Below are positions 1 through 64,000 of a stretch of DNA of 64,000 nt, one piece after another. Under the pieces are notes generated by a model, which saw only the letters and a list, made by a program, of their open reading frames with translations, made no database searches and was not told the origin of the DNA. The DNA lies in the NCBI GenBank assembly GCA_040767965.1, contig JAXGNR010000004.1:32001-96000 (forward strand). Direction: 5' to 3'. The translations under genes and the position numbers were made by a program. The stretch comes from Atribacterota bacterium (lineage in GTDB: Bacteria > Atribacterota > Phoenicimicrobiia > Phoenicimicrobiales > Stramentimicrobiaceae). The stretch's first letter is position 1. Each line of letters starts with the position of its first letter.

Positions 1-227
1 CTTGATATAGCTGTAATATCTTTATTTAATATCTGTATTTGTCCGTCCTGAGGTTTTAGTATGCCTGAAATTAGTTTTAACAAAGTTGTCTTGCCTGATC
101 CGTTGGGACCGATAATACCGATAAATTCACCAGAAAATACTGATAAGTTGATATCTTGTAATATAGGGGTTTTTTCATAAGAAAAACTCACATCGTTAAA
201 AGTTATAATGGGTTCTCTAATATTCAT
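1..227 (-). CDS. ABC transporter ATP-binding subunit (BtuD/FepC-like), 5' part only; runs off the window
   Basis: Manual translation gives MNIREPIITFNDVSFSYEKTPILQDINLSVFSGEFIGIIGPNGSGKTTLLKLISG, with Walker A GPNGSGKT. It overlaps the end of the permease gene. Alternative ATG at 236. Confidence 0.9.
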   Translation of the reverse strand, partial: MNIREPIITFNDVSFSYEKTPILQDINLSVFSGEFIGIIGPNGSGKTTLLKLISGILKPQDGQIQILNKDITAIS

Positions 228-1275
228 TGTTATCATTTCTCCTTTTTAGTAGGTGAATAAACAAAGGTGCACCGATAATGGCAGTTATAGCCCCAATAGG
301 GATTTCAGTGGGGGCTATAATAGTGCGGGCAATAGTATCGCATAATATTAAAAATATTGCACCGGCCAGTGCTGATACCGGTAGCATAATCCGATGGTCA
401 GGCCCAACCAGAAGGCGGGCAATATGAGGGATAACCAGCCCCACAAAGCCAATTAACCCCGTAAATGATACTACAATAGCAATCATAACAGAACCAATCA
501 CAAATATTTTCAATCTCAATTTTTCCGTTTGAATTCCCAGGTGGAGTGCTTCTTCTTCACCCAGAGCCATTGCGTTTAATTCCATTGAAGAAAATATTAA
601 CAGAAAACTTCCTACAAAAACCGGCAAAAAAACAAAAGATATTTTTTGCCAGCTGGCATTAGATAGATCACCCATTAACCAAAAAATCATTGAATGTAAC
701 TCACGGTTGGATATTGCCAGTAAAAGGGTAATTAATGCTGAGAAAAAAAAATTAACTGCTACTCCGGCCAGTAATAAATCAGTCATAGGCAGGTTAGATT
801 TGTTTCTAGAGAAAATGTATACCAAAAACATAGATATAAAAGATCCTGTCAGGGCAAAAACTGGCAACAGACTTGCTAAGTAGGAACCTGTTAGATATTG
901 TAAGGCAATCCCGGTACATGCCCCTAAGGCTGCTCCTGCTGAAACTCCCAAAATATAAGGGTCAGCCAGTGGATTCCTGAGAATTCCCTGAAATGCACCA
1001 CCAACTCCAGCTAAAGTCATACCAGCAAGCATAGCCATAATTAGCCGGGGTATTCTTAATTCCCATATGATTAATCCTAGGCTGTCATCAGTTTGGTGAT
1101 GCCAGAGAATAGATATAATCTTTTGTGGCTGAATGGAGATTGTACCAAAATTAAGTCCAATAAATCCAGTTATTAAAATAACGATAAAGCCAAGCAAGAG
1201 GATAAAAAGTGATTTCCATTTCCAATTTGCATATTCATATATATAATTACTATTTTTTTCTGCTAAATACTTCAT
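217..1275 (-). CDS. btuC: FecCD/BtuC-family permease, probably for cobalamin uptake
   Basis: Family motifs RIPR, LRNPLADPYILGVSAGA, GLIGFVGLVIPH and EIPIGAITAIIGAP. It lies in a cobalamin riboswitch-controlled operon. Start uncertain (ORF opens at 1293). Confidence 0.85.
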   Translation of the reverse strand: MKYLAEKNSNYIYEYANWKWKSLFILLLGFIVILITGFIGLNFGTISIQPQKIISILWHHQTDDSLGLIIWELRIPRLIMAMLAGMTLAGVGGAFQGILRNPLADPYILGVSAGAALGACTGIALQYLTGSYLASLLPVFALTGSFISMFLVYIFSRNKSNLPMTDLLLAGVAVNFFFSALITLLLAISNRELHSMIFWLMGDLSNASWQKISFVFLPVFVGSFLLIFSSMELNAMALGEEEALHLGIQTEKLRLKIFVIGSVMIAIVVSFTGLIGFVGLVIPHIARLLVGPDHRIMLPVSALAGAIFLILCDTIARTIIAPTEIPIGAITAIIGAPLFIHLLKRRNDNNEY

Positions 1276-2176
1276 AAAGTAATTCCAAACCATCTATAAG
1301 GCGAGGACCTGCTCTATAAAACAAGTCTTCATCAACAGTATAAATTTGTTTATTTTTAATCGCAGGAATATTAGACCATCCGGGATGATTTATAATATCC
1401 TGTTCTAATTTGGAGATTTCTTCAGGATTCATAATACCTGTAGGAACAATGATTATATCAGGTTGTTTTTCTGCTACCAGCTCAGGGCTGATCTTGGTCC
1501 ATCCCTGTAAATGCCCGACTATATTGTCTCCACCTGCTAAAGTAATAAGTTCATGGAATAATGTATTATTCCCTGGGCTGTAAATAGTGTCAAAATTAGA
1601 TCCTACAAAAATTTTCGGTTTTTGTCTGGATGAAATCTTAGCCTGAAATGTTATCCAGTCTATACGATCTTGTATTTGGGTTATTATTTCTTTTCCCTTT
1701 TCCAGAACCCCGCAGGCATTTGCAATTAACTTAATTCCTTCAATCATCTCTGGAATTGTTTCTGATTGGATTACCAAAACATTAAACCCTAATTCTCTCA
1801 ATCTGGGTATATCTTTTAATTGAAAACCTCCATAAGAAAGAATCAAATCCGGATCTAAAGAGATAATTTTTTCTAAGTTAAGAGGAGACATTTTACCAAT
1901 GCTTGTTATCTTTGCAGCCTCTAATGGGTAATTGCAAAATTCACTTCTACCAACCAGTTTTTCTTCCAGGCCAAGTGTGAAAATAATTTCAGTATTACTG
2001 GGAGCAGCTGAAATAATTCTGGCTGGTTTTTCTAAAATAGTTATCTCTATTCCACTGTCATCGGTTAAAGTAACCGGGAACGAATTTGATTGTCCTGATG
2101 CGGGCATTAAAAACAAAAATAAACTAGCCAGCAAGCAAAGTAAAAATGTATATTTTACCACAACATATTTTTTCAT
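1250..2176 (-). CDS. btuF: Cobalamin ABC transporter substrate-binding protein
   Basis: Signal peptide, FPVTLTDD, RIISAAPSNTEI and RAGPRLIDG (TroA/BtuF fold). Directly downstream of the B12 riboswitch. Confidence 0.85.
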   Translation of the reverse strand: MKKYVVVKYTFLLCLLASLFLFLMPASGQSNSFPVTLTDDSGIEITILEKPARIISAAPSNTEIIFTLGLEEKLVGRSEFCNYPLEAAKITSIGKMSPLNLEKIISLDPDLILSYGGFQLKDIPRLRELGFNVLVIQSETIPEMIEGIKLIANACGVLEKGKEIITQIQDRIDWITFQAKISSRQKPKIFVGSNFDTIYSPGNNTLFHELITLAGGDNIVGHLQGWTKISPELVAEKQPDIIIVPTGIMNPEEISKLEQDIINHPGWSNIPAIKNKQIYTVDEDLFYRAGPRLIDGLELLYEVFSRKK

Positions 2177-2225
2177 ATTAATTTTAGTCCTTTTTATCAC
2201 CTATAAAGTTTCATAAAATATTTTA

Positions 2226-2265
2226 TAAAATAAATAAATACACCTCTTGACCGCGAAGAAGTGTA
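2226..2265 (-). terminator. Expression-platform terminator (P13) of the cobalamin riboswitch
   Basis: Minus strand TACACTTCTT-CGCGGTC-AAGAGGTGTA followed by TTTATTTATTTT. The loop GCGG is complementary to CCGC in the aptamer L5 region, as expected for the L5-L13 kissing loop. Confidence 0.75.
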
Positions 2266-2275
2266 AAAAATTTAA

Positions 2276-2415
2276 AACAGGCAGGTCTCCTGGCTTTAGG
2301 CTATCTACTGGCTACGCCTTCCCAGAAATTGATCCCAGTGGCATTATGTAGTTTTCGGTACCTTTCACAGTAACGGGTTTGCGGTGGAATTGCACCACGC
2401 TTCCCTTTACCTGTT
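2276..2415 (-). ncRNA. Cobalamin (B12) riboswitch
   Basis: Minus strand has AGGGAAG-CGTGGTGCAATTCCAC, CCCG-TTACTGT, GCCACTG...GGGAAGG and the B12 box AGCCAGGAGACCTGCC. P1 is AACAGG/CCTGTT. Upstream of btuFCD. Confidence 0.95.
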
Positions 2416-2437
2416 AAAAAAGTTATTCTATTTTTTT

Positions 2438-2466
2438 ATTATAGCTAAAATAGAATAAAAATTCAA
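2438..2466 (-). promoter_or_regulatory. Sigma70-type promoter for the riboswitch-btuFCD transcript
   Basis: TTGAAT-17 nt-TATAAT on the minus strand, about 20 nt upstream of the aptamer. Confidence 0.7.
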
Positions 2467-2559
2467 TTTTGTTTGAAAATATAAATTTAATTATAATATT
2501 TTTCAATGACTGCTATATTGTGATAAACTTAATACAAAGTGATATAATGAGGTAGTTTT

Positions 2560-3075
2560 ATGAATGGGTTAATTCAGGTTTACACAGGAAATGGCAAAGG
2601 CAAGACCACTGCTGCGCTTGGGCTGGCAATAAGGGCGGCAGGTAGAAATAAAAAAATATTAATTATTCAATTTATGAAGAAATGGGACTACGGAGAATTA
2701 CACTCAATCAAACATATCCCGGAAATAAAAATAAAAACATATGGCACAAATGATTTTGTATTTAAAGGTAAAGCCAAAGATATTGATTATGAGGAAGCCA
2801 AAAAAGCCTTTACTGAAGGCGTAGAAGGTGCTTTTAGCGGTCAATTTGATATAATTATTTTTGATGAATTAAATGTTGCTCTGGATTTTGAATTACTGAC
2901 ATTAGAAGCAGTTCTTGATTTTTTGGATAAAAAACCTGCCAGTGTAGAGATTATCATAACAGGAAGAAATGCACCTCAACAATTAATAGAGAAAGCAGAT
3001 TTGGTAACCGAAATGAATGAGATAAAACACCCTTTTCAAAGAGGAATAGAAGCCAGGATCGGGATTGAATATTAG
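2560..3075 (+). CDS. cobO: Cob(I)alamin adenosyltransferase CobO/BtuR
   Basis: GLIQVYTGNGKGKTTAALG, IQFMK, DE, ITGR, ADLVTEM, KHPF and terminal GIEY. Confidence 0.95.
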   Translation: MNGLIQVYTGNGKGKTTAALGLAIRAAGRNKKILIIQFMKKWDYGELHSIKHIPEIKIKTYGTNDFVFKGKAKDIDYEEAKKAFTEGVEGAFSGQFDIIIFDELNVALDFELLTLEAVLDFLDKKPASVEIIITGRNAPQQLIEKADLVTEMNEIKHPFQRGIEARIGIEY

Positions 3076-3096
3076 ATTGTTTTAGAAGGTGAAACT

Positions 3097-3342
3097 ATGG
3101 AAAATAATAATGGTTATCGGGAATCAAAAATTATAGAGTTATGTAGAGTACCAACTGAAGTAGATGCTCTGCCAATCCAAAGCCTGTTGGAAAGTTATGG
3201 AATTAAATGTATTTTACAATCACATGTTACCAGGTCAGTCCATCCATTTACTGTTGATGGCTTGGCTGAAGTAAGAATATTAATTGCTGAAAAAGATTTA
3301 GCCAAAGCAAAGGATGTTCTAAAAGGAGGAGATTGTTTTTAG
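3097..3342 (+). CDS. DUF2007-like small protein (putative signal-transducing, PII-like fold)
   Basis: Pattern IQSLLESYGI...GLAEVRILIAEKDLAKAKDVL. SD AAGGTG upstream. Confidence 0.7.
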   Translation: MENNNGYRESKIIELCRVPTEVDALPIQSLLESYGIKCILQSHVTRSVHPFTVDGLAEVRILIAEKDLAKAKDVLKGGDCF

Positions 3343-3429
3343 CTATATATTTATATATTCTACTGTAACTATAACTAGCTCCTTTTAAAAATATACAGAA
3401 AATCAAAAATAGAAGAGGAGGATTTTTAA

Positions 3430-3906
3430 TTGGATAGTATTTTAATTATTTATCACTCTCAAGGAGGCATAGTCGAAAAAATGGCTTATGCCCTAAAAAA
3501 GGGTATTGAAAAAACAAACAAATTTCAAGTGGAGATTAAAAATGCGGAAGATGCATCCTGGGATGATTTAAAGAAAGCAAAAGGTTTTGCAGTAGGGACG
3601 CCTGATTATTTTGACTATATGGCTGGTACGATAAAAGATTTTTTCGATCGTACATTTTATCCAAGCCAAAGCAAGATAATTGGCAGTCTAACAGCTAATT
3701 TGCCCTGTGTATTCTTTGCTTCCGGAGGCACTGGTGGAAAGCCGGCTATTGACAGCTTGACTCAAATTGGTAAATACTTTAAATTTGATATTATTGATTA
3801 TTTGTCTGTAGGCAGCAAATTAACACCGGAAATTCTAAAAAAAAGTGAAGATCTTGGTGAGAAATTGGCTGCTAGTGTTTTAAATGGCCAAATGGAGAGT
3901 AATTAA
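3430..3906 (+). CDS. Flavodoxin/WrbA-like NAD(P)H-dependent oxidoreductase
   Basis: ILIIYHSQGG, GTPDYFDYMAG and KDFFDR. TTG start with SD GGAGG. Confidence 0.8.
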   Translation: MDSILIIYHSQGGIVEKMAYALKKGIEKTNKFQVEIKNAEDASWDDLKKAKGFAVGTPDYFDYMAGTIKDFFDRTFYPSQSKIIGSLTANLPCVFFASGGTGGKPAIDSLTQIGKYFKFDIIDYLSVGSKLTPEILKKSEDLGEKLAASVLNGQMESN

Positions 3907-3907
3907 C

Positions 3908-3938
3908 TTGACATAATGATACCGATATAGTATCATTA
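3908..3938 (+). promoter_or_regulatory. Sigma70 promoter overlapped by a palindromic operator (probable Rrf2 site)
   Basis: TTGACA-17 nt-TATCAT. A perfect inverted repeat TAATGATAC-N7-GTATCATTA (3914-3938) covers the spacer and -10. Confidence 0.8.
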
Positions 3939-3959
3939 ATGGAAGAGGTTAATTGCTTT

Positions 3960-4388
3960 ATGAAGATGATTAATAGGGAAATTGGTTATGCCATTAAGGC
4001 ACTGTGCTTTATGGTTATAGAAGAAAAAGATATTGCTACTACCAGTCAGATGGCTGCGTATTTTAAAATTTCCAGGCCTTTTTTAAGAAAAATACTACAA
4101 AAATTAAACAAGGTTGGTTTATTAGAGTCGCATAAAGGCAAAAATGGTGGTTTTAAATTAGCTCTTCCTATTAGTGAAATTTTTTTAATTGATTTAATAA
4201 AAATATTTCAAGGGCCGATAAAGTTAAGCGGGTGTTACAAAAAAGACGATGATTGCCCTTTGATTGCGGAATGCCCTATTATGTCTGAAATAGAAAGATT
4301 AGAAAAAAATTTTATTGCAGACCTGGCTAAAATATCTTTAAAAACAATTGTTGAGAAAAAACAGATAGAAGAAGATCAAGATCAGTAA
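3960..4388 (+). CDS. Rrf2-family transcriptional regulator with three Cys (probable Fe-S sensor)
   Basis: YAIKAL, FLRKILQKL, SHKGKNGGFKL and C-x6-C-x5-C. Start moved to 3960 because the ATG at 3939 abuts the -10 and SD GAGG precedes 3960. Confidence 0.9.
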   Translation: MKMINREIGYAIKALCFMVIEEKDIATTSQMAAYFKISRPFLRKILQKLNKVGLLESHKGKNGGFKLALPISEIFLIDLIKIFQGPIKLSGCYKKDDDCPLIAECPIMSEIERLEKNFIADLAKISLKTIVEKKQIEEDQDQ

Positions 4389-4403
4389 GGAGGAAATTTT
4401 GAT

Positions 4404-4625
4404 ATGAGAGATAAGGTAGAGAAAGCTTTGGATAAAATTAGACCATCTTTACAGGCAGATGGCGGTAATGTTGAGCTGGTAGATGTAACTGAAGATGGTA
4501 TTGTAAAAGTCCGGTTAACCGGTGCTTGTAGAGGATGCCCGATGAGCCAGATGACTCTCAAAATGGGTATTGAAAAATCTTTGATGAAAGAGATACCTGA
4601 AGTTAAAGAAGTTCAGGCAGTCTAA
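4404..4625 (+). CDS. NifU C-terminal (Nfu) domain Fe-S carrier
   Basis: IRPSLQADGGNVELV and GACRGCPMSQMTLK. Confidence 0.95.
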   Translation: MRDKVEKALDKIRPSLQADGGNVELVDVTEDGIVKVRLTGACRGCPMSQMTLKMGIEKSLMKEIPEVKEVQAV

Positions 4626-4666
4626 AATTATAAAAATAAAAAGAAAATTGATAGCGGAGGAGTTAA

Positions 4667-5242
4667 ATGGCTACAGTTAAAGGTACAGAAACTGAAAGAA
4701 ACTTATTAGCTGCATTTGCAGGGGAATCTCAAGCTAGAAATAGATATACTTATTATGCTAGTGTTGCCAAAAAAGAAGGATATGAACAGGTTGCTGCTAT
4801 TTTCCAGGAGACTGCAGATAACGAGAAAGAGCATGCAAAGAGATTTTTTAAGCTGTTAGAGGGCGGGGAAGTAGAGATTAAGGCAAGTTATCCTGCTGGA
4901 TTAATTGGTACTACAGCTGAAAATTTAAAGGAAGCAGCTGATGGAGAACTAATGGAATGGGGCACAATCTACAGAGATGCCGCTGATGTTGCCAGAAAAG
5001 AAGGTTTTGAGAAAATTGCCTTACAATTTGAGGAAATAGCAAAAGTTGAAATGCACCATGAAGCAAGATATCGTAAATTGTTAGAAAATATTGAAAAAGG
5101 AAATGTATTTAAGAAAAATCAGCAAGTCATATGGCATTGTAGGAATTGTGGTTATGTTGTTGAAGGAGCCCAGGCTCCCCAAAAGTGCCCTGCTTGTGAC
5201 CATCCGCAAGCTTTTTTCCAGTTAAAAGCAGAAAACTATTAA
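4667..5242 (+). CDS. rbr: Rubrerythrin
   Basis: FAGESQARNRY, EKEHA, EMHH, and a C-terminal rubredoxin domain CRNCG...CPAC. Confidence 0.95.
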   Translation: MATVKGTETERNLLAAFAGESQARNRYTYYASVAKKEGYEQVAAIFQETADNEKEHAKRFFKLLEGGEVEIKASYPAGLIGTTAENLKEAADGELMEWGTIYRDAADVARKEGFEKIALQFEEIAKVEMHHEARYRKLLENIEKGNVFKKNQQVIWHCRNCGYVVEGAQAPQKCPACDHPQAFFQLKAENY

Positions 5243-5271
5243 TTGATATTTTTTTAGATTAAAAAATTAAA

Positions 5272-5309
5272 AATAAGAGCATATTTAAAAAAATAAATAT
5301 GCTCTTATT
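5272..5309. terminator. Bidirectional terminator hairpin between convergent genes
   Basis: Perfect 16-bp inverted repeat AATAAGAGCATATTTA / TAAATATGCTCTTATT. Confidence 0.75.
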
Positions 5310-5404
5310 ATTAAATTACTTAATTTTTAATTTACTATGAAATTTATATATTCTTCTACTGTTTTTTGACTTAAAACATCTTTCACTACTAATAGAAATT
5401 TATA

Positions 5405-5917
5405 CTAACCCTTAGGGAAAGGTGAGTCTTGAGAGATGGTATTAGAGATAAATATTTCATTATTCGGCTGATGTGAGAGCACATGAAAGTCTAGATAATC
5501 TTTTTGTCCCCAAAGGATATTATCTTCCATATCCAGGATATAAATATCTTGTTTAAAATGTATCTCAAATAATCCTTGCTGAACTTTTTTAATAGTGTAA
5601 TTTTTTGGTTCGGCATAAATAAGAAATGTTTCTCCCTGGGCAAAAATATTACTTTCCTTTGCTTGGTAGAATCCAAACCCGCTGGCTTCATTTTCAATAA
5701 AATGAATATTCCTCAGCGCCAGATGTGCTTTTTCACGCAGAGCAAGAGCAGCCTGCTCTAATGTATCAATAGCTAAATTGTATTCCAGCTGTTCCAAATA
5801 ATCCAATGATTGTTCAATGAGATCTTTTTCAGCCGCAGCCGCTATTACTGATATTGTAATTAGCATTATGAAAACTATTGGAAGGGTAAAAAAAGTCAGT
5901 TTTTTTAAAAAATTCAT
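5405..5917 (-). CDS. Exported hypothetical protein (Ig-like beta domain); probably continues past an in-frame TAG to 5327
   Basis: Signal peptide and SD GGAGGTG. After TAG the frame continues as YKFLLVVKDVLSQKTVEEYINFIVN-TAA. Confidence 0.7.
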   Translation of the reverse strand: MNFLKKLTFFTLPIVFIMLITISVIAAAAEKDLIEQSLDYLEQLEYNLAIDTLEQAALALREKAHLALRNIHFIENEASGFGFYQAKESNIFAQGETFLIYAEPKNYTIKKVQQGLFEIHFKQDIYILDMEDNILWGQKDYLDFHVLSHQPNNEIFISNTISQDSPFPKG

Positions 5918-5944
5918 ATATCACCTCCACAGCATATTTAAAAA

Positions 5945-6505
5945 TTAAGGCATACGTGCTCTAGTGATTGGCCAGAACACAAAAGAAGCTCTTCCTATAA
6001 TATTTTTTTCCGGTACAAAACCCCAAAAACGGCTATCGCTGCTGTTACTTCGATTGTCACCTAAAACAAAATAAGAATCTTCAGGTACAGTTATTTCAGG
6101 CATTGTTTCAAAAGAATGGTGTTCCACATAATTTTCCACTAGCTTTTCTCCGTTTACGGAAACTTCTCCTCTTATAATTTCTATTTTGTCTCCCTCTACT
6201 CCAATAACTCTTTTAATATAATTATTGTTCTGGTCAATTGGCGGTTTAAAAATAATAATCTCACCATTCTTGGGCTCTGTCAGGCGATAGACTATTTTAT
6301 TGCAGATGAGTCTTTCTCTATTAAAAAGAGTGTCCTCCATAGAAGCTCCCTTTACCACTGTTACCTGACCGATAAAAGTAATGATAATAAAAGCAATAAT
6401 GCCTGCACTAACAACAGTTTCTAATAATTCTTGCCACATTGGTTTTACCTTTTTTGAATTTTCTTTATTTGTTTTTACATTAACAATATCTTCTTTCTTT
6501 GCCAT
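5945..6505 (-). CDS. lepB: Signal peptidase I
   Basis: One TM helix, GASM (catalytic Ser), YIKRVIG (catalytic Lys) and GDNRSNSSDSRFWG. Confidence 0.95.
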   Translation of the reverse strand: MAKKEDIVNVKTNKENSKKVKPMWQELLETVVSAGIIAFIIITFIGQVTVVKGASMEDTLFNRERLICNKIVYRLTEPKNGEIIIFKPPIDQNNNYIKRVIGVEGDKIEIIRGEVSVNGEKLVENYVEHHSFETMPEITVPEDSYFVLGDNRSNSSDSRFWGFVPEKNIIGRASFVFWPITRARMP

Positions 6506-6689
6506 TTACTTCCCCTCTAATCATCTAAGAATAAATAATATTTTAATTTTAATAAAAATTATATCACACTTATATTTTTTACTTAAGTTAATTTTAATTT
6601 AGATGAAAAGTTAAAAAAATAATTTTATAATATATAATGTTAATAAAATGCACTATTAATTCAACGTTAATAGAGGAAAAATATTTGGT

Positions 6690-7403
6690 TTGCAAAAGAA
6701 AAAGGAGCATATTATCAATTCAATCGGTACCATTATTTTTGATTTAGATGATACTTTAATTAAAACTTCTGATTTATATCATCAGGCACGCAAAAAATTA
6801 TTTTCTTTAATTTCTGAAATGGGTTTTCCAATGGAAGATGTGGTAAACAAGCTTGATGAGATAGATATTCAACATATTAAAGAAAAGGGGTTTTCCAAAG
6901 AACGATATCCTCTAAGCTTAATTAAAACATATCATTATTTCTGTAATTTAAGAGAGATAAACCCTCGAGCAGAAATTGAGAAAAAGATTATAAAAATTGC
7001 CGGAGAAGTATTTGAGATTACACCGCAACTTGTAGATGGTTCAGAAAAGGTATTAAGTTATTTAAAGGGTAAATATAAATTAATCCTGGCTACTTTGGGA
7101 GATAGAGAAGTTCAACAGAAAAAAATAGAAAATTCAGGATTGGAAAACAATTTTTCGGCAATATATATAATGCATTTTAAAAATACAGAGGAATATAGAG
7201 GAATAATCAAAGATCATCAATTAAAAAAGGAGAGGACCTGGTTAATTGGTAATAGTGTTCGATCTGATTTGAATCCAGGATTAGAATTAGGATTAAATTG
7301 TATTTTAATACCTGCAGTTACCTGGAAATTTGAAGAAGAAAAACCAATTTCCAATAAATATATCGAATTAGAGTCGCTAACTGAAATATTAGCATTATTG
7401 TAA
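6690..7403 (+). CDS. HAD-superfamily hydrolase
   Basis: Motif I FDLDDTL and motif IV IGNSVRSD. Confidence 0.85.
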   Translation: MQKKKEHIINSIGTIIFDLDDTLIKTSDLYHQARKKLFSLISEMGFPMEDVVNKLDEIDIQHIKEKGFSKERYPLSLIKTYHYFCNLREINPRAEIEKKIIKIAGEVFEITPQLVDGSEKVLSYLKGKYKLILATLGDREVQQKKIENSGLENNFSAIYIMHFKNTEEYRGIIKDHQLKKERTWLIGNSVRSDLNPGLELGLNCILIPAVTWKFEEEKPISNKYIELESLTEILALL

Positions 7404-7422
7404 CAGGAGAAATAATTAACAT

Positions 7423-8346
7423 TTGACAAAAAAATATCCTTCTTATTTAAATTTAAGCGAAGAAGAGTTTGATGATCGTGTTCAAAAAGGCTATAAAGTA
7501 ATGCATTATTGCTGTATCTGTCCTCATAATTGTAAGGTGAACAGGATTGCAGGCCAAACAGGCAAATGTAAATCAACCATTCAGCTGTTAGTGTCTAGCC
7601 ATTGCGTGCATCCTGGAGAAGAACCTCCTATTTCTGGAGAAAAAGGCTCAGGTACGATATTTTTCACTAACTGTACTTTAAGGTGTGTTTTTTGTCAGAA
7701 TTATCCTATCAGCCAATTAGGAAATGGAAATAAAAATTCAATAAAAGAATTGGCGAAAATGATGATTAATTTGCAAAAGCAGCATTGTCACAATATAAAT
7801 TTGGTAACACCAACTCATTTTGTTCCTCAAATTATTGCAGCAATTAAAGAGGCAAAAATAAATGGGCTTAATATTCCCATTGTCTACAACTCCAGCGGAT
7901 ATGAATCTTTAGAAACATTACAGCTATTGGATGGTATTGTAGATATTTATTTGCCTGATGCTAAGTATTTTGATAATAAAAAAGCACAGCAATATTCCGG
8001 GGCTACAAATTATTTTCAAGCTATGACAAGAACTCTTCGGGAGATGTACAGGCAGGTGGGAAATTTAAAACTTGATCAAGATGGAATTGCGGTAAAAGGA
8101 CTAATTATAAGGCATTTAGTTTTACCTGACAATATAGCGGGAACAGAAGATATTTTAAAGTGGATTTCAAAAAATATTTCCAGAAAAATTTATATCAGTT
8201 TAATGGCGCAATATTTCCCAGCATATCAAAGCGTTGATTACCCTGAACTATATCGCAGAATAACCCAAAAGGAATATCGGGAAGCTATAAAGTATCTCCA
8301 CAATTATGATTTGTGCAATGGATGGATACAGCAGTACAATGAATAA
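7423..8346 (+). CDS. Radical SAM protein, PflX-like
   Basis: CTLRCVFC, N-terminal CCICPHNC, HPGEEPPISG, HNINLVTPTH and RHLVLP. Confidence 0.9.
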   Translation: MTKKYPSYLNLSEEEFDDRVQKGYKVMHYCCICPHNCKVNRIAGQTGKCKSTIQLLVSSHCVHPGEEPPISGEKGSGTIFFTNCTLRCVFCQNYPISQLGNGNKNSIKELAKMMINLQKQHCHNINLVTPTHFVPQIIAAIKEAKINGLNIPIVYNSSGYESLETLQLLDGIVDIYLPDAKYFDNKKAQQYSGATNYFQAMTRTLREMYRQVGNLKLDQDGIAVKGLIIRHLVLPDNIAGTEDILKWISKNISRKIYISLMAQYFPAYQSVDYPELYRRITQKEYREAIKYLHNYDLCNGWIQQYNE

Positions 8347-8468
8347 TTTTTAATATTTTTATTTGTTATTTTATACCATCTAGATGGTGATTTATGTTAA
8401 ATTGTTATATATAACTATCATAAAATTAATTTTTCAGAAAAATTATAATAAATAGAAAGGAGTTAGAA

Positions 8469-8993
8469 ATGGTTTTAGAGGTAATAAAAAAAAGAAAAAG
8501 TATCAGAAGTTATCTGGATAAAAAAATTCCACAGGATGTTTTAAATGAAATAATGGAGGCTGCCAGACTATCTCCTTCTGCAAGCAATAGACAGCCTCGC
8601 AAGTTTATAATTGTACAGGACAAAGAAATGAAACAGAAAATAATGCAGGCTAGCGTATTGCATGGTAATTTGCAGCCATTCATTGCAGATGCTTCTGCAA
8701 TCCTAGTCGCCTGCGGGACCTATACAACCCATATTATGCCTGGAGGAGTACATTCTTTTCCGGTTGATGTTGCTATTTCCCTTGATCATATTAGTTTGCA
8801 GGCTGCTGAACTAGGATTGGGCACTTGCTGGATTGGTGCTTTCAGCCAGGAAAAGATTAAAGAATTATTAGGTATCCCTGAAAATGTAACTGTGGTCTGT
8901 TTGATGACACTCGGGTATCCGGCTGCACCTGGCATGGACAGAGGTAGAAAAAAGCTTGAAGAGATTATATGTTATGAATATTATAAAGAATAG
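8469..8993 (+). CDS. Nitroreductase family protein
   Basis: KRKSIRSY, SPSASNRQP, LGLGTCWIG and LGYP. Confidence 0.9.
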   Translation: MVLEVIKKRKSIRSYLDKKIPQDVLNEIMEAARLSPSASNRQPRKFIIVQDKEMKQKIMQASVLHGNLQPFIADASAILVACGTYTTHIMPGGVHSFPVDVAISLDHISLQAAELGLGTCWIGAFSQEKIKELLGIPENVTVVCLMTLGYPAAPGMDRGRKKLEEIICYEYYKE

Positions 8994-9198
8994 TGTTTCT
9001 ATATTGCTACATGCTATCAAATAAAAGTAACATTATCGTTAATTTGAAAATATATATTTGCACATGTGCCTAAAAGAGATAAAGATAATAGAATTTTAAA
9101 GGAATATTTCAGATAATTTAGAAAATAATAAAAATTTCCATAGTTTTACTATCTCAAAAAACAATAACAAGGGGTATATAATTATATTTTTCAAATAT

Positions 9199-9783
9199 TT
9201 GGGTTATAGATTATTAATTGATCCTCTTCTGGCAAGCACTAGAAAAAATATTGCCGCTTTAATAAATCCTGATGTAGAAATTCTGGATCTAGGATGCGGT
9301 ACCGGAGAGTTGGTTTTTGAATTATCTCATAAAGTAAAAAAAGCTGTCGGGTTAGATATAGATGAAAATATGATAAAATATGCTCAGCTGAAAAAAGAAA
9401 GACTTGCCCTTGAAAATATTGAATTTATAAACAAGGACATTAATGATAGAAGTATTTTAACAAAAAATAAATTTGATTTTATTGTATTATCAATGTTTTT
9501 ACATCAGCTAAAGAAAAAAGAAGCAGATGAAATAATAAGCTTGATTAAAAATATGACTAAGAATATTATTTTTGCCGACTATATGTCACCTTTGCCAAAA
9601 ACTATTGCAGGAAAAGGAGCGAAAATAATTGAAAGAATTGCAGGAGCAGAACATTCCAAAAATTTTAGGGATTATCAACATTTAGGCGGGTTGTCCTACT
9701 ATTTAAAATTCCATCAATTAAATCCTGTTTTTAAAAATATTACCGGTTTAGGTTTAATTAAAATTGTCAACTGTTCTCTTTAA
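9199..9783 (+). CDS. Class I SAM-dependent methyltransferase
   Basis: ILDLGCGTG, GLDID, FDFIV and LH. The true start may be ATT at 9181, behind SD AAGGGG. Confidence 0.85.
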   Translation: MGYRLLIDPLLASTRKNIAALINPDVEILDLGCGTGELVFELSHKVKKAVGLDIDENMIKYAQLKKERLALENIEFINKDINDRSILTKNKFDFIVLSMFLHQLKKKEADEIISLIKNMTKNIIFADYMSPLPKTIAGKGAKIIERIAGAEHSKNFRDYQHLGGLSYYLKFHQLNPVFKNITGLGLIKIVNCSL

Positions 9784-9834
9784 GTTTTTTGAAGTATTTT
9801 TATAAAAATATAATTAAAAGGTAGGTGAAAGACA

Positions 9835-10647
9835 ATTTTACAATTACTCGAAACATTCCATCCGGTTACACAGGCCTTCTTGGCTGGTCTTTTTACCTGG
9901 CTAATGACTGCTTTGGGAGCAAGTGCAGTATTGTTTTTTAAAAATATAAATCAGAAATTATTAAATTCCATGCTGGGTTTTGCTGCCGGAGTAATGATTG
10001 CTGCAAGCTACTGGTCTTTGTTGGCTCCAGCAATTGAATTAGCTGAAGAAGGCCCAGTGCCTGGTTGGCTCCCTGCAGCAGTTGGTTTTTTGTTAGGAGG
10101 GTTATTTCTGAGAGGAATTGACTTAATATTGCCACATTTGCATCCAGGTTTACCGATGAAAGAAGCAGAAGGAATTTCAACTTCCTGGAAAAGAAGTACT
10201 CTGTTAATTCTAGCAGTAACTTTACACAATATTCCAGAAGGCCTGGCAGTAGGGGTGGCTTTTGGAGCAGTGGCGGTTGGGCTGCCTTCCTCTTCTTTAA
10301 TGTCTGCAATAGCTCTGGCTATTGGAATTGGAATTCAAAATTTTCCGGAAGGTATGGCGATCTCTATGCCTTTAAGAAGAGAAGGAATGTCTAGAATAAG
10401 AAGCTTCTGGTATGGGCAGCTGTCAGGTGTGGTGGAGCCAATCTCATGTGTAATAGGAGCCTCTATGGTTTTACTGGCCCGGCCTATACTTCCGTATGCA
10501 TTATCTTTCGCTGCCGGTGCTATGATATTTGTAGTGGTTGAAGAATTAATTCCAGAATCACAGCAGGGAAATAATTCTGATTTGGCAACAATGGGCGCAT
10601 TATTAGGTTTTACGATAATGATGATCCTGGATGTGGCCTTAGGTTAA
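9835..10647 (+). CDS. ZIP-family metal transporter (GufA/ZupT type)
   Basis: GFAAGVM, HNIPEG, QNFPEG and EELIPE. The frame extends to an ATT at 9835, 7 nt after SD AGGTG (the ORF track starts at TTG 9880). Confidence 0.9.
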
Positions 10648-10734
10648 TGTTGATTTTAAATATGTGAATATTTTATTATTCACCAGCATTCACCAGCCTT
10701 ATTTTTCTTATATAGAGGAATTTAATTTACAAAA

Positions 10735-11715
10735 ATGCTAAATAAATTGTTATTTTTACTTTTTCTTATTTTTTTTGGTATCATCTTAGGATATTTTATT
10801 CAGTATCTGGATGAAAAAAAGAAAACAAATTTTCCTGTTAAGAGAGAAAAAATCAGGAAGAATTTGCAAAAGATATTTTTTTTCCTTTTTTCTCCAATCT
10901 CTATAATTGGAGCAATCTGGGTTGCCAATATTCAAAATATTAAAGCTATTTATGTGCCGATGATGGGCTTAACTGCCTTTTTTTTAGGGGCTATTTTTGC
11001 ATATATAGGAGCCAGATTTTTAAAATTATCAAAACCAAACACCGGTCTTTACATAATTAGCGGTTCTTACTCTAATATCGGATCTATAGGAGGACTGGTT
11101 TGTTTTGCTTTTTTCGGAGAAGCAGGGTATGCCTTGACTCCTATTTATAATTTTGTTCTTCCGGCTATTTACTTTGCCCTTGGTTTTCCTATTGTCAAAC
11201 ACTTCACCAACAATTATGAAAAAAAAGAAAGTGTAATTTCACGTTTTCTAACAGCAATTACAGATCCTTTTGTTCTTTTCCCCATAGGAAGCATTACAAT
11301 TGGTTTGTTGTTAAATTTTTCTAATATAAGCCGTCCCCCAATTTATGGAAATATAATCGCTGTCACCGTACCGGTAGGGAATTTTTTAGTGCTGGTTTCA
11401 ATTGGTTTAGAACTAAAAATATCAAAAGTGAAAGATTATCTCAGGGAATGTGCAGTGCTTTCATTGATTAAATTTTTACTGATACCATTTTTTACAACTA
11501 TAATTGCCTGGAGATTAGGGTTAGGTGAAATTGCCAATGGGCTTCATTTAAAAGTGGTAATTGTGCTTTCTTCGATGCCAGTAGCTCTAATTGCCCTTAT
11601 ACCTTCATCTCTTTATAACCTGGGCTTAAATATGGTTAACTCCTGCTGGTTGTTTACCACTGCTGCCATGATTTTTGTTATTCCTGTATTATATTTTTTA
11701 GTAAACTTGTTTTGA
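10735..11715 (+). CDS. AEC (auxin efflux carrier / malate permease-like) transporter
   Basis: About 10 TM segments, SNIGSIGG, LIKFLLIP and SSMPVA. Confidence 0.75.
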   Translation: MLNKLLFLLFLIFFGIILGYFIQYLDEKKKTNFPVKREKIRKNLQKIFFFLFSPISIIGAIWVANIQNIKAIYVPMMGLTAFFLGAIFAYIGARFLKLSKPNTGLYIISGSYSNIGSIGGLVCFAFFGEAGYALTPIYNFVLPAIYFALGFPIVKHFTNNYEKKESVISRFLTAITDPFVLFPIGSITIGLLLNFSNISRPPIYGNIIAVTVPVGNFLVLVSIGLELKISKVKDYLRECAVLSLIKFLLIPFFTTIIAWRLGLGEIANGLHLKVVIVLSSMPVALIALIPSSLYNLGLNMVNSCWLFTTAAMIFVIPVLYFLVNLF

Positions 11716-11895
11716 TATTATTTAACAAGAAAAATTATTGTGAATACATAGCATTTATTATATTTTTATTAACCTTTATCTTATATGCCCAATTCAACAA
11801 AGATGAATAAAAACCAATGATGATTGGTTGGTGAAATTGAAATATCCTTTTTGTTTTGCTATAGTAAATTTACAAAGTAAAATGGAGGGAAAGTT

Positions 11896-13002
11896 GTGGA
11901 AGAACAAATTGTATGGGTTGATTTTGACTTGCTGGAAAATTTTATGGTTGATACTTTTAAGGGAGTTGGTGTACCGGAAGAAGATGCAAAAATATGTGCT
12001 GATGTTTTAATTACATCTGACAAAAGAGGGATAGATAGCCATGGGATAGGCAGATTAAAACATATATATTATGATCGCATCAGAAAAGGAATTCAATCTC
12101 CTTTCACTAAATTTGAAATTATAAAAGATAATTTAACCACTGCAGTTGTTGATGGCAATAATGGGATGGGGCAGGTAATTGCTAAGAAATCAATGCAATT
12201 AGCAATTGAGAAAGCAAAGAAATATGGCATGGGAATGGTTGCTGTCAGGAATTCAACTCATTTTGGTATTGCAGGTTATTATGCCCTGATGGCAGAAAAA
12301 GCAGGCATGGTAGGAATTTGTGGTACTAATGCAAGACCTTCAGTTGCTCCCACTTTTGGTGTAGAAGGAATGTTAGGTACCAATGCCTTTACTTTTGCTT
12401 TTCCTACAGATGAAGAATTCCCATTTTGCCTGGATTGTGCTACTTCTATGATGCAAAGAGGTAAGGTAGAATTATATGACCGCGAGGAAAAAGAAATCCC
12501 GGCAGGATGGGTTATTGGTTCAGATGGTCAGACCCGGACAGACACCAAAAAAATATTAGAAGATTTTAAAAAAGGAGAAGCTGCTCTGGTTCCTCTGGGT
12601 GGCAGAGGAGAGGAAAATGCCGGTTATAAAGGTTATGGTTATGCGACTGTAGTGGAGATATTATCTGCAGCCTTACAGGAGGGTAAATTCCTAAAAATGT
12701 TATCTGGTACAGAAGATGGAAAAGAAGCTCCTATTAATCTGGGCCATTTCTTTCTTGCTATTAATATTTCATTTTTTATTGAATTGGATAAATTTAAAAA
12801 GATTACCGGAGATATCTTAAGAACCCTCCGTTCTTCTGAGAAAGAACCGGGTGCAGAACGGATTTATACTGCTGGCGAAAAGGAATATGTTGCCTGGCTG
12901 GAAAGAAAAGAAAATGGAGTCCCGATAAATAAGAATTTGCAAAAATTATTGCTGCAGATCAAAAATGAATTAAATTTGATGGATTATAATTTTCCTTTTT
13001 AA
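11896..13002 (+). CDS. Ldh_2-family (ComC/AllD-like) malate/L-lactate dehydrogenase, paralog 1
   Basis: RGIDSHG, VRNSTHFG, LGTN, LDCATS and GYKGYG. Confidence 0.9.
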   Translation: MEEQIVWVDFDLLENFMVDTFKGVGVPEEDAKICADVLITSDKRGIDSHGIGRLKHIYYDRIRKGIQSPFTKFEIIKDNLTTAVVDGNNGMGQVIAKKSMQLAIEKAKKYGMGMVAVRNSTHFGIAGYYALMAEKAGMVGICGTNARPSVAPTFGVEGMLGTNAFTFAFPTDEEFPFCLDCATSMMQRGKVELYDREEKEIPAGWVIGSDGQTRTDTKKILEDFKKGEAALVPLGGRGEENAGYKGYGYATVVEILSAALQEGKFLKMLSGTEDGKEAPINLGHFFLAINISFFIELDKFKKITGDILRTLRSSEKEPGAERIYTAGEKEYVAWLERKENGVPINKNLQKLLLQIKNELNLMDYNFPF

Positions 13003-13071
13003 AAAATATAACCTTATATAGTTTAGGGTATATCTGTATTATTTATAATAGAAATAATTGGAGGATTGTTA

Positions 13072-14178
13072 ATGGATGAACAAATTGTATGGATAGATTT
13101 TGAGTTATTGGAAAAATTTATGATAGATACTTTCAAAAAAATGGGGTTAAATGAAAAAACTGCTCAGATATCATCTGATATCTTAATTTCTGCTAATAAA
13201 GCCGGAATAGATTCTCATGGAATAGACCGATTAAAAACATATTATTATGATAGATTAAAAGATGGAACAATTTCCAGGGAAGTAAACATGGAGATTGTTA
13301 ATGATCGGGATACTACTGCAGTTGTCGATGGTCATGGAGGAATTGGTATGGTTATTGGCAAAGAAAGCATGCAACTAGCCATAGAAAAAGCCAGAAAATA
13401 TGGTTTAGGGATGGTAGTAGTAAGAAATTCCAATCATTATGGATTTGCAGGATACTATGCGAAAATGGCCATAGAAAATGATATGATCGGTATAACTGGC
13501 ACTAATACTCAGCCATATGTTGCCCCTACCTTTGGTGTGGAAAATTTATTAGGAACTAATCCTTTAACTTTTGGCATTCCCACAGATGAAGAATTTCCAT
13601 TTATCTTAGATTGTGCAACAACAGTAACTGCTTTAGGGAAAATTCAGTTATATGAGAAATTAAACAAAATATTGCCTGATGGTTGGGTTATGGATGAAAA
13701 AGGAAATATTATGCATGATGCTGAAAAAGCACATCGGGATATTTTGGATAAAAAAGCCACTCTTCTGCCTTTAGGTGGAAAAGGAGAAGAAAATGCCGGT
13801 TACAAAGGTTATGGTTATTCTACAGTAGTAGAAATTCTTTCATCAGCATTACAAGAAGGCGATTATTTAAATAAGATAATTGTAAAAGAAAAAGGGAAGA
13901 ATGATAAAAAATCAATTGGCCATTTCTTTATAGTTATCAATATTTCTTTCTTTATCAATATAGAAGCCTTTAAACTAATCGCTGGAAATATTTTACGGAA
14001 CTTACGCGCTTCTAAGAAAGAACCGGGTGCAGAACGAATTTATACTGCTGGTGAAAAAGAATATCTTACCTGGCTGGAAAGAAAAGATAAAGGTGCACCA
14101 GTAAATAAAAAAATGCAAGAACAATTATTAACTATACAGCATGAATTACAATTAAATCAATACAATTTTCCATTTTAG
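13072..14178 (+). CDS. Ldh_2-family dehydrogenase, paralog 2
   Basis: GIDSHG, VRNSNHYG, LGTNP, LDCATT and GYKGYG. Collinear with paralog 1; both end in YNFPF. Confidence 0.9.
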   Translation: MDEQIVWIDFELLEKFMIDTFKKMGLNEKTAQISSDILISANKAGIDSHGIDRLKTYYYDRLKDGTISREVNMEIVNDRDTTAVVDGHGGIGMVIGKESMQLAIEKARKYGLGMVVVRNSNHYGFAGYYAKMAIENDMIGITGTNTQPYVAPTFGVENLLGTNPLTFGIPTDEEFPFILDCATTVTALGKIQLYEKLNKILPDGWVMDEKGNIMHDAEKAHRDILDKKATLLPLGGKGEENAGYKGYGYSTVVEILSSALQEGDYLNKIIVKEKGKNDKKSIGHFFIVINISFFINIEAFKLIAGNILRNLRASKKEPGAERIYTAGEKEYLTWLERKDKGAPVNKKMQEQLLTIQHELQLNQYNFPF

Positions 14179-14227
14179 CTTTTAGGTGGATTTTTTAATA
14201 CAATATTAAATATTGTTATTTCTTTGG

Positions 14228-14256
14228 TTGACAGTTTAGATGTTAATCGTTAATAT
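14228..14256 (+). promoter_or_regulatory. Putative sigma70 promoter
   Basis: TTGACA-17 nt-TAATAT upstream of the 14302 gene. Confidence 0.5.
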
Positions 14257-14301
14257 TGATATGTTTTTTTAATAATCAAAAGAAAGAAGGTAAAATATTA
14301 A

Positions 14302-14976
14302 TTGCTTTTTTTATTTCTATTTTATATATTTTTAATGCCTCTATTTCTATTTTTTATTATTGCAGTAATCTTTTTGCCATATGGTTTTACTTTTTATTCT
14401 TTTATAACCTTAATTTCAGTTCCTAAACAGATCTGGAGAATCGCTAAAAGCCATAACCTGAGAAGAAACCATGCTCTGGAACATGCTACTATTAATATTT
14501 TAGAACATCAGGCTGGACAGCGTCTTAATATTTCCGGTTTATCAAGAGAAGACGGATTTTTTATTGCTGGTATTCAAAATCCGGAAATGGTTGAAAGTGC
14601 GGCTTCACAAGGTTTGACATTATTAAAAAAGGGAAATTGTCAGCTGGCAATTCATAGGCGTTGTGGTACAGATTTAGCTATTGCCAGTTTCATCAGTGCT
14701 TTAATTTTTTTGATTTTACTTGTAACCACAGGCATGTTCAGTATTTTTAGTATTATTATTGCCTTACTTCTTTCTAACATAGTCAGTCCTTACTTTGGAG
14801 AATATGTACAGAAATATTTTACTACCTCTTGTGATGTAAAAAACATGCAGATAGTTGGCCTGGAGTATGAAATAGGAAGACAGGAAGAGTCAAATATTCT
14901 CTTAAGGCATTTTCCGAGAGGATTTTTTGTCAGAACAGATTACATTTATGATATAAAAGAAATAGGAATAGGCTAA
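14302..14976 (+). CDS. Membrane protein with RRNHALEHAT motif (DUF6391-like)
   Basis: RRNHALEHATI and LAIHRRCGT motifs plus hydrophobic segments. Family name recalled, not searched. Confidence 0.6.
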   Translation: MLFLFLFYIFLMPLFLFFIIAVIFLPYGFTFYSFITLISVPKQIWRIAKSHNLRRNHALEHATINILEHQAGQRLNISGLSREDGFFIAGIQNPEMVESAASQGLTLLKKGNCQLAIHRRCGTDLAIASFISALIFLILLVTTGMFSIFSIIIALLLSNIVSPYFGEYVQKYFTTSCDVKNMQIVGLEYEIGRQEESNILLRHFPRGFFVRTDYIYDIKEIGIG

Positions 14977-15010
14977 TTAAAAATATAAAAAAGTTAAAAG
15001 GTTTACAATA

Positions 15011-15325
15011 ATGATAAAAAAAGAAGGTGGAACAGGACAGAAAATATTACTTGTGAATATTAAAAAAGTCGGCTTTGTTCATTTGCATGGATTAGAGAAT
15101 TATCAGAAAAAAAGTAACATTGATTTATGTTTTTTTGTTACTCCAGTTAAGCCTTATGATAATGTACTAAATTATGCCAAAAAAATTGATTTTTTAGAAA
15201 TAGTAATTTCAGAAAATTCCCAGGAAGAATATAAGAAAATTGTCCAGAAATATACTAATGCTAAAATTATTTCAATCGATCCCTATCAACTTGCCGGCAG
15301 AGACGGGATGCTTGATGGAGGCTAA
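15011..15325 (+). CDS. Hypothetical protein
   Basis: 104-aa ORF in operon-like spacing between neighbours; no motif recognised. Confidence 0.6.
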   Translation: MIKKEGGTGQKILLVNIKKVGFVHLHGLENYQKKSNIDLCFFVTPVKPYDNVLNYAKKIDFLEIVISENSQEEYKKIVQKYTNAKIISIDPYQLAGRDGMLDGG

Positions 15326-15354
15326 TAATTCAAGAAAAGGGAGGGGGAAACCAG

Positions 15355-15573
15355 ATGAAACAAATAGATAAATTAGACATTACTGATAACAAGAGGTTAG
15401 TATTATCCATTGGAGAATTCAGAGGATCTCAGAGGGTTGATTTGAGAACATTTGTCAAATTAAAAGATCAGGATGAATATGTTCAAACTAAAAAGGGAAT
15501 TAATTTTAATGCTGAATGGGTAGATGACTTTATTAAAATGGTAGAAAAATTAAAAGATGCTAAATTTGAGTAA
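15355..15573 (+). CDS. PC4/YdbC-family ssDNA-binding protein
   Basis: EFRGSQRVDLRTF...TKKGINF matches the PC4 signature (F.G...VD.R...P/T.KGI). Strong SD. Confidence 0.85.
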   Translation: MKQIDKLDITDNKRLVLSIGEFRGSQRVDLRTFVKLKDQDEYVQTKKGINFNAEWVDDFIKMVEKLKDAKFE

Positions 15574-15627
15574 TACTGCTAAAACATCTTGCAAATAAAA
15601 ATAAGCTTTACACTTTCTTAAATCTGT

Positions 15628-15675
15628 ACTATCAGGTAAGCTAGAAAGACAAAGATTACTAGTTTACCTGATAGT
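15628..15675. terminator. 17-bp hairpin between convergent genes
   Basis: ACTATCAGGTAAGCTAG-N14-CTAGTTTACCTGATAGT. It overlaps the deacetylase stop codon and has no obvious U-tract. Confidence 0.5.
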
Positions 15676-16752
15676 GAAAAGCCAGGAATATTTTTTTTGT
15701 ACATCATTTTCTCTGTCATAAGTGCTTATTTGGGCAATCCAGGTTCTTTTCTGTAAAAGTTTAGGAGCAACTGGTGTAAATGATATTTCTTGTAATTGAT
15801 CAGAATAGTCAAAATCCAATAATCCCGAACCGCTTAATCTGAAGTTCAGGTTATTTGGACTTATATTGGAATTTTTAAGGAGAACACCTATTGTTGTCGA
15901 CTGATTGTCAGTTACAGTTCCATCAGCAGGGAAAATTCCTTTTACCTCCAAGGGTTTCTCTTCTAATATGGATTTAAATAAATCTAAAGAGCATTCTGCC
16001 GCAATAATATAACGGTTAAGGTTATATTGGTCTATTGATGAAACAGAATTATTCATACTATTTACATTCAGCAAGACCTGATAATCAGCCTCTATAGCCA
16101 GATCTCTGATCTGTTCACTGTAAACCCCATAAGGATAAGCAAAAGAATTTACGGGACTGTTTGTTTTTCTTTCCAAAATAGACTTAGAAAGAAATATTTC
16201 TCGTCGAATCCTCTCCAGATACTCAGGATAAGTTTCGTCTGTTTTTATATGGAGCAAGTTGCAATGGCTAATGCTGTGTGAACCAATCTCCATTCCATTT
16301 TTTACCATTTCTTCTACCTCAATCCATGATAATTGATTTGGTCCGTTATTAATAAAATCAACATACAGGTAGAAGGTTGCGGGAATTTGATATTTTTTTA
16401 GCAAGGGGAAGGCCTGAGTATAAGCCGATTTAAATCCATCATCAATAGTGATTAGAACAGGTTTTTCCGGGAAGAATCCATTATCAATACAATTTAAGAG
16501 TTGGGACACGGTAATGGCCTGGTATCCGTTATTTTTTAAAAAAATTAATTGTTGCTCGAAACGATCAATATTAATAGTATAATCATCAGGGCTTTCTCCC
16601 AGGCAAAATTTATGATAAGTCAGGATAGGTATTATGGTATTTTTTGTATAAGTTGATGCAGAACAAATAAAAGGTGTTCCCAATAAAATAATTATCAGGA
16701 TCTGTAAAAAAATATAAAAATTTTTTGGAAGCATGATTTTTTTAAAAAGCAT
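15664..16752 (-). CDS. Exported polysaccharide deacetylase (CE4, IcaB/PgaB-like) with a C-terminal beta domain
   Basis: PILTYH, ITIDDG, IGSHSISH and FAYPYG. N-terminal signal. Confidence 0.9.
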   Translation of the reverse strand: MLFKKIMLPKNFYIFLQILIIILLGTPFICSASTYTKNTIIPILTYHKFCLGESPDDYTINIDRFEQQLIFLKNNGYQAITVSQLLNCIDNGFFPEKPVLITIDDGFKSAYTQAFPLLKKYQIPATFYLYVDFINNGPNQLSWIEVEEMVKNGMEIGSHSISHCNLLHIKTDETYPEYLERIRREIFLSKSILERKTNSPVNSFAYPYGVYSEQIRDLAIEADYQVLLNVNSMNNSVSSIDQYNLNRYIIAAECSLDLFKSILEEKPLEVKGIFPADGTVTDNQSTTIGVLLKNSNISPNNLNFRLSGSGLLDFDYSDQLQEISFTPVAPKLLQKRTWIAQISTYDRENDVQKKYSWLFTIR

Positions 16753-17037
16753 TTTGTTATCTTCGTCAGAATTTTACTTATTTATTTAACTAAAATAGGG
16801 GAAAACTATTTTAGTTAATATTATAGCAAACATCCAGACAATTTAAAAATTATCTTTGATATTCCTTCTTAAGACTAATCCTATACTTTTAAATACAAAT
16901 TATTGCCATCAAATGTTTGGTTTTAGATTTTATAAGTTTGTTTGTTTATAATGAGGTAATTAATTTTAAATTAAAGTAGAACTTGTATTGTTTTCTGTGT
17001 AGAATATATATAAAAAATATTGATAAGGAGAATGGAT

Positions 17038-17520
17038 ATGGAAATACAAACAATCAAGCTGGATTTTCCTGAAGAGGCAAATGTTATACTGGGACAGACT
17101 CATTTTATTAAATCTATAGAAGATTTATATGAAATAATGGTATCTTCAGTGCCAGGCATGAAATTCGGCATTGCTTTTAATGAAGCCTCCGGTCCCTGCT
17201 TAATCAGGGCAGAAGGGAATGACATGAGGTTAAAAACTTTGGCAATTAATAACATGAAAGAAATAGGTGCAGGCCACGCCTTTATTATAATTATCCAAAA
17301 TGCCTTTCCCATTAATATATTAAATGCCATTAAACAATGTCCTGAAGTATGTCGCATTTTTTGTGCAACTGCCAACCCAACAGAAGTAGTTGTAGGAGAA
17401 ACAGAACAGGGGCGTGGTATTTTAGGCGTGATTGATGGTTTTTCTCCAAAGGGAATCGAAAAAGATGAAGATGTGGAAAAGAGAAAAAAATTCTTAAGAA
17501 CAATTAATTATAAATTATAA
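17038..17520 (+). CDS. Adenosine-specific kinase family protein (DUF355)
   Basis: [36 protein letters not shown] and [18 protein letters not shown] is 7 nt before the ATG at 17038. Confidence 0.9.
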
Positions 17521-17556
17521 AATAAAAAATGTAGTTTTAAGAAAGTTGATTAAAAA

Positions 17557-18309
17557 GTGATTCAAGTAAAAAGCCTTTCGAAAGTATTTTATGATAAAAA
17601 AAATGGCGAGATAACTGCAGTAAACAATATCAGTTTTACCTGCAAAAAAGGTCAGATATTTGGTTTATTAGGCCCAAACGGAGCAGGGAAAACTACGACC
17701 TTACGCATTTTAGCAACAATGCTATCACCAACAAAGGGGAAGGTGACTGTTAATGGATATGATGTGGTCCAAAAATCTCATCAGGTAAGGCAAAGTATAG
17801 GGTTTCTATCCAGCGAAACTGGCCTGTACGATAGATTCACTCCCCGTGAAACCGTACAGTTTTTTGGCAGGATTAATGGCCTGGATGAAAATACAATAGA
17901 AAAACAAATGGCAAACATTTTTAATATTTTAGGAATGAATCATTACAAGAATACCCGTGTAGATAAATTATCCACCGGGATGAAGCAAAAACTATCTATT
18001 GCCAGAGCAATTATTCATAATCCACCTGTATTAATTTTTGATGAACCTACAGTAGGATTAGATGTTATAACTGCCAGAACGGTGATTGATTATATCAGAG
18101 AGTTTAAGCAAATGGGAAAGTGTATTATCTTTTCTACCCATCAAATGAATGAAGCTGAAAAATTATGTGATGAGATAGCCATTATTCATTTTGGAAAACT
18201 ATTATCTGCAGGATCATTAAATGATTTTCAAAAAAATAATCCAGCAAAAGACTTGGAAGAAATATTTTTCCATTTAATCAAAACAGAGAGCAGTAAGAGC
18301 AGTATATGA
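17557..18309 (+). CDS. natA: Na+ export-type ABC transporter ATPase (NatA-like)
   Basis: GPNGAGKT, LSTGMKQK, DEPTVGLD and FSTH. Coupled to a NatB-like permease. Confidence 0.8.
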   Translation: MIQVKSLSKVFYDKKNGEITAVNNISFTCKKGQIFGLLGPNGAGKTTTLRILATMLSPTKGKVTVNGYDVVQKSHQVRQSIGFLSSETGLYDRFTPRETVQFFGRINGLDENTIEKQMANIFNILGMNHYKNTRVDKLSTGMKQKLSIARAIIHNPPVLIFDEPTVGLDVITARTVIDYIREFKQMGKCIIFSTHQMNEAEKLCDEIAIIHFGKLLSAGSLNDFQKNNPAKDLEEIFFHLIKTESSKSSI

Positions 18310-19505
18310 GTTACAAAAATATTCATTTAATTTACAAAAAGGAACTCCTGGGTGCCATTAGAGACCGAAGAACTTTAATCAGTATGATTATTATTCCACT
18401 AGTCTTTTATCCTCTTTTATTTTTAGGGATAGGTTATTTTACATTAGTAGGGCAGGAAAAAACACAAATTCATCCTTCCCAGGTTGCTATTAAAGGTGAA
18501 GAAAATGCACCTCTGCTGAAAGAACTACTATCCGATGATGACCGGATAAAGCTGGTCTTTTACCAGGAAGGGGAAATAGTAGAAAATAAGATTAATGAAA
18601 AAGAATTAAATCTATTATTAGAAATCTCTGAAGATATACAAATTGAAGGAGAGCAGGCAACTACTCAGGAAATTATTATTAAGTATGATTCTACAATTCA
18701 GCGTTCCCAGGTAGCTGTTAAAAGAGTAGCAGACTTAGTGGAAAAATACAGGCAAAGAATAATTGAAGATAGGTTGGGACAATTTGGAATTGATATCAAT
18801 TATATTGAACCCCTAGAAGAGCAGTTGATTGATGTTTCATCAGAAGAAAGAAAAATTGGCTCTATGCTGGGGATGCTTTTGCCATACATAATTGTAATTC
18901 TTATTTTTATGGGTGCTATGCACTCGGCAGTAGATATAACAGCAGGAGAGAAAGAGAGAGGCACCCTTGCTACATTGCTGGTAAGCCAGGTAAGCCGCCT
19001 GGAAATTGTTATCGGAAAGTATTTAACAGTGATGACAGTTTCAGCAACCAGCATGCTGCTTGGCTTGATTGGATTAGGTATTGCCCTTCTTGCACCGGCT
19101 TATAGCATGGGAGAATTCTCTTTTGTGGAAGTAAGTTTTTCACCTTCCATGTTTTTCTTGTTTTTCCTGGTTCTAGCACCATTAGTTAGCCTCGCTAGTG
19201 CTGTATTATTGCTAATAGGAATCTTTGCCCGTAATAATAAAGAGGCCTCAACTTACGTAACTCCGATTTATATGATGTCTATTTTTTTAGGAATGATTTC
19301 TCTTACCCAGGGAATGGAACTAGCAGGACCTATGTTTTATATTCCCATTTTAAACAACAGTGTTACTTTCAAAGAATTATTAATGGGAAACATAAATTGG
19401 GCTCATATCATAAATACTATGGTAAGCAATGTAGTAATAGCCTTGCTAGCCTTATTTTTATCAGCAAGGTTATTTACTAAAGAAAGTGTGCTTTTCCGAA
19501 GCTGA
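18306..19505 (+). CDS. natB: Na+ export-type ABC transporter permease (NatB-like)
   Basis: KKELLGAIRDRRTL and AVDITAGEKERGTLATLL. ATGA overlap with the ATPase gene. Confidence 0.8.
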   Translation: MSYKNIHLIYKKELLGAIRDRRTLISMIIIPLVFYPLLFLGIGYFTLVGQEKTQIHPSQVAIKGEENAPLLKELLSDDDRIKLVFYQEGEIVENKINEKELNLLLEISEDIQIEGEQATTQEIIIKYDSTIQRSQVAVKRVADLVEKYRQRIIEDRLGQFGIDINYIEPLEEQLIDVSSEERKIGSMLGMLLPYIIVILIFMGAMHSAVDITAGEKERGTLATLLVSQVSRLEIVIGKYLTVMTVSATSMLLGLIGLGIALLAPAYSMGEFSFVEVSFSPSMFFLFFLVLAPLVSLASAVLLLIGIFARNNKEASTYVTPIYMMSIFLGMISLTQGMELAGPMFYIPILNNSVTFKELLMGNINWAHIINTMVSNVVIALLALFLSARLFTKESVLFRS

Positions 19506-19566
19506 AAACATCATCAACCATTAATAGAGCAAAAATGATAAAAATTTTTAAGGAATATTATATAAG

Positions 19567-20826
19567 ATGAACATTTATAATTTTGATGTAATAATAATAG
19601 GTGGGGGTCCTGCAGGAATGATAGCTGCAGGCAGGGCAGCAGAACAAGAAGGGGCAAAGGTTGCTATAATTGAAAAAAACAATATCTTAGGGCGAAAATT
19701 GTTAATTACCGGAAAAGGACGTTGTAATTTTACCCATTATGAATTTGACAGAGTTAAATTTGCAGAAAAATTTGGCAAAAAAGGGCGATTTTTATACAGT
19801 GCCCTGGAAAGATTTGGAATTCCAGAAACCTTAGATTTCTTCCAGTCAAGAGGATTGTCCTGGCAAGTAGAAAGAGGCAACAGAATATTTCCTGATCATG
19901 GAGATGCTAATTCAATTTTAAAGATACTTTTAGAATATTTAAAAAAAGGCCAGGTTAATGAGTTTGTAAATTCACAGGTAGTAGATGTTGAAAATATTAT
20001 TCATAAAGATAATTTTAAGGTTACTCTTTCTTCCGGGGATATTTTTCTGGCAAAAAAATTAATATTATGCACTGGAGGTAAATCATATCCCCAAACAGGC
20101 TCAACCGGTGATGGCTATAACTGGGCTAAAAAATTTGGCCATACAATTGTTCCTCTTGCTCCTGCCTTAAATCCAGTGAGGACAAGTGAAAAATGGGTCA
20201 CTGAATTGCAAGGTTTGACATTAAAGAATGTTTCTCTGCAATTATATAAAAATGGAAAAAAGCAGGAAGAAAGATTTGGTGAGATGTTATTTACTCATTT
20301 TGGAATAAGCGGACCAATTGTAATGGATATGAGTAAATATATTGATATACATTTAAAGAAAGGCAATGTAAAATTATGGCTAGACCTGAAGCCTGCTCTG
20401 GATTTCAAAAAATTAGACAAAAGAATTTTACGGGATTTTCAGGAGTTTAAAGGAAGAATTTTGAAAAACTGTTTAAAAAAATTATTACCTAATTCTTTAA
20501 TTGCGGTAATTTGCCATTTAGCCGGCATAGAAGAAGACCGGAAAATAGACTATATTTCAAAAGCAGAAAGAAATAATTTAGTACATACTATCAAAGAATT
20601 AGAGTTGACTCCCACAGAATTGTTAGGCTATAAATGGGCTATGATTACCAGCGGAGGATTAGACTTAAGGGAAATTAACCCTGATACAATGGAATCTAAA
20701 AAAATCAAAAATTTATACTTTGCAGGAGAAATCCTTGATTTAGATGGACCTTCAGGAGGATATAATCTGCAAGAATGCTGGAGTACTGGTTTTCTAGCTG
20801 GAGAAAATTCAGTCAAAGGTGATTAA
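19567..20826 (+). CDS. HI0933/YhiN(BaiN)-family flavoprotein
   Basis: IIGGGPAG, KLLITGKGRCN, GGKSYPQTGSTGDG, LFTHFGISGP and GGYNLQ. Confidence 0.92.
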   Translation: MNIYNFDVIIIGGGPAGMIAAGRAAEQEGAKVAIIEKNNILGRKLLITGKGRCNFTHYEFDRVKFAEKFGKKGRFLYSALERFGIPETLDFFQSRGLSWQVERGNRIFPDHGDANSILKILLEYLKKGQVNEFVNSQVVDVENIIHKDNFKVTLSSGDIFLAKKLILCTGGKSYPQTGSTGDGYNWAKKFGHTIVPLAPALNPVRTSEKWVTELQGLTLKNVSLQLYKNGKKQEERFGEMLFTHFGISGPIVMDMSKYIDIHLKKGNVKLWLDLKPALDFKKLDKRILRDFQEFKGRILKNCLKKLLPNSLIAVICHLAGIEEDRKIDYISKAERNNLVHTIKELELTPTELLGYKWAMITSGGLDLREINPDTMESKKIKNLYFAGEILDLDGPSGGYNLQECWSTGFLAGENSVKGD

Positions 20827-20827
20827 A

Positions 20828-22033
20828 ATGTTTTTCAGAAAAAAATCTATTTTATTAAAATCTATTTTATTTTTAATTTATTTTTTATTGATTACCAATA
20901 CTGGCCTTTGTGAGAACAATATTCTCAATGAAATTGCCAATTTTAATGGGTTTTCCGGTATCTGCATCAAGGACCTGGAATCTCAGGATTTGCTTTTTTC
21001 TTATAATCAGGATAATCTTTTTACTCCAGCTTCGCTAGTAAAGATTTTTACTCTCCTGGGTGCTTTAGAAAAGATGGGGCCTGATTACCTTTACAAGACT
21101 ATTATTTATTTCTCCAGTACAATTCCCGGGGAGGTTGATGGTGATCTTTATATAAAAGGATTTGGGGATCCAACTCAAGATCCTGAAATAATAAGACAGA
21201 TTGTCCTCAATTTAATATATAAATATAAACTTACAGGTATAAGTGGTGACATTGTTCTTGATGATTCTTCTTTTTTTAAAGAAGACTATTTGGGGAAAGG
21301 CTGGATGTGGGATGATCAAAACCCAATTATTGGAGCATTCACAATCAAGGGATATCACAGTAGAGAAAAACATGTTTCTTATTACCAGGAAATGACCAGG
21401 GAATGGGGGCAACTGTTTTCTATTGAATTAATAAAACAAAAGATTGATTTTAATGGTAGTATAAGATTAGGGGAAATACCCCCAGATTTAACAGTGAAAG
21501 ATATTTATTATTCTGATGAGCTGACAGAAATATTATCTCATATGATGAAGATGAGTGATAATCAAAGTGCTGAAATAATTTTTCGTACTCTTCCTTTTAT
21601 AAGTGATTTAAAAGAGGTTTCAACTATAGATTTTTCAATTATAGCTTTATCTGATATCCTAGAAAAGAAATTAAGCTTGACATGGGGAGAAGATTATATT
21701 TTGATGGATGGCTGTGGCTTATCTGAGTATAACCTGCTTACTCCAGAACAGGTAGTTATGGCTATTGATTATCTTTACCGGCAATATGGCTCTGAAATGT
21801 TGAAATATTTTGCAAATACTGAAGAGAGAGGAACTTTAAAGGAAAGATTCTCTTTCCCTTTATGGGGAAAGACAGGCAGTTTACCATCTGCTTCAGGATT
21901 AGCAGGGATATTGAATACAAAAAATAATAGATGTATTGCTTTTTGCATTCTGACAAACAGCTTTTTAGGAGAACAGAATAATCCAAAAAAATTCGAAGAT
22001 ATGATGGTAAACTATATTTATGAAAACTATTAA
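20828..22033 (+). CDS. dacB: D-Ala-D-Ala carboxypeptidase/endopeptidase (PBP4, peptidase S13)
   Basis: PASLVK (SxxK), SDN, DGCGLS and KTG. Signal peptide. Confidence 0.85.
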   Translation: MFFRKKSILLKSILFLIYFLLITNTGLCENNILNEIANFNGFSGICIKDLESQDLLFSYNQDNLFTPASLVKIFTLLGALEKMGPDYLYKTIIYFSSTIPGEVDGDLYIKGFGDPTQDPEIIRQIVLNLIYKYKLTGISGDIVLDDSSFFKEDYLGKGWMWDDQNPIIGAFTIKGYHSREKHVSYYQEMTREWGQLFSIELIKQKIDFNGSIRLGEIPPDLTVKDIYYSDELTEILSHMMKMSDNQSAEIIFRTLPFISDLKEVSTIDFSIIALSDILEKKLSLTWGEDYILMDGCGLSEYNLLTPEQVVMAIDYLYRQYGSEMLKYFANTEERGTLKERFSFPLWGKTGSLPSASGLAGILNTKNNRCIAFCILTNSFLGEQNNPKKFEDMMVNYIYENY

Positions 22034-22173
22034 AAATAATAAATTGATTGTTTTTTCTTATTTGTATGCTGTTAAATAATTAACTTATTTTTTAAGTATC
22101 AGTAAAAATAAATTTATCTTTTCATAGTATAAAACGCAATCAATTTAAAATGATCTATAGGAGGAAAATAATA

Positions 22174-22781
22174 ATGGTAGAAAAAAATAAGCATTTAAAT
22201 TATCGCAATCTTTTTTATATTGCATTTGTACTTCTATATTTAATTCCTGTAGTTATTATTTTTTATCATGGTTACAGAGATTATTTCCAATTATTCCGGC
22301 GTTTGGCTGGATTAACAGGACTTTCTTCCTTATTTATAGCAATTATTTTAAGCTCATTTGTAAAGCAAAGTAAGGCGATATTTGGAGTAGTATATTTGAA
22401 AATTCATCATTTTTTTTCCATTCTGGGATTGGTGCTGATTAGTCTGCATCCCTTAATTATGATGGTAGATTTTGGAACAACCAGAATATTAATACCAAAT
22501 TTCAGTTCCTGGATGCCTTTATTACAAACGGTGGTCGTTTTGCCATTTATATTATCTATATTGCTGCTCTTGCAGCTGTTTTGAAGAAAAAAATTATAAA
22601 ATACTGGAAAAGCATACATACTTTATTATACCCAGCTTTTTTGCTGAGTGCCATCCATGGTATATACCAGGGTAGCGATTTAAGAAACCCAATTTTATAT
22701 TATTTGTTATTAACCATGATTATCCTGGTAGTTATTAATTTCCTTTTTAAGAGAAATTTGCTTAAGAATAAGATTCAATAA
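22174..22781 (+). pseudogene. Ferric reductase-like (MsrQ-type) heme-binding membrane protein, split by a 1-nt frameshift
   Basis: Adding one G at about 22511 joins the two ORFs into ...SSWDAFITNGGRFAIYIIYIAALAAVLKKKIIKYWKSIH..., with four spaced His (KIHH, SLHP, SIHT, AIHG). Possibly a sequencing error. Confidence 0.7.
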
Positions 22782-22808
22782 AATTGATGTTGGTATTCAG
22801 GAGTAATA

Positions 22809-23486
22809 ATGCTATTTATAAACCCATTATATCTTTTACTTATCATTCCTGCTTTATTAGGCTGGTTTGCTCAATGGCGGGTACAATTCATTTACTATCA
22901 ATATTTAAAACAACCTAATAAAAATTATATTGACGGTAGTGAGGTTATTAAAATATTTTTAACACACTATCAGTTAAACCTGCCAATAGTAGTTAATAAG
23001 AAAAAACTTGTTAATTATTATAATCCTCAAAATAAAACATTACATTTTTCAAACGAAATCCTGGAAAGTGCTTCCATTACTTCCATGGGGATTGTAGCAC
23101 ATGAAATAGCTCATGTAATACAGGATAAAGAAGGATGTAAATTTATGGTTTTGAGAAATAATCTGGCTAAAAATCTGGCAATTTTGGGACAATTTACCCC
23201 AATATTGTTTTTTTGGGGTATTATTTTCCGTCACCTTATTTTTGTTTATGCTGCTGTGCTATTATTGTTTGGATTAACAGTTTTTGCAATATTGTCTCTA
23301 CCTATAGAGATAAATGCCAGCAAAAGAGGGTTAAACGCCTTAAATGAACTGAATATTGCTGATGAACATGATATTAAAGGAGTTTCACTTGTATTAAGGC
23401 ATGCCGCCTTTACTTATTTTGCTGGAGCATTACAAAAAATAGGCACTTTTTTATTTATTGCAACTATGTTGCTGATGTTTCGTTAA
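22809..23486 (+). CDS. YugP-like neutral zinc metallopeptidase (membrane)
   Basis: YYNP, AHEIAH (HExxH), LPIEINASKRG and AAFTY. Confidence 0.85.
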   Translation: MLFINPLYLLLIIPALLGWFAQWRVQFIYYQYLKQPNKNYIDGSEVIKIFLTHYQLNLPIVVNKKKLVNYYNPQNKTLHFSNEILESASITSMGIVAHEIAHVIQDKEGCKFMVLRNNLAKNLAILGQFTPILFFWGIIFRHLIFVYAAVLLLFGLTVFAILSLPIEINASKRGLNALNELNIADEHDIKGVSLVLRHAAFTYFAGALQKIGTFLFIATMLLMFR

Positions 23487-23638
23487 TATTACAAATTAAA
23501 GAATATTAATCGGTTTTGTAATTCAATTTTAGCCGATAATATAGTAAAATAGACTATAAAGAAATTATCTTATTATTAAATCTAATTGTTAAATTATTAA
23601 ACAATCAATTCCAGCATTCCAAAATAAAGAGGAGACAA

Positions 23639-25978
23639 ATGATTAAAGTTATAAAAAGAAATAATACAATTCAATATTTTGACCAGAAAAAAATTATCAA
23701 TGCCATTACTCAGGCTATGCGAGAAACTATCAAAGGAGTAGACCAAGATCTTTGTGCCTCTATTGCCCAAAAAATTGAAGATGATTTAAAAAATTCTCAA
23801 AAAAGCGTTACTGTTGCAGAGATTCAAGAACAGGTAGAAAATGAATTGATGAACAGTGAGAGAAAAGATGTTGCCAAAACTTATATTTTGTATCGGGAAC
23901 AAAGAGACAAGTTGAGAGATATAAATCCTGGTAATGATAAATTATTAACTGATGAATTTATCAGTAAATATAAGCATTTATCCAATCCTTTTCCAACCCA
24001 GTTAGGGCACTTTGTCTATTACCGAACATATTCCAGATGGCTTTCAATGGAAAAAAGGAGAGAATATTGGTGGGAAACTGCAAGAAGGGCAGTTGAATTT
24101 AATTGCAATTTAGTTAAGACAAGCCAGAAGGAAGCAGAGATTTTATATGACAATGTATTCCATTTACGGCAGTTTTTAGCGGGTAGAACATTATGGACTG
24201 GAGGGACTGAAGTAAGTTCAAAATACCCCATGGCTAATTTTAATTGCAGCTTTACTGTTCTGGATAAATTCAGTATTTTTAAAGAACTTTTTTATTTACT
24301 GATGATAGGTTCAGGAGTTGGTGTCAGAGTTTTAAAATCAGATGTAGAAAAATTACCAAAAATAAGAACAAACATTAAAATAATCCACGAAGCATATTCA
24401 CCTGTGGTCAAAGAAAAGAGAGAAGATTTGACCAGTGTTTATTTTCAGAAAGAAACAGCCCATATAATTGTAGGGGACAGCAAAGAGGGCTGGGTTCAAT
24501 CTCTGGATTTTTATATGAGCATTTTATCAAAAAAAGAATATCGGGACATTAATACCATTATTTTAAATTATAACAACGTAAGGCCTAAGGGAGAAAAATT
24601 AAAAACGTTTGGAGGAACTGCTTCAGGATATGAAAGCCTGGAAAGAATGTTTTCTAAGATAGATAAAGTAATCAAATATAATTGTTTTGGCAAACTAAAA
24701 AAATTAAGACCAGTTGATTGTATGGATATCGCCAATATTATTGGTCAGAATGTAGTGGTAGGGGGAGTTAGAAGAACCAGCGAGGTTATTTTGTTTGATA
24801 GAGACGATCAGGATATTTTAAATGCCAAGAATAATTTGTATGAGCAAATTGATGGTAAATGGGTAAAAAATGAAGAAATTGATTTCAGGGAAATGAGCAA
24901 TAACAGTATTTTTTACACTTCAAAGCCTTCCAGGGAACAGTTAGCCTGGCATGTTAAACAAATGCGTTATAGTGGAGAGCCTGGTTTTATGAATGCTGAA
25001 GCTGCAGCAAAAAGAAGACCTAATTTAGAAGGTGCAAATCCCTGCATGGAAGTATTGCTTGATAGAGAACAAATGTGTAATTTGACTACAGTAAATGTGA
25101 TGGGTTTTGTCAAAGAAGAAAAGCTGGACGAAGAACAACTACTGCAAGCGCAGAGACTATCTGTCAGAGCAGGATTCAGAATGACTTTTTTAGATTTGGA
25201 AATGGATCAGTGGGATGTTAAACAAAAAAGAGATAGATTAATTGGTTGTAGCTTGACTGGCTGGCAAGATATGGTTAATGCTACAAATATGTCCAAAGAG
25301 GAACAGTCAGCTTTAAGAATAAAGCTCAAGGAGACGGCACATCAGGAAGCTGATTTATATGCCAGAAAATTAGGGGTTGAACCGCCGCTTTTGATTACAA
25401 CCGTGAAACCTGAAGGAACCCTTTCCCAATTACCAACTGTTTCCAGCGGTGTTCACTATTCTCATGCGCCTTATTTTATCAGAAGAGTCAGAATAAATGC
25501 TTCTGATCCGTTGTTGAAGGTATGTGAAGAGTTAGGTTATGATATAAAACCAGAAAATGGGCAAACTGAAGAAAGCTGTAGAACAAAAGTACTTTCTTTC
25601 CCATGCAGTGCCCCTCATGGTAAGACAAAAAAAGATGTTTCTGCGATAGAACAGTTGGAAACATATAGAGCTTTTCAAAAAGAATATACTGATCATAATA
25701 CATCAATTACAGTTCATGTCAGGAATGATGAGTGGGTAGAAGTGGAAGAATGGTTATGGAATAATTGGGATGATATTGTTGCAGTGAGTTTTGTTTCCCT
25801 GGACGACAGTTTTTATGCTCAAATGCCTTATGAGGAAATCAGCAAAGAAGAATATGAAAGAAGAGAAAAAGAAATGATCCATTTTATTCCATCACTTATA
25901 CCAAAATATGAAAAAGATGAAATGTTAATTGACCCGGGAGATGAATCTTGTGAAAGTGGCGTGTGCCCGATAAGATAA
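23639..25978 (+). CDS. nrdJ: Adenosylcobalamin-dependent class II ribonucleotide reductase (RTPR type) with N-terminal ATP cone
   Basis: ATP cone VIKRN...EIQEQVE...AKTYILYR, then YRTYSR, NCSF, GGVRR, NPCME, CNL, TTVKPEGT, and the C-terminal redox pair CESGVC. Confidence 0.93.
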   Translation: MIKVIKRNNTIQYFDQKKIINAITQAMRETIKGVDQDLCASIAQKIEDDLKNSQKSVTVAEIQEQVENELMNSERKDVAKTYILYREQRDKLRDINPGNDKLLTDEFISKYKHLSNPFPTQLGHFVYYRTYSRWLSMEKRREYWWETARRAVEFNCNLVKTSQKEAEILYDNVFHLRQFLAGRTLWTGGTEVSSKYPMANFNCSFTVLDKFSIFKELFYLLMIGSGVGVRVLKSDVEKLPKIRTNIKIIHEAYSPVVKEKREDLTSVYFQKETAHIIVGDSKEGWVQSLDFYMSILSKKEYRDINTIILNYNNVRPKGEKLKTFGGTASGYESLERMFSKIDKVIKYNCFGKLKKLRPVDCMDIANIIGQNVVVGGVRRTSEVILFDRDDQDILNAKNNLYEQIDGKWVKNEEIDFREMSNNSIFYTSKPSREQLAWHVKQMRYSGEPGFMNAEAAAKRRPNLEGANPCMEVLLDREQMCNLTTVNVMGFVKEEKLDEEQLLQAQRLSVRAGFRMTFLDLEMDQWDVKQKRDRLIGCSLTGWQDMVNATNMSKEEQSALRIKLKETAHQEADLYARKLGVEPPLLITTVKPEGTLSQLPTVSSGVHYSHAPYFIRRVRINASDPLLKVCEELGYDIKPENGQTEESCRTKVLSFPCSAPHGKTKKDVSAIEQLETYRAFQKEYTDHNTSITVHVRNDEWVEVEEWLWNNWDDIVAVSFVSLDDSFYAQMPYEEISKEEYERREKEMIHFIPSLIPKYEKDEMLIDPGDESCESGVCPIR

Positions 25979-26064
25979 AAAATTATTAGTTATTAGGTTA
26001 AAAAGATATTGGAATAAAAGAGTAAGAATCGTAAAAATTATATTTAAAAAATAAATAAATGTAA

Positions 26065-26112
26065 ATAGAAAAAAGATAGGAGCTCTAAAATAGGCTCCTG
26101 TCTTTTTTCTAT
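26065..26112. terminator. Bidirectional intrinsic terminator
   Basis: ATAGAAAAAAGATAGGAGC...GCTCCTGTCTTTTTTCTAT between convergent nrdJ and the hemolysin III gene. Confidence 0.8.
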
Positions 26113-26289
26113 AAGAGAGTAGAATGTAATTTGTTTTAATCATAAATTACAATTTATTGTAGGAATAAATTAATTTACCCACCTAAGAGAATGTGCCTGT
26201 TTTCTATTGGCAGAAGAATCAGTTGGAACTTGTTAAAACAGAAATATTTTTTATTAAAAACTTTATTTGTAGCAAATACAATAAGAAAT

Positions 26290-26979
26290 TTAAGCGAGAT
26301 AAAAGAAGATAGCCAAAAAATGAGTAATACTTCCTGCCATCACGAAAAGATGCCAAATAGTATGGTGGTAACGAATTTTTGGAGAGAAAAAAAAGAATAC
26401 TCCTAACAGGTAAAAAAGCCCGCCTGTAACGATCCATAAAAGCATTTTTACAGGAACAGCATTCAAAAGAGGCTTAGTAGCAGTGATTATTAATAAGCCC
26501 ATAAAAATGTATAGTATAACTGATATTACCTGTGTTTTATTGAAAAAGAAATATTTCATCAGTATTCCGATTACTGCTATCCCCCATACTAATCCAAACA
26601 GTGTCCATCCCCATGTGCCACGCAATGCTATAAGGGTAATTGGGGTATATGAACCTGCAATTAGAAGATAGATAGCAGAATGGTCGAACATTTGCAGGGT
26701 CTTTTTAGTTTTAGAATCAATTATCCAGTGATAAGCAGTAGAAGCCAGATAGAGGATAACAAGAGTTGAACCATAAATACCAAAACTTACAATTTGCCAC
26801 AAATTCCCTTTTGTGATAGCAATAAAAAGTAGATAAGCTAAACCGGCAATGCTTAGTACTGTACCGATACCATGAGTAAAGGCATTGGCCTTTTCCTGAT
26901 AAGCCATACCGTTTGTTGCTATTTCAGCATTTTCTAAAGCGATTTCTACTACACTATCAAAATAATTTTTTAATTTCAT
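26290..26979 (-). CDS. Hemolysin III/PAQR-family membrane protein (TrhA/YqfA-like)
   Basis: EKANAFTHG, STAYH, DHSAIYLLIAGSYTP and HTIWHLFV. Confidence 0.92.
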   Translation of the reverse strand: MKLKNYFDSVVEIALENAEIATNGMAYQEKANAFTHGIGTVLSIAGLAYLLFIAITKGNLWQIVSFGIYGSTLVILYLASTAYHWIIDSKTKKTLQMFDHSAIYLLIAGSYTPITLIALRGTWGWTLFGLVWGIAVIGILMKYFFFNKTQVISVILYIFMGLLIITATKPLLNAVPVKMLLWIVTGGLFYLLGVFFFFSPKIRYHHTIWHLFVMAGSITHFLAIFFYLA

Positions 26980-27180
26980 AATTCCTGGTTAGTTATGTTT
27001 TTCAATTTTTCTTTTAAGCTATTGCATTATAGCATAAGAATATATTTATCGTAAACAATAATAAGTGAATATCTTGTTATTTGAACTTGAAAAATGATCT
27101 CTTCTGAATTAAATTATTAAATATTTTAGAATTCATTTAAAATTTCTTTTAATGAAGATTTATTTATAAAATACTTATAT

Positions 27181-28998
27181 TCAGGCTAAATTTTTACGGT
27201 ATTGGTAACGTGAATTGTGATCAAGAATTCTTTTACGCAAACGGATATTTTCCGGAGTTATTTCTGCTAATTCATCTTCTTGAATAAACTCCAGAGCTCT
27301 TTCAAGAGACAAAATTCTAGGCTTTTCCAGTCTTAAAGCATCGTCAGAACCACTGGCCCTCATATTGGTAACATGCTTTTTCTTATTGACATTAACTTCA
27401 AGATCATTTTCTCTTTTATTTTCTCCAACGATCATACCCTGATAAACTCTGGTTGCAGGTCCAACAAATAAACTGCCCCTACTTTGAGCGTTGTAAAGGC
27501 CATAAGTACTGGTAATACCGTCTTCAAAAGCAATAAGCACGCCTTTGGATCGGGATGGTATATATCCTTTGTATGGCTGATATTCTAAAAAGAGATGATT
27601 CATGATGCCCTGTCCTTTTGTTAAAGTTAATAATTCGTTTCGAAAACCAATTAATCCTCTGGCAGGTATTTGGAATACAAGGCGTAAATGATTAAAGGAA
27701 AATTCTTGCATACTAGTTAATTCTCCTTTTCTAACACCACACATATGCATAACTGTATTTAAATAATCTTTGGGTATATCACAAGTCATTAATTCTATTG
27801 GCTCGTATTTTTCCCCATTTTCAAAGTGAAAAATAACATCTGGTTTAGAAACCTGAAACTCATATCCTTCTCTGCGCATTTTTTCAATCAGGATAGACAG
27901 GTGCAATTCTCCTCTTCCAGAAACCCGAAAAGTATCCATAGTTTCTGTTTCTTCTACTTTCAAACTGACATTTGTTTCGATTTCTTTAAATAGTCTTTCC
28001 CGTAAGTGACGTGAGGTAACAAATTTTCCTTCCTGACCGGCAAAAGGGCTATCATTTACTTTAAATTCAATAGTAAGAGTTGGTTCGTCGATCTTGATTA
28101 CAGATAAGGCAATAGGGTTTTCTGAATCAGCAATTGTTTCACCTATTCCTGCTTCACTTATTCCAGCAACAGCAATAATTTCCCCAGAACAGGCTTGAGT
28201 AGTTTCTACCTTTTCCAGCCCTTCAAAAATATATAGTTTGCTGATTTTCCCATTGATAATCTTATTATTTCTTTTGATAAGGGCAATGTTTTCACCTTGT
28301 TTAATTTTTCCGCTTATTATAAGCCCAACAGCAATTTTGCCAACATAATCATCATAATCAAGATTGGTAATTAATACCTGCAAAGGTCCTTCATTATTGG
28401 TAACAGGTGAAGGTACATGTTCGATGATAGATGAAAACAATACTTCCATATTATTATTTAATGATTTTGGCGAATTCCCTGCCAAGCCTGCCTGTGCTGA
28501 AGTATATACTACCGGAAATTCTATCTGCTTGTCGCCTGCTCCTAATTCAATAAATAAATCATAAATCTCATTCAGGACTTCTTTAGGCCGAGCATTAGTA
28601 CGATCTATTTTATTTATTACTACAATTGGTATTAAATTTAATTCCATCGATTTTTGCAAGACAAATCGCGTTTGAGGCATTGGTCCTTCAACTGCGTCAA
28701 CGATTAACAAAATACCATTTACCATTCTTAGTATTCTTTCAACTTCTCCTCCGAAATCTGCATGCCCTGGGGTATCGATGATATTAATTTTAGTATTTTT
28801 CCAAAAAATTGAGGCATTTTTTGAAAAAATAGTTATCCCTCTTTCTTGCTCCATATCGTTAGAGTCCATTATTCTTTCTTTTAATTGCTGATTTTCCCTG
28901 AAGGTGCCACTTTGTTTTAACATAGCATCAACCAATGTAGTTTTTCCATGATCTACATGAGCAACTAAAGCAATATTTTTTATGTCTGTATATTTCAT
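27181..28998 (-). CDS. typA: Translational GTPase TypA/BipA
   Basis: AHVDHGKTTLVD, ERGITI, DTPGHADFGGEVER, GRGELHL, PARGLIGFR and TNMRASG. Confidence 0.97.
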   Translation of the reverse strand: MKYTDIKNIALVAHVDHGKTTLVDAMLKQSGTFRENQQLKERIMDSNDMEQERGITIFSKNASIFWKNTKINIIDTPGHADFGGEVERILRMVNGILLIVDAVEGPMPQTRFVLQKSMELNLIPIVVINKIDRTNARPKEVLNEIYDLFIELGAGDKQIEFPVVYTSAQAGLAGNSPKSLNNNMEVLFSSIIEHVPSPVTNNEGPLQVLITNLDYDDYVGKIAVGLIISGKIKQGENIALIKRNNKIINGKISKLYIFEGLEKVETTQACSGEIIAVAGISEAGIGETIADSENPIALSVIKIDEPTLTIEFKVNDSPFAGQEGKFVTSRHLRERLFKEIETNVSLKVEETETMDTFRVSGRGELHLSILIEKMRREGYEFQVSKPDVIFHFENGEKYEPIELMTCDIPKDYLNTVMHMCGVRKGELTSMQEFSFNHLRLVFQIPARGLIGFRNELLTLTKGQGIMNHLFLEYQPYKGYIPSRSKGVLIAFEDGITSTYGLYNAQSRGSLFVGPATRVYQGMIVGENKRENDLEVNVNKKKHVTNMRASGSDDALRLEKPRILSLERALEFIQEDELAEITPENIRLRKRILDHNSRYQYRKNLA

Positions 28999-29216
28999 TT
29001 TGACCTTATCTTATAATAATATATTTTAATTTTTGTTAAAAAACAGAATAAAATACTAACACAAAACAGGTAATTATGCAAAGAAATATTATATTCAGGT
29101 TTTTTACTTATTTATAACAAGCCGGTAATCCTTATTGTTCAGTTTTAAAAAAGGAATAATTATTGTATAATTATTATTAACAAAGTGTAAAATATGAATA
29201 AAATTTGGAGGAAAAA

Positions 29217-29657
29217 ATGAATAAGAATATTATGAGAGTAACAATCTGCTTTATTATATTTTTCAATATTTTTTTTCTGCTTATGCCCCAAGCCCAAGAA
29301 ATTATTCCTGAATCACAAATGGTCAAAAACCTTATCCTGTGTAAAGATATTGAAAACAATGAACCAGTGATGGAAACAGATTCTTTTAATACCTGGGATG
29401 AAAAAGCAGTTGCATGGATCCAGTTTAACCATGAAACGGATAGTCCTTTTGTGGTTTCCTGGGAATGGGTTGACCCTACCGGAAAGATTTATCATATTGG
29501 TCAACTGGAAATGGATGCGGGAATTTACCAAAACTATCGCAGCTGGTATTGGATTAGTATTAAAGAGCATTATGCTGCTAACATAGCTGGAAATTGGCAA
29601 GTAAGAATTTTTATCGGGGATGATTTTCTGGCAGCAAAAAACTTTACAATTTATTAA
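29217..29657 (+). CDS. Exported hypothetical protein (Ig-like fold likely)
   Basis: Signal peptide, WEWVDPTGKIY...GNWQVRIF beta pattern, and SD GGAGG before the ATG at 29217. Confidence 0.7.
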   Translation: MNKNIMRVTICFIIFFNIFFLLMPQAQEIIPESQMVKNLILCKDIENNEPVMETDSFNTWDEKAVAWIQFNHETDSPFVVSWEWVDPTGKIYHIGQLEMDAGIYQNYRSWYWISIKEHYAANIAGNWQVRIFIGDDFLAAKNFTIY

Positions 29658-29931
29658 TGTAAATAATAGCTATAATATCCCCTAAGCTCTTTCTTATTAG
29701 TTTTGAACATTGTTTTTCTTATTCTGATCTTTTTCTGAATTAAAAAGAAAAATAATTAATTTATTCCCGCAATTGAGGAAGAAGCAAATTGATAAATAGA
29801 AGCCATAAGTAATTTAGAATAAAGAGATTGTTTGTATTACAATATTTTATAAGTTCTATTTAACTAGTTTAATTATAAAATTATCTATAATTAAAAATAT
29901 TATGAATCTGCAAAGAAAGAGGTATTAAGGA

Positions 29932-30927
29932 ATGCCAGTTAGTTTAAAAAATCGTCATTTGCTCACCTTGAAGGATTTTTCTGCTGAAGAAATCAACTAT
30001 TTATTGGATTTGGCATTTAAGCTAAAAAAGGAAAAGGCTGATGGTACAGAACAGCAAAAATTGAAAGGTAAAAACATAGCCTTAATATTTGAAAAAACTT
30101 CTACCAGAACCCGATGCGCATTTGAAGTAGCTGCTTTTGATCAAGGAGCAAATATTACTTATTTGGGTCCTACAGGTACTCAGATGGGCAAAAAAGAATC
30201 AATGGAAGATACAGCAAAAGTTTTAGGTAGGTATTTTGACGGAATAGAATTCAGAGGTTTTAAGCAAGAGTCAGTTGAAATGCTGGCCAAATATTCCGGT
30301 TCAGTAGTATGGAATGGTCTTACTGACCTTTATCATCCAACACAAGCATTAGCAGATCTGATGACCATAAAAGAAAAAGTTGATAAACCGTTAAATGAGG
30401 CAGTACTAGTTTACATAGGTGATGGAAGAAATAATGTTGCTAACTCTTTGTTGATTGCCTGCTCTATTATGGGAATGGAATTTAGAATAGTTTCACCAAA
30501 ACCTTTATTCCCCAGTGAAGAATTAATAAAAGAAGCCCGGCAGGTAGCGGGAAAATCAGGGGCAGTTATTAAAATCACTGATAATCTTGAAAAAGGAGTG
30601 GAAAAAGCAGATGCCCTTTATACTGATGTATGGGTATCAATGGGAGAAGAGGACCAGCTAAAAAGAAGAATTGCACTATTGAAAGATTATCAGATTAACA
30701 TGGGAGTTATTCAGAACACAAAAAATCCTAATGTAATTTTCTTGCATTGTTTACCTGCTTTTCATGATACAAATACCTCTACAGGAAAAGAAGTTTTTGA
30801 AAAGTATGGTTTAGAATCCATGGAAGTTACTGATGAAGTTTTTCGCAGCAAATATTCTGTAGTATTTGATGAAGCTGAAAACAGATTACACACTATCAAA
30901 GCGATTATGGTAGCTACATTGACTTAA
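29932..30927 (+). CDS. argF: Ornithine carbamoyltransferase
   Basis: STRTR, HPTQ, DVWVSMG, HCLP and ENRLH. Anabolic versus catabolic (arcB) role cannot be resolved. Confidence 0.93.
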
Positions 30928-31145
30928 TAAAATAATTTTTAATATTTTAATATCTGAAAGTATAAAAGAAGAGAATAGATTACAGAAAAATGATTTAGTG
31001 TTTCCTGGATACATTGGTTTCAGGAGACATGTAAATAAATATTGTTTTTTGTTAGAGTTAAAAAATAAAAATGCAATTAAACTTTCCAAAAATATGCAAT
31101 AAATAATTTTCAAAATGAGGATTGTCAGAAAGGAAGCATTTTAAA

Positions 31146-31688
31146 TTGGAATATTCACACACGTCAATAATTATGAGCCAAAGGGATATTGACAGGACTT
31201 TGCTTAGAATGTCACATGAAATAATTGAAAAAAATAAAGGTGTGAAAGATTTAGGTATTATTGGTATTAAAACCAGAGGAGAGTATTTAGCCAGAAGGAT
31301 TGCTGAAATAGTATTTAACATTGAAAAAACTGCTATACCAGTAGGTGTTTTAGATATAACTCTCTACAGGGACGACTTAAAAGAAAAACAGCCCAATGCT
31401 ATTATCATGAAAACAGAAATACCATTTCAAGTTGAAGATAAAAAAATTTTACTGATAGATGATGTTCTCTATACTGGAAGAACAATCAGGGCAGCCATGG
31501 ACGCTATAGTTGATATGGGTAGGCCAAAATGTATTCAACTGGCAGTATTAATTGATCGAGGTCACCGGGAATTACCAATAAGAGCTGATTATGTTGGCAA
31601 AAACGTTCCTACTTCTCATCGTGAAATTGTTAAAGTAAGATTAGGTGAAATAGACTCAATGAACAAAGTAGAAATAATTAAAAAATAA
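31146..31688 (+). CDS. pyrR: Bifunctional pyr operon regulator / uracil phosphoribosyltransferase
   Basis: [22 protein letters not shown] and [20 protein letters not shown] at 31146 follows SD AAAGGA. Confidence 0.95.
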
Positions 31689-31779
31689 TTATATTTTTAA
31701 CCGTTTATGGTAGTTAGATTTTGCTAATGAAAGAGTTAATAACTGAAAATAGTTTTAAAGTCGAAGAAGGGGGATTGTT

Positions 31780-33759
31780 ATGCTGAAAGATGTTGCTAAT
31801 ATTATTCGGGGTTTATCGGTTGATGCCGTAGAAAAGGCCAACTCAGGACATCCGGGATTGCCTTTAGGTTGTGCTGAAATAGGTGCAGTATTATTTGGAG
31901 AAATACTAAAACATGATCCCGGCAAACCAGATTGGGTTGACCGGGATCGTTTTGTTCTGTCAGCTGGACATGGGTCAGCTCTATTATATGCATTATTACA
32001 TTTGTCTGGATATGAATTATCAATACAAGATATTATGAATTTTCGGAAAATAAACTCCAAAACTCCCGGGCATCCTGAATATAGGCATACTCCCGGAGTA
32101 GAAACTACCTCCGGACCATTAGGTCAAGGATTTGCTAATGCAGTGGGGATGGCTTTAGCTGAAAAAATGCTGGCAGCAAGATTCAACGATGAGGGATTTA
32201 ACATCTTTGATCATTATACATATGTATTAGCTGGAGATGGTTGTATGATGGAAGGAATAACTTCCGAAGCAGCCTCTCTGGCAGGACACCTGGGATTAGG
32301 AAAATTAATAGTTGTCTATGATCAGAATTTTATTTCTCTGGCAGCTGAAACAGAGGTAACTTTTACTGAATCCGTTGCAGAAAGGTTTCAGGCTTATAAT
32401 TGGCAGGTAATTACCAATATAAACGGGCATGATATAGACGAATTAAAAAGTGCATTTATAAAAGCTAAAGAGGATAATAATCGGCCTACTATTATTATAG
32501 CCAAAACCCATATTGGCTTTGGCGCTCCAACAAAGCAGGATACTCCAGTGGCTCATGGGGCCCCACTGGGTAAAGATGAAGTTGAAGGACTGAAGAAAAA
32601 TATTGGTTTACCTCTGTCTGAAACATTTTACATTAGCCAAAAGGTCCGCGAATATTTTAAAAATACAAGATTTAAATTGCAAAAAGAAAGAGAATTATGG
32701 GAAGAAAGATTTAATGGATGGGCCAAAAAATTTCCTCAAAAAAAAATGCAATGGCAACAGGGATTGTCTTTAGAAATACCGGAGAATTTAGATTTTTCAA
32801 GTATTGATTTTAATGAAAAAACTGCCACCAGAAATGCCTCTGGAAAAATATTAAATTTTATTGCTGAAAAAATACCTTATCTGGTTGGAGGATCAGCAGA
32901 CCTTTCTCCTTCTACCAAAACCTATCTGAATAATTTTTCAGAAGTTCAAAAGAATTTTTTTCAGGGAAGAAACATACGTTTTGGAGTAAGAGAACATGCC
33001 ATGGCTGCAATATGTAACGGAATTTCTCTCCATAAAGGGTTACGCCCATATTGTTCTACTTTTCTGGTCTTTTCTGATTATATGAGACCAGCTATCAGAC
33101 TATCTGCTTTAATGAATTTACCTATAATCTATATTTTTACTCATGATTCAATTTATGTAGGGGAAGATGGACCTACTCATCAACCTGTTGAACATTTAGA
33201 ATCATTGCGGATGATTCCTAATTTAAAAGTAATCCGCCCTGCAGATAGTGAGGAAGTAAAAGCTGCCTGGCAGATTATTTTAGAAAAAAATGAAGGACCC
33301 ACAGCATTGATATTATCCCGCCAGGATTTGCCTAAATTGCAAAATACTTTAGACATTAATGATTTCAGAATGGGTGGATATATTGTATCAAAAAAAGAAA
33401 TTGACCCTGATGTGGTAATTATTGCTAGTGGAAGCGAGGCGGAAACTGCGCTTCAAGTACAGAAAATATTAGAAAATGAAAATATTTCTTGCAGGATTAT
33501 TTCCATGCCTGACCGGGAAGAATTTGCTGGACAAAATGAAAATTATCAAAAAAAACTTCTGGGAAAAGAAAATAATATCAAGGTTATTATTGAGGCAGCC
33601 AGCGGGCAGGGCTGGTATGAGGTTATTTCAAATATTTCATTAGGTATATTTATCCGCTCTTTTGGAATAAGCGGTCCTGGAGAAGAAGTAGCCAAAGAAT
33701 TAGGATTTGATGCTGCTGAAATAGCAAAAAAAATTATAAATATAAAAAAATATAATTAA
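31780..33759 (+). CDS. tkt: Transketolase
   Basis: SGHPG, DRDRFVLSAGHGS, GDGCMMEG (TPP motif), FGVREHAM and GEDGPTHQP. Confidence 0.97.
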   Translation: MLKDVANIIRGLSVDAVEKANSGHPGLPLGCAEIGAVLFGEILKHDPGKPDWVDRDRFVLSAGHGSALLYALLHLSGYELSIQDIMNFRKINSKTPGHPEYRHTPGVETTSGPLGQGFANAVGMALAEKMLAARFNDEGFNIFDHYTYVLAGDGCMMEGITSEAASLAGHLGLGKLIVVYDQNFISLAAETEVTFTESVAERFQAYNWQVITNINGHDIDELKSAFIKAKEDNNRPTIIIAKTHIGFGAPTKQDTPVAHGAPLGKDEVEGLKKNIGLPLSETFYISQKVREYFKNTRFKLQKERELWEERFNGWAKKFPQKKMQWQQGLSLEIPENLDFSSIDFNEKTATRNASGKILNFIAEKIPYLVGGSADLSPSTKTYLNNFSEVQKNFFQGRNIRFGVREHAMAAICNGISLHKGLRPYCSTFLVFSDYMRPAIRLSALMNLPIIYIFTHDSIYVGEDGPTHQPVEHLESLRMIPNLKVIRPADSEEVKAAWQIILEKNEGPTALILSRQDLPKLQNTLDINDFRMGGYIVSKKEIDPDVVIIASGSEAETALQVQKILENENISCRIISMPDREEFAGQNENYQKKLLGKENNIKVIIEAASGQGWYEVISNISLGIFIRSFGISGPGEEVAKELGFDAAEIAKKIINIKKYN

Positions 33760-33780
33760 ACAATTAAAAAGGGGGAGTTT

Positions 33781-35004
33781 ATGTTCGTAACAGATAATGT
33801 TTGGGATTTTAAAATAGCAGGCCGTATTAAATTTGGATTAGATGCAGTACAAGAATTAAAAAATGAAATAGAAAATATTGCCGGAGCTAATATTGTCTTG
33901 ATAACTGATGAAGGAATCAAAAAAGCCGGTATCCTTGATTACATAAAAGACATTTTAAAAGGTCAAAAGGTATTTATTTATGATAAAGTTGCAGCAGATC
34001 CTGATTTAAAAAATTTTGAAGAAGCCCTGGATTTTTCCAAGAAAAATAAAGGAGAAATATTTATTGGATTAGGAGGAGGCAGCTCTATAGATATAGCAAA
34101 AGTAGTATCAGTTGTAGCTATGTATGGTGGAGATATCATGGACTATATTGCACCACCTAATGGTAAAGGAAAATCTATTAAAGGAAATGGGTATACCATG
34201 ATTGCAATCCCCACAACTTCCGGTACAGGATCCGGGTGTCTCCAGCTGCTGTACTAACTCTTTCTGAAAAAGAATTAAAGGTTGGAATATCCAGTCAATA
34301 TATCAGGCCTGATTTAGCAATTGTTGATCCAGTCTTAACGGTATCTGTTCCACCCCATATTACCGCTTCTACCGGCATTGATGCCTTAAGTCATGCCATT
34401 GAAAGCTATGCAACTAAGAGGTTTGATCATAAGAAAAAACCAGTATCTGCTGGAGAAAGACCTATTTATGGCGGAGCTAATGTTTTTACTGATTTATTTG
34501 CGGAAAAGTCGATAGAATTAATAGCCCAAAATCTAAGAAAAGCTTTTAATAATGGGCAAAATCTTGAAGCAAGAAAAAATATGTCTCTAGCCAGCTTGAT
34601 GGCAGGTATCAGCTTTACCAATGCAGGATTAGGACTGGTTCATGCTTTATCCTTTCCTCTTGGAGAAAATTCCATGCCCACGGAATTTCCATTGCAACAT
34701 TGCCTGCTGTCATGGAATTTAATGCAGCAATTAATTTTTCAGTATACAAAAAAATTGCACTTCTAATGGGCGAAGATATTCAAAATCTATCCGAAAGAGA
34801 AGCTGCCTTAAGATCAGTAAAAGCAGTTAGAGAGTTATGTGCAGATATAAATATTCCTAACATTTCTTCCTTTTGGTGTAAAAAAGGCATTTGCCGCTGA
34901 TTGCCAGAGATACAATGACAATACAAAGATTGTTATCTGGTAATCCCAGACTTACTACAGAAGAAGATGTTTTAAAGATTTGTCAGAACGCTTATGCAGG
35001 TTAA
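33781..35004 (+). pseudogene. Iron-containing alcohol dehydrogenase, hydroxyacid-oxoacid transhydrogenase-like; several frameshifts
   Basis: GGGSSID, PTTSGTGS(E)V, DALSHAIES, RPIYGGAN, GLVHAL and the end QRLLSGNPR...AYAG-TAA are spread over several frames. Indels near 34233, 34662 and 34870-34890. Confidence 0.8.
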
Positions 35005-35085
35005 AGCAAATTAAATTTGACTTTAAAATATATTGTTAAAATATTGGTAACAATTAAATATGGATCACCTCACTTTTATTCTGAA

Positions 35086-35268
35086 GTGGGGTAGAGGCGC
35101 GAATGATTAAGAGTACTGATAATGAGCTGAGCAGCAATGAATTATCAGAAAAGGAATCTTCGCCGAAGTCTGGCATCTGATGCTCTAGGATCCGGCTGGG
35201 ACTATGATCAACAATCATAGCACTGTCATCAAAGACAGCTCCCGGTCTTTGATGGTGCGCTATCTCAT
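35086..35268 (+). ncRNA. Lysine riboswitch (L-box)
   Basis: GTAGAGGCGC, AAGAGTA, AAAAGG...GCCGAA, CTGGG, ACTGTC, a P5 hairpin and GCGCTATC closing P1. Upstream of the lysA-dap operon. Confidence 0.93.
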
Positions 35269-35312
35269 CGAGGAGAGACAAAAGGGAGGTACAAATTAAT
35301 TTACTTTTTATC

Positions 35313-35356
35313 AAGAGCAATCGATGAGCTCAGCGCTTATTGATTGCTCTTTTTTT
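35313..35356 (+). terminator. Attenuator terminator of the lysine riboswitch
   Basis: AAGAGCAATC...GATTGCTCTT followed by a T-tract, before the lysA SD. Confidence 0.8.
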
Positions 35357-35400
35357 ATAAAAGAGAATGACAAGATTTATTTAAATTAAGGAGGAAGTGA

Positions 35401-36729
35401 ATGGCTGAAAACTTGATGCCAGAAATACTAAATAGAAGAGGTTTTAGTATTGGAGAAAAGAATGATTTATTGTTTGAAGAAAGTTTACAAGAGATAGCTG
35501 ATAGATATGGTACTCCCTGTTATATTTATTCAGAAAAATATTATCCGCCAGCAATGCCGGGATTATTCTGCTTCATTTACCAATAGTAAAATCGATTACA
35601 AGATTATCTATGCAGGTAAAGCTTTTTTAGTAAAGCACTTTGTAAAATATTAGCCCAAGAAGGTTTGGGAATTGATGCTTCTTCTGGTGGTGAAATTCAT
35701 ACTGCACTTTCTGCAGGTTTCCCTGCAGAAGATATCTTATTTTCATGGTAATAATAAATCAAAAGATGAATTAATATGCTGTAAAAATAATATTGGTACT
35801 ATTATGGTAAACAATCTGTTTGAATTAGCCTTGCTGGATAAAATTGCGAGTGATTTTAATAAAAAGTAAATATCATGATAAGATTTATTCCTGGAGTAGA
35901 TACTTATACACATGAAAAAATAAGAACAGGACAGGTAGATTCAAAATTTGGAATACCTATAGCCAAACTGGAGGATGTTTTCCCGGAAATACTCCAGAAG
36001 AAAAACCTGAACTATACCGGAATACATTGTCATATAGGTTCTCAGCTATTAGAAACCCAATTCCATCTCCAGGCAATTACCGAGATGGGGCACGCCATTC
36101 AAAGGATTAAGGATAAGTTCGGGATTGAAACCAGGAACCTGAATATAGGCGGAGGATTAGGAGTAAAATATACCGGTGACGATAAACCGGTAGCTGTAAA
36201 AGATTTTGTAGATATAATCATAAACAAATTTAAAGAAACCTGCCAGGAATTAAAAATACCTGTTCCCAGAATAATCATTGAACCAGGCAGATCTATTGTG
36301 GCAGAAGCAGGGATTACTCTTTATCAGGTGGGGGCTATAAAAAAAATAGATGGATTAAAAAAATACCTTCTTGTTAATGGTGGTATGGCAGATAATCCCA
36401 GGCCCAGCCTGTATGATGCCAAATATGAAGCAGTAATTGTTAATAAATTCAATCAAAAACCTGCTGAAGATGTTACTATTGCCGGAAAATACTGTGAATC
36501 TGGAGATATCTTAATAAAAAATATAAAATTACCTGAAGCTGATCATGGAGATTTAATAGTTTTCTTTTCAACAGGGGCTTATCATCATGCTATGGCTAGT
36601 AACTATAATGGAATACCAAGACCGGCAGTTGTATTGGTAAACAAAGGGAAAGATGATCTAATGGTGAAAAGAGAAACTTATGATGATCTAAACAATAATC
36701 ATGTTTTACCAGCCTGGCTAAAAAATTAA
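35401..36729 (+). pseudogene. lysA: Diaminopimelate decarboxylase; several frameshifts in the 5' third (probably consensus errors)
   Basis: YGTPCYIYS, YAGKAF (PLP Lys), SGGE and HGNNKS occur in shifting frames. The 3' part is intact: HCHIGSQ, NIGGG, EPGRS, CESGD, GAY. Confidence 0.9.
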
Positions 36730-36777
36730 AGTGCACAAATAAGTGCAGTAAAAAAGTACAATTAAAGGAATAAAAAT

Positions 36778-37638
36778 ATGAAAATTGATTTTGTTAAAAT
36801 GCATGGTATCGGAAATGATTTTATTGTCATAGATTATTTTTCAAAACCAGTTCCTGCAGAAATTGATTTTAATCAATTGGCAAAGAAGTTATGCCATCGT
36901 CATTTTGGAATCGGGGGAGATGGTTTAATATTGGTTCTGGCTTCTCAGCTATATGATTTCAGGATGAGGATATTTAATTTTGATGGGAGCGAGCCGCAAA
37001 TGTGCGGAAATGGAATACGCTGTTTTGCCAGATATGTTTATGAAAACAATTTAACAAATAAGAGAAAATTTTCTGTAGAAACCTTAGCCGGAGAGATTAT
37101 CCCAGAACTTGTGTTTAAACCTTCAACCAATATTTTAGAGGGCGTTAAAGTAGATATGGGGAAACCTCGTTTAACCAGAAAAGAAATTCCTATGACAGGA
37201 ATAAATATGGAAAGCAAGGTCATTAATGAGAATATTTCTTTAGAAAATAAAGAAAAATACAATATAACATGTGTTTCCATGGGCAATCCCCATTGTGTAA
37301 TATTTGTAGAGAATGTAGATATTTTTCCGGTAACAGAAGTCGGACCTCTTATAGAAAATAATTCTTTATTCCCTGAAAAAACAAATGTTGAGTTTATTCA
37401 GCTGCTAAATAAGCAAGAGATAAAATTCAGAGTTTGGGAAAGAGGAGTAGGAGAAACAATGGCTTGTGGAACTGGTGCAAGTGCGGCAGTTGTAGCAGGT
37501 GTTTTAAATAAAAATCTTTCTCCTGATAGTATTGTTCATCTAAGAGGCGGTGATTTGCGTATTCAATGGGAAGATGATGGACATGTTTATATGACCGGTG
37601 CTGCTGAAAATGTCTTTACCGGTTCTGTGGAAATATAG
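36778..37638 (+). CDS. dapF: Diaminopimelate epimerase
   Basis: KMHGIGNDF, MCGNGIRC, SMGNPH and ERGVGETMACGTG. Confidence 0.97.
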   Translation: MKIDFVKMHGIGNDFIVIDYFSKPVPAEIDFNQLAKKLCHRHFGIGGDGLILVLASQLYDFRMRIFNFDGSEPQMCGNGIRCFARYVYENNLTNKRKFSVETLAGEIIPELVFKPSTNILEGVKVDMGKPRLTRKEIPMTGINMESKVINENISLENKEKYNITCVSMGNPHCVIFVENVDIFPVTEVGPLIENNSLFPEKTNVEFIQLLNKQEIKFRVWERGVGETMACGTGASAAVVAGVLNKNLSPDSIVHLRGGDLRIQWEDDGHVYMTGAAENVFTGSVEI

Positions 37639-37690
37639 AATATCTAAGGATTATTAGAAAAATCAAAGAAAAGAAAGGAATATTGATAGA

Positions 37691-38866
37691 ATGAGAATTG
37701 CACAAAGAATTAAAAATGTACCACCCTATCTTTTTGCAGAAATAGATAAGAAAAAAGAAGCTGCTCTAGCGAAAGGTGTAGATATAATTAATTTAGGAAT
37801 AGGAGATCCTGATAAACCAACACCTGCACACATTATTGAAAAATTAAATGAAAGTGCCAGGAATCCAAAAACACATGACTATCCTCCTTATGAAGGAACA
37901 AAAGAATTTAGAACAGCAGTAACAAGCTGGTTTTTGCAAAGATTTGGTGTCAGGCTAGATCCGGATAAAGAAGTTATTTCTTTAATTGGTTCAAAAGAAG
38001 GAATTGCCCATGTCTTTTTGGCATTTGTAGATCCCGGGGATATCACTTTAATACCTGATCCGGCATATCCGGTTTATAAAACAGGAACTTTGTTTGCTAA
38101 TGGTGAGCCATATTTTATGCCATTATTGGAAGAAAATGGGTATTTACCAGATCTGGATAGTATTGATGGAAATATTGCTAAAAAGGCTAAATTGATTTTT
38201 TTAAACTATCCCAATAATCCCACCGGTGCAGTAGCAGATAAGAATTACTTTAAAAAAGTTGTAGACTTTGCCAGAAAGTATGACCTTCTAATATGTCATG
38301 ATATTGCTTATTCAGAATTATCTTTTGATGATTATAAAGCCCCCAGTTTTCTGGAAATAGAAGGGGCTAAAGATATCTGCATTGAATTCCATTCACTTTC
38401 AAAGCCATATAATATGACTGGATGGAGAATAGGTTTTGCGGTTGGCGGCCAAGAAGCAATATCTGCTCTCTCTATTGTTAAAACAAATATTGATTCTGGA
38501 ATATTTAAAGCTATCCAGGAAGCAGGAATAGCTGCTTTAACCGGACCGCAAGATCATATTCCACAGTTAATAAAAATGTATACTGAAAGAAGAAATGCAG
38601 TAGTAGAAGGATTTAATGCATTAGGTTGGAATATAAAACCTCCTAAAGCAACTTTTTATGTATGGGTTCCCACTCCTGAAAATATGAGCGCAATAGACTT
38701 TGCCAATCAGGTTCTAGAAAAAACAGGTATTATTGTTACACCGGGAATTGGCTATGGGCAATATGGTGAAGGTTATATCAGGATTGCTCTTACAGTTGAT
38801 GTTCCTAGAATTGAAGAAGCAATTAACAGGTTAAAACAGGCTGGTATAAGGTATAAAAATAATTAA
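37691..38866 (+). CDS. dapL: LL-diaminopimelate aminotransferase
   Basis: [22 protein letters not shown] and [14 protein letters not shown] (class I/II PLP). Sits in a dap operon that lacks dapD/dapE. Confidence 0.85.
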
Positions 38867-38949
38867 TTTATGTAGTATTTGTACGTTGAGGATTAAAGTA
38901 ATAAATATTAACTGGTAAAGTAAGAATAAACAATATTTATAGAGCCGAG

Positions 38950-40191
38950 GTGATTACTATAAGATATGTTGTAAAATTTGGTGGAACTAGCATTCAGGAT
39001 GTAGAACGGATGGAAAAAGCTACTCAGGCCATTATCAAAAAAAGAAAAGAAGGAAATGAAATAATAGTTGTAGTTTCAGCAATGGGTGATACTACGGATA
39101 ATTTAATATCATTATTAGATGGTGTCACTAAAAAAGCTTATGATTTAGCTGATTATGCGGAATTTGTGTCTTTTGGAGAAAGAATGAGTGCACGATTATT
39201 GGTGACTTCTTTAAAAGCAAATGGATTTGATTCTGCTTTTTTTGAACCAGCCAGAGAAGATTTTCCGATTATTACTAAGGCAGAAAACATTCTGGAAGCA
39301 GAAATTTTACCTGAGGAAAGTAAGAAACAATGCCTGAAATATTTAGAACCCTTACTGAAAAAAGGAGTTGTACCTGTTGTCTGCGGGTTTTTAGGCCGAA
39401 GTGTCCAGGATGGAGCTATTACCTGTCTGGGCAGAGGAGGGAGTGATGTTACTGCTTTTGCTTTAGCTAATTTTGTTCAGGCAGATGAAGTTATTATTGT
39501 GACTGATGCTATGGGTGTTGCCTCTGCTGATCCAAGGATTATTAAAAAAGTGGAAACACTCCCTAAAATAAGTGTAGAAGAAATGGGTTTGTTGGCTGAA
39601 GGAGGTGCGCAAGTATTGCATCCAAGAGCCTTAAATTTTAAAGAAAGTACTATGAAAGCAAAAATAATACATTTTCAGGATGGAGACCTGGACTCTCCAG
39701 GGACAGAAATAGAAGGTAGTTTTACCAGTAGAATTAGTGTATTTCAAGAAAAATTATGTTTACTAACTATAGTTGGGGAAAAAATATTAGAAACTTCTGG
39801 TATCTTAAAAGAGATAACAGCCTCCCTGTCAAAATACAAAATAAGCATTCAAGGTATTGCTATGGGGTTGCAGTATATTGGCATATATGTTTATGAAAAA
39901 TATTGCCAGAAGGCATATGATTTAGTTCACCCTGCCGTACTGAAAAATGATAGTTTAAAATCGGTTACTTCAAAAAAAGAGATAGCTTTGATTGTAGTAA
40001 GTAGCAGACATTTTATTGATACTCCTGGAATTATTGAAAAAATATCTCGACCGTTAGCCGAACATCATATCAATATTTTGGAAATGACAACAATTAAAAC
40101 TGATATATTAATATTTGTTGATTGGAAAAACAAAGATATTGCCAGTCAGCTGATAAGTGATTCACTAACTGATATAGGTATTATTAGTTAA
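38950..40191 (+). CDS. lysC: Aspartate kinase with two ACT domains
   Basis: VVKFGGTS, VVSAMG, GERMS, LGRGGSD, ADPR and VLHP. The start may be ATA at 38959. Confidence 0.92.
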   Translation: MITIRYVVKFGGTSIQDVERMEKATQAIIKKRKEGNEIIVVVSAMGDTTDNLISLLDGVTKKAYDLADYAEFVSFGERMSARLLVTSLKANGFDSAFFEPAREDFPIITKAENILEAEILPEESKKQCLKYLEPLLKKGVVPVVCGFLGRSVQDGAITCLGRGGSDVTAFALANFVQADEVIIVTDAMGVASADPRIIKKVETLPKISVEEMGLLAEGGAQVLHPRALNFKESTMKAKIIHFQDGDLDSPGTEIEGSFTSRISVFQEKLCLLTIVGEKILETSGILKEITASLSKYKISIQGIAMGLQYIGIYVYEKYCQKAYDLVHPAVLKNDSLKSVTSKKEIALIVVSSRHFIDTPGIIEKISRPLAEHHINILEMTTIKTDILIFVDWKNKDIASQLISDSLTDIGIIS

Positions 40192-40223
40192 TAAAAATTT
40201 ATTTAATAAGGAGGAATGAGAAA

Positions 40224-41108
40224 ATGTTTACAGGATCAATTGTGGCTATGATTACGCCTTTTGACCAAAACAATAAGATAGATGAACAGGGAATAAAAGA
40301 GCTGGTGGAGTTTCACATCAAAAATGGGACTGATGGTATTGTCCCATGCGGGACTACCGGAGAATCACCAACTTTAAGTCATGAAGAACATAAAAAGGTT
40401 ATTGAACTGACAATAAAAGCAGTAGCTGGAAGGGTTCCAGTTATTGCCGGCACAGGTTCAAATTCTACTGAAGAGGCAATTGATTTGACTGCCAGTGCTA
40501 AAGAAATGGGAGCAGATGGAGTATTGCTGGTTATGCCATATTACAATAAGCCTACCCAGAAAGGCCTTTATGAGCACTTTAAAACTATAGCCGAAAAAGT
40601 AGATATTCCGGGAATTATCTATAATGTACCTTCTCGTTCTGGTGTCAATATGTTGCCATCAACACTTGCTGAACTGGCTGAATTGAAGAATGTAGTGGCA
40701 GTAAAGGAGGCTAGTGGCAGTTTAGAACAGATGACTGAAATTATGTCTCTTTGTGGTGACAAAATTACTCTGTTATCTGGAGATGATAAAATTTTACTGC
40801 CTGTTTTATCTATTGGAGGTAAAGGAGTTATTTCTGTTGTTGCTAATATTATTCCCAAAGAAGTTTCAACAATGATAGAAGAATATCAACAGGGGAATTA
40901 TCAGCAGGCAAGAGAGATGTTTATGGATGTTATTTATCCTTTGAGTGATGCAATGTTTTATGAAACAAATCCGATTCCTGTAAAAACAGCAGCTGGCTTA
41001 ATGGGGTTGCCTGCTGGTGATTTAAGATTGCCGTTGTGCAGTATGGAAGAAGGGCATCTGATAAAACTTAAAACTCAGTTAAAACGTTTCGGACTATTGG
41101 AGGATTAA
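40224..41108 (+). CDS. dapA: 4-hydroxy-tetrahydrodipicolinate synthase
   Basis: GTTGES, PYYNKP, YNVPSR, KEASG and ETNPIPVK. Confidence 0.97.
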   Translation: MFTGSIVAMITPFDQNNKIDEQGIKELVEFHIKNGTDGIVPCGTTGESPTLSHEEHKKVIELTIKAVAGRVPVIAGTGSNSTEEAIDLTASAKEMGADGVLLVMPYYNKPTQKGLYEHFKTIAEKVDIPGIIYNVPSRSGVNMLPSTLAELAELKNVVAVKEASGSLEQMTEIMSLCGDKITLLSGDDKILLPVLSIGGKGVISVVANIIPKEVSTMIEEYQQGNYQQAREMFMDVIYPLSDAMFYETNPIPVKTAAGLMGLPAGDLRLPLCSMEEGHLIKLKTQLKRFGLLED

Positions 41109-41113
41109 TTATA

Positions 41114-41914
41114 ATGAATCGAGTAATAGTTTGTGGTGGATGCGGTAAAATGGCATCATTAATTGCCACCCAGGTATATCAAGATGCTGATTTACAGCTA
41201 GCCGGTATCGTGGAATTTCCTCAACACTCTTTATTGGGAAAAGATTGGGGAACGGTATTCGGAATGGGAGAAACCGGTATTATAGTCGAAAGTGATTTGG
41301 AAAAAGTGATTACACAAGGTGATGTAGTTGTTGAATTTACCAATCCTGATGCAACAATGGAACACTTAAATATTTGTTTAAAGCATAAGAAAGCAATGGT
41401 TATTGGTACAACTGGCTTGACCGATGAACAAAAAAAACAAATTGAAACAGTTTCTAAAAATATTCCAATTATTATTTCTCCAAATATGTCCTTAGGAGTT
41501 AATTTATTGTTTGAGCTAGTAAGAAAAGTGGCAGGCATATTGGATGATCAATACGATATTGAAATAGTTGAAACGCATCATCATTTCAAAAAAGATGCAC
41601 CCAGTGGTACTGCTGTTAAGATTGCTGAAATAATAGCTCAGGAAAAAAATATTGATTTAGCAGAAAAAGCTGTTTATGGACGATATGGAAATGTGGGAGA
41701 AAGGCAAAAGGGGGAGATTGGAATTCATGCTATCAGGGCTGGTAATATAAATGGAGAGCATACTATAATGTTTAATTCTTTAGGTGAAAGGCTAGAGTTA
41801 ACGCATAGAGCTTTTGGCAGAGAAGCTTTTGCCCAAGGTACAATAAAAGCAATTCATTTTATTGTAAAACAGCAAAGTGGATTATTTTCTATGAGAGAGG
41901 TTTTAAACCTGTAA
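41114..41914 (+). CDS. dapB: 4-hydroxy-tetrahydrodipicolinate reductase
   Basis: GGCGKM, IGTTG and ETHHHFKKDAPSGTA. Confidence 0.97.
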   Translation: MNRVIVCGGCGKMASLIATQVYQDADLQLAGIVEFPQHSLLGKDWGTVFGMGETGIIVESDLEKVITQGDVVVEFTNPDATMEHLNICLKHKKAMVIGTTGLTDEQKKQIETVSKNIPIIISPNMSLGVNLLFELVRKVAGILDDQYDIEIVETHHHFKKDAPSGTAVKIAEIIAQEKNIDLAEKAVYGRYGNVGERQKGEIGIHAIRAGNINGEHTIMFNSLGERLELTHRAFGREAFAQGTIKAIHFIVKQQSGLFSMREVLNL

Positions 41915-41928
41915 AAGACAATTTCTAC

Positions 41929-41970
41929 ATATGATGGATTTCCCTTGGGGGAGATCCATCATATTTTTTT
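41929..41970 (+). terminator. Intrinsic terminator of the lys/dap operon
   Basis: ATATGATGGATTTCCC-TTGG-GGGAGATCCATCATAT followed by a T-tract. Confidence 0.85.
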
Positions 41971-42099
41971 ATTTTTTATTGCTTACAAACTATCTTATTT
42001 TGTTTAAATTGAAATGTATTTTCTTCTTTGATTATAATTTTTCTCCCTACTTTATTGTGCTATAATATTATAAGAGTATTCTAAAAAAGAAAGGAGGAT

Positions 42100-42660
42100 A
42101 TGGTTATGATACAGGTAAAAGTATTTGGTGTTGCAGTTGATCCGGTAACAAAAGGTTTTGTAGTAATTCTAAAAGACCAGGATGAGAAAAAATGGCTTCC
42201 AATATGGATTGGTCCATATGAAGCGAAAATGATATCTATGGCTTTGGAAAAAGAAAAACCCAGCAGGCCTTTTTCTCCTGATCTGATAAAAAATATAGTA
42301 GAATCTGCTTCTTTAAAGGTAGAAAAAATTGTAATATCAGATATTAAAAATAATACTTATTATGCAACTATCTGGTTAAAAGCTGGAGAAAAAGAAGTTT
42401 TGATTGACGCAAGACCCAGCGATGCCATTGCCATTGCTTTAAGATTGGAAACCCCAGTTTATATTACAGATGAAGTGATGAAAAAAGCATCGATAACACA
42501 CTCCTCCAGGGAAGAAGATGTTTCAACGCAAATAGATAGACTAAAAATCCAGTTGCAGGATGAGGTTGAAAAGGAAAATTACGAAGAAGCAGCCAAGCTA
42601 AGAGATGAAATAAAAAAGATGGAAAAAGTCAAAGATATTCCGCCCCTCAAACCAAATTAA
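42100..42660 (+). CDS. Bifunctional nuclease (DUF151) with C-terminal UVR domain
   Basis: LPIWIGPYEA and DARPSDAIAIALR, then ENYEEAAKLRDEI (UVR). Extended -10 TGCTATAAT at 42058-42066. Confidence 0.9.
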   Translation: MVMIQVKVFGVAVDPVTKGFVVILKDQDEKKWLPIWIGPYEAKMISMALEKEKPSRPFSPDLIKNIVESASLKVEKIVISDIKNNTYYATIWLKAGEKEVLIDARPSDAIAIALRLETPVYITDEVMKKASITHSSREEDVSTQIDRLKIQLQDEVEKENYEEAAKLRDEIKKMEKVKDIPPLKPN

Positions 42661-42756
42661 GAATTGCAGTAAAATTAAAATTATCTATAAATGTAAATAA
42701 AATCTTTTCTGGATTTTGATAATTTAAAGAAGATTGATAGTTCCTTTGGAGGGAAA

Positions 42757-43473
42757 ATGCAACATAAAAAAGTAAAAATAGCAGCTGATATTTTTCAAAA
42801 ATATCCTAATTTTACCAGAGGAATAATTTTTGTAAAAGATATCCAAAATAAGGAAAGAGATAAAAGAATAAAAAAACCTTTAAATAAGGTTATTGAGCAA
42901 TTAAATACTCAGCAGAGTGTTATTAAAGATCATTCATTTTTAAAATCCTGGGATGAAGCACATCGTGTTTTCGGGTCTGACCCGGTAAAATATCCTCCTT
43001 CCATCAATGCTCTTTTAGCTAGAATAGAAAGAGGAGGAGGATTCCCTTTTATAAATTCAGTGGTGGCTTTGTTTAATCTTATTTCATTAAAATATCTTAT
43101 ACCTTGCGGCGGAGATGATTTAGCAAAAATTGAAGGAAATTTGTGTTTGGATTTTGCCAGAGGAAATGAAATTTTTACCAGCTTAGGCAGTACTGAGATT
43201 GAAAATCCAAACCCGGGCGAAGTTATTTATTATGATGATAAAAGCAATCAGATAATGTGCAGAAGATGGAATTGGCGAAATGCAGAATTTTCAAAAATTT
43301 CTATTGATTCTAAAAATATAGTTATAAACATCGATGGGATTGGAGATGTCCCCCAAAGCACTGTTATTAAAGCAAGAGATGAACTTGCTAACTTGCTGCA
43401 AATCCACTGTCAGGCAATACTGGAGACAGAAATTATTACCAAAAATGTATTAGAGATTTCTCTTCCAGCTTAA
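42757..43473 (+). CDS. Stand-alone B3/B4 (PheRS-beta editing-like) domain protein
   Basis: PPSINALL, PFINSVVALFNLISL, GGDD, GEVIYYD and CRRWNWR. Confidence 0.88.
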   Translation: MQHKKVKIAADIFQKYPNFTRGIIFVKDIQNKERDKRIKKPLNKVIEQLNTQQSVIKDHSFLKSWDEAHRVFGSDPVKYPPSINALLARIERGGGFPFINSVVALFNLISLKYLIPCGGDDLAKIEGNLCLDFARGNEIFTSLGSTEIENPNPGEVIYYDDKSNQIMCRRWNWRNAEFSKISIDSKNIVINIDGIGDVPQSTVIKARDELANLLQIHCQAILETEIITKNVLEISLPA

Positions 43474-43594
43474 AAAATACAATTTAGAAAAGTGCATTGA
43501 GAAAAATGAATAAATATTACGAAAAATGGATATTTGACACTAGCAGTATAATAATTATAGAAGAATAGAAATTACAAAAGAAGAGGTGGGGAAA

Positions 43595-46192
43595 ATGATG
43601 CAATTTGATAAATTTACTGTAAAAGCTCAGGAAGCAATTGGGCAAGCACAGCAGCTGGCTATACGGTATAATAATCAAGAAATAAAAGCTGAGCATTTGA
43701 TGCTGGCTTTAATCTATCAAAAAGAAGGAATAGTTTCTTCAGTTTTAAGTAAATTAGAGTTTAATATAGTTGAATTAGAAGAATATTTAGAAAAAAGAAT
43801 CAAGCAATTACCCAGCGTATCAGGTGGGGGTGCAAATCAATATATTGGCAATGATTTAAATATTGTTTTTAACAACGCATCTCAGGAAGCTGTCAAAATG
43901 AAAGATGAGTATGTTAGCACTGAGCACTTATTGTTAGCACTTATTGATCTGGAAGAGAGTTCATTTTTTAAGTACTTTAAAGACCATGGGATAAACAGAG
44001 ATAATATTTATCGTTCATTGATGAATATCAGAGGTAATCAAAGAATAACTGATCAGAATCCTGAAGAAAAATATCAGGCTTTAGAAAAGTACTCACGTGA
44101 CTTAACCCAATTAGCAAGGCAGGGTAAATTGGATCCAGTGATTGGTAGGGATGATGAAATCAGGAGAGTTATGCAGGTTTTATCAAGAAGAACCAAGAAT
44201 AACCCGGTTCTGATTGGTGAGCCTGGAGTTGGTAAAACTGCAATAGTGGAGGGATTATCGCGAAGGATTATAAGCGGAGATGTTCCTGAAGGTTTAAAAA
44301 ATAAAAGAGTAATTGCCCTGGATCTTAGTGCCTTGGTGGCAGGGGCAAAATTTAGAGGTGAATTCGAAGATCGTCTAAAGGCTGTTTTGAAAGAAGTTGA
44401 AAAATCTGAAGGATCTATTATTTTATTTATTGATGAGATGCACACTCTGGTAGGTGCAGGGGCAGCTGAGGGAGCAATGGATGCTTCTAATATGTTAAAA
44501 CCAGCTTTGGCAAGAGGAGAACTGCATTGTATCGGGGCAACAACTTTAAAAGAATATCGAAAATATATTGAAAAAGATGCTGCTCTGGAAAGAAGGTTCC
44601 AAATGGTATTAGTGAAAGAGCCTACGGTTGAAGATAGTGTTGCAATTTTAAGAGGACTAAAAGAACGATATGAAGTCCATCATGGAGTTAAAATAATGGA
44701 TTCTGCTTTAATAGCAGCAGCAACTTTATCTAATAGATATATCTCAGACCGTTTTTTGCCTGATAAGGCTATTGATCTGGTAGATGAAGCAGCTTCTGGA
44801 TTAAGAATGGAAATTGACAGTATGCCTATTGAAATTGATGAAATTGAAAGAAAAATAATGCAGCTGCAAATAGAAAAGCAGGCCTTAAAGAAAGACAATG
44901 ATGCTGTTGCTAAAGGGAAAATAAAGCAAATTGACCAAAATTTAAGTAACCTTACTGAGCAAAAAAATAGTTTAGTTTCCAGATGGAATAATGAAAAAGA
45001 AATTATTCAGGAGATAAACAAAAATAAGAGTGATTTAGAAAAAGCAAAAACAGAGGCTGAACAGGCTGAAAGAGAAGGAAATCTAAATCGTGCTGCTGAA
45101 ATTAAATATGGTAGAATACCTGAGCTGGAAAAGTATCTTCAAGAGAGTAACAACAAAATTGCCTCTTTACAAAAAAGTTCCAGGATGCTGAAAGAAGAGA
45201 TAACCGAAGAAGATATTGCTCAAGTTGTAGCAAAATGGACTAATATTCCGGTTGGGCGTTTAATGGAAGGAGAAACCGAAAAATTAATTCAGATGGAACA
45301 GGAATTAAAGAAAAGAGTAGTTGGCCAAGATGATGCTGTTACTTTAATTTCTAATGCAATCAGACGTTCCAGAGTCGGAATAGCTGATCCTGATAAACCG
45401 GTAGGTACTTTTATATTTATGGGTCCTACTGGAGTTGGTAAAACTGAGCTTGCCCGCAGTTTAGCTGAATTTTTATTCAATGATGAGAATGCATTAGTCC
45501 GTATAGATATGTCAGAGTATATGGAAAAACATAGTGTAGCCCGTTTAATTGGAGCTCCTCCGGGTTATGTCGGTTATGAAGAAGGTGGACAGTTAACTGA
45601 AATTGTTAGACGCAGGCCTTATTCAGTTATTCTTTTTGATGAAATAGAAAAAGCTCATAGTGATGTATTTAATATTCTGTTACAGATAATGGATAACGGA
45701 AGGTTAACAGACGGACAAGGAAGAGTTATCAACTTTAAAAATACTATCTTAATTATGACTTCCAATATCGGTAGTCAGTATATTTATCAAATGAATAATG
45801 AAAACAAAGAAGAGATAGTCAAACAGCTTGATCAGATTCTTAGAACAAACTTTAAACCAGAATTTTTAAATCGAATTGATGAAATAATTTCCTTTAACAG
45901 ATTAGAAAAAGAACAAATAATTCAAATTGTAGATATTCAGCTTAGAAATCTACAAAAACGCTTACAGGAAAAGGAAATAGAACTGGATGTTTCTATTGAG
46001 GTCAAAGAAGTAATTGCGAAGCGAGGATTTGATCCTCAGTATGGTGCAAGACCTTTAAAGAGGACTATTCAGAAATATATTCAGGATCCATTAGCATTAC
46101 AAATGTTAGAAGGAAAAATAAAAGAAAAAACAAAAATAAGGGTAAATTATGACAAAAATGAAGAAAATATTGTTTTTAAAAAAATTGAATAG
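43595..46192 (+). CDS. clpB: Disaggregase ClpB
   Basis: Two AAA modules ([16 protein letters not shown]), a long M domain, GYVGY loop and GARPLKR. Confidence 0.97.
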
Positions 46193-46219
46193 CATTGATT
46201 AGGTGGTTAGTTTAAACAT

Positions 46220-46265
46220 AGAAAGAGTGCTTTTGTTATTTTGTGATAACAAAAGCACTCTTTCT
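46220..46265. terminator. Bidirectional terminator with a perfect 20-bp stem
   Basis: AGAAAGAGTGCTTTTGTTAT-N6-ATAACAAAAGCACTCTTTCT between convergent genes. Confidence 0.85.
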
Positions 46266-46273
46266 CTTTAATT

Positions 46274-47326
46274 TCAGATATAGTATATTTTAATTTGAGA
46301 TAATCCGGAGTCAATATTGATATGAAGCTGATATTCAGAATCAGAATAGTTATTGGAAATAAATGTATTATCTTCTAATTCCCTTAAATCTTTATCTAAA
46401 TCTTTCATACTTAATCCCGTATCAAGGCTAAGAGTTATCCCCACGTTTTTAGGAATAGCAATATCAATTTTTGAGACGCCGGAATTAATATTTATATTGC
46501 CATTATATTGTTGAGCGATTATCTTAATATCTGACGCCCCGCTTTTAACAGAAAATTGTTTGACTTTAAATTTAGATAAATCATAATCAATAGTAGTAGC
46601 ACCGGTTTCAATAAAGATATCATATGTAACATCTTTATTTAATTTTAAATCAATTTTATTTTTAGGGTTACGGAACTGTTTATTAGATGCTGAAAGTGGG
46701 TTATGATAGATATGAATACTGGCTTCTGAATCAGTAGTGGAATATTCTTCTACTGGCTTAAATTCCGGATAGCGATAAGTTGTCTGACACTGATACAGGT
46801 AAGGAGTAGGGAATTCAAGTTCAAAAACTGCTATATCATAGTTTATATGAATATTGGCTTTTTGAATCTTTGAAATTACTTCTGTTTCTTCCTGCTTAGA
46901 ACCTTCTGTCATTTCTATCATTGCTTCTTGCATTTCTTCTTCGGCAGTTGCACTTGATTCTGTCAATTCTTCCTCCGAAATACCCTCTCCAATATCTTCT
47001 GGTATAACTTCTTTTGAGACCATTACCATTTCAATTTCTCTTTGCAGCATTTCGGTCTCAGTAGTTATTTTTCCTTCCAAATGCAGTTCAACTCCCAGAT
47101 AACCAGCGCTTGCCCCTATTATAATACCAAATAATATTACCAAAGGAGCGAGCCAGGAAAGTCTTTTTCTGAAGATTAAGCTAATTCCTAAACTAATTAA
47201 TAGTAAAGGCCAGAGCCTGAAGATATTATACCAAACAGACCAATTTAAAATATTTAGATTATTCAGTAAAAGAATAATACCAACCAATGCTATAGCTAAA
47301 CCTTTTAATATTTGAGTTCCATTCAT
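46274..47326 (-). CDS. LiaF/DUF5668-like membrane protein with acidic linker and C-terminal toast-rack-like beta domain
   Basis: GIILLLNNL...RLWPLLLISLG N-terminus, and repeated I.SG.S.I strands at the C-terminus. Confidence 0.7.
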   Translation of the reverse strand: MNGTQILKGLAIALVGIILLLNNLNILNWSVWYNIFRLWPLLLISLGISLIFRKRLSWLAPLVILFGIIIGASAGYLGVELHLEGKITTETEMLQREIEMVMVSKEVIPEDIGEGISEEELTESSATAEEEMQEAMIEMTEGSKQEETEVISKIQKANIHINYDIAVFELEFPTPYLYQCQTTYRYPEFKPVEEYSTTDSEASIHIYHNPLSASNKQFRNPKNKIDLKLNKDVTYDIFIETGATTIDYDLSKFKVKQFSVKSGASDIKIIAQQYNGNININSGVSKIDIAIPKNVGITLSLDTGLSMKDLDKDLRELEDNTFISNNYSDSEYQLHINIDSGLSQIKIYYI

Positions 47327-47399
47327 TTTTTGATCTCCCTTCAAAAATTAATAAAAGAGATATAAATATTATTTAATTTCATAATAATTAAGGTGATCT

Positions 47400-48521
47400 T
47401 TATTTTGTTAATTTTGACCAGCTATTTGCAACCAATAAATCAATAAGTCTTTGTTGGCTGGATAAATATTCAGGATTAAGAGACAATGCTGTTTCAGCCT
47501 CTCTAAGGGCATTTTCATAATCCTGATTTCTGTAATATGTTAATCCTTTTTTATAATGAGCTTTTGCTAAAGTGTCCTGAGAAGTAGTTAAATCAATTGC
47601 TAACTCATAATGCTTGAAAGCCTCCGGGAGCTCACCTTTATTATAATAAGAATCTCCTATTTCCAGCAGGGCTTCTGCAAAACTGTCAAAAGTAAAGTTA
47701 TGTTTTCCAAGAGGGTAAATTTTTTGTGCTAAACTTTTTTCTAAAATAGCTTGATTATAATTACTATCCTTTAAAAAAATTTCTCCTTTATAAAAATAGG
47801 CCAGCGCAACTGATCTTTTATCATCTTCAAATTGTGTTGCCTGGTGGTAAGCCTGTTGAGCTTTTTCCAATTGATTATTTTCACGATAATAATTGCCTAA
47901 GTGGAGGTAACAATAAGCATTTTCTTCATAATCAGTTATTTTTTCCATAATCCCAGGGTGAATTTTCATATAGCCCATTTCTACAAATTTCTCATTAGCT
48001 TCAACTAGTTGATGATTATCAAGGTATAATTGACCCAATTCAGCGTTTATTTGTTGGTGGTTAGGTATTAATTCTATTGCTTTTTCATAATATTCTATGG
48101 CAATTTCTATTTCCATGAGCTCTTTGTGGATTAATCCTTTAATATAGTAAGCGTGAGCGAGGTTTTTTGCAGTTAATCCTTCTAATAGTTCCAGTGCTTT
48201 CTCAAATTTATTCATTTTATAGTAGGAAAAACAATTATTTATTTGGGCAATTTCATTAAAAGGATCAACATTTAAGGCTTTCTGATATTCTTCAATTGCA
48301 GGCATATAGAGTCCCTGCTGTAGAAAAAAATTGCCGATATTAATAAATGTATAAGCATCCGGAATAATGGTTTTTTCTTCTATAATGGACTGGAGTAAAT
48401 CTTCTAACTGATTGTTGCTTTCTGCGGAAACCGAGTTTGAAAAAAATATCAAAAAAAGAACGAGAAAGGCAAAGAGAAGGCTGTTTAGGCCATTTATTTT
48501 AATTTTTTTAAAGTAATTCAT
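47400..48521 (-). CDS. Exported tetratricopeptide repeat protein
   Basis: Signal peptide and multiple TPR units (AIEEYQKAL..DP, AIEYYEKAIELIP, AL.LNP). Confidence 0.88.
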   Translation of the reverse strand: MNYFKKIKINGLNSLLFAFLVLFLIFFSNSVSAESNNQLEDLLQSIIEEKTIIPDAYTFINIGNFFLQQGLYMPAIEEYQKALNVDPFNEIAQINNCFSYYKMNKFEKALELLEGLTAKNLAHAYYIKGLIHKELMEIEIAIEYYEKAIELIPNHQQINAELGQLYLDNHQLVEANEKFVEMGYMKIHPGIMEKITDYEENAYCYLHLGNYYRENNQLEKAQQAYHQATQFEDDKRSVALAYFYKGEIFLKDSNYNQAILEKSLAQKIYPLGKHNFTFDSFAEALLEIGDSYYNKGELPEAFKHYELAIDLTTSQDTLAKAHYKKGLTYYRNQDYENALREAETALSLNPEYLSSQQRLIDLLVANSWSKLTK

Positions 48522-48655
48522 TGAATTCCCCCCTGAAAATAGTAAGGATAAATATATACACAAATAAAATCCAATTAAGAAAAATTTATTGTTAATATTG
48601 ATTTAAAAAATATTAAATATCCTGAAATGAAAAAATATAATCTATTATCAGAATA

Positions 48656-51130
48656 TTATTTTTTGCCAGTGCTTTCTTTCTTTTTATTTTGTTCTTTATT
48701 ATCATTTCCAAAGTCTTTTAGTTTTAAGGCTAATTCCATCAGCTTTTCATCAACCAGGTAATTAATAGTTCCTTTTTCAAATTTTCCCGCTTCGGTTCTT
48801 GCCCCTGCTTTTTTCAGAGTGAGTATTTCAATTCCTTCATCAATACTTTTTATCGGGTAAATGTGGAAAGTTTTGTTTTTTACTGCCTCAACTACATCTT
48901 CTCTTAGCATTAAATCTGGAATATTTGTTGCAGGAATAATAACTCCTTGTGTGCCTGTAAGCCCTTTAGTTTTGCAGACTTCAAAAAACCCTTCAATTTT
49001 TTGATTTACTCCTCCAATAGGTTGAATTTCTCCTTTTTGATTAATTGAACCTGTAACTGCAATATCCTGTCTTAAAGGTATATTCGCTATACTGGAAAGA
49101 AGGGCATAGGCTTCAGTGGAAGAAGCACTATCTCCGTCAACTCCAGAATATGATTGTTCAAAGCAAATGCTGGCACTCATGGTAAGAGGTTTGTCCTGGG
49201 CATACTTAGAACGCAAATATCCACTCAGGATTAGGATTCCTTTATTGTGAGTTTTCCCGCTTAAATCAGCTTCTCTTTCAATATTAATAATTCCGGATCT
49301 GCCCATAGATGTTTTTGCAGTAATTCTAGTTGGTTTCCCGAACATGTATTCTCCTAAATCATAAACAGAAAGGCCATTTACCTGTCCCACCACCGAACCT
49401 TCAGTATCAATCATAATGGTACCTTCTTCAATCATTTCTTGTATTTTATTTTCAATAAGGTTAAGCCTTTCAATCTTTTCTCTAATGGCAGAATTAACAT
49501 GTTTTTTCTGAATAGTATTTTGTTTATCTTTTTTAGCCCAATAATCTGCTTCTCTTAAAAGGTCAACCAAGTTATTGAAGCGAGTAGACAGCTTATTTTT
49601 TTTACCAGCCATTCTAACAGCATATTCAATAACTCCGGCTATCCCACTGGCATCAAAAGGCATAATATTTTCCCTTTCGCAGAGTTGTTTAATAAAACAA
49701 GCATACTGATATATGTTTTCCGGGTTGTTTTCAGTAACAACATCAAAATCTGCCTTTACTTTAAAAATTTTTTCAAAATCCTGATCTCTGAAATAGAGAA
49801 GTTGATAAATAAAACTATCTCCAATCATAATAACTTTTACATTGCATTCGATAGGTTCCGGTTTTAATGCTGATGTGCTGAACATGGGAAAGGGGTCATA
49901 TGTTTCAGGTTCAATCTTTTGATTGAGCAGAGTTCTTTTTAATGAAGGCCACACGCCTGGTTCAAGTAGCAAATCCAGTGCATTTACCACTAAAAATCCG
50001 CCATTTGCCCGTAACAGCGAACCGGCTTTTATTTTAGTAAAGTCAGTAATCCAGTGACCGGTTCGATCCATTCTTCTCTCTATCATGCCAAATAAGTTCT
50101 TATAAGAAGGGTGAGTTTCAATAATTACCGGTGAATCTTTTGTTTCAGAATTATCTACCAGCACATTAACCGAATATTCAGCAAGGGTGTCTTTCATTTG
50201 AGGTAATTTTAGACCAGGAATTGCTGATGCCTGTTCTTCTTTGGTTTGAAAACGGCCTATATTTTCCAGTACATTTTCTTTGACTTCATTTAAATAAGAG
50301 TCAATACTGGTAATTTTATATTTTTTCTTAATTTCATTAGTTTCTTCTTCAACTAAAGGTTTAATCATTTTATTTTCTAATTCATTTAATTTTTTGGATA
50401 AATCTTTTTGCAAAATATTAATTTTTTTTGATATTTGAGTAATTTCCTGCGTGAATTGTTTGTGTTTTTGTTTAATTTTTTCAAATTCTTCTTTTGTAAA
50501 TTTTCCTTCTTCAACCATTCCTTCCAGATTTTCCAGATTAACGGGTTTTTCGTCAATAATCGGTAAAATATCTGGTTTAGTATAAGGTCCAATTTGAATT
50601 TGCACAACTGTGAAGTTTTCCTTTTTAACTTTATCTTCAAACTCTTTAACAAGAGAATGCTGTTTGTTTTTAAAATTGTCTGTCAGGATATCTCTATTTT
50701 TTTGATATTTTTCACTTTCCAAAATCAAAGGGATATGTTTTTTTAGTGTATTTACTAAATTATCCATATCTTTCTTGAACTGCCTTCCTTCTCCGGCAGG
50801 AAGACTGATAGCTCTAGGCATGTCTGGGTCTTTAAAATTATGAACATAACATTTATCATCAAAAACAATATTTTCTCTTCTTCGTGTTTTTAACAATTTT
50901 TTAATGGTAGTACTTCGACCAGTTCCTGATTGTCCTGTTATGAAAAGGTTATAGCCTAAATATTCCATATCCAATCCTAATTCCAGCGCTTTAAGAGCCC
51001 TTGATTGTCCTAATATATCATCACAAGGGGCAAGATCGTTTGTTGAGGAAAAATCAACTTTTGTTAAATCACAATTCCAACGTAGTTGCTCTTCAGAGAG
51101 CTCTGGAAAGCTGTCTATTTTAATATTCAT
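48656..51130 (-). CDS. Lon-like protease, LonC type
   Basis: GQSRAL, degenerate Walker A GQSGTGRS, coiled-coil insertion, GSLLRANGG, GQVNGL, and the Ser-Lys dyad DGDSAS / GGVNQKIEG. Confidence 0.9.
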   Translation of the reverse strand: MNIKIDSFPELSEEQLRWNCDLTKVDFSSTNDLAPCDDILGQSRALKALELGLDMEYLGYNLFITGQSGTGRSTTIKKLLKTRRRENIVFDDKCYVHNFKDPDMPRAISLPAGEGRQFKKDMDNLVNTLKKHIPLILESEKYQKNRDILTDNFKNKQHSLVKEFEDKVKKENFTVVQIQIGPYTKPDILPIIDEKPVNLENLEGMVEEGKFTKEEFEKIKQKHKQFTQEITQISKKINILQKDLSKKLNELENKMIKPLVEEETNEIKKKYKITSIDSYLNEVKENVLENIGRFQTKEEQASAIPGLKLPQMKDTLAEYSVNVLVDNSETKDSPVIIETHPSYKNLFGMIERRMDRTGHWITDFTKIKAGSLLRANGGFLVVNALDLLLEPGVWPSLKRTLLNQKIEPETYDPFPMFSTSALKPEPIECNVKVIMIGDSFIYQLLYFRDQDFEKIFKVKADFDVVTENNPENIYQYACFIKQLCERENIMPFDASGIAGVIEYAVRMAGKKNKLSTRFNNLVDLLREADYWAKKDKQNTIQKKHVNSAIREKIERLNLIENKIQEMIEEGTIMIDTEGSVVGQVNGLSVYDLGEYMFGKPTRITAKTSMGRSGIINIEREADLSGKTHNKGILILSGYLRSKYAQDKPLTMSASICFEQSYSGVDGDSASSTEAYALLSSIANIPLRQDIAVTGSINQKGEIQPIGGVNQKIEGFFEVCKTKGLTGTQGVIIPATNIPDLMLREDVVEAVKNKTFHIYPIKSIDEGIEILTLKKAGARTEAGKFEKGTINYLVDEKLMELALKLKDFGNDNKEQNKKKESTGKK

Positions 51131-51416
51131 ATTTACTCCTGATTCTTAATCTTAAAATATTTTTTATTTTTATTTATTTTATTTTAATCTGTTATATTAT
51201 GTATTTATAAATATGAAAAATAGTTTCTTTAATTATAACAGCATATTTTCTTTTTGTTAAGAAACTATATTTGAGAAAAAATTAGATTTTTTTATCAAAA
51301 TACTTCTATTTAAACATGAAATTATGATATATACTGATATAATATATTATAAGAAGTAACTGTATTAATAAAAAAACAATTAAATGTTTCTTTAAGGTAG
51401 AAAAACAGAGGAGGTA

Positions 51417-52979
51417 ATGATGTCAAAAAGCATTTCTGTTTTAATAATTATACTTTTTCTTGTGGTGGCTGGTTTTGCTTATTTGAACTATAATCGTTTA
51501 AGCCTTGTACAAAAAGAATTATCTGTAAAAGACCAATTAATAGAAGACTCAAAGGAGCTAATCAGCAAACAGGATTTTGCTATTGACCAATTAGAAGAAA
51601 GGATTAAAAAAGTAATTGAAGAAATTATAACTGCTGAAAGCAGTTTAAGACAAGAAAAAGAAGAACTAAACCAGGAAAGAATTACCTCTCTGCAGGATGA
51701 AATTAACCAGTACACAGTTAACATTCAGGAAGTAATTAATAAAATTAACGAAATGGAAACCAGGCTAAGTGAAGAAATTAGTCTCCGAAAACAATTAGAG
51801 CAGGAAATAATAAAATATGAGAATAATATTGCTAGACTGCAGGAAGAATCAACCCAGGAACAGAATCTTGAAATTCTTGAACAGAAAATAGCACAATTGC
51901 AAAGCAATAAAACAAATCTCCAGGAAGAAGTTCAGCAGAAAGACCTTCTTTTAAATATCATCAATCTAGAGCAGAAGTCTTTACGGGAACAATTGGCTAA
52001 CTATGAACAGCTGTTGCATGATTTACAAGGAGAAATGATGGTAGTAGAGAAGCATAAAATAGAGATGGAAGAGCTTCAATCCAGTTTAATACAATTGAAA
52101 GAAGAAAAAAATAAGTTAGAAGTTGTTTTGCATGATAGAGAAGATCAATTGTTATCCAGGGAACAGCAAAACAGACAAACTATCGACAAGCTCCAATTTG
52201 AAGTTCAGGAATATGAAAAAAGCTTAAAAGAGTTAGGTAGTGAGATGTTGTCTATAAAGCAGAATATAAGTGAAGTGAAAGATGATGCTATTTTGGAATC
52301 ACAGATTTCCCAATTAAAGCAAAATATAAAAGAACTTGGGGATATTCTGGCAGAAAAAGAAATTGAATGGGAAGAACAAAATCAAAGTAACAAGGAATTG
52401 ATTGCTACATTAAAAGTTCAACTAGAAAAATATAAAGAAGATATCCAACTTGTGAAATTTGATAGCAATTTATATAAAGATGATATTGCTGCTGAAATTC
52501 AGCTGCAACAGGAACGAATTGCCAGCTTGAATGATAAAGAAGGGCAGATTGCCAAGCTGGTTACTGAAATCGAAGGTTATGCCAGAAAAATTGAAGATTA
52601 TGAAAATAATATTGCCCAGCTCAAAGAAAAATTAGATTTTCAGCAGGAGTTAAGTTATCAGGGACAGCAAAAAATGTTAGATGAAATTATTTCTTTAATA
52701 GAAGAAAGAGATACCAGTCAAAACAATATTGATTTATTCAAAAAACATATTAATGAACTGCAAGCAGAGGTAGCTGAGTTAAAAACAAGAATACAAGGAA
52801 TGGAAATAAAGGAATTCTCAAAATACTATGAAGTAAAAAGCGGAGACAACTTATGGGTTATTGCAAAGGAAAAATATGATGATGGGGTTGCATGGACAAA
52901 GATCTTCAGTGCAAATAAGGAGCTAATTAAAAATCCTGATTTGATATATCCTTATCAACAACTGATAATTCCAGAATAA
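51417..52979 (+). CDS. Membrane-anchored long coiled-coil protein with C-terminal LysM domain
   Basis: TM helix at residues ~5-23, about 440 aa of E/Q/K/L/I-rich heptads without Pro, then YEVKSGDNLWVIA...W..I..AN...IKNPDLIYP. Confidence 0.88.
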   Translation: MMSKSISVLIIILFLVVAGFAYLNYNRLSLVQKELSVKDQLIEDSKELISKQDFAIDQLEERIKKVIEEIITAESSLRQEKEELNQERITSLQDEINQYTVNIQEVINKINEMETRLSEEISLRKQLEQEIIKYENNIARLQEESTQEQNLEILEQKIAQLQSNKTNLQEEVQQKDLLLNIINLEQKSLREQLANYEQLLHDLQGEMMVVEKHKIEMEELQSSLIQLKEEKNKLEVVLHDREDQLLSREQQNRQTIDKLQFEVQEYEKSLKELGSEMLSIKQNISEVKDDAILESQISQLKQNIKELGDILAEKEIEWEEQNQSNKELIATLKVQLEKYKEDIQLVKFDSNLYKDDIAAEIQLQQERIASLNDKEGQIAKLVTEIEGYARKIEDYENNIAQLKEKLDFQQELSYQGQQKMLDEIISLIEERDTSQNNIDLFKKHINELQAEVAELKTRIQGMEIKEFSKYYEVKSGDNLWVIAKEKYDDGVAWTKIFSANKELIKNPDLIYPYQQLIIPE

Positions 52980-52990
52980 TATATTATTAT

Positions 52991-53043
52991 AAAAAAAAAC
53001 GGCATGACATCAAAATAAAAATTGATTCACTGCCGTTTTTTTA
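52991..53043. terminator. Bidirectional intrinsic terminator
   Basis: A9-CGGCA...TGCCG-T7 between convergent genes. Confidence 0.7.
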
Positions 53044-53088
53044 TTTTCTGTGTAATTTATAAAATCTTATCAGGATATTTGTACTGGA

Positions 53089-55272
53089 TTATCCTTCGAT
53101 ATTTCCACATATTCGATTAATAATATCTTCATATTTTTCATGAATAATAAATCTTTTTAATTTAAAGCTTTCAGTTATTTCACCTTTTTCTTGAGTGAAT
53201 TCATCTTTTAACAAGGCAATTCCCATAACTGTTTCAAAAGGCTGGAAGCCGTTTTCCCTGGAAATTAATCTTTTTTGTTCTTTCTGGAATAGAGAAACAA
53301 TTTCAGTATTATTGGTTAAATCTTCATAATCTTGGAAGGAAATGTTTTTTCTTTGAGCATATTCTTTAATTGATTCAAAGTCAGGTACAATCAAAGCACC
53401 TAATCTTGGCATGTCCTGCCCTACTATAATAACTGTATTAATATAAGGACTTTCTTTTAATTTATATTCCAAAGGTTGTGGTTCAACATTTTCTCCACCC
53501 ATTAATACAATAGTATCTTTAATTCTACCAATGATCTTTAAATATTTTCCGTTATAGGTCTTTTTCCCCAGATCTCCGGTATTGAACCATCCATCCTGAA
53601 GTATTTCAGCAGTCTTTTTTTCATTTTTATAATAACCTTTCATGACCAGGTCACCTTTTACCATTACTACTCCAGCCTGTCCATGGGTCATTTCGTCTAT
53701 TAAGTTTTCTTTATCAACAATTTTAACAATTGTTTCCGGGATAGGTTCACCCACTGTAAAAATAACTGGGTTGGTTTGGCTTCTTCCAGCTACAACAGGA
53801 GCGGTCTCAGTTAATCCATATCCTTCTAAAACACATATATCAGCGGCATCTAAAAAGATATCAATATCGCTTTGTAATGCTCCACCCCCACTTATAGCAA
53901 ACTTTACTTCACCACCCAGTGTATCTCTAATTTTTTTAAAAACCACTTTATTTACTAAATTATATTGCCAGGATAGGCGATTTTTTATTTTTTTAGCATC
54001 CTCAAGCTCATGATCTGAATAATTATTGCGATCAAAAAGTGGGATTGTATTTTCCAACATTCTATTAGCCATTTTATATTTTTTGGCAATTTCTAAAGAA
54101 TATTCAAAAAGCCACTTTTGAAGCGGACTTCCTTTTTTAATTTTACCAACAATGCCTTTATAGAGGCTATCCCAAATCCTTGGTACTGTACAGAGTACAG
54201 TAGGTTTTTCCAAAAGGAGATCTGGTAAAAGAATTTGTTTAAAAGGTTTACTGTAAGCCGTGGAACCTCCAAAACTAATTGTGCAGTATTCAACAGTTCT
54301 CTCATAGATATGCCAGGAAGGAAGCACTGAAAGAAAACGGTCTTTTTCATTTAGATCTCCTATTGCTCCAGGCAAATTATTTACATTATGGATAATATTT
54401 CTATGAGTCAGCATTACTCCTTTTGGATCAGAGGTAGTGCCTGAAGTATAAATAATTGTAACCAGCTCATCTGGTTGAGCTTTCTGGGAGATTTCAATAA
54501 AACGTCGATCATTTTTTTCTAAAAGTTGTTTTCCTGACTGACTTATTTTTTTAAAGGAATAAATTTTCGGCAAACCGTCAATTTTGTTATCTTTAACAAG
54601 GTATAGGCTTTGACCAATAATTTTCTCTATTTCCGTTGTATTTTTAAGATTAAATTTTTTAACTAACGCCTCTCCTTTGGCAAGAAGGTATTCCTGTAAG
54701 AATTGTTTCGCTTTTTCAGAAACAAAAATGTAGTTAGATTGGTTTTCAATAACTGCACTAATTCTTTTATAAAAAGCATTGCTAATTTCTCCATTCAACT
54801 GGAAAGAGATTGCAGTTGTCCATTCTGGAGCTTCTTCTTCAGTAGAGAATATTTTAACTTTGTCAAGGATTATCAGTTTTTCTATATTAGAAAGCTGAGA
54901 AGAGATTTTTAAGAATTCTACAAGCACTTTCTCTCCTTCTAGTATGCTGGCAATAGAATCAGAATGTTTTAATTTAAAAGCAATATCTTTTGCGTAACTG
55001 TTTCCGCTGGCAGGTACATCTACTGCACCGATACCGATAATAGCCAGGTCGCTTAGAATCCATTCCAGTCGATTTTCAGAAATTAACCCAATATGGTCTC
55101 CCTTTTTAAAGCCTAATTCCAATAAACCTGTGCCTAATTCCTGTACTTTTTGGTAAAATTCAGTATAACTAATTGAAATAAACTGTTTATTTTTTTTTAT
55201 TTTAAAAGCAGGTCTATCTTTAAATCTTTCTGCGCTCTGGACTAGCATTTCATTTAGAGTAGTAAGCGGCAT
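53089..55272 (-). CDS. Long-chain fatty acid-CoA ligase (AMP-dependent synthetase) with a ~90-aa insertion
   Basis: IYTSGTTSDPKG, LPSWHIYE, EGYGLTET, WFNTGDLG and GRIKD..VLMGGENVEP. Confidence 0.9.
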   Translation of the reverse strand: MPLTTLNEMLVQSAERFKDRPAFKIKKNKQFISISYTEFYQKVQELGTGLLELGFKKGDHIGLISENRLEWILSDLAIIGIGAVDVPASGNSYAKDIAFKLKHSDSIASILEGEKVLVEFLKISSQLSNIEKLIILDKVKIFSTEEEAPEWTTAISFQLNGEISNAFYKRISAVIENQSNYIFVSEKAKQFLQEYLLAKGEALVKKFNLKNTTEIEKIIGQSLYLVKDNKIDGLPKIYSFKKISQSGKQLLEKNDRRFIEISQKAQPDELVTIIYTSGTTSDPKGVMLTHRNIIHNVNNLPGAIGDLNEKDRFLSVLPSWHIYERTVEYCTISFGGSTAYSKPFKQILLPDLLLEKPTVLCTVPRIWDSLYKGIVGKIKKGSPLQKWLFEYSLEIAKKYKMANRMLENTIPLFDRNNYSDHELEDAKKIKNRLSWQYNLVNKVVFKKIRDTLGGEVKFAISGGGALQSDIDIFLDAADICVLEGYGLTETAPVVAGRSQTNPVIFTVGEPIPETIVKIVDKENLIDEMTHGQAGVVMVKGDLVMKGYYKNEKKTAEILQDGWFNTGDLGKKTYNGKYLKIIGRIKDTIVLMGGENVEPQPLEYKLKESPYINTVIIVGQDMPRLGALIVPDFESIKEYAQRKNISFQDYEDLTNNTEIVSLFQKEQKRLISRENGFQPFETVMGIALLKDEFTQEKGEITESFKLKRFIIHEKYEDIINRICGNIEG

Positions 55273-55576
55273 AATCAACCTCCTTTTTCTTTGATTATAT
55301 TATTTAACTGAAATATTTAATTGTGTTAAAATTAGTACTAACTACTAATAGCAAGTATATAATATTTAGTTCAAAAAAGTCAATTTTGTTATTTATAGAA
55401 TTTTTTAAACTTAAAATAGGGAATATTGAAATATAAAAAATGATTAATTATTTTTACAATTATTTTATATTAATATATTTGTCATTATAACAGAAAAAGG
55501 GTAAAATATAATTTAAATTAGGAAGATAATAAAATTAAAAAGAATAATTTAACTTGTAGAAAGCAATTAGATATCA

Positions 55577-55664
55577 TGTTATAATTTATTATAATAATGA
55601 TCTTGGTATAAAAAAGATAATTAATTGTTTAGCTCAAGACCACCAATGAATAAGCTTTATTCAT
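55577..55664 (+). promoter_or_regulatory. Putative extended -10 promoter and inverted repeats upstream of parA-ftsZ
   Basis: TGTTATAAT (55577-55585) overlaps the palindrome TTATAAT-TT-ATTATAA. A second palindrome ATGAATAA-GCT-TTATTCAT lies at 55646-55664. Confidence 0.45.
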
Positions 55665-55804
55665 AAAAAATGTGCTGTTATTGATACAAGGTAAATATTA
55701 ATAAAAAGTAAAAATACAAATTTAATGTTATTTTAAAATATTTTAATACTAATTTTTATAATTCTGTAATTTTAGAAATTGTAATATTTTAGGGGGTATA
55801 AGGC

Positions 55805-56611
55805 TTGCGGATCTTGTCTGTTGCTAATCAAAAAGGCGGAGTAGCAAAAACAACTACTACTATTAATTTAGGAACTTGTTTATGTGAATATGGGAAAAAA
55901 GTTCTTTTAATTGACATGGATCCACAGGCACATACCAGTATTGGTTTGGGGATTGAACCTGATGATTTGGATAAAACAATGTTAAATGTCCTGGAACCAA
56001 AACGATCTTCCAGTAAACTTGAATTAGATGATGTGGTTATACAGTTAAAAGAAATATGCAATGGCAATTTATATGTTGCTCCCAGTAGTATGGACTTTGC
56101 CAGTGCGGAGTATAAATTAATAGACCAGATAGGAAGAGAAGACTTTTTAAATATTAGTATCCAGAACAGTAAATATGATTTTGATTATGTTATAATTGAT
56201 TGTCCTCCTTCTTTGGGTATTTTAACAATCAATGCCTTAAAAGCCTCAAATGAGGTAATAATTCCTATTCAGCCTCACTTTTTTGCTTTACGTGGTGTTG
56301 AAGAATTTGTAGAAACCATTGAAGTTGTCCGTCATAATCTGCATCATCCATTAGAAATTTTTGCACTTATTACCATTGCTGATACTAGAAGTAATATATC
56401 TAAAGAAGCAATTGAAGAAATTAGGAGTTATTTTAAAGAAAGAGCTTTTAAGACCATAATAAGAAAAAATGTGACACTGGTAGAATCTTCCAGTGAAGGT
56501 ATGCCAGTTATTTATTATAATCCTAAATCTCATGGTGCTGAAGACTATTCAGAACTTGCCAAAGAGGTGATTTCCTTTGAAAAAGAAAAAATTAGCGCGC
56601 GGATTTACTAA
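55805..56611 (+). CDS. parA: Soj/ParA-family ATPase
   Basis: [12 protein letters not shown] (deviant Walker A), [16 protein letters not shown] and IRKN basic DNA-binding positions, [12 protein letters not shown]. No N-terminal HTH and no MinD-type membrane helix. TTG start with SD AGGGGG. Confidence 0.93.
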
Positions 56612-57971
56612 AATATTAGATTACAAACAAGAGCTTATCAGGGATACTTCTCAGGGGTTAGAGAAAGAGACAGAAGAGCCAACTGATCTGTTTGATGTAA
56701 ACGGTGAATTAATTAGCCAGGAAATTAAAAATGACCCACCTCCTGTAGAAGAACAGCAAATTGAAGAATTTGTGAATATTAAAGTGATTGGCATTGGTGG
56801 TAGCGGCAATAATGCTATCGAAGAAATGACCAATAACCCTATTAATGGCCTAAAGTTAATTGCACTCAATACCGATTTACAAGCATTGACTTTGTCTAGA
56901 GCCAGCCAGAAAATACAAATTGGGAAATTAACCACCCGTGGATTAGGTGCTGGGGGAGATCCTGAAGTAGGTAAAAAGGCTGCTGAAGAAGATAGAAACT
57001 CAATTTCTAAAGTATTAGAAGATGCTGATATAGTATTTATTACTGCAGGGATGGGAGGAGGCACCGGCAGCGGAGCTGCTCCTGTGGTAGCTGAAATTGC
57101 TAAAAGAGAAGGAGCCCTGACCATTGGTGTAGTAACTCGCCCATTTAGCTTTGAAGGCAAGAAACGGATAACACAAGCCGAACAAGGAATTGAAGCTCTT
57201 AAGAAACAGGTAGATGCTTTAATTACCATTTCTAATGATAGGCTATTAAATATGATCAGTAAAGATACTTCAGTGAAAGAAGCCTTTGAAATAACGGATA
57301 GAGTTTTAAGACAATCAGTACAGGCTATAGCAGACCTGATTACTATTCCGGGGTTGATTAATCTTGATCTGGCAGATGTTCGAGCAGTTATTAAAGATGC
57401 CGGATTAGCACTGGTTGGAATAGGTGTAGGCAGAGGCAATAATAAAGGAACAACTGCAGCTGAAGCAGCTATCTCAAGCCCGCTGTTAGAGGTATCTATT
57501 AAAGGATCCAATTCAATTCTGGTGAATGTTACCGGAGGTCTGGATATGAGCCTTTATGAAATTAATCAAATCGTTGATTTAGTATCTAAATCCGCTGGAA
57601 ATGAAGCTAATGTTGTTTTTGGCGCAATTATATCTGAAAAAATGCAGGATGAAATAAGAGTTACTGTAATTGCCACTAAATGTGAAAAGAATGAAAATGA
57701 TTCTCAAAATAATATTGAAACTGAAACAATCCAAGACAGAATTGAGAAAGAAGAGAATAGGGTTGATGAAAGAGATTTTATCAGTAATCGATACCAGGGG
57801 AATTTAAGAACAGAAAAGAACAACAGAAAAGATTCTCCTTTAGAAGAAGAAAAAGTACTGGAAAAAGAAATTCCCTTTAAGCTTGAGGATGAAGGTATTT
57901 CAAAGAAATATAAAAATGAAGAAGATTTAGATATACCAACTTTCATAAGAAATAGAAATAGAAGATATTAG
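56577..57971 (+). CDS. ftsZ: FtsZ (divergent, outside the dcw cluster) with a ~62-aa N-terminal extension starting with a ParB-like peptide
   Basis: [35 protein letters not shown]7 loop [10 protein letters not shown] and C-terminal core [18 protein letters not shown] is 7 nt before the TTG at 56577. Confidence 0.95.
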
Positions 57972-58024
57972 TTTTATTTGTTAAAATTAAGGATGTATAT
58001 TCTAGGATTTTATGGAAAATTGCC

Positions 58025-58660
58025 TTGATGGAGAAAAAGGAAAAACAACAGTTTTCATTTTCTACTTACGAAGCTTACAAAAAGATTAAAAAAGATGATC
58101 CGCTTAAATTAATTTATGATGCCATTGATTGGTCTGGTATTAATTCTATTCTTAAAGATGAAGATATTTCTTACAGCAAAAAAGATTTGCTATATACTCC
58201 TATTGCTCTTTTTAAAGCCCAATTCTTGCTTTACCTGGGGGAAGTAAAGTCTAATCGGGATTTAGCGGAAAAATTACGCTTTAATACTAAATACTGTTTA
58301 TTGTGTGGATTTAATAATTTTTTAAAAACGCCTGCTCATTCTACATTTTCTGCTTTTAGAAAAAAAATTGGAGAAAACGCATTTAATAAGGTAATGCAAA
58401 AAATAATAGCTCAAAGCGTCCCTTCTATAATAGAAAACAAGTATGATATTTCTGTAAAAAAACTCCATATCAGCATTTGTTCAAAGGACAACGAGCATAT
58501 AAAGTGCAACTGCAAAGGTAAATGCAAATTCAATATATCTTCAAAAGATCAGCAAAAAAATATCAGCAAGAAAAATTATGTTTTCATAAATAAAAAAATT
58601 AAATTATTTATAGATAAAAAAACCGGTAAGCCAATAGGGGCGGAAATAAAACCAAAATAA
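58025..58660 (+). CDS. Transposase-derived protein (IS5/IS1182-like DUF772 N-terminal domain, truncated, no DDE triad)
   Basis: DPLKLI..AIDW, Y.P..LFKA, S.RDL, LCGF and TPAHSTFSAFR match the DUF772 pattern. The ORF ends after a degenerate KK.Y.F..K..L..D..TG.PI strand pair. Confidence 0.75.
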   Translation: MMEKKEKQQFSFSTYEAYKKIKKDDPLKLIYDAIDWSGINSILKDEDISYSKKDLLYTPIALFKAQFLLYLGEVKSNRDLAEKLRFNTKYCLLCGFNNFLKTPAHSTFSAFRKKIGENAFNKVMQKIIAQSVPSIIENKYDISVKKLHISICSKDNEHIKCNCKGKCKFNISSKDQQKNISKKNYVFINKKIKLFIDKKTGKPIGAEIKPK

Positions 58661-58782
58661 CCCTTATTAATATTGAAGAAAAACATTCATTTAGCACATT
58701 AGCAATAATTAAAACACTATTAATGATATAGACAGATGGTTAATTTTTAACAAAAATAGTTAAAACAGGAAAGGTTGTAATA

Positions 58783-59547
58783 ATGAAAATACTCTCATGG
58801 AATGTAAATGGATTAAGAGCAATTTATAAAAAAAATTATTTAGAGTGGTTGAACCAGGAACAGGCTGATATTTACTGCATTCAGGAAACAAAATCTCACA
58901 AGGAGCAATTGCCTGACAAATTAATTGATATTCCCGATTATGATAGTTATTTTGCTCAAGCAGAAAGAAAGGGATATAGTGGTACCGCTATATGGAGCAA
59001 GATAAAACCTATTAATGTAGATTATCAGCTTGGTTTGCCTAGATTTGATACTGAAGGTAGGTTGATTCAGGCAGAATATAGTGAATTCACTTTATTTAAT
59101 GTCTATTTCCCTAATGGGAAAGCATCCAAAGAAAGATTAAAATTCAAAATGGACTATTATGAAACATTTTTGAAAAAAATGGACGATTTATTGAGACAAG
59201 ATAAAAAAATAATTATTTGTGGAGATGTGAATACCGCACATCAGGAAATTGACCTGGCCAGGCCTAAAGAAAATGAAAAGGTTTCAGGATTTCTACCAAT
59301 CGAGAGAGAGTGGATTGATCGTCTTCTTAAATTGGGCTTTATAGACACTTTTCGCCATTTTAACAACGAACCGGGACATTATAGCTGGTGGGATTACAAA
59401 ACAAAAGCCAGAGAAAGAAATGTGGGATGGAGAATTGATTATTTTTATATCAGTGAGAATCTGAAAAATAATTTAAAATCTGCTTTTATCCAATCTGATG
59501 TAGAGGGTTCTGACCATTGTCCCATCGGTATTGAATTAGAATTTTAA
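58783..59547 (+). CDS. xth: Exodeoxyribonuclease III / AP endonuclease
   Basis: SWNVNGLRA, QETK, GYSG, YFPNG, GDVN, GWRIDY and SDHCP. Confidence 0.96.
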   Translation: MKILSWNVNGLRAIYKKNYLEWLNQEQADIYCIQETKSHKEQLPDKLIDIPDYDSYFAQAERKGYSGTAIWSKIKPINVDYQLGLPRFDTEGRLIQAEYSEFTLFNVYFPNGKASKERLKFKMDYYETFLKKMDDLLRQDKKIIICGDVNTAHQEIDLARPKENEKVSGFLPIEREWIDRLLKLGFIDTFRHFNNEPGHYSWWDYKTKARERNVGWRIDYFYISENLKNNLKSAFIQSDVEGSDHCPIGIELEF

Positions 59548-60767
59548 TATTTATTTTCATGTCTGTTTTTTTCTTTTAATAAAGCAGCTCTTTGGATATA
59601 ATAGTTTCCATATTTTTCTCTTATCTTGTCTACTGATTCTATTAATGCATTCCACTTTTCTTCCTGTTTTTGGTTATTAGTAAAACTCAGCTGCTGAGGT
59701 TGTTTGCTGTTATATAAAGAAGAAAGCTTTATTCCTATTAGTCTGATTCCTGGCGGCTTGATTGTGATTAACTGCAGTAATTCTTTGGCTTTTTGGAAGA
59801 TATAGTCATCAAGATTTGTTGGTTGTTGAAATGTAATCGATTTTTGGATGGTCTGGAAATTATAGAAACGCACTTTTAAAGTGATTGTCTTCCCCCAATA
59901 TCCCTTTTTTCGGGCATTATAGCCAATGTGTTGACTTAACCCCAGCAGTATTTTTGCCAAACTTTCTTTATCTACTATGTTTTCAGAAAAAGTAATTTCC
60001 CTGCCGATTGATTTACTTTCTTCGGTAGCGCAAACAGGGCTGTCATCTATGCCTTGGGCTAACTGCTTTATTTTAGCCCCATGATCACCCAATATGCTCT
60101 GCAGAATAACATCAGGCATCTGAGAAAGTTGTTTAATAGTAAAAATTCCAGCACGATTAAGCCTTTCAGCGGTTTTGTGACCAATTCCCCATAAATCAGT
60201 TATAGATAGTGATGACAATATTTCGGCTGTATTTTCGTCTGAAATAACAAAAAAACCATTTGGTTTCCCTAGATTTGTAGCAATTTTTGCCAGAAATTTG
60301 TTAGAGGCAATTCCTACCGAAACAGGCAATTGCAGTTCATTCATTACTCTATTTTTAATTTTACGGGCGATATCCTCTACCGCCCCAAAGAGAGATTGAC
60401 AGCTAGTCACATCAAGAAAAGCTTCATCGATGCTTATGGGTTCGATAAAAGGAGTATATTCGCTGCATATGCTAAAAAAATCATGAGAAGCAAGCTGATA
60501 ATATTTAATACGGGTTGGTGCAAAAATAGCATGAGGGCATTTTTGTTTTGCTTCCCATATAGGCATGCCAGAATGAACGCCATATTTTCTAGCCTGATAA
60601 GAGGCTGCGCATACCACTCCTCTCCTGGATAATTCGCCGTTTTCTTTTCTGATGCCCCCTACGATAAGGGGCTTGTCCCGATATATAGGATTGTCTCTTT
60701 GTTCAACAGAAGCAAAAAAGGCATCCAGGTCAAGATGAATTATAGAACGTTTATTTTGAGTAGACAT
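59544..60767 (-). CDS. dinB: DNA polymerase IV (Y family)
   Basis: HLDLDAFFASVE, ASYQAR, SIDEAFLD (catalytic acids intact), NKFLAKIA, KPNG and RLIGI. Confidence 0.95.
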   Translation of the reverse strand: MSTQNKRSIIHLDLDAFFASVEQRDNPIYRDKPLIVGGIRKENGELSRRGVVCAASYQARKYGVHSGMPIWEAKQKCPHAIFAPTRIKYYQLASHDFFSICSEYTPFIEPISIDEAFLDVTSCQSLFGAVEDIARKIKNRVMNELQLPVSVGIASNKFLAKIATNLGKPNGFFVISDENTAEILSSLSITDLWGIGHKTAERLNRAGIFTIKQLSQMPDVILQSILGDHGAKIKQLAQGIDDSPVCATEESKSIGREITFSENIVDKESLAKILLGLSQHIGYNARKKGYWGKTITLKVRFYNFQTIQKSITFQQPTNLDDYIFQKAKELLQLITIKPPGIRLIGIKLSSLYNSKQPQQLSFTNNQKQEEKWNALIESVDKIREKYGNYYIQRAALLKEKNRHENKY

Positions 60768-60805
60768 TTATAATTATCCTTTCTTGCATTTAATTATATC
60801 TTATT

Positions 60806-61297
60806 TTATTTTGATAAGGAACAAATGTCGCTTATTTCCTGGATAATTATTTTTTCTTCCCTGTCTTGATTGCTGATATTGCCTTTCAAAAGGAGCAAAG
60901 CATCTTTTTTAAGTAAAGAAAAATATTCACAAAAGGTTTCGGGAAAAGCTATTGCCTCGAATAATCCAAGTTCATCTTCTAAGAGCAAAAAAGCCATTAT
61001 TTTGTTATTTTTAGTGAATTGCCTGCGAACCTGCACCAGCAATCCAGCAATTTGAACAGATTGACCTGGATTTAGCTGCTCTATATAAGAACTTCTGATA
61101 TCAAGATACCTGCCTGTTATTTTACCTGGTAACATTTTACGATAAACAGAAAGAGGATGGGCACTGGCATAGATGCCCAGAATATCTTTTTCCATCTTTA
61201 AAAGTTCAGGAAGTGAAAAATTATAATCAGGTATTCCCTGTGCAAGTAAAAGTTCTATACTGTTAGTATTTGTTTCATTTTTTAAAAGTGTTGACAT
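60806..61297 (-). CDS. C-terminal part of DNA polymerase III alpha (OB-fold), encoded separately
   Basis: LKMEKDILGIYASAHPL and AG...TKNNKIMAFLLLEDELG..E...FP..F. Own SD AAGGAG; overlaps the end of the upstream dnaE ORF by 16 nt. Confidence 0.88.
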   Translation of the reverse strand: MSTLLKNETNTNSIELLLAQGIPDYNFSLPELLKMEKDILGIYASAHPLSVYRKMLPGKITGRYLDIRSSYIEQLNPGQSVQIAGLLVQVRRQFTKNNKIMAFLLLEDELGLFEAIAFPETFCEYFSLLKKDALLLLKGNISNQDREEKIIIQEISDICSLSK

Positions 61298-63972
61298 GCG
61301 TTTTTCTCCTTTTCAATTTTTTTATAGATAAGAGGTAATATATTTAGCAAAACAGATCTGGAATGCTCGACATAGTCGAAAGCTCCTATTTTAATCATAT
61401 TTTCCACAACAGTTTTTGATATTCTAAGAGAGTTTGTTTTGATACAAAAATCATAAAGAGAGGAAAATCTCCCTTTTTCATTTCTAATCTTTAAAATAGA
61501 CTCAGCCTGCTTTATACCCATTTCTTTAACTTTAAAAAGACCTATTCTGATAGACCGATCTTCCACCGAAAACCCCAACTGGCTTTTATTGATATCGGGC
61601 AGCAAAACAGGTACCCGAAAACGACGTGCCTCCTGCAAATAGCGATCATTATCATAGTAGCCCATCCCGTAAGTAAGCAGCGCAGCTAGATAATGTGCCG
61701 GGAAATGTACTTTCAGATAGCATGTTAAGTAAGAAAGTAAAGCATAAGAAGTGCTATGTGCTTTATTGAATCCATAATAAGCAAATTTGGCAATCAGATT
61801 AAAAATTTCTTCAGCTTCTTTTTTATTAAAGCCTTGTTGAGAAGCCTTATGGAGAAAAATGGATCGTTGCTCTTCCATGATGATTGGAGATCTGGAGCTC
61901 ATGGCTCGCCTAAAAAGATCAGCTTCTCCGGGATTTAGACCAGCGAAAGAAGAGACGGTTTGAATGACTTGCTCCTGATAAAGAATAACCCCATAGGTGT
62001 CTTTAAGTATTGCCTTTAATCTGGAATGTGGGTAGACAATACTTGCACGCCCCTGTTTTCTTTCTAAGTACTGTTTAGTCATTCCGCTATCCAAAGGACC
62101 TGGTCGGTAAAGTGAAAGAGCAGCAATCAAATCTTCCACACAGGAAGGGGAGAGCTGTTTTAGTAAAGAAGCCATACCTGAACTTTCAAGTTGGAAAATA
62201 CCCAGGGTTTTCCCTTTTTTCAAAGCATAAAAAGTTGACGGGTCATTAAAGGGTATTTTTTTTATATCTATCTTTATATTTTTACTGACAAGACTTTGTA
62301 ATGTTTTTTGTATTACTGTCAGACTTCTGGAGCCCAGAATATCAATTTTTAGCAAACCCATATCTTTAATGCCTTCTTTTTCATACTGACTGATAATTTC
62401 TCCCTCTGGACTTAATTCCAAAGGTACAAAATTAACCAGTGGCTGATTTGAAATTATTATGGCCGAGGCATGAATTGCGAGATGACGAGGTTTGCCTTCC
62501 AGAAATTGAGCATAAGAAAACAAAGATCGCAATGGCTCTTTTTGAGAAGGGAGTTTTTTTAGTTCAGGCAAATGTCGTAATGATGATTTAATGACCCCTG
62601 GAGAAGAAAAATAAGGCATCATTTTAGCAATTTTATTTAATTCCTGATAAGGAAAACCCAGGACTCGACCTACATCTCTAACAGCAGAGCGTGCGGCATA
62701 GGTATTGACAGCGCAAACGTGGGTTACTTTTTGTTGTCCGAATTTTCGAAAGATATATTGAATAACTTTGCTTCTTCCTATTTGTCCAAAATCAATATCT
62801 ATATCCGGCAAATCAATTCTTTGCGGGTTTAGAAATCGTTCAAAAAAAAGTTTATATTTTAAAGGATCCACTTCAGTAATGTTGAGCAAAAAAGAAACCA
62901 GACTGCCGGCAGCAGAACCTTTACCTGGTCCTACAGGGATATTATTTTGTTTGGCATACTGGACTATGTCCCTGACAATTAGAAAATAACCGGGGAAACC
63001 CATTTGATTAATTACCTGTAATTCATATTTCATACGATAAAAAGCCTGGCTGGAAGGGTCAGGGTAGTATTTTCTTAATCCTTCAAGACATAATTTTTCC
63101 AGATATTCTGAGGCAGAATAAGAGTCAGGAGCATCATAGGAGGGTAATTTAATTTTTCCTAATTCCAAATTTACATTACAAATATCAGCAATTTTCTCTG
63201 TATTTTTAAACCCTTCAGATAAATAAGGAAAAATTTCTTTCATTTCCTGTTGAGATTTAAGGTAATATTGATTATTGGGTAATGCTTCATAGTGAAAGCG
63301 TTTCCTGGTCCCTTGCAGAGCAATATTGTTAACTATTTTTTGGAAAGGAGCTTGTTTTTTTTCCATATAATGCACATTGTTGGTAATTACAGCAGGAATA
63401 GATAATTTTTCTCCTAAATCTAATAGATATTTGCTAATATTTTTTTCTTGTTCCAGGCCATGCGCAGAAATTTCCAGATAGAAATTATCGGGACCCATTA
63501 TTTTTTTATACCGGGAAGCAGCTGATTCTGCTTTCTGATATTCTTTTCTAATAAGAAGTGTAGATATTTCTCCTTGTAGACAGCCAGACAAAGCTATTAA
63601 ACCTTCACAGTGATTTTCCAGATCTTCGATGTTAACAGCCGGTATGCTTTGAAAATTAGATAAATGAGCTTTTGTGATAAGCCGACATAAATTCTGATAA
63701 CCAATATTATTTTTAGCTAACAATATTAGATGCACCGGTTGAGAGGGTGTCAGTAGTTCACTTTTAATACGTATTTCACACCCTATAATAGGTTTTATGC
63801 CTGCAGCTAAAGATTTTTTATAAAATTCAATTATACCGTAAAGACCGTCATGATCAGTCAGGGCAATAGCTCTCATTTTTAATGAAGATACCTTGTTAAT
63901 AATCTGATCAATATTGTTTAACCCATCCTGAAAACTGTATTGAGAATGTGTATGTAAATGAACAAAACTCAT
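61282..63972 (-). CDS. dnaE: DNA polymerase III alpha subunit, accessory/error-prone (DnaE2-like) copy lacking its C-terminal OB domain
   Basis: PHP domain HLHTHSQYS..DG and TDH; GPGKGSAAGS, FERFLN, PDIDIDF, KIDILG, FQLES, YQEQ and YGFNKAHS. Co-oriented with dinB. Confidence 0.92.
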   Translation of the reverse strand: MSFVHLHTHSQYSFQDGLNNIDQIINKVSSLKMRAIALTDHDGLYGIIEFYKKSLAAGIKPIIGCEIRIKSELLTPSQPVHLILLAKNNIGYQNLCRLITKAHLSNFQSIPAVNIEDLENHCEGLIALSGCLQGEISTLLIRKEYQKAESAASRYKKIMGPDNFYLEISAHGLEQEKNISKYLLDLGEKLSIPAVITNNVHYMEKKQAPFQKIVNNIALQGTRKRFHYEALPNNQYYLKSQQEMKEIFPYLSEGFKNTEKIADICNVNLELGKIKLPSYDAPDSYSASEYLEKLCLEGLRKYYPDPSSQAFYRMKYELQVINQMGFPGYFLIVRDIVQYAKQNNIPVGPGKGSAAGSLVSFLLNITEVDPLKYKLFFERFLNPQRIDLPDIDIDFGQIGRSKVIQYIFRKFGQQKVTHVCAVNTYAARSAVRDVGRVLGFPYQELNKIAKMMPYFSSPGVIKSSLRHLPELKKLPSQKEPLRSLFSYAQFLEGKPRHLAIHASAIIISNQPLVNFVPLELSPEGEIISQYEKEGIKDMGLLKIDILGSRSLTVIQKTLQSLVSKNIKIDIKKIPFNDPSTFYALKKGKTLGIFQLESSGMASLLKQLSPSCVEDLIAALSLYRPGPLDSGMTKQYLERKQGRASIVYPHSRLKAILKDTYGVILYQEQVIQTVSSFAGLNPGEADLFRRAMSSRSPIIMEEQRSIFLHKASQQGFNKKEAEEIFNLIAKFAYYGFNKAHSTSYALLSYLTCYLKVHFPAHYLAALLTYGMGYYDNDRYLQEARRFRVPVLLPDINKSQLGFSVEDRSIRIGLFKVKEMGIKQAESILKIRNEKGRFSSLYDFCIKTNSLRISKTVVENMIKIGAFDYVEHSRSVLLNILPLIYKKIEKEKNACQHF

Positions 63973-64000
63973 TTCTTTCCCTTCTTTCATTATAAACATA

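Follow-up and report, generated by a model that had tools for sequence, protein, structure and literature searches.

The DNA analysed here, referred to as the window, is a stretch of 64,000 nucleotides from an Atribacterota bacterium in which two plus-strand genes partly share their coding sequence. The first one, parA2 (55805..56611), begins with a TTG codon and encodes a Soj-type ParA ATPase of 268 aa (Pfam AAA_31, E 2.4e-56, 190.9 bits). The second one, ftsZ2 (56577..57971), encodes a second FtsZ, 464 aa long and endowed with an N-terminal extension. Direct reading places the Shine-Dalgarno motif of ftsZ2, AGAGGTG (56563..56569, plus strand), within the K-E-V codons of parA2 (LAKEV in ParA2); a 7-nt spacer and the TTG start of ftsZ2 follow. 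The dual-coding overlap of 35 nt (56577..56611, plus strand) thus specifies both the tail of ParA2 (residues 257-268) and FtsZ2 codons 1-12. The original prediction had described the overlap, the ribosome-binding motif and the start in these same terms, and reading the sequence confirms it. An in-frame TGA stands two codons 5′ of the TTG, and therefore the ftsZ2 frame can start no earlier.

The neighbours of the pair are a minus-strand AMP-binding enzyme, a DUF772 transposase fragment, an Exo_endo_phos nuclease and a Y-family polymerase. A domain search of these neighbours bore out the earlier statement that neither parB nor ftsA nor ftsQ adjoins parA2-ftsZ2. No plus-strand terminator was found between the two genes, and a promoter scan at the locus returned a signal no higher than that of shuffled controls. 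The window holds one parS match, with three mismatches and 33 kb away from the locus, i.e., at chance level.

The classical division and partition genes lie elsewhere in the genome. A canonical ftsZ (ftsZ1, 379 aa) follows ftsQ-ftsA in the dcw cluster of the same contig, and a canonical, origin-proximal parA-parB pair lies beside rsmG-mnmE-jag-yidC-rnpA, so that both the second ftsZ and the separate parAB looked for are present. The true ParB (contig C8) has ParB_N and HTH_ParB domains and is the only one above the Pfam cut-off, whereas ParA1 and ParA2 are the only partition-type ParAs of the genome. A single FtsA scores as a true one, and it adjoins FtsZ1. In this genome, which is 98% complete, MinC (MinC_C) and SepF were not found, and no protein matched above the minD_bact cut-off that would define a true MinD.

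Conservation of the gene pair across Atribacterota

Both genes are present in 68 genomes, and wherever a single contig carries the two, they adjoin or overlap each other (66 out of 66 genomes); in the two genomes of family f7 neither was found. The slot directly after ParA, and overlapping it, had been assigned to FtsZ from the present locus alone, and this holds across the phylum. The synteny is not confined to one assembly: at 48 of 50 related loci an intact parA2 frame reaches 11-56 nt into ftsZ2, the two exceptions being a locus at a contig end and a locus with a decayed parA2. In this last case (genome G075, locus L090) parA2 bears many frameshifts, and ftsZ2 with its peptide is intact. 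All 49 junctions of related loci carry (A/G)GAGGTGAT 7 nt before the ftsZ2 start, at fixed spacing, and the start codon itself is TTG in 49 out of 49 loci; internal Leu codons are variable.

When the 80 nearest FtsZ loci of all phyla are compared, a ParA-like ORF lies directly upstream of ftsZ in two of them, both Atribacterota FtsZ2 loci, versus none of the 78 others. Five actinobacterial MAGs that were looked at in addition each contained a single FtsZ. The parA2-ftsZ2 synteny is far beyond chance. The flanking genes, in turn, vary by family, with a transposase fragment at the present locus and a radical-SAM/SPASM gene plus DUF4432 in families f3 and f6, and no third conserved gene that could act as an adaptor was found. 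Altogether, parA2 and ftsZ2 are translationally coupled and co-inherited. That they would constitute a two-gene module, both specific to Atribacterota and phylum-wide, in which FtsZ2 serves a dedicated ATPase of the ParA type as its dedicated partner, is a proposition to which we give an even chance.

Within the overlap stretch, the FtsZ2 frame holds 7 invariant residues and one near-invariant residue, against one invariant and two near-invariant residues in the ParA2 frame. The constraint on the overlap comes from the FtsZ2 peptide and not from the ParA2 tail.

In one genome (locus L092) the ParA2 tail is cut off by a TAA. A role of this tail as a MinD-like membrane helix was also considered and rejected: it is basic in families f3 to f6 but acidic or neutral in f2, it is unconserved, and it is lost to the stop codon just mentioned.

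FtsZ2 and its N-terminal peptide

Apart from its extension, FtsZ2 has the attributes of an ordinary FtsZ. It scores 412.3 bits against the NCBIfam ftsZ equivalog TIGR00065 (cut-off 295.2), and its GTPase core and FtsZ_C domain span residues 67-368 (56775..57680, plus strand), with PF00091 at 67-227 and PF12327 at 276-368 (Tubulin, 166.6 bits; FtsZ_C, 105.1 bits). These two are its only domain matches, ParB_N and HTH_ParB being absent. The GTP-binding signature G160-G166 and the T7-loop residues N262, D264 and D267 are invariant, and the AlphaFold2 (AF2) model of the core has block-mean pLDDT values of about 64-96. FtsZ2 is therefore a complete FtsZ which should be able to polymerise.

At the other end of the protein, the peptide DLDIPTFIR (residues 450-458; 57924..57950, plus strand) was found in every complete FtsZ2 compared, with P454, F456, L457 and R458 nearly invariant. 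In the window it reads D-I-P-T-F-I-R and fits, with I for L, the CCTP consensus [DE]-[IV]-P-x-[FY]-L-[RK] given in a 2023 preprint (bioRxiv 2023.08.29.555414). FtsZ2 thus retains the C-terminal peptide that is bound by FtsA in other bacteria. It had been proposed that this terminus binds FtsA/SepF; the peptide is indeed intact and conserved, but SepF was not found in the genome, and for this reason it can be argued as an FtsA contact only.

The sole conserved feature that distinguishes FtsZ2 is a basic N-terminal peptide of 24 residues, tethered by a disordered linker some 40 residues long. The linker (codons 26-66; 56652..56774, plus strand) is acidic, contains Pro and is unconserved, and it stays in frame in spite of its varying length and sequence; in the AF2 model, residues 1-53 have a pLDDT below 50 and no predicted secondary structure. 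The peptide (codons 1-25; 56577..56651, plus strand) begins with the basic stretch K2-K5, and residues 1-24 hardly vary within the phylum. Fifteen residues are identical in all 46 sequences compared, namely M1, K2, K4, L6, R8, G9, F10, D15, K17, E19, L20, I21, R22, D23 and T24. Their codons, on the other hand, vary: the invariant residues are encoded by up to 6 synonymous codons, and those at positions 15-24, beyond the overlap, by 2-6 each.

This codon turnover bears on the simplest objection, namely that the extension would be an annotation artefact, with the real start at the GTG of codon 66 (FVNIK), just before the core and after a 160-nt spacer from parA2. Such a GTG is present, and many FtsZ proteins start at about that point. 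Nevertheless, an untranslated stretch would hardly keep 15 residues invariant in 46 out of 46 sequences while their synonymous codons change, nor would it fix TTG and the Shine-Dalgarno motif in 49 out of 49 loci or hold in frame a linker of variable length and sequence. Moreover, both FtsZ genes are expressed according to Katayama et al. (2020; PMC7736352). The GTG start was rejected on the fixed TTG and Shine-Dalgarno motif and the codon turnover, its probability being close to nil, and the extension is, as had been claimed, conserved and translated.

The peptide seems to be a private character of this protein. Its motif occurs once in the source genome (six-frame pattern search), and when the invariant residues were sought with a degenerate DNA pattern, 56 matches appeared among GTDB representative genomes, of which 54 read as Atribacterota and two are records labelled "uncultured bacterium"; outside Atribacterota records, the peptide was not found among these representatives. 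A search of FtsZ2 region 1-40 against 5.8 billion proteins returned 55 matches, all of them FtsZ, and the peptide profile returned two matches among 1.84 billion representatives, with no ParB. A shared targeting signal was rejected as an explanation, since the peptide was found on no other protein in these searches.

An extended FtsZ of this kind is already in print. Katayama et al. (2020; PMC7736352) described Atribacteria with two FtsZ genes, one of them with an extension predicted to be amphipathic and without its own FtsA, and they proposed the membrane-helix reading that the original prediction had named as a competing explanation. Under this explanation, the peptide would be a membrane-targeting amphipathic helix by which FtsZ2 binds membrane without FtsA, maybe the intracytoplasmic membrane reported in Atribacter, and ParA2 would act otherwise or elsewhere. 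The best 18-residue window of the peptide (residues 5-22) indeed has a hydrophobic moment (muH) of 0.61, within the top 1.7% of 1,330 N-termini and above the 0.51 of the genome's own FtsA membrane helix, with a mean hydrophobicity of 0.30 and a charge of +3 here (family f1); furthermore, the single true FtsA sits beside FtsZ1. In families f3 and f6, however, the same window drops to a muH of 0.47 and a mean hydrophobicity of just 0.09, compared with 0.45 for the FtsA helix, and AF2 predicts no helix in the peptide. Helices that bind lipid tend to keep their character and not their exact sequence, and for them the invariance of K17, D15, E19 and D23, together with an invariant Gly9 inside the putative helix, would be out of the ordinary. 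A polar face with invariant charged residues of both signs (R8, D15, E19, R22, D23) would rather point to contact with a protein. A membrane anchor also leaves unexplained why ftsZ2 obligately overlaps parA2, and a membrane role was never shown according to the 2023 preprint (bioRxiv 2023.08.29.555414). We regard this explanation as rather unlikely.

Likeness to ParB and the docking surface of ParA2

In Myxococcus xanthus, ParB's motif for binding ParA has been mapped to L11, R13, L15, L18 and I19 (PMC12462528). The FtsZ2 peptide reproduces this i, i+2, i+4, i+7, i+8 spacing as L6-x-R8-x-F10-x-x-I13-L14, with L6, R8, F10 and [LIM]14 present in 46 out of 46 sequences and position 13 occupied by I or V in 26 of them but by R, K or G in the other 20. 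The peptide also aligns without gaps, from Met1 and in the same register, with the N-terminus of the phylum's own ParB. When N-termini of the genome are ranked by BLOSUM score against 26 distinct ParB N-termini, FtsZ2 comes 3rd among 2,302 first-start N-termini and 7th among 22,574 possible starts, ParB itself being first.

The likeness has its limits. A matrix built from phylum ParB N-termini alone scores the FtsZ2 peptide at -9.2 bits, that is, as no match, and hhalign pairs columns 1-15 with columns 1-15 of the phylum ParB at P = 0.0071 but with a probability of only 5.4%; the resemblance is consequently not statistically secure. The second half of the conserved peptide (D15-T24) has no counterpart in ParB. 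The proposal that KKLARGF..IL is a ParB-type motif stands as regards register and, save for the variable position 13, spacing, and falls short as regards these two scores, and the further proposal that the ParB body was replaced by FtsZ is not demonstrable from a motif of about 10 residues.

ParA2, for its part, has the hallmarks of a ParA. Its closest solved relative is 8RAY, a ParA (E 1.3e-55), K10, K15 and D39 are retained in 46 out of 46 sequences and D37 is invariant (deviant Walker A and Motif 2 aspartates), and the Arg that corresponds to Soj's DNA-binding Arg occurs in 43 of the 46. Its orthologues are at least 58% identical and the next matches are ordinary Soj proteins, at 48% or less; judged by sequence, ParA2 belongs to an apparently Atribacterota-specific clade. 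It falls below the cut-off of NCBIfam ParA_partition NF041546 (116.9 bits; cut-off 180), a shortfall of little meaning since the canonical ParA1 of this genome stays under the cut-off as well (108.9 bits), and it scores only 76.9 bits against the minD_bact equivalog (cut-off 212.9).

The surface that would receive the peptide is altered in part. In M. xanthus ParA, the central Arg/Lys of ParB docks at Y81, E82, D110 and E117, and the hydrophobic cleft that binds ParB comprises V116, L150, L152, L155, L187 and L192 (PMC12462528). At the docking positions ParA2 has L60, N61, D97 and K/R104, each in 46 out of 46 sequences, so that three of four are replaced and only D97 is kept, whereas ParA1 of the same genome keeps Y, D and E at positions 1, 2 and 4. 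The cleft of ParA2 (Y103, L137, I139, I/V142, I/L/V174, L179) is, on the contrary, hydrophobic or aromatic in all 46. Given the replaced docking residues, the way in which ParB binds canonical ParA cannot be carried over to ParA2 as it stands. A co-fold of the ParA2 dimer with ATP, Mg and FtsZ2 residues 1-40, run without controls, scored 0.00, which speaks neither for nor against binding.

Alternatively, the peptide might contact some other target, such as ParA1/Soj, FtsZ1, the FtsZ2 core (autoinhibition) or another factor, and ParA2 would regulate FtsZ2 by way of its globular domain, in the manner in which MipZ regulates FtsZ. ParA1 does keep the Tyr and acidic residues absent from ParA2, one genome has a decayed parA2 next to an intact peptide, and no counterpart is known for the peptide's second half. 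Yet this would account neither for a translational coupling to parA2 kept across the phylum nor for the hydrophobic cleft retained in ParA2, and nothing in the genome ties FtsZ2 positionally to ParA1. Inhibitors of the MipZ type, moreover, are not known to need a peptide handle. We consider another target improbable, even more so than a membrane helix.

The reading we favour is that the N-terminal peptide is the handle of FtsZ2 for ParA2, a judgement that for us stands evenly balanced. The partners of ParA/MinD ATPases work by way of an N-terminal peptide that is short, positively charged and disordered (PMC10241942; PMC13170346). The genome offers no other candidate partner, as ParA1 and ParA2 stand alone with one ParB and searches turned up neither MinC nor SepF nor a true MinD, and this counts in favour of the handle. 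Weighing on the other side, besides the low ParB scores, the replaced docking residues and the unmatched second half, are the variability of position 13, the peptide that accompanies a decayed parA2 (G075) and the strong amphipathicity.

A possible direct link between ATPase and FtsZ, and known systems

The conserved overlap and the basic, ParB-shaped peptide suggest that an ATPase positions FtsZ filaments directly. In the mechanism that we propose, ATP-bound ParA2 dimers would sit on the nucleoid, and the N-terminal peptide of FtsZ2 would fold as a short amphipathic helix whose invariant R8 triggers ATP hydrolysis through the docking site remodelled in ParA2. This remodelled site might, at the same time, insulate ParA2-FtsZ2 from ParB-ParA1. 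An FtsZ2 filament shows many peptides and is for that reason proposed to be a multivalent cargo as well as an activator. A ParA2 gradient would then position the filament relative to the nucleoid, in an organism without a Min system, and FtsZ2, either via the C-terminal peptide or by co-assembling with FtsZ1, would tell the divisome where to form. The complete scheme, in which FtsZ2 filaments are cargo and activator of a nucleoid-bound ParA2 gradient, hold a ParB-like handle and a rewired Arg docking without ParAB cross-talk, and take the place of Min, Noc, MipZ or Pom in a phylum whose nucleoid is reported to be enclosed by a membrane, is advanced tentatively, and we judge it somewhat more likely to be wrong than right.

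If the scheme were true, it would bear on how bacteria without Min, Noc, MipZ or Pom place the division ring. It would also assign a concrete role to the additional FtsZ of Atribacterota, among which one cultivated member has an unusual internal membrane, and the rewired Arg docking of ParA2 would bear on the insulation between co-resident ParA systems. The extended FtsZ of Atribacter laminatus RT761 belongs to the same protein family as FtsZ2, but its extension was read as a membrane anchor, and the main text of that article names neither ParA nor ParB, although its supplements might show the neighbourhood (Katayama et al., 2020). The extended FtsZ is thus already in print, whereas the coupling with ParA was found in no paper in a search for literature linking Atribacterota, FtsZ and ParA.

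Compared with ParABS (Soj-Spo0J), the partner gene likewise follows immediately downstream of parA, with an overlap, the peptide likewise occupies the very N-terminus ahead of a disordered linker, and basic residues are likewise followed by hydrophobic-x-Arg-x-hydrophobic-x-x-hydrophobic-hydrophobic, although position 13 is not hydrophobic in 20 of the 46 sequences. The differences are that the body of FtsZ2 is an FtsZ, without ParB_N/HTH domain, CTPase or nearby parS, that the two Gly flanking the Arg/Lys of ParB are reduced to one, that the conserved part is 10 residues longer, and that ParA2 is devoid of the Tyr and acidic docking site.

In MipZ-ParB of Caulobacter and in MinCDE, ATPases of the ParA/MinD family also set where FtsZ polymerises (PMC13170346). 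These systems, unlike the one proposed, act negatively, either through the surface of the ATPase (MipZ) or by way of MinC, with ParB or MinE as activator; besides, ParA2 lies far under the MinD equivalog cut-off and the genome yielded no MinC. In McdA-McdB and in "orphan" ParA-cargo pairs, the cargo or a cargo-bound adaptor is encoded beside the ATPase and engages it via a charged, disordered N-terminus (PMC10241942), but the cargo there is a protein organelle or cluster, whereas FtsZ2 would be a dynamic cytoskeletal polymer. PomXYZ of Myxococcus xanthus comes close in that a nucleoid-bound ParA-like ATPase positively positions FtsZ ring formation and its activator PomX uses a short basic N-terminal peptide (PMC13170346). 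Pom, however, requires two adaptor proteins to connect the ATPase with FtsZ, whereas FtsZ2 itself carries the peptide and no conserved adaptor gene adjoins it. Every ParA/MinD-based system that we know of has at least one adaptor at this point. An FtsZ carrying its own handle for the ATPase would accordingly be, if the proposal holds, the minimal system of this kind, a one-protein link from a ParA motor to the tubulin-like cytoskeleton.

The parA2-ftsZ2 pair and its genomic setting

The pair comprises parA2 (55805-56611, forward strand), a 268-aa ORF, and ftsZ2 (56577-57971, forward strand), a 464-aa ORF, both with TTG starts and both delimited from the ORF listing and the raw sequence. The junction could be read directly in the raw sequence as originally described: the genes overlap by 35 nt, the ftsZ2 Shine-Dalgarno AGAGGTG (56563-56569, forward strand) lies within the K-E-V codons of the ParA2 LAKEV, and the TTG is placed 7 nt after it, the frame being closed upstream by a TGA two codons before the TTG. 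ParA2 is a Soj-type ParA (Pfam AAA_31, E 2.4e-56) whose closest solved structure is the ParA of PDB 8RAY (E 1.3e-55). FtsZ2 is a bona fide FtsZ, matching Tubulin and FtsZ_C and reaching 412 bits against the NCBIfam ftsZ equivalog (cut-off 295); its GTP-binding signature, T7 loop and C-terminal peptide are conserved, from which polymerisation and binding of FtsA-type partners should be expected.

The C-termini vary among Atribacterota families. FtsZ2 of f1, the family of the window, ends directly after the C-terminal peptide, that of f2 (L107-L116) terminates in ..KKTLF, and those of f3-f6 (L117-L136) carry an extra tail of ~25 residues, ending in a conserved aromatic-basic motif of the FPFFRR.., LSFFRKQRRE or LGIFKRSRRE type. 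Such a tail may provide a second motif for docking or membrane contact, although the muH is just 0.32-0.57.

The surrounding genes are unrelated: a coiled-coil LysM protein, an AMP-binding enzyme (opposite strand), a DUF772 transposase-domain fragment immediately 3′ of ftsZ2 (211 aa, 58025-58660), an Exo_endo_phos nuclease, and Y-family and DnaE-type polymerases. Only the pair itself is conserved at the locus. In f3 and f6, a DUF4432 gene occupies the downstream slot, beginning 3-7 nt past ftsZ2, and a radical-SAM/SPASM gene lies 5′ of parA2. The LysM protein (520 aa, 51417-52979, same strand, 2.8 kb upstream), with its hydrophobic N-terminal segment, very long Glu/Lys/Gln-rich coiled-coil-like region and C-terminal LysM domain, could be a scaffold associated with the septum or with peptidoglycan.

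Elsewhere in the assembly (2.33 Mb, 98% complete; the window is C4:32001-96000), a second, canonical ftsZ and a separate parAB were found, both anticipated by the original prediction. The former encodes FtsZ1 (379 aa), ~140 kb from the pair, downstream of murF-mraY-ftsW-murG-murC-murB-ftsQ-ftsA; FtsA and the FtsQ POTRA domain of this dcw cluster were confirmed by domain match, the mur, mraY and ftsW names being assigned by eye from translations. The canonical parA-parB pair lies on contig C8, its ParB confirmed by ParB_N and HTH domains, and adjoins rsmG, mnmE, jag, yidC and rnpA (all five named by eye). Besides its product ParA1 and ParA2, ParA-like matches in the genome are one Mrp/NUBPL protein and weak matches only. 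In the same 98% complete genome no MinD match exceeded the equivalog cut-off, and searches for MinC_C and SepF found neither. Three more PF14450 (FtsA-like, actin-fold) matches occur at C4:674650, C4:452078 and C5:261395.

Co-inheritance and conservation across the phylum

An FtsZ match is present in 84 of the 86 Atribacterota genomes searched, and families f1-f6 have an FtsZ2-type match, starting from query residue 1. In f7, represented by two genomes (89% and 96% complete), there is one FtsZ, whose match begins at query residue 61, and ParA matches reach the ParA1 level only. ParA2 orthologues (59-100% identical) separate cleanly from ParA1-type matches (at most 47%), the sole intermediate, at 54%, being a decayed copy. 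By a tally of listed coordinates, FtsZ2 occurs in 71 genomes, ParA2 in 72 and both in 68; G054 and G013 count as ParA2-only because their partial FtsZ2 matches were excluded beforehand. The proposed parA-ftsZ adjacency proved general: the genes are adjacent or overlapping in all 66 genomes having both on one contig, and in the remaining two they lie at contig ends. As background, among the 80 closest FtsZ loci of all phyla a ParA-like ORF stands directly upstream in only two, both of them Atribacterota FtsZ2 loci. The pair is confirmed as a phylum-wide, co-inherited and translationally coupled module.

The closest public loci are Atribacterota MAGs. Among the best 120 of 6,887 matches in a collection of 5.8 billion proteins, ParA2 identities drop from at least 58% directly to 48% or less, the latter being ordinary Soj; named relatives at or above 58% are of Atribacterota type, bar one partial 240-aa match labelled "marine sediment metagenome". 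ParA2 is about equally distant from its own ParA1 (45%) and from Soj of other phyla (47-48%), and FtsZ2 is 52% identical to FtsZ1 and 53-59% to FtsZ of other phyla. One FtsZ2 with the Atribacterota-type extension (P0018) comes from a MAG labelled "Arcobacteraceae bacterium", which is probably a binning error.

The N-terminal extension of FtsZ2, whose conserved part (codons 1-25) is hereafter the peptide, was compared in 50 loci from six families; 49 of these loci include the FtsZ2 N-terminus, and the remaining one is truncated by the end of its contig. In 49/49, codon 1 is TTG and a stop codon lies exactly two codons ahead of it; internal Leu codons vary (three codons at L6, five at L20). Every locus has T as the third base of the ParA2 Phe/Leu codon in the overlap, where C would leave ParA2 unchanged, a fixation that fits selection on the ftsZ2 start codon. 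The distance between this start and the preceding motif (A/G)GAGGTGAT is fixed. Aligning 46 sequences shows M1, K2, K4, L6, R8, G9, F10, D15, K17, E19, L20, I21, R22, D23 and T24 to be invariant; of the LARGF put forward for testing, L6, R8, G9 and F10 are among them. The extension is conserved and translated. Invariant residues are written with several synonymous codons (six each for R8 and R22, four for T24), which shows purifying selection at the protein level, including residues 13-24 beyond the overlap. Within the overlap, seven residues are invariant in the FtsZ2 frame versus one in the ParA2 tail, which marks FtsZ2 as the constrained frame. In one locus (L092, G076:C337) a TAA deletes the last eight codons of ParA2 through a K-to-N change in overlapping FtsZ2 codon 3; in another (L090, G075:C13) parA2 shows 16 in-frame stops besides numerous small indels, which reflects either recent pseudogenisation or poor assembly there, and ftsZ2 with its peptide is intact. 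The two belong to one genus, and ftsZ2 is intact in both. The ~40 residues after the peptide vary in sequence, length and charge; this linker (~26-66, L087-L136) is strongly acidic in f1 and Lys/Pro/Ser-rich in f3-f6.

Possible membrane binding and other possible targets of the peptide

The extended FtsZ of Atribacterota is already known. Katayama et al. 2020 (PMC7736352) describe two FtsZ genes in Atribacteria, one having an extension predicted to be amphipathic; they report that both are expressed, the extended one without its own FtsA, and suggest that it binds membranes. The peptide is indeed amphipathic: its top 18-residue window has a muH of 0.61 (top 1.7% of 1,330 N-termini), as against 0.51 for the genome's FtsA membrane helix. 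However, the mean hydrophobicity of that window in f3 and f6 is just 0.09 versus 0.45 for the FtsA helix, the invariant R8, D15, E19, R22 and D23 lie on the polar face with K17 in the apolar one, and the AF2 model predicts no helix (pLDDT <50 over residues 1-53). According to a 2023 preprint (bioRxiv 2023.08.29.555414), this membrane role had yet to be demonstrated. Amphipathicity does not discriminate, because it is likewise as amphipathic helices that the peptides of ParB and MinE contact their ATPases (PMC13170346, PMC12462528). We regard a membrane-binding helix as rather unlikely, although it need not exclude a role as a ParA2 handle; contact with other targets seems less probable still.

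A full-text literature search retrieved no publication joining Atribacterota, FtsZ and ParA, and related phrases gave nothing relevant; ParA coupling, ParB-like spacing and the rewired ParA2 site were not found in print. The main text of Katayama et al. does not mention ParB, and its two word-start "para" matches are not ParA in the passages displayed (one is "paraformaldehyde").

The peptide and ParA2 compared with ParB and canonical ParA

ParA2 and FtsZ2 are very likely functional partners. The original prediction went further, reading FtsZ as a replacement of the ParB body that keeps a ParB-like activating peptide. Atribacterota ParB begins M-x-[KR]-[KRG]-[GSA]-L-G-[KR]-G-[LI]-x-[SA]-[LI]-[IL]-P (47 loci, 26 distinct forms) and FtsZ2 M-K-K-K-[KRS]-L-x-R-G-F-[ST]-x-x-[LIM]-D, coinciding in register from Met1 at L6, basic 8, G9, hydrophobic 10 and hydrophobic 14. 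In M. xanthus ParB, L11, L15, L18 and I19 serve ParA binding and R13 activation, spaced i, i+2, i+4, i+7, i+8 (PMC12462528); 26 of 46 FtsZ2 sequences share this spacing (L6, R8, F10, I13, L14), position 13 being R, K or G in the other 20. Start-anchored BLOSUM scoring against ParB N-termini placed the peptide 3rd of 2,302 first-start N-termini and 7th of 22,574 possible starts, ~4.2 SD over the mean, behind ParB itself and a CAAX protease taken as chance. A matrix derived only from Atribacterota ParB gave -9.2 bits, and hhalign, run between the peptide and ParB alignments, paired residues 1-15 with 1-15 as its sole alignment (P = 0.0071, probability 5.4%); the extension profile found two matches among 1.84 billion representatives, no ParB among them. 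The statistics are mixed, and the resemblance is one of architecture rather than of demonstrated homology.

The observation has stood and is general, and that the invariant peptide would act as the handle for ParA2 and its activator is the best-supported mechanism, to which we give even chances. M. xanthus residues were mapped through the 8RAY alignment (chain index + 19 = residue number, verified at the D60A site). ParA2 retains the hydrophobic cleft (Y103, L137, I139, I/V142, I/L/V174, L179). Its arginine-docking site is replaced (Y81 by L60, E82 by N61, E117 by K/R104, each 46/46), D110 (as D97) being the only docking residue kept. Tyr103 (46/46, window ~56111-56113) stands at the M. xanthus V116 position, adjoining the charge-reversed K/R104, and Leu is found at the canonical Tyr (Y81) position; speculatively, the cation-pi partner may have moved rather than been lost. 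ParA1 retains Tyr, Asp and Glu at the positions of Y81, E82 and E117. The changed site of ParA2 speaks against simply carrying the binding mode of ParB over to this pair, and would be expected if ParA2 had become insulated from ParB while adapting to a different peptide.
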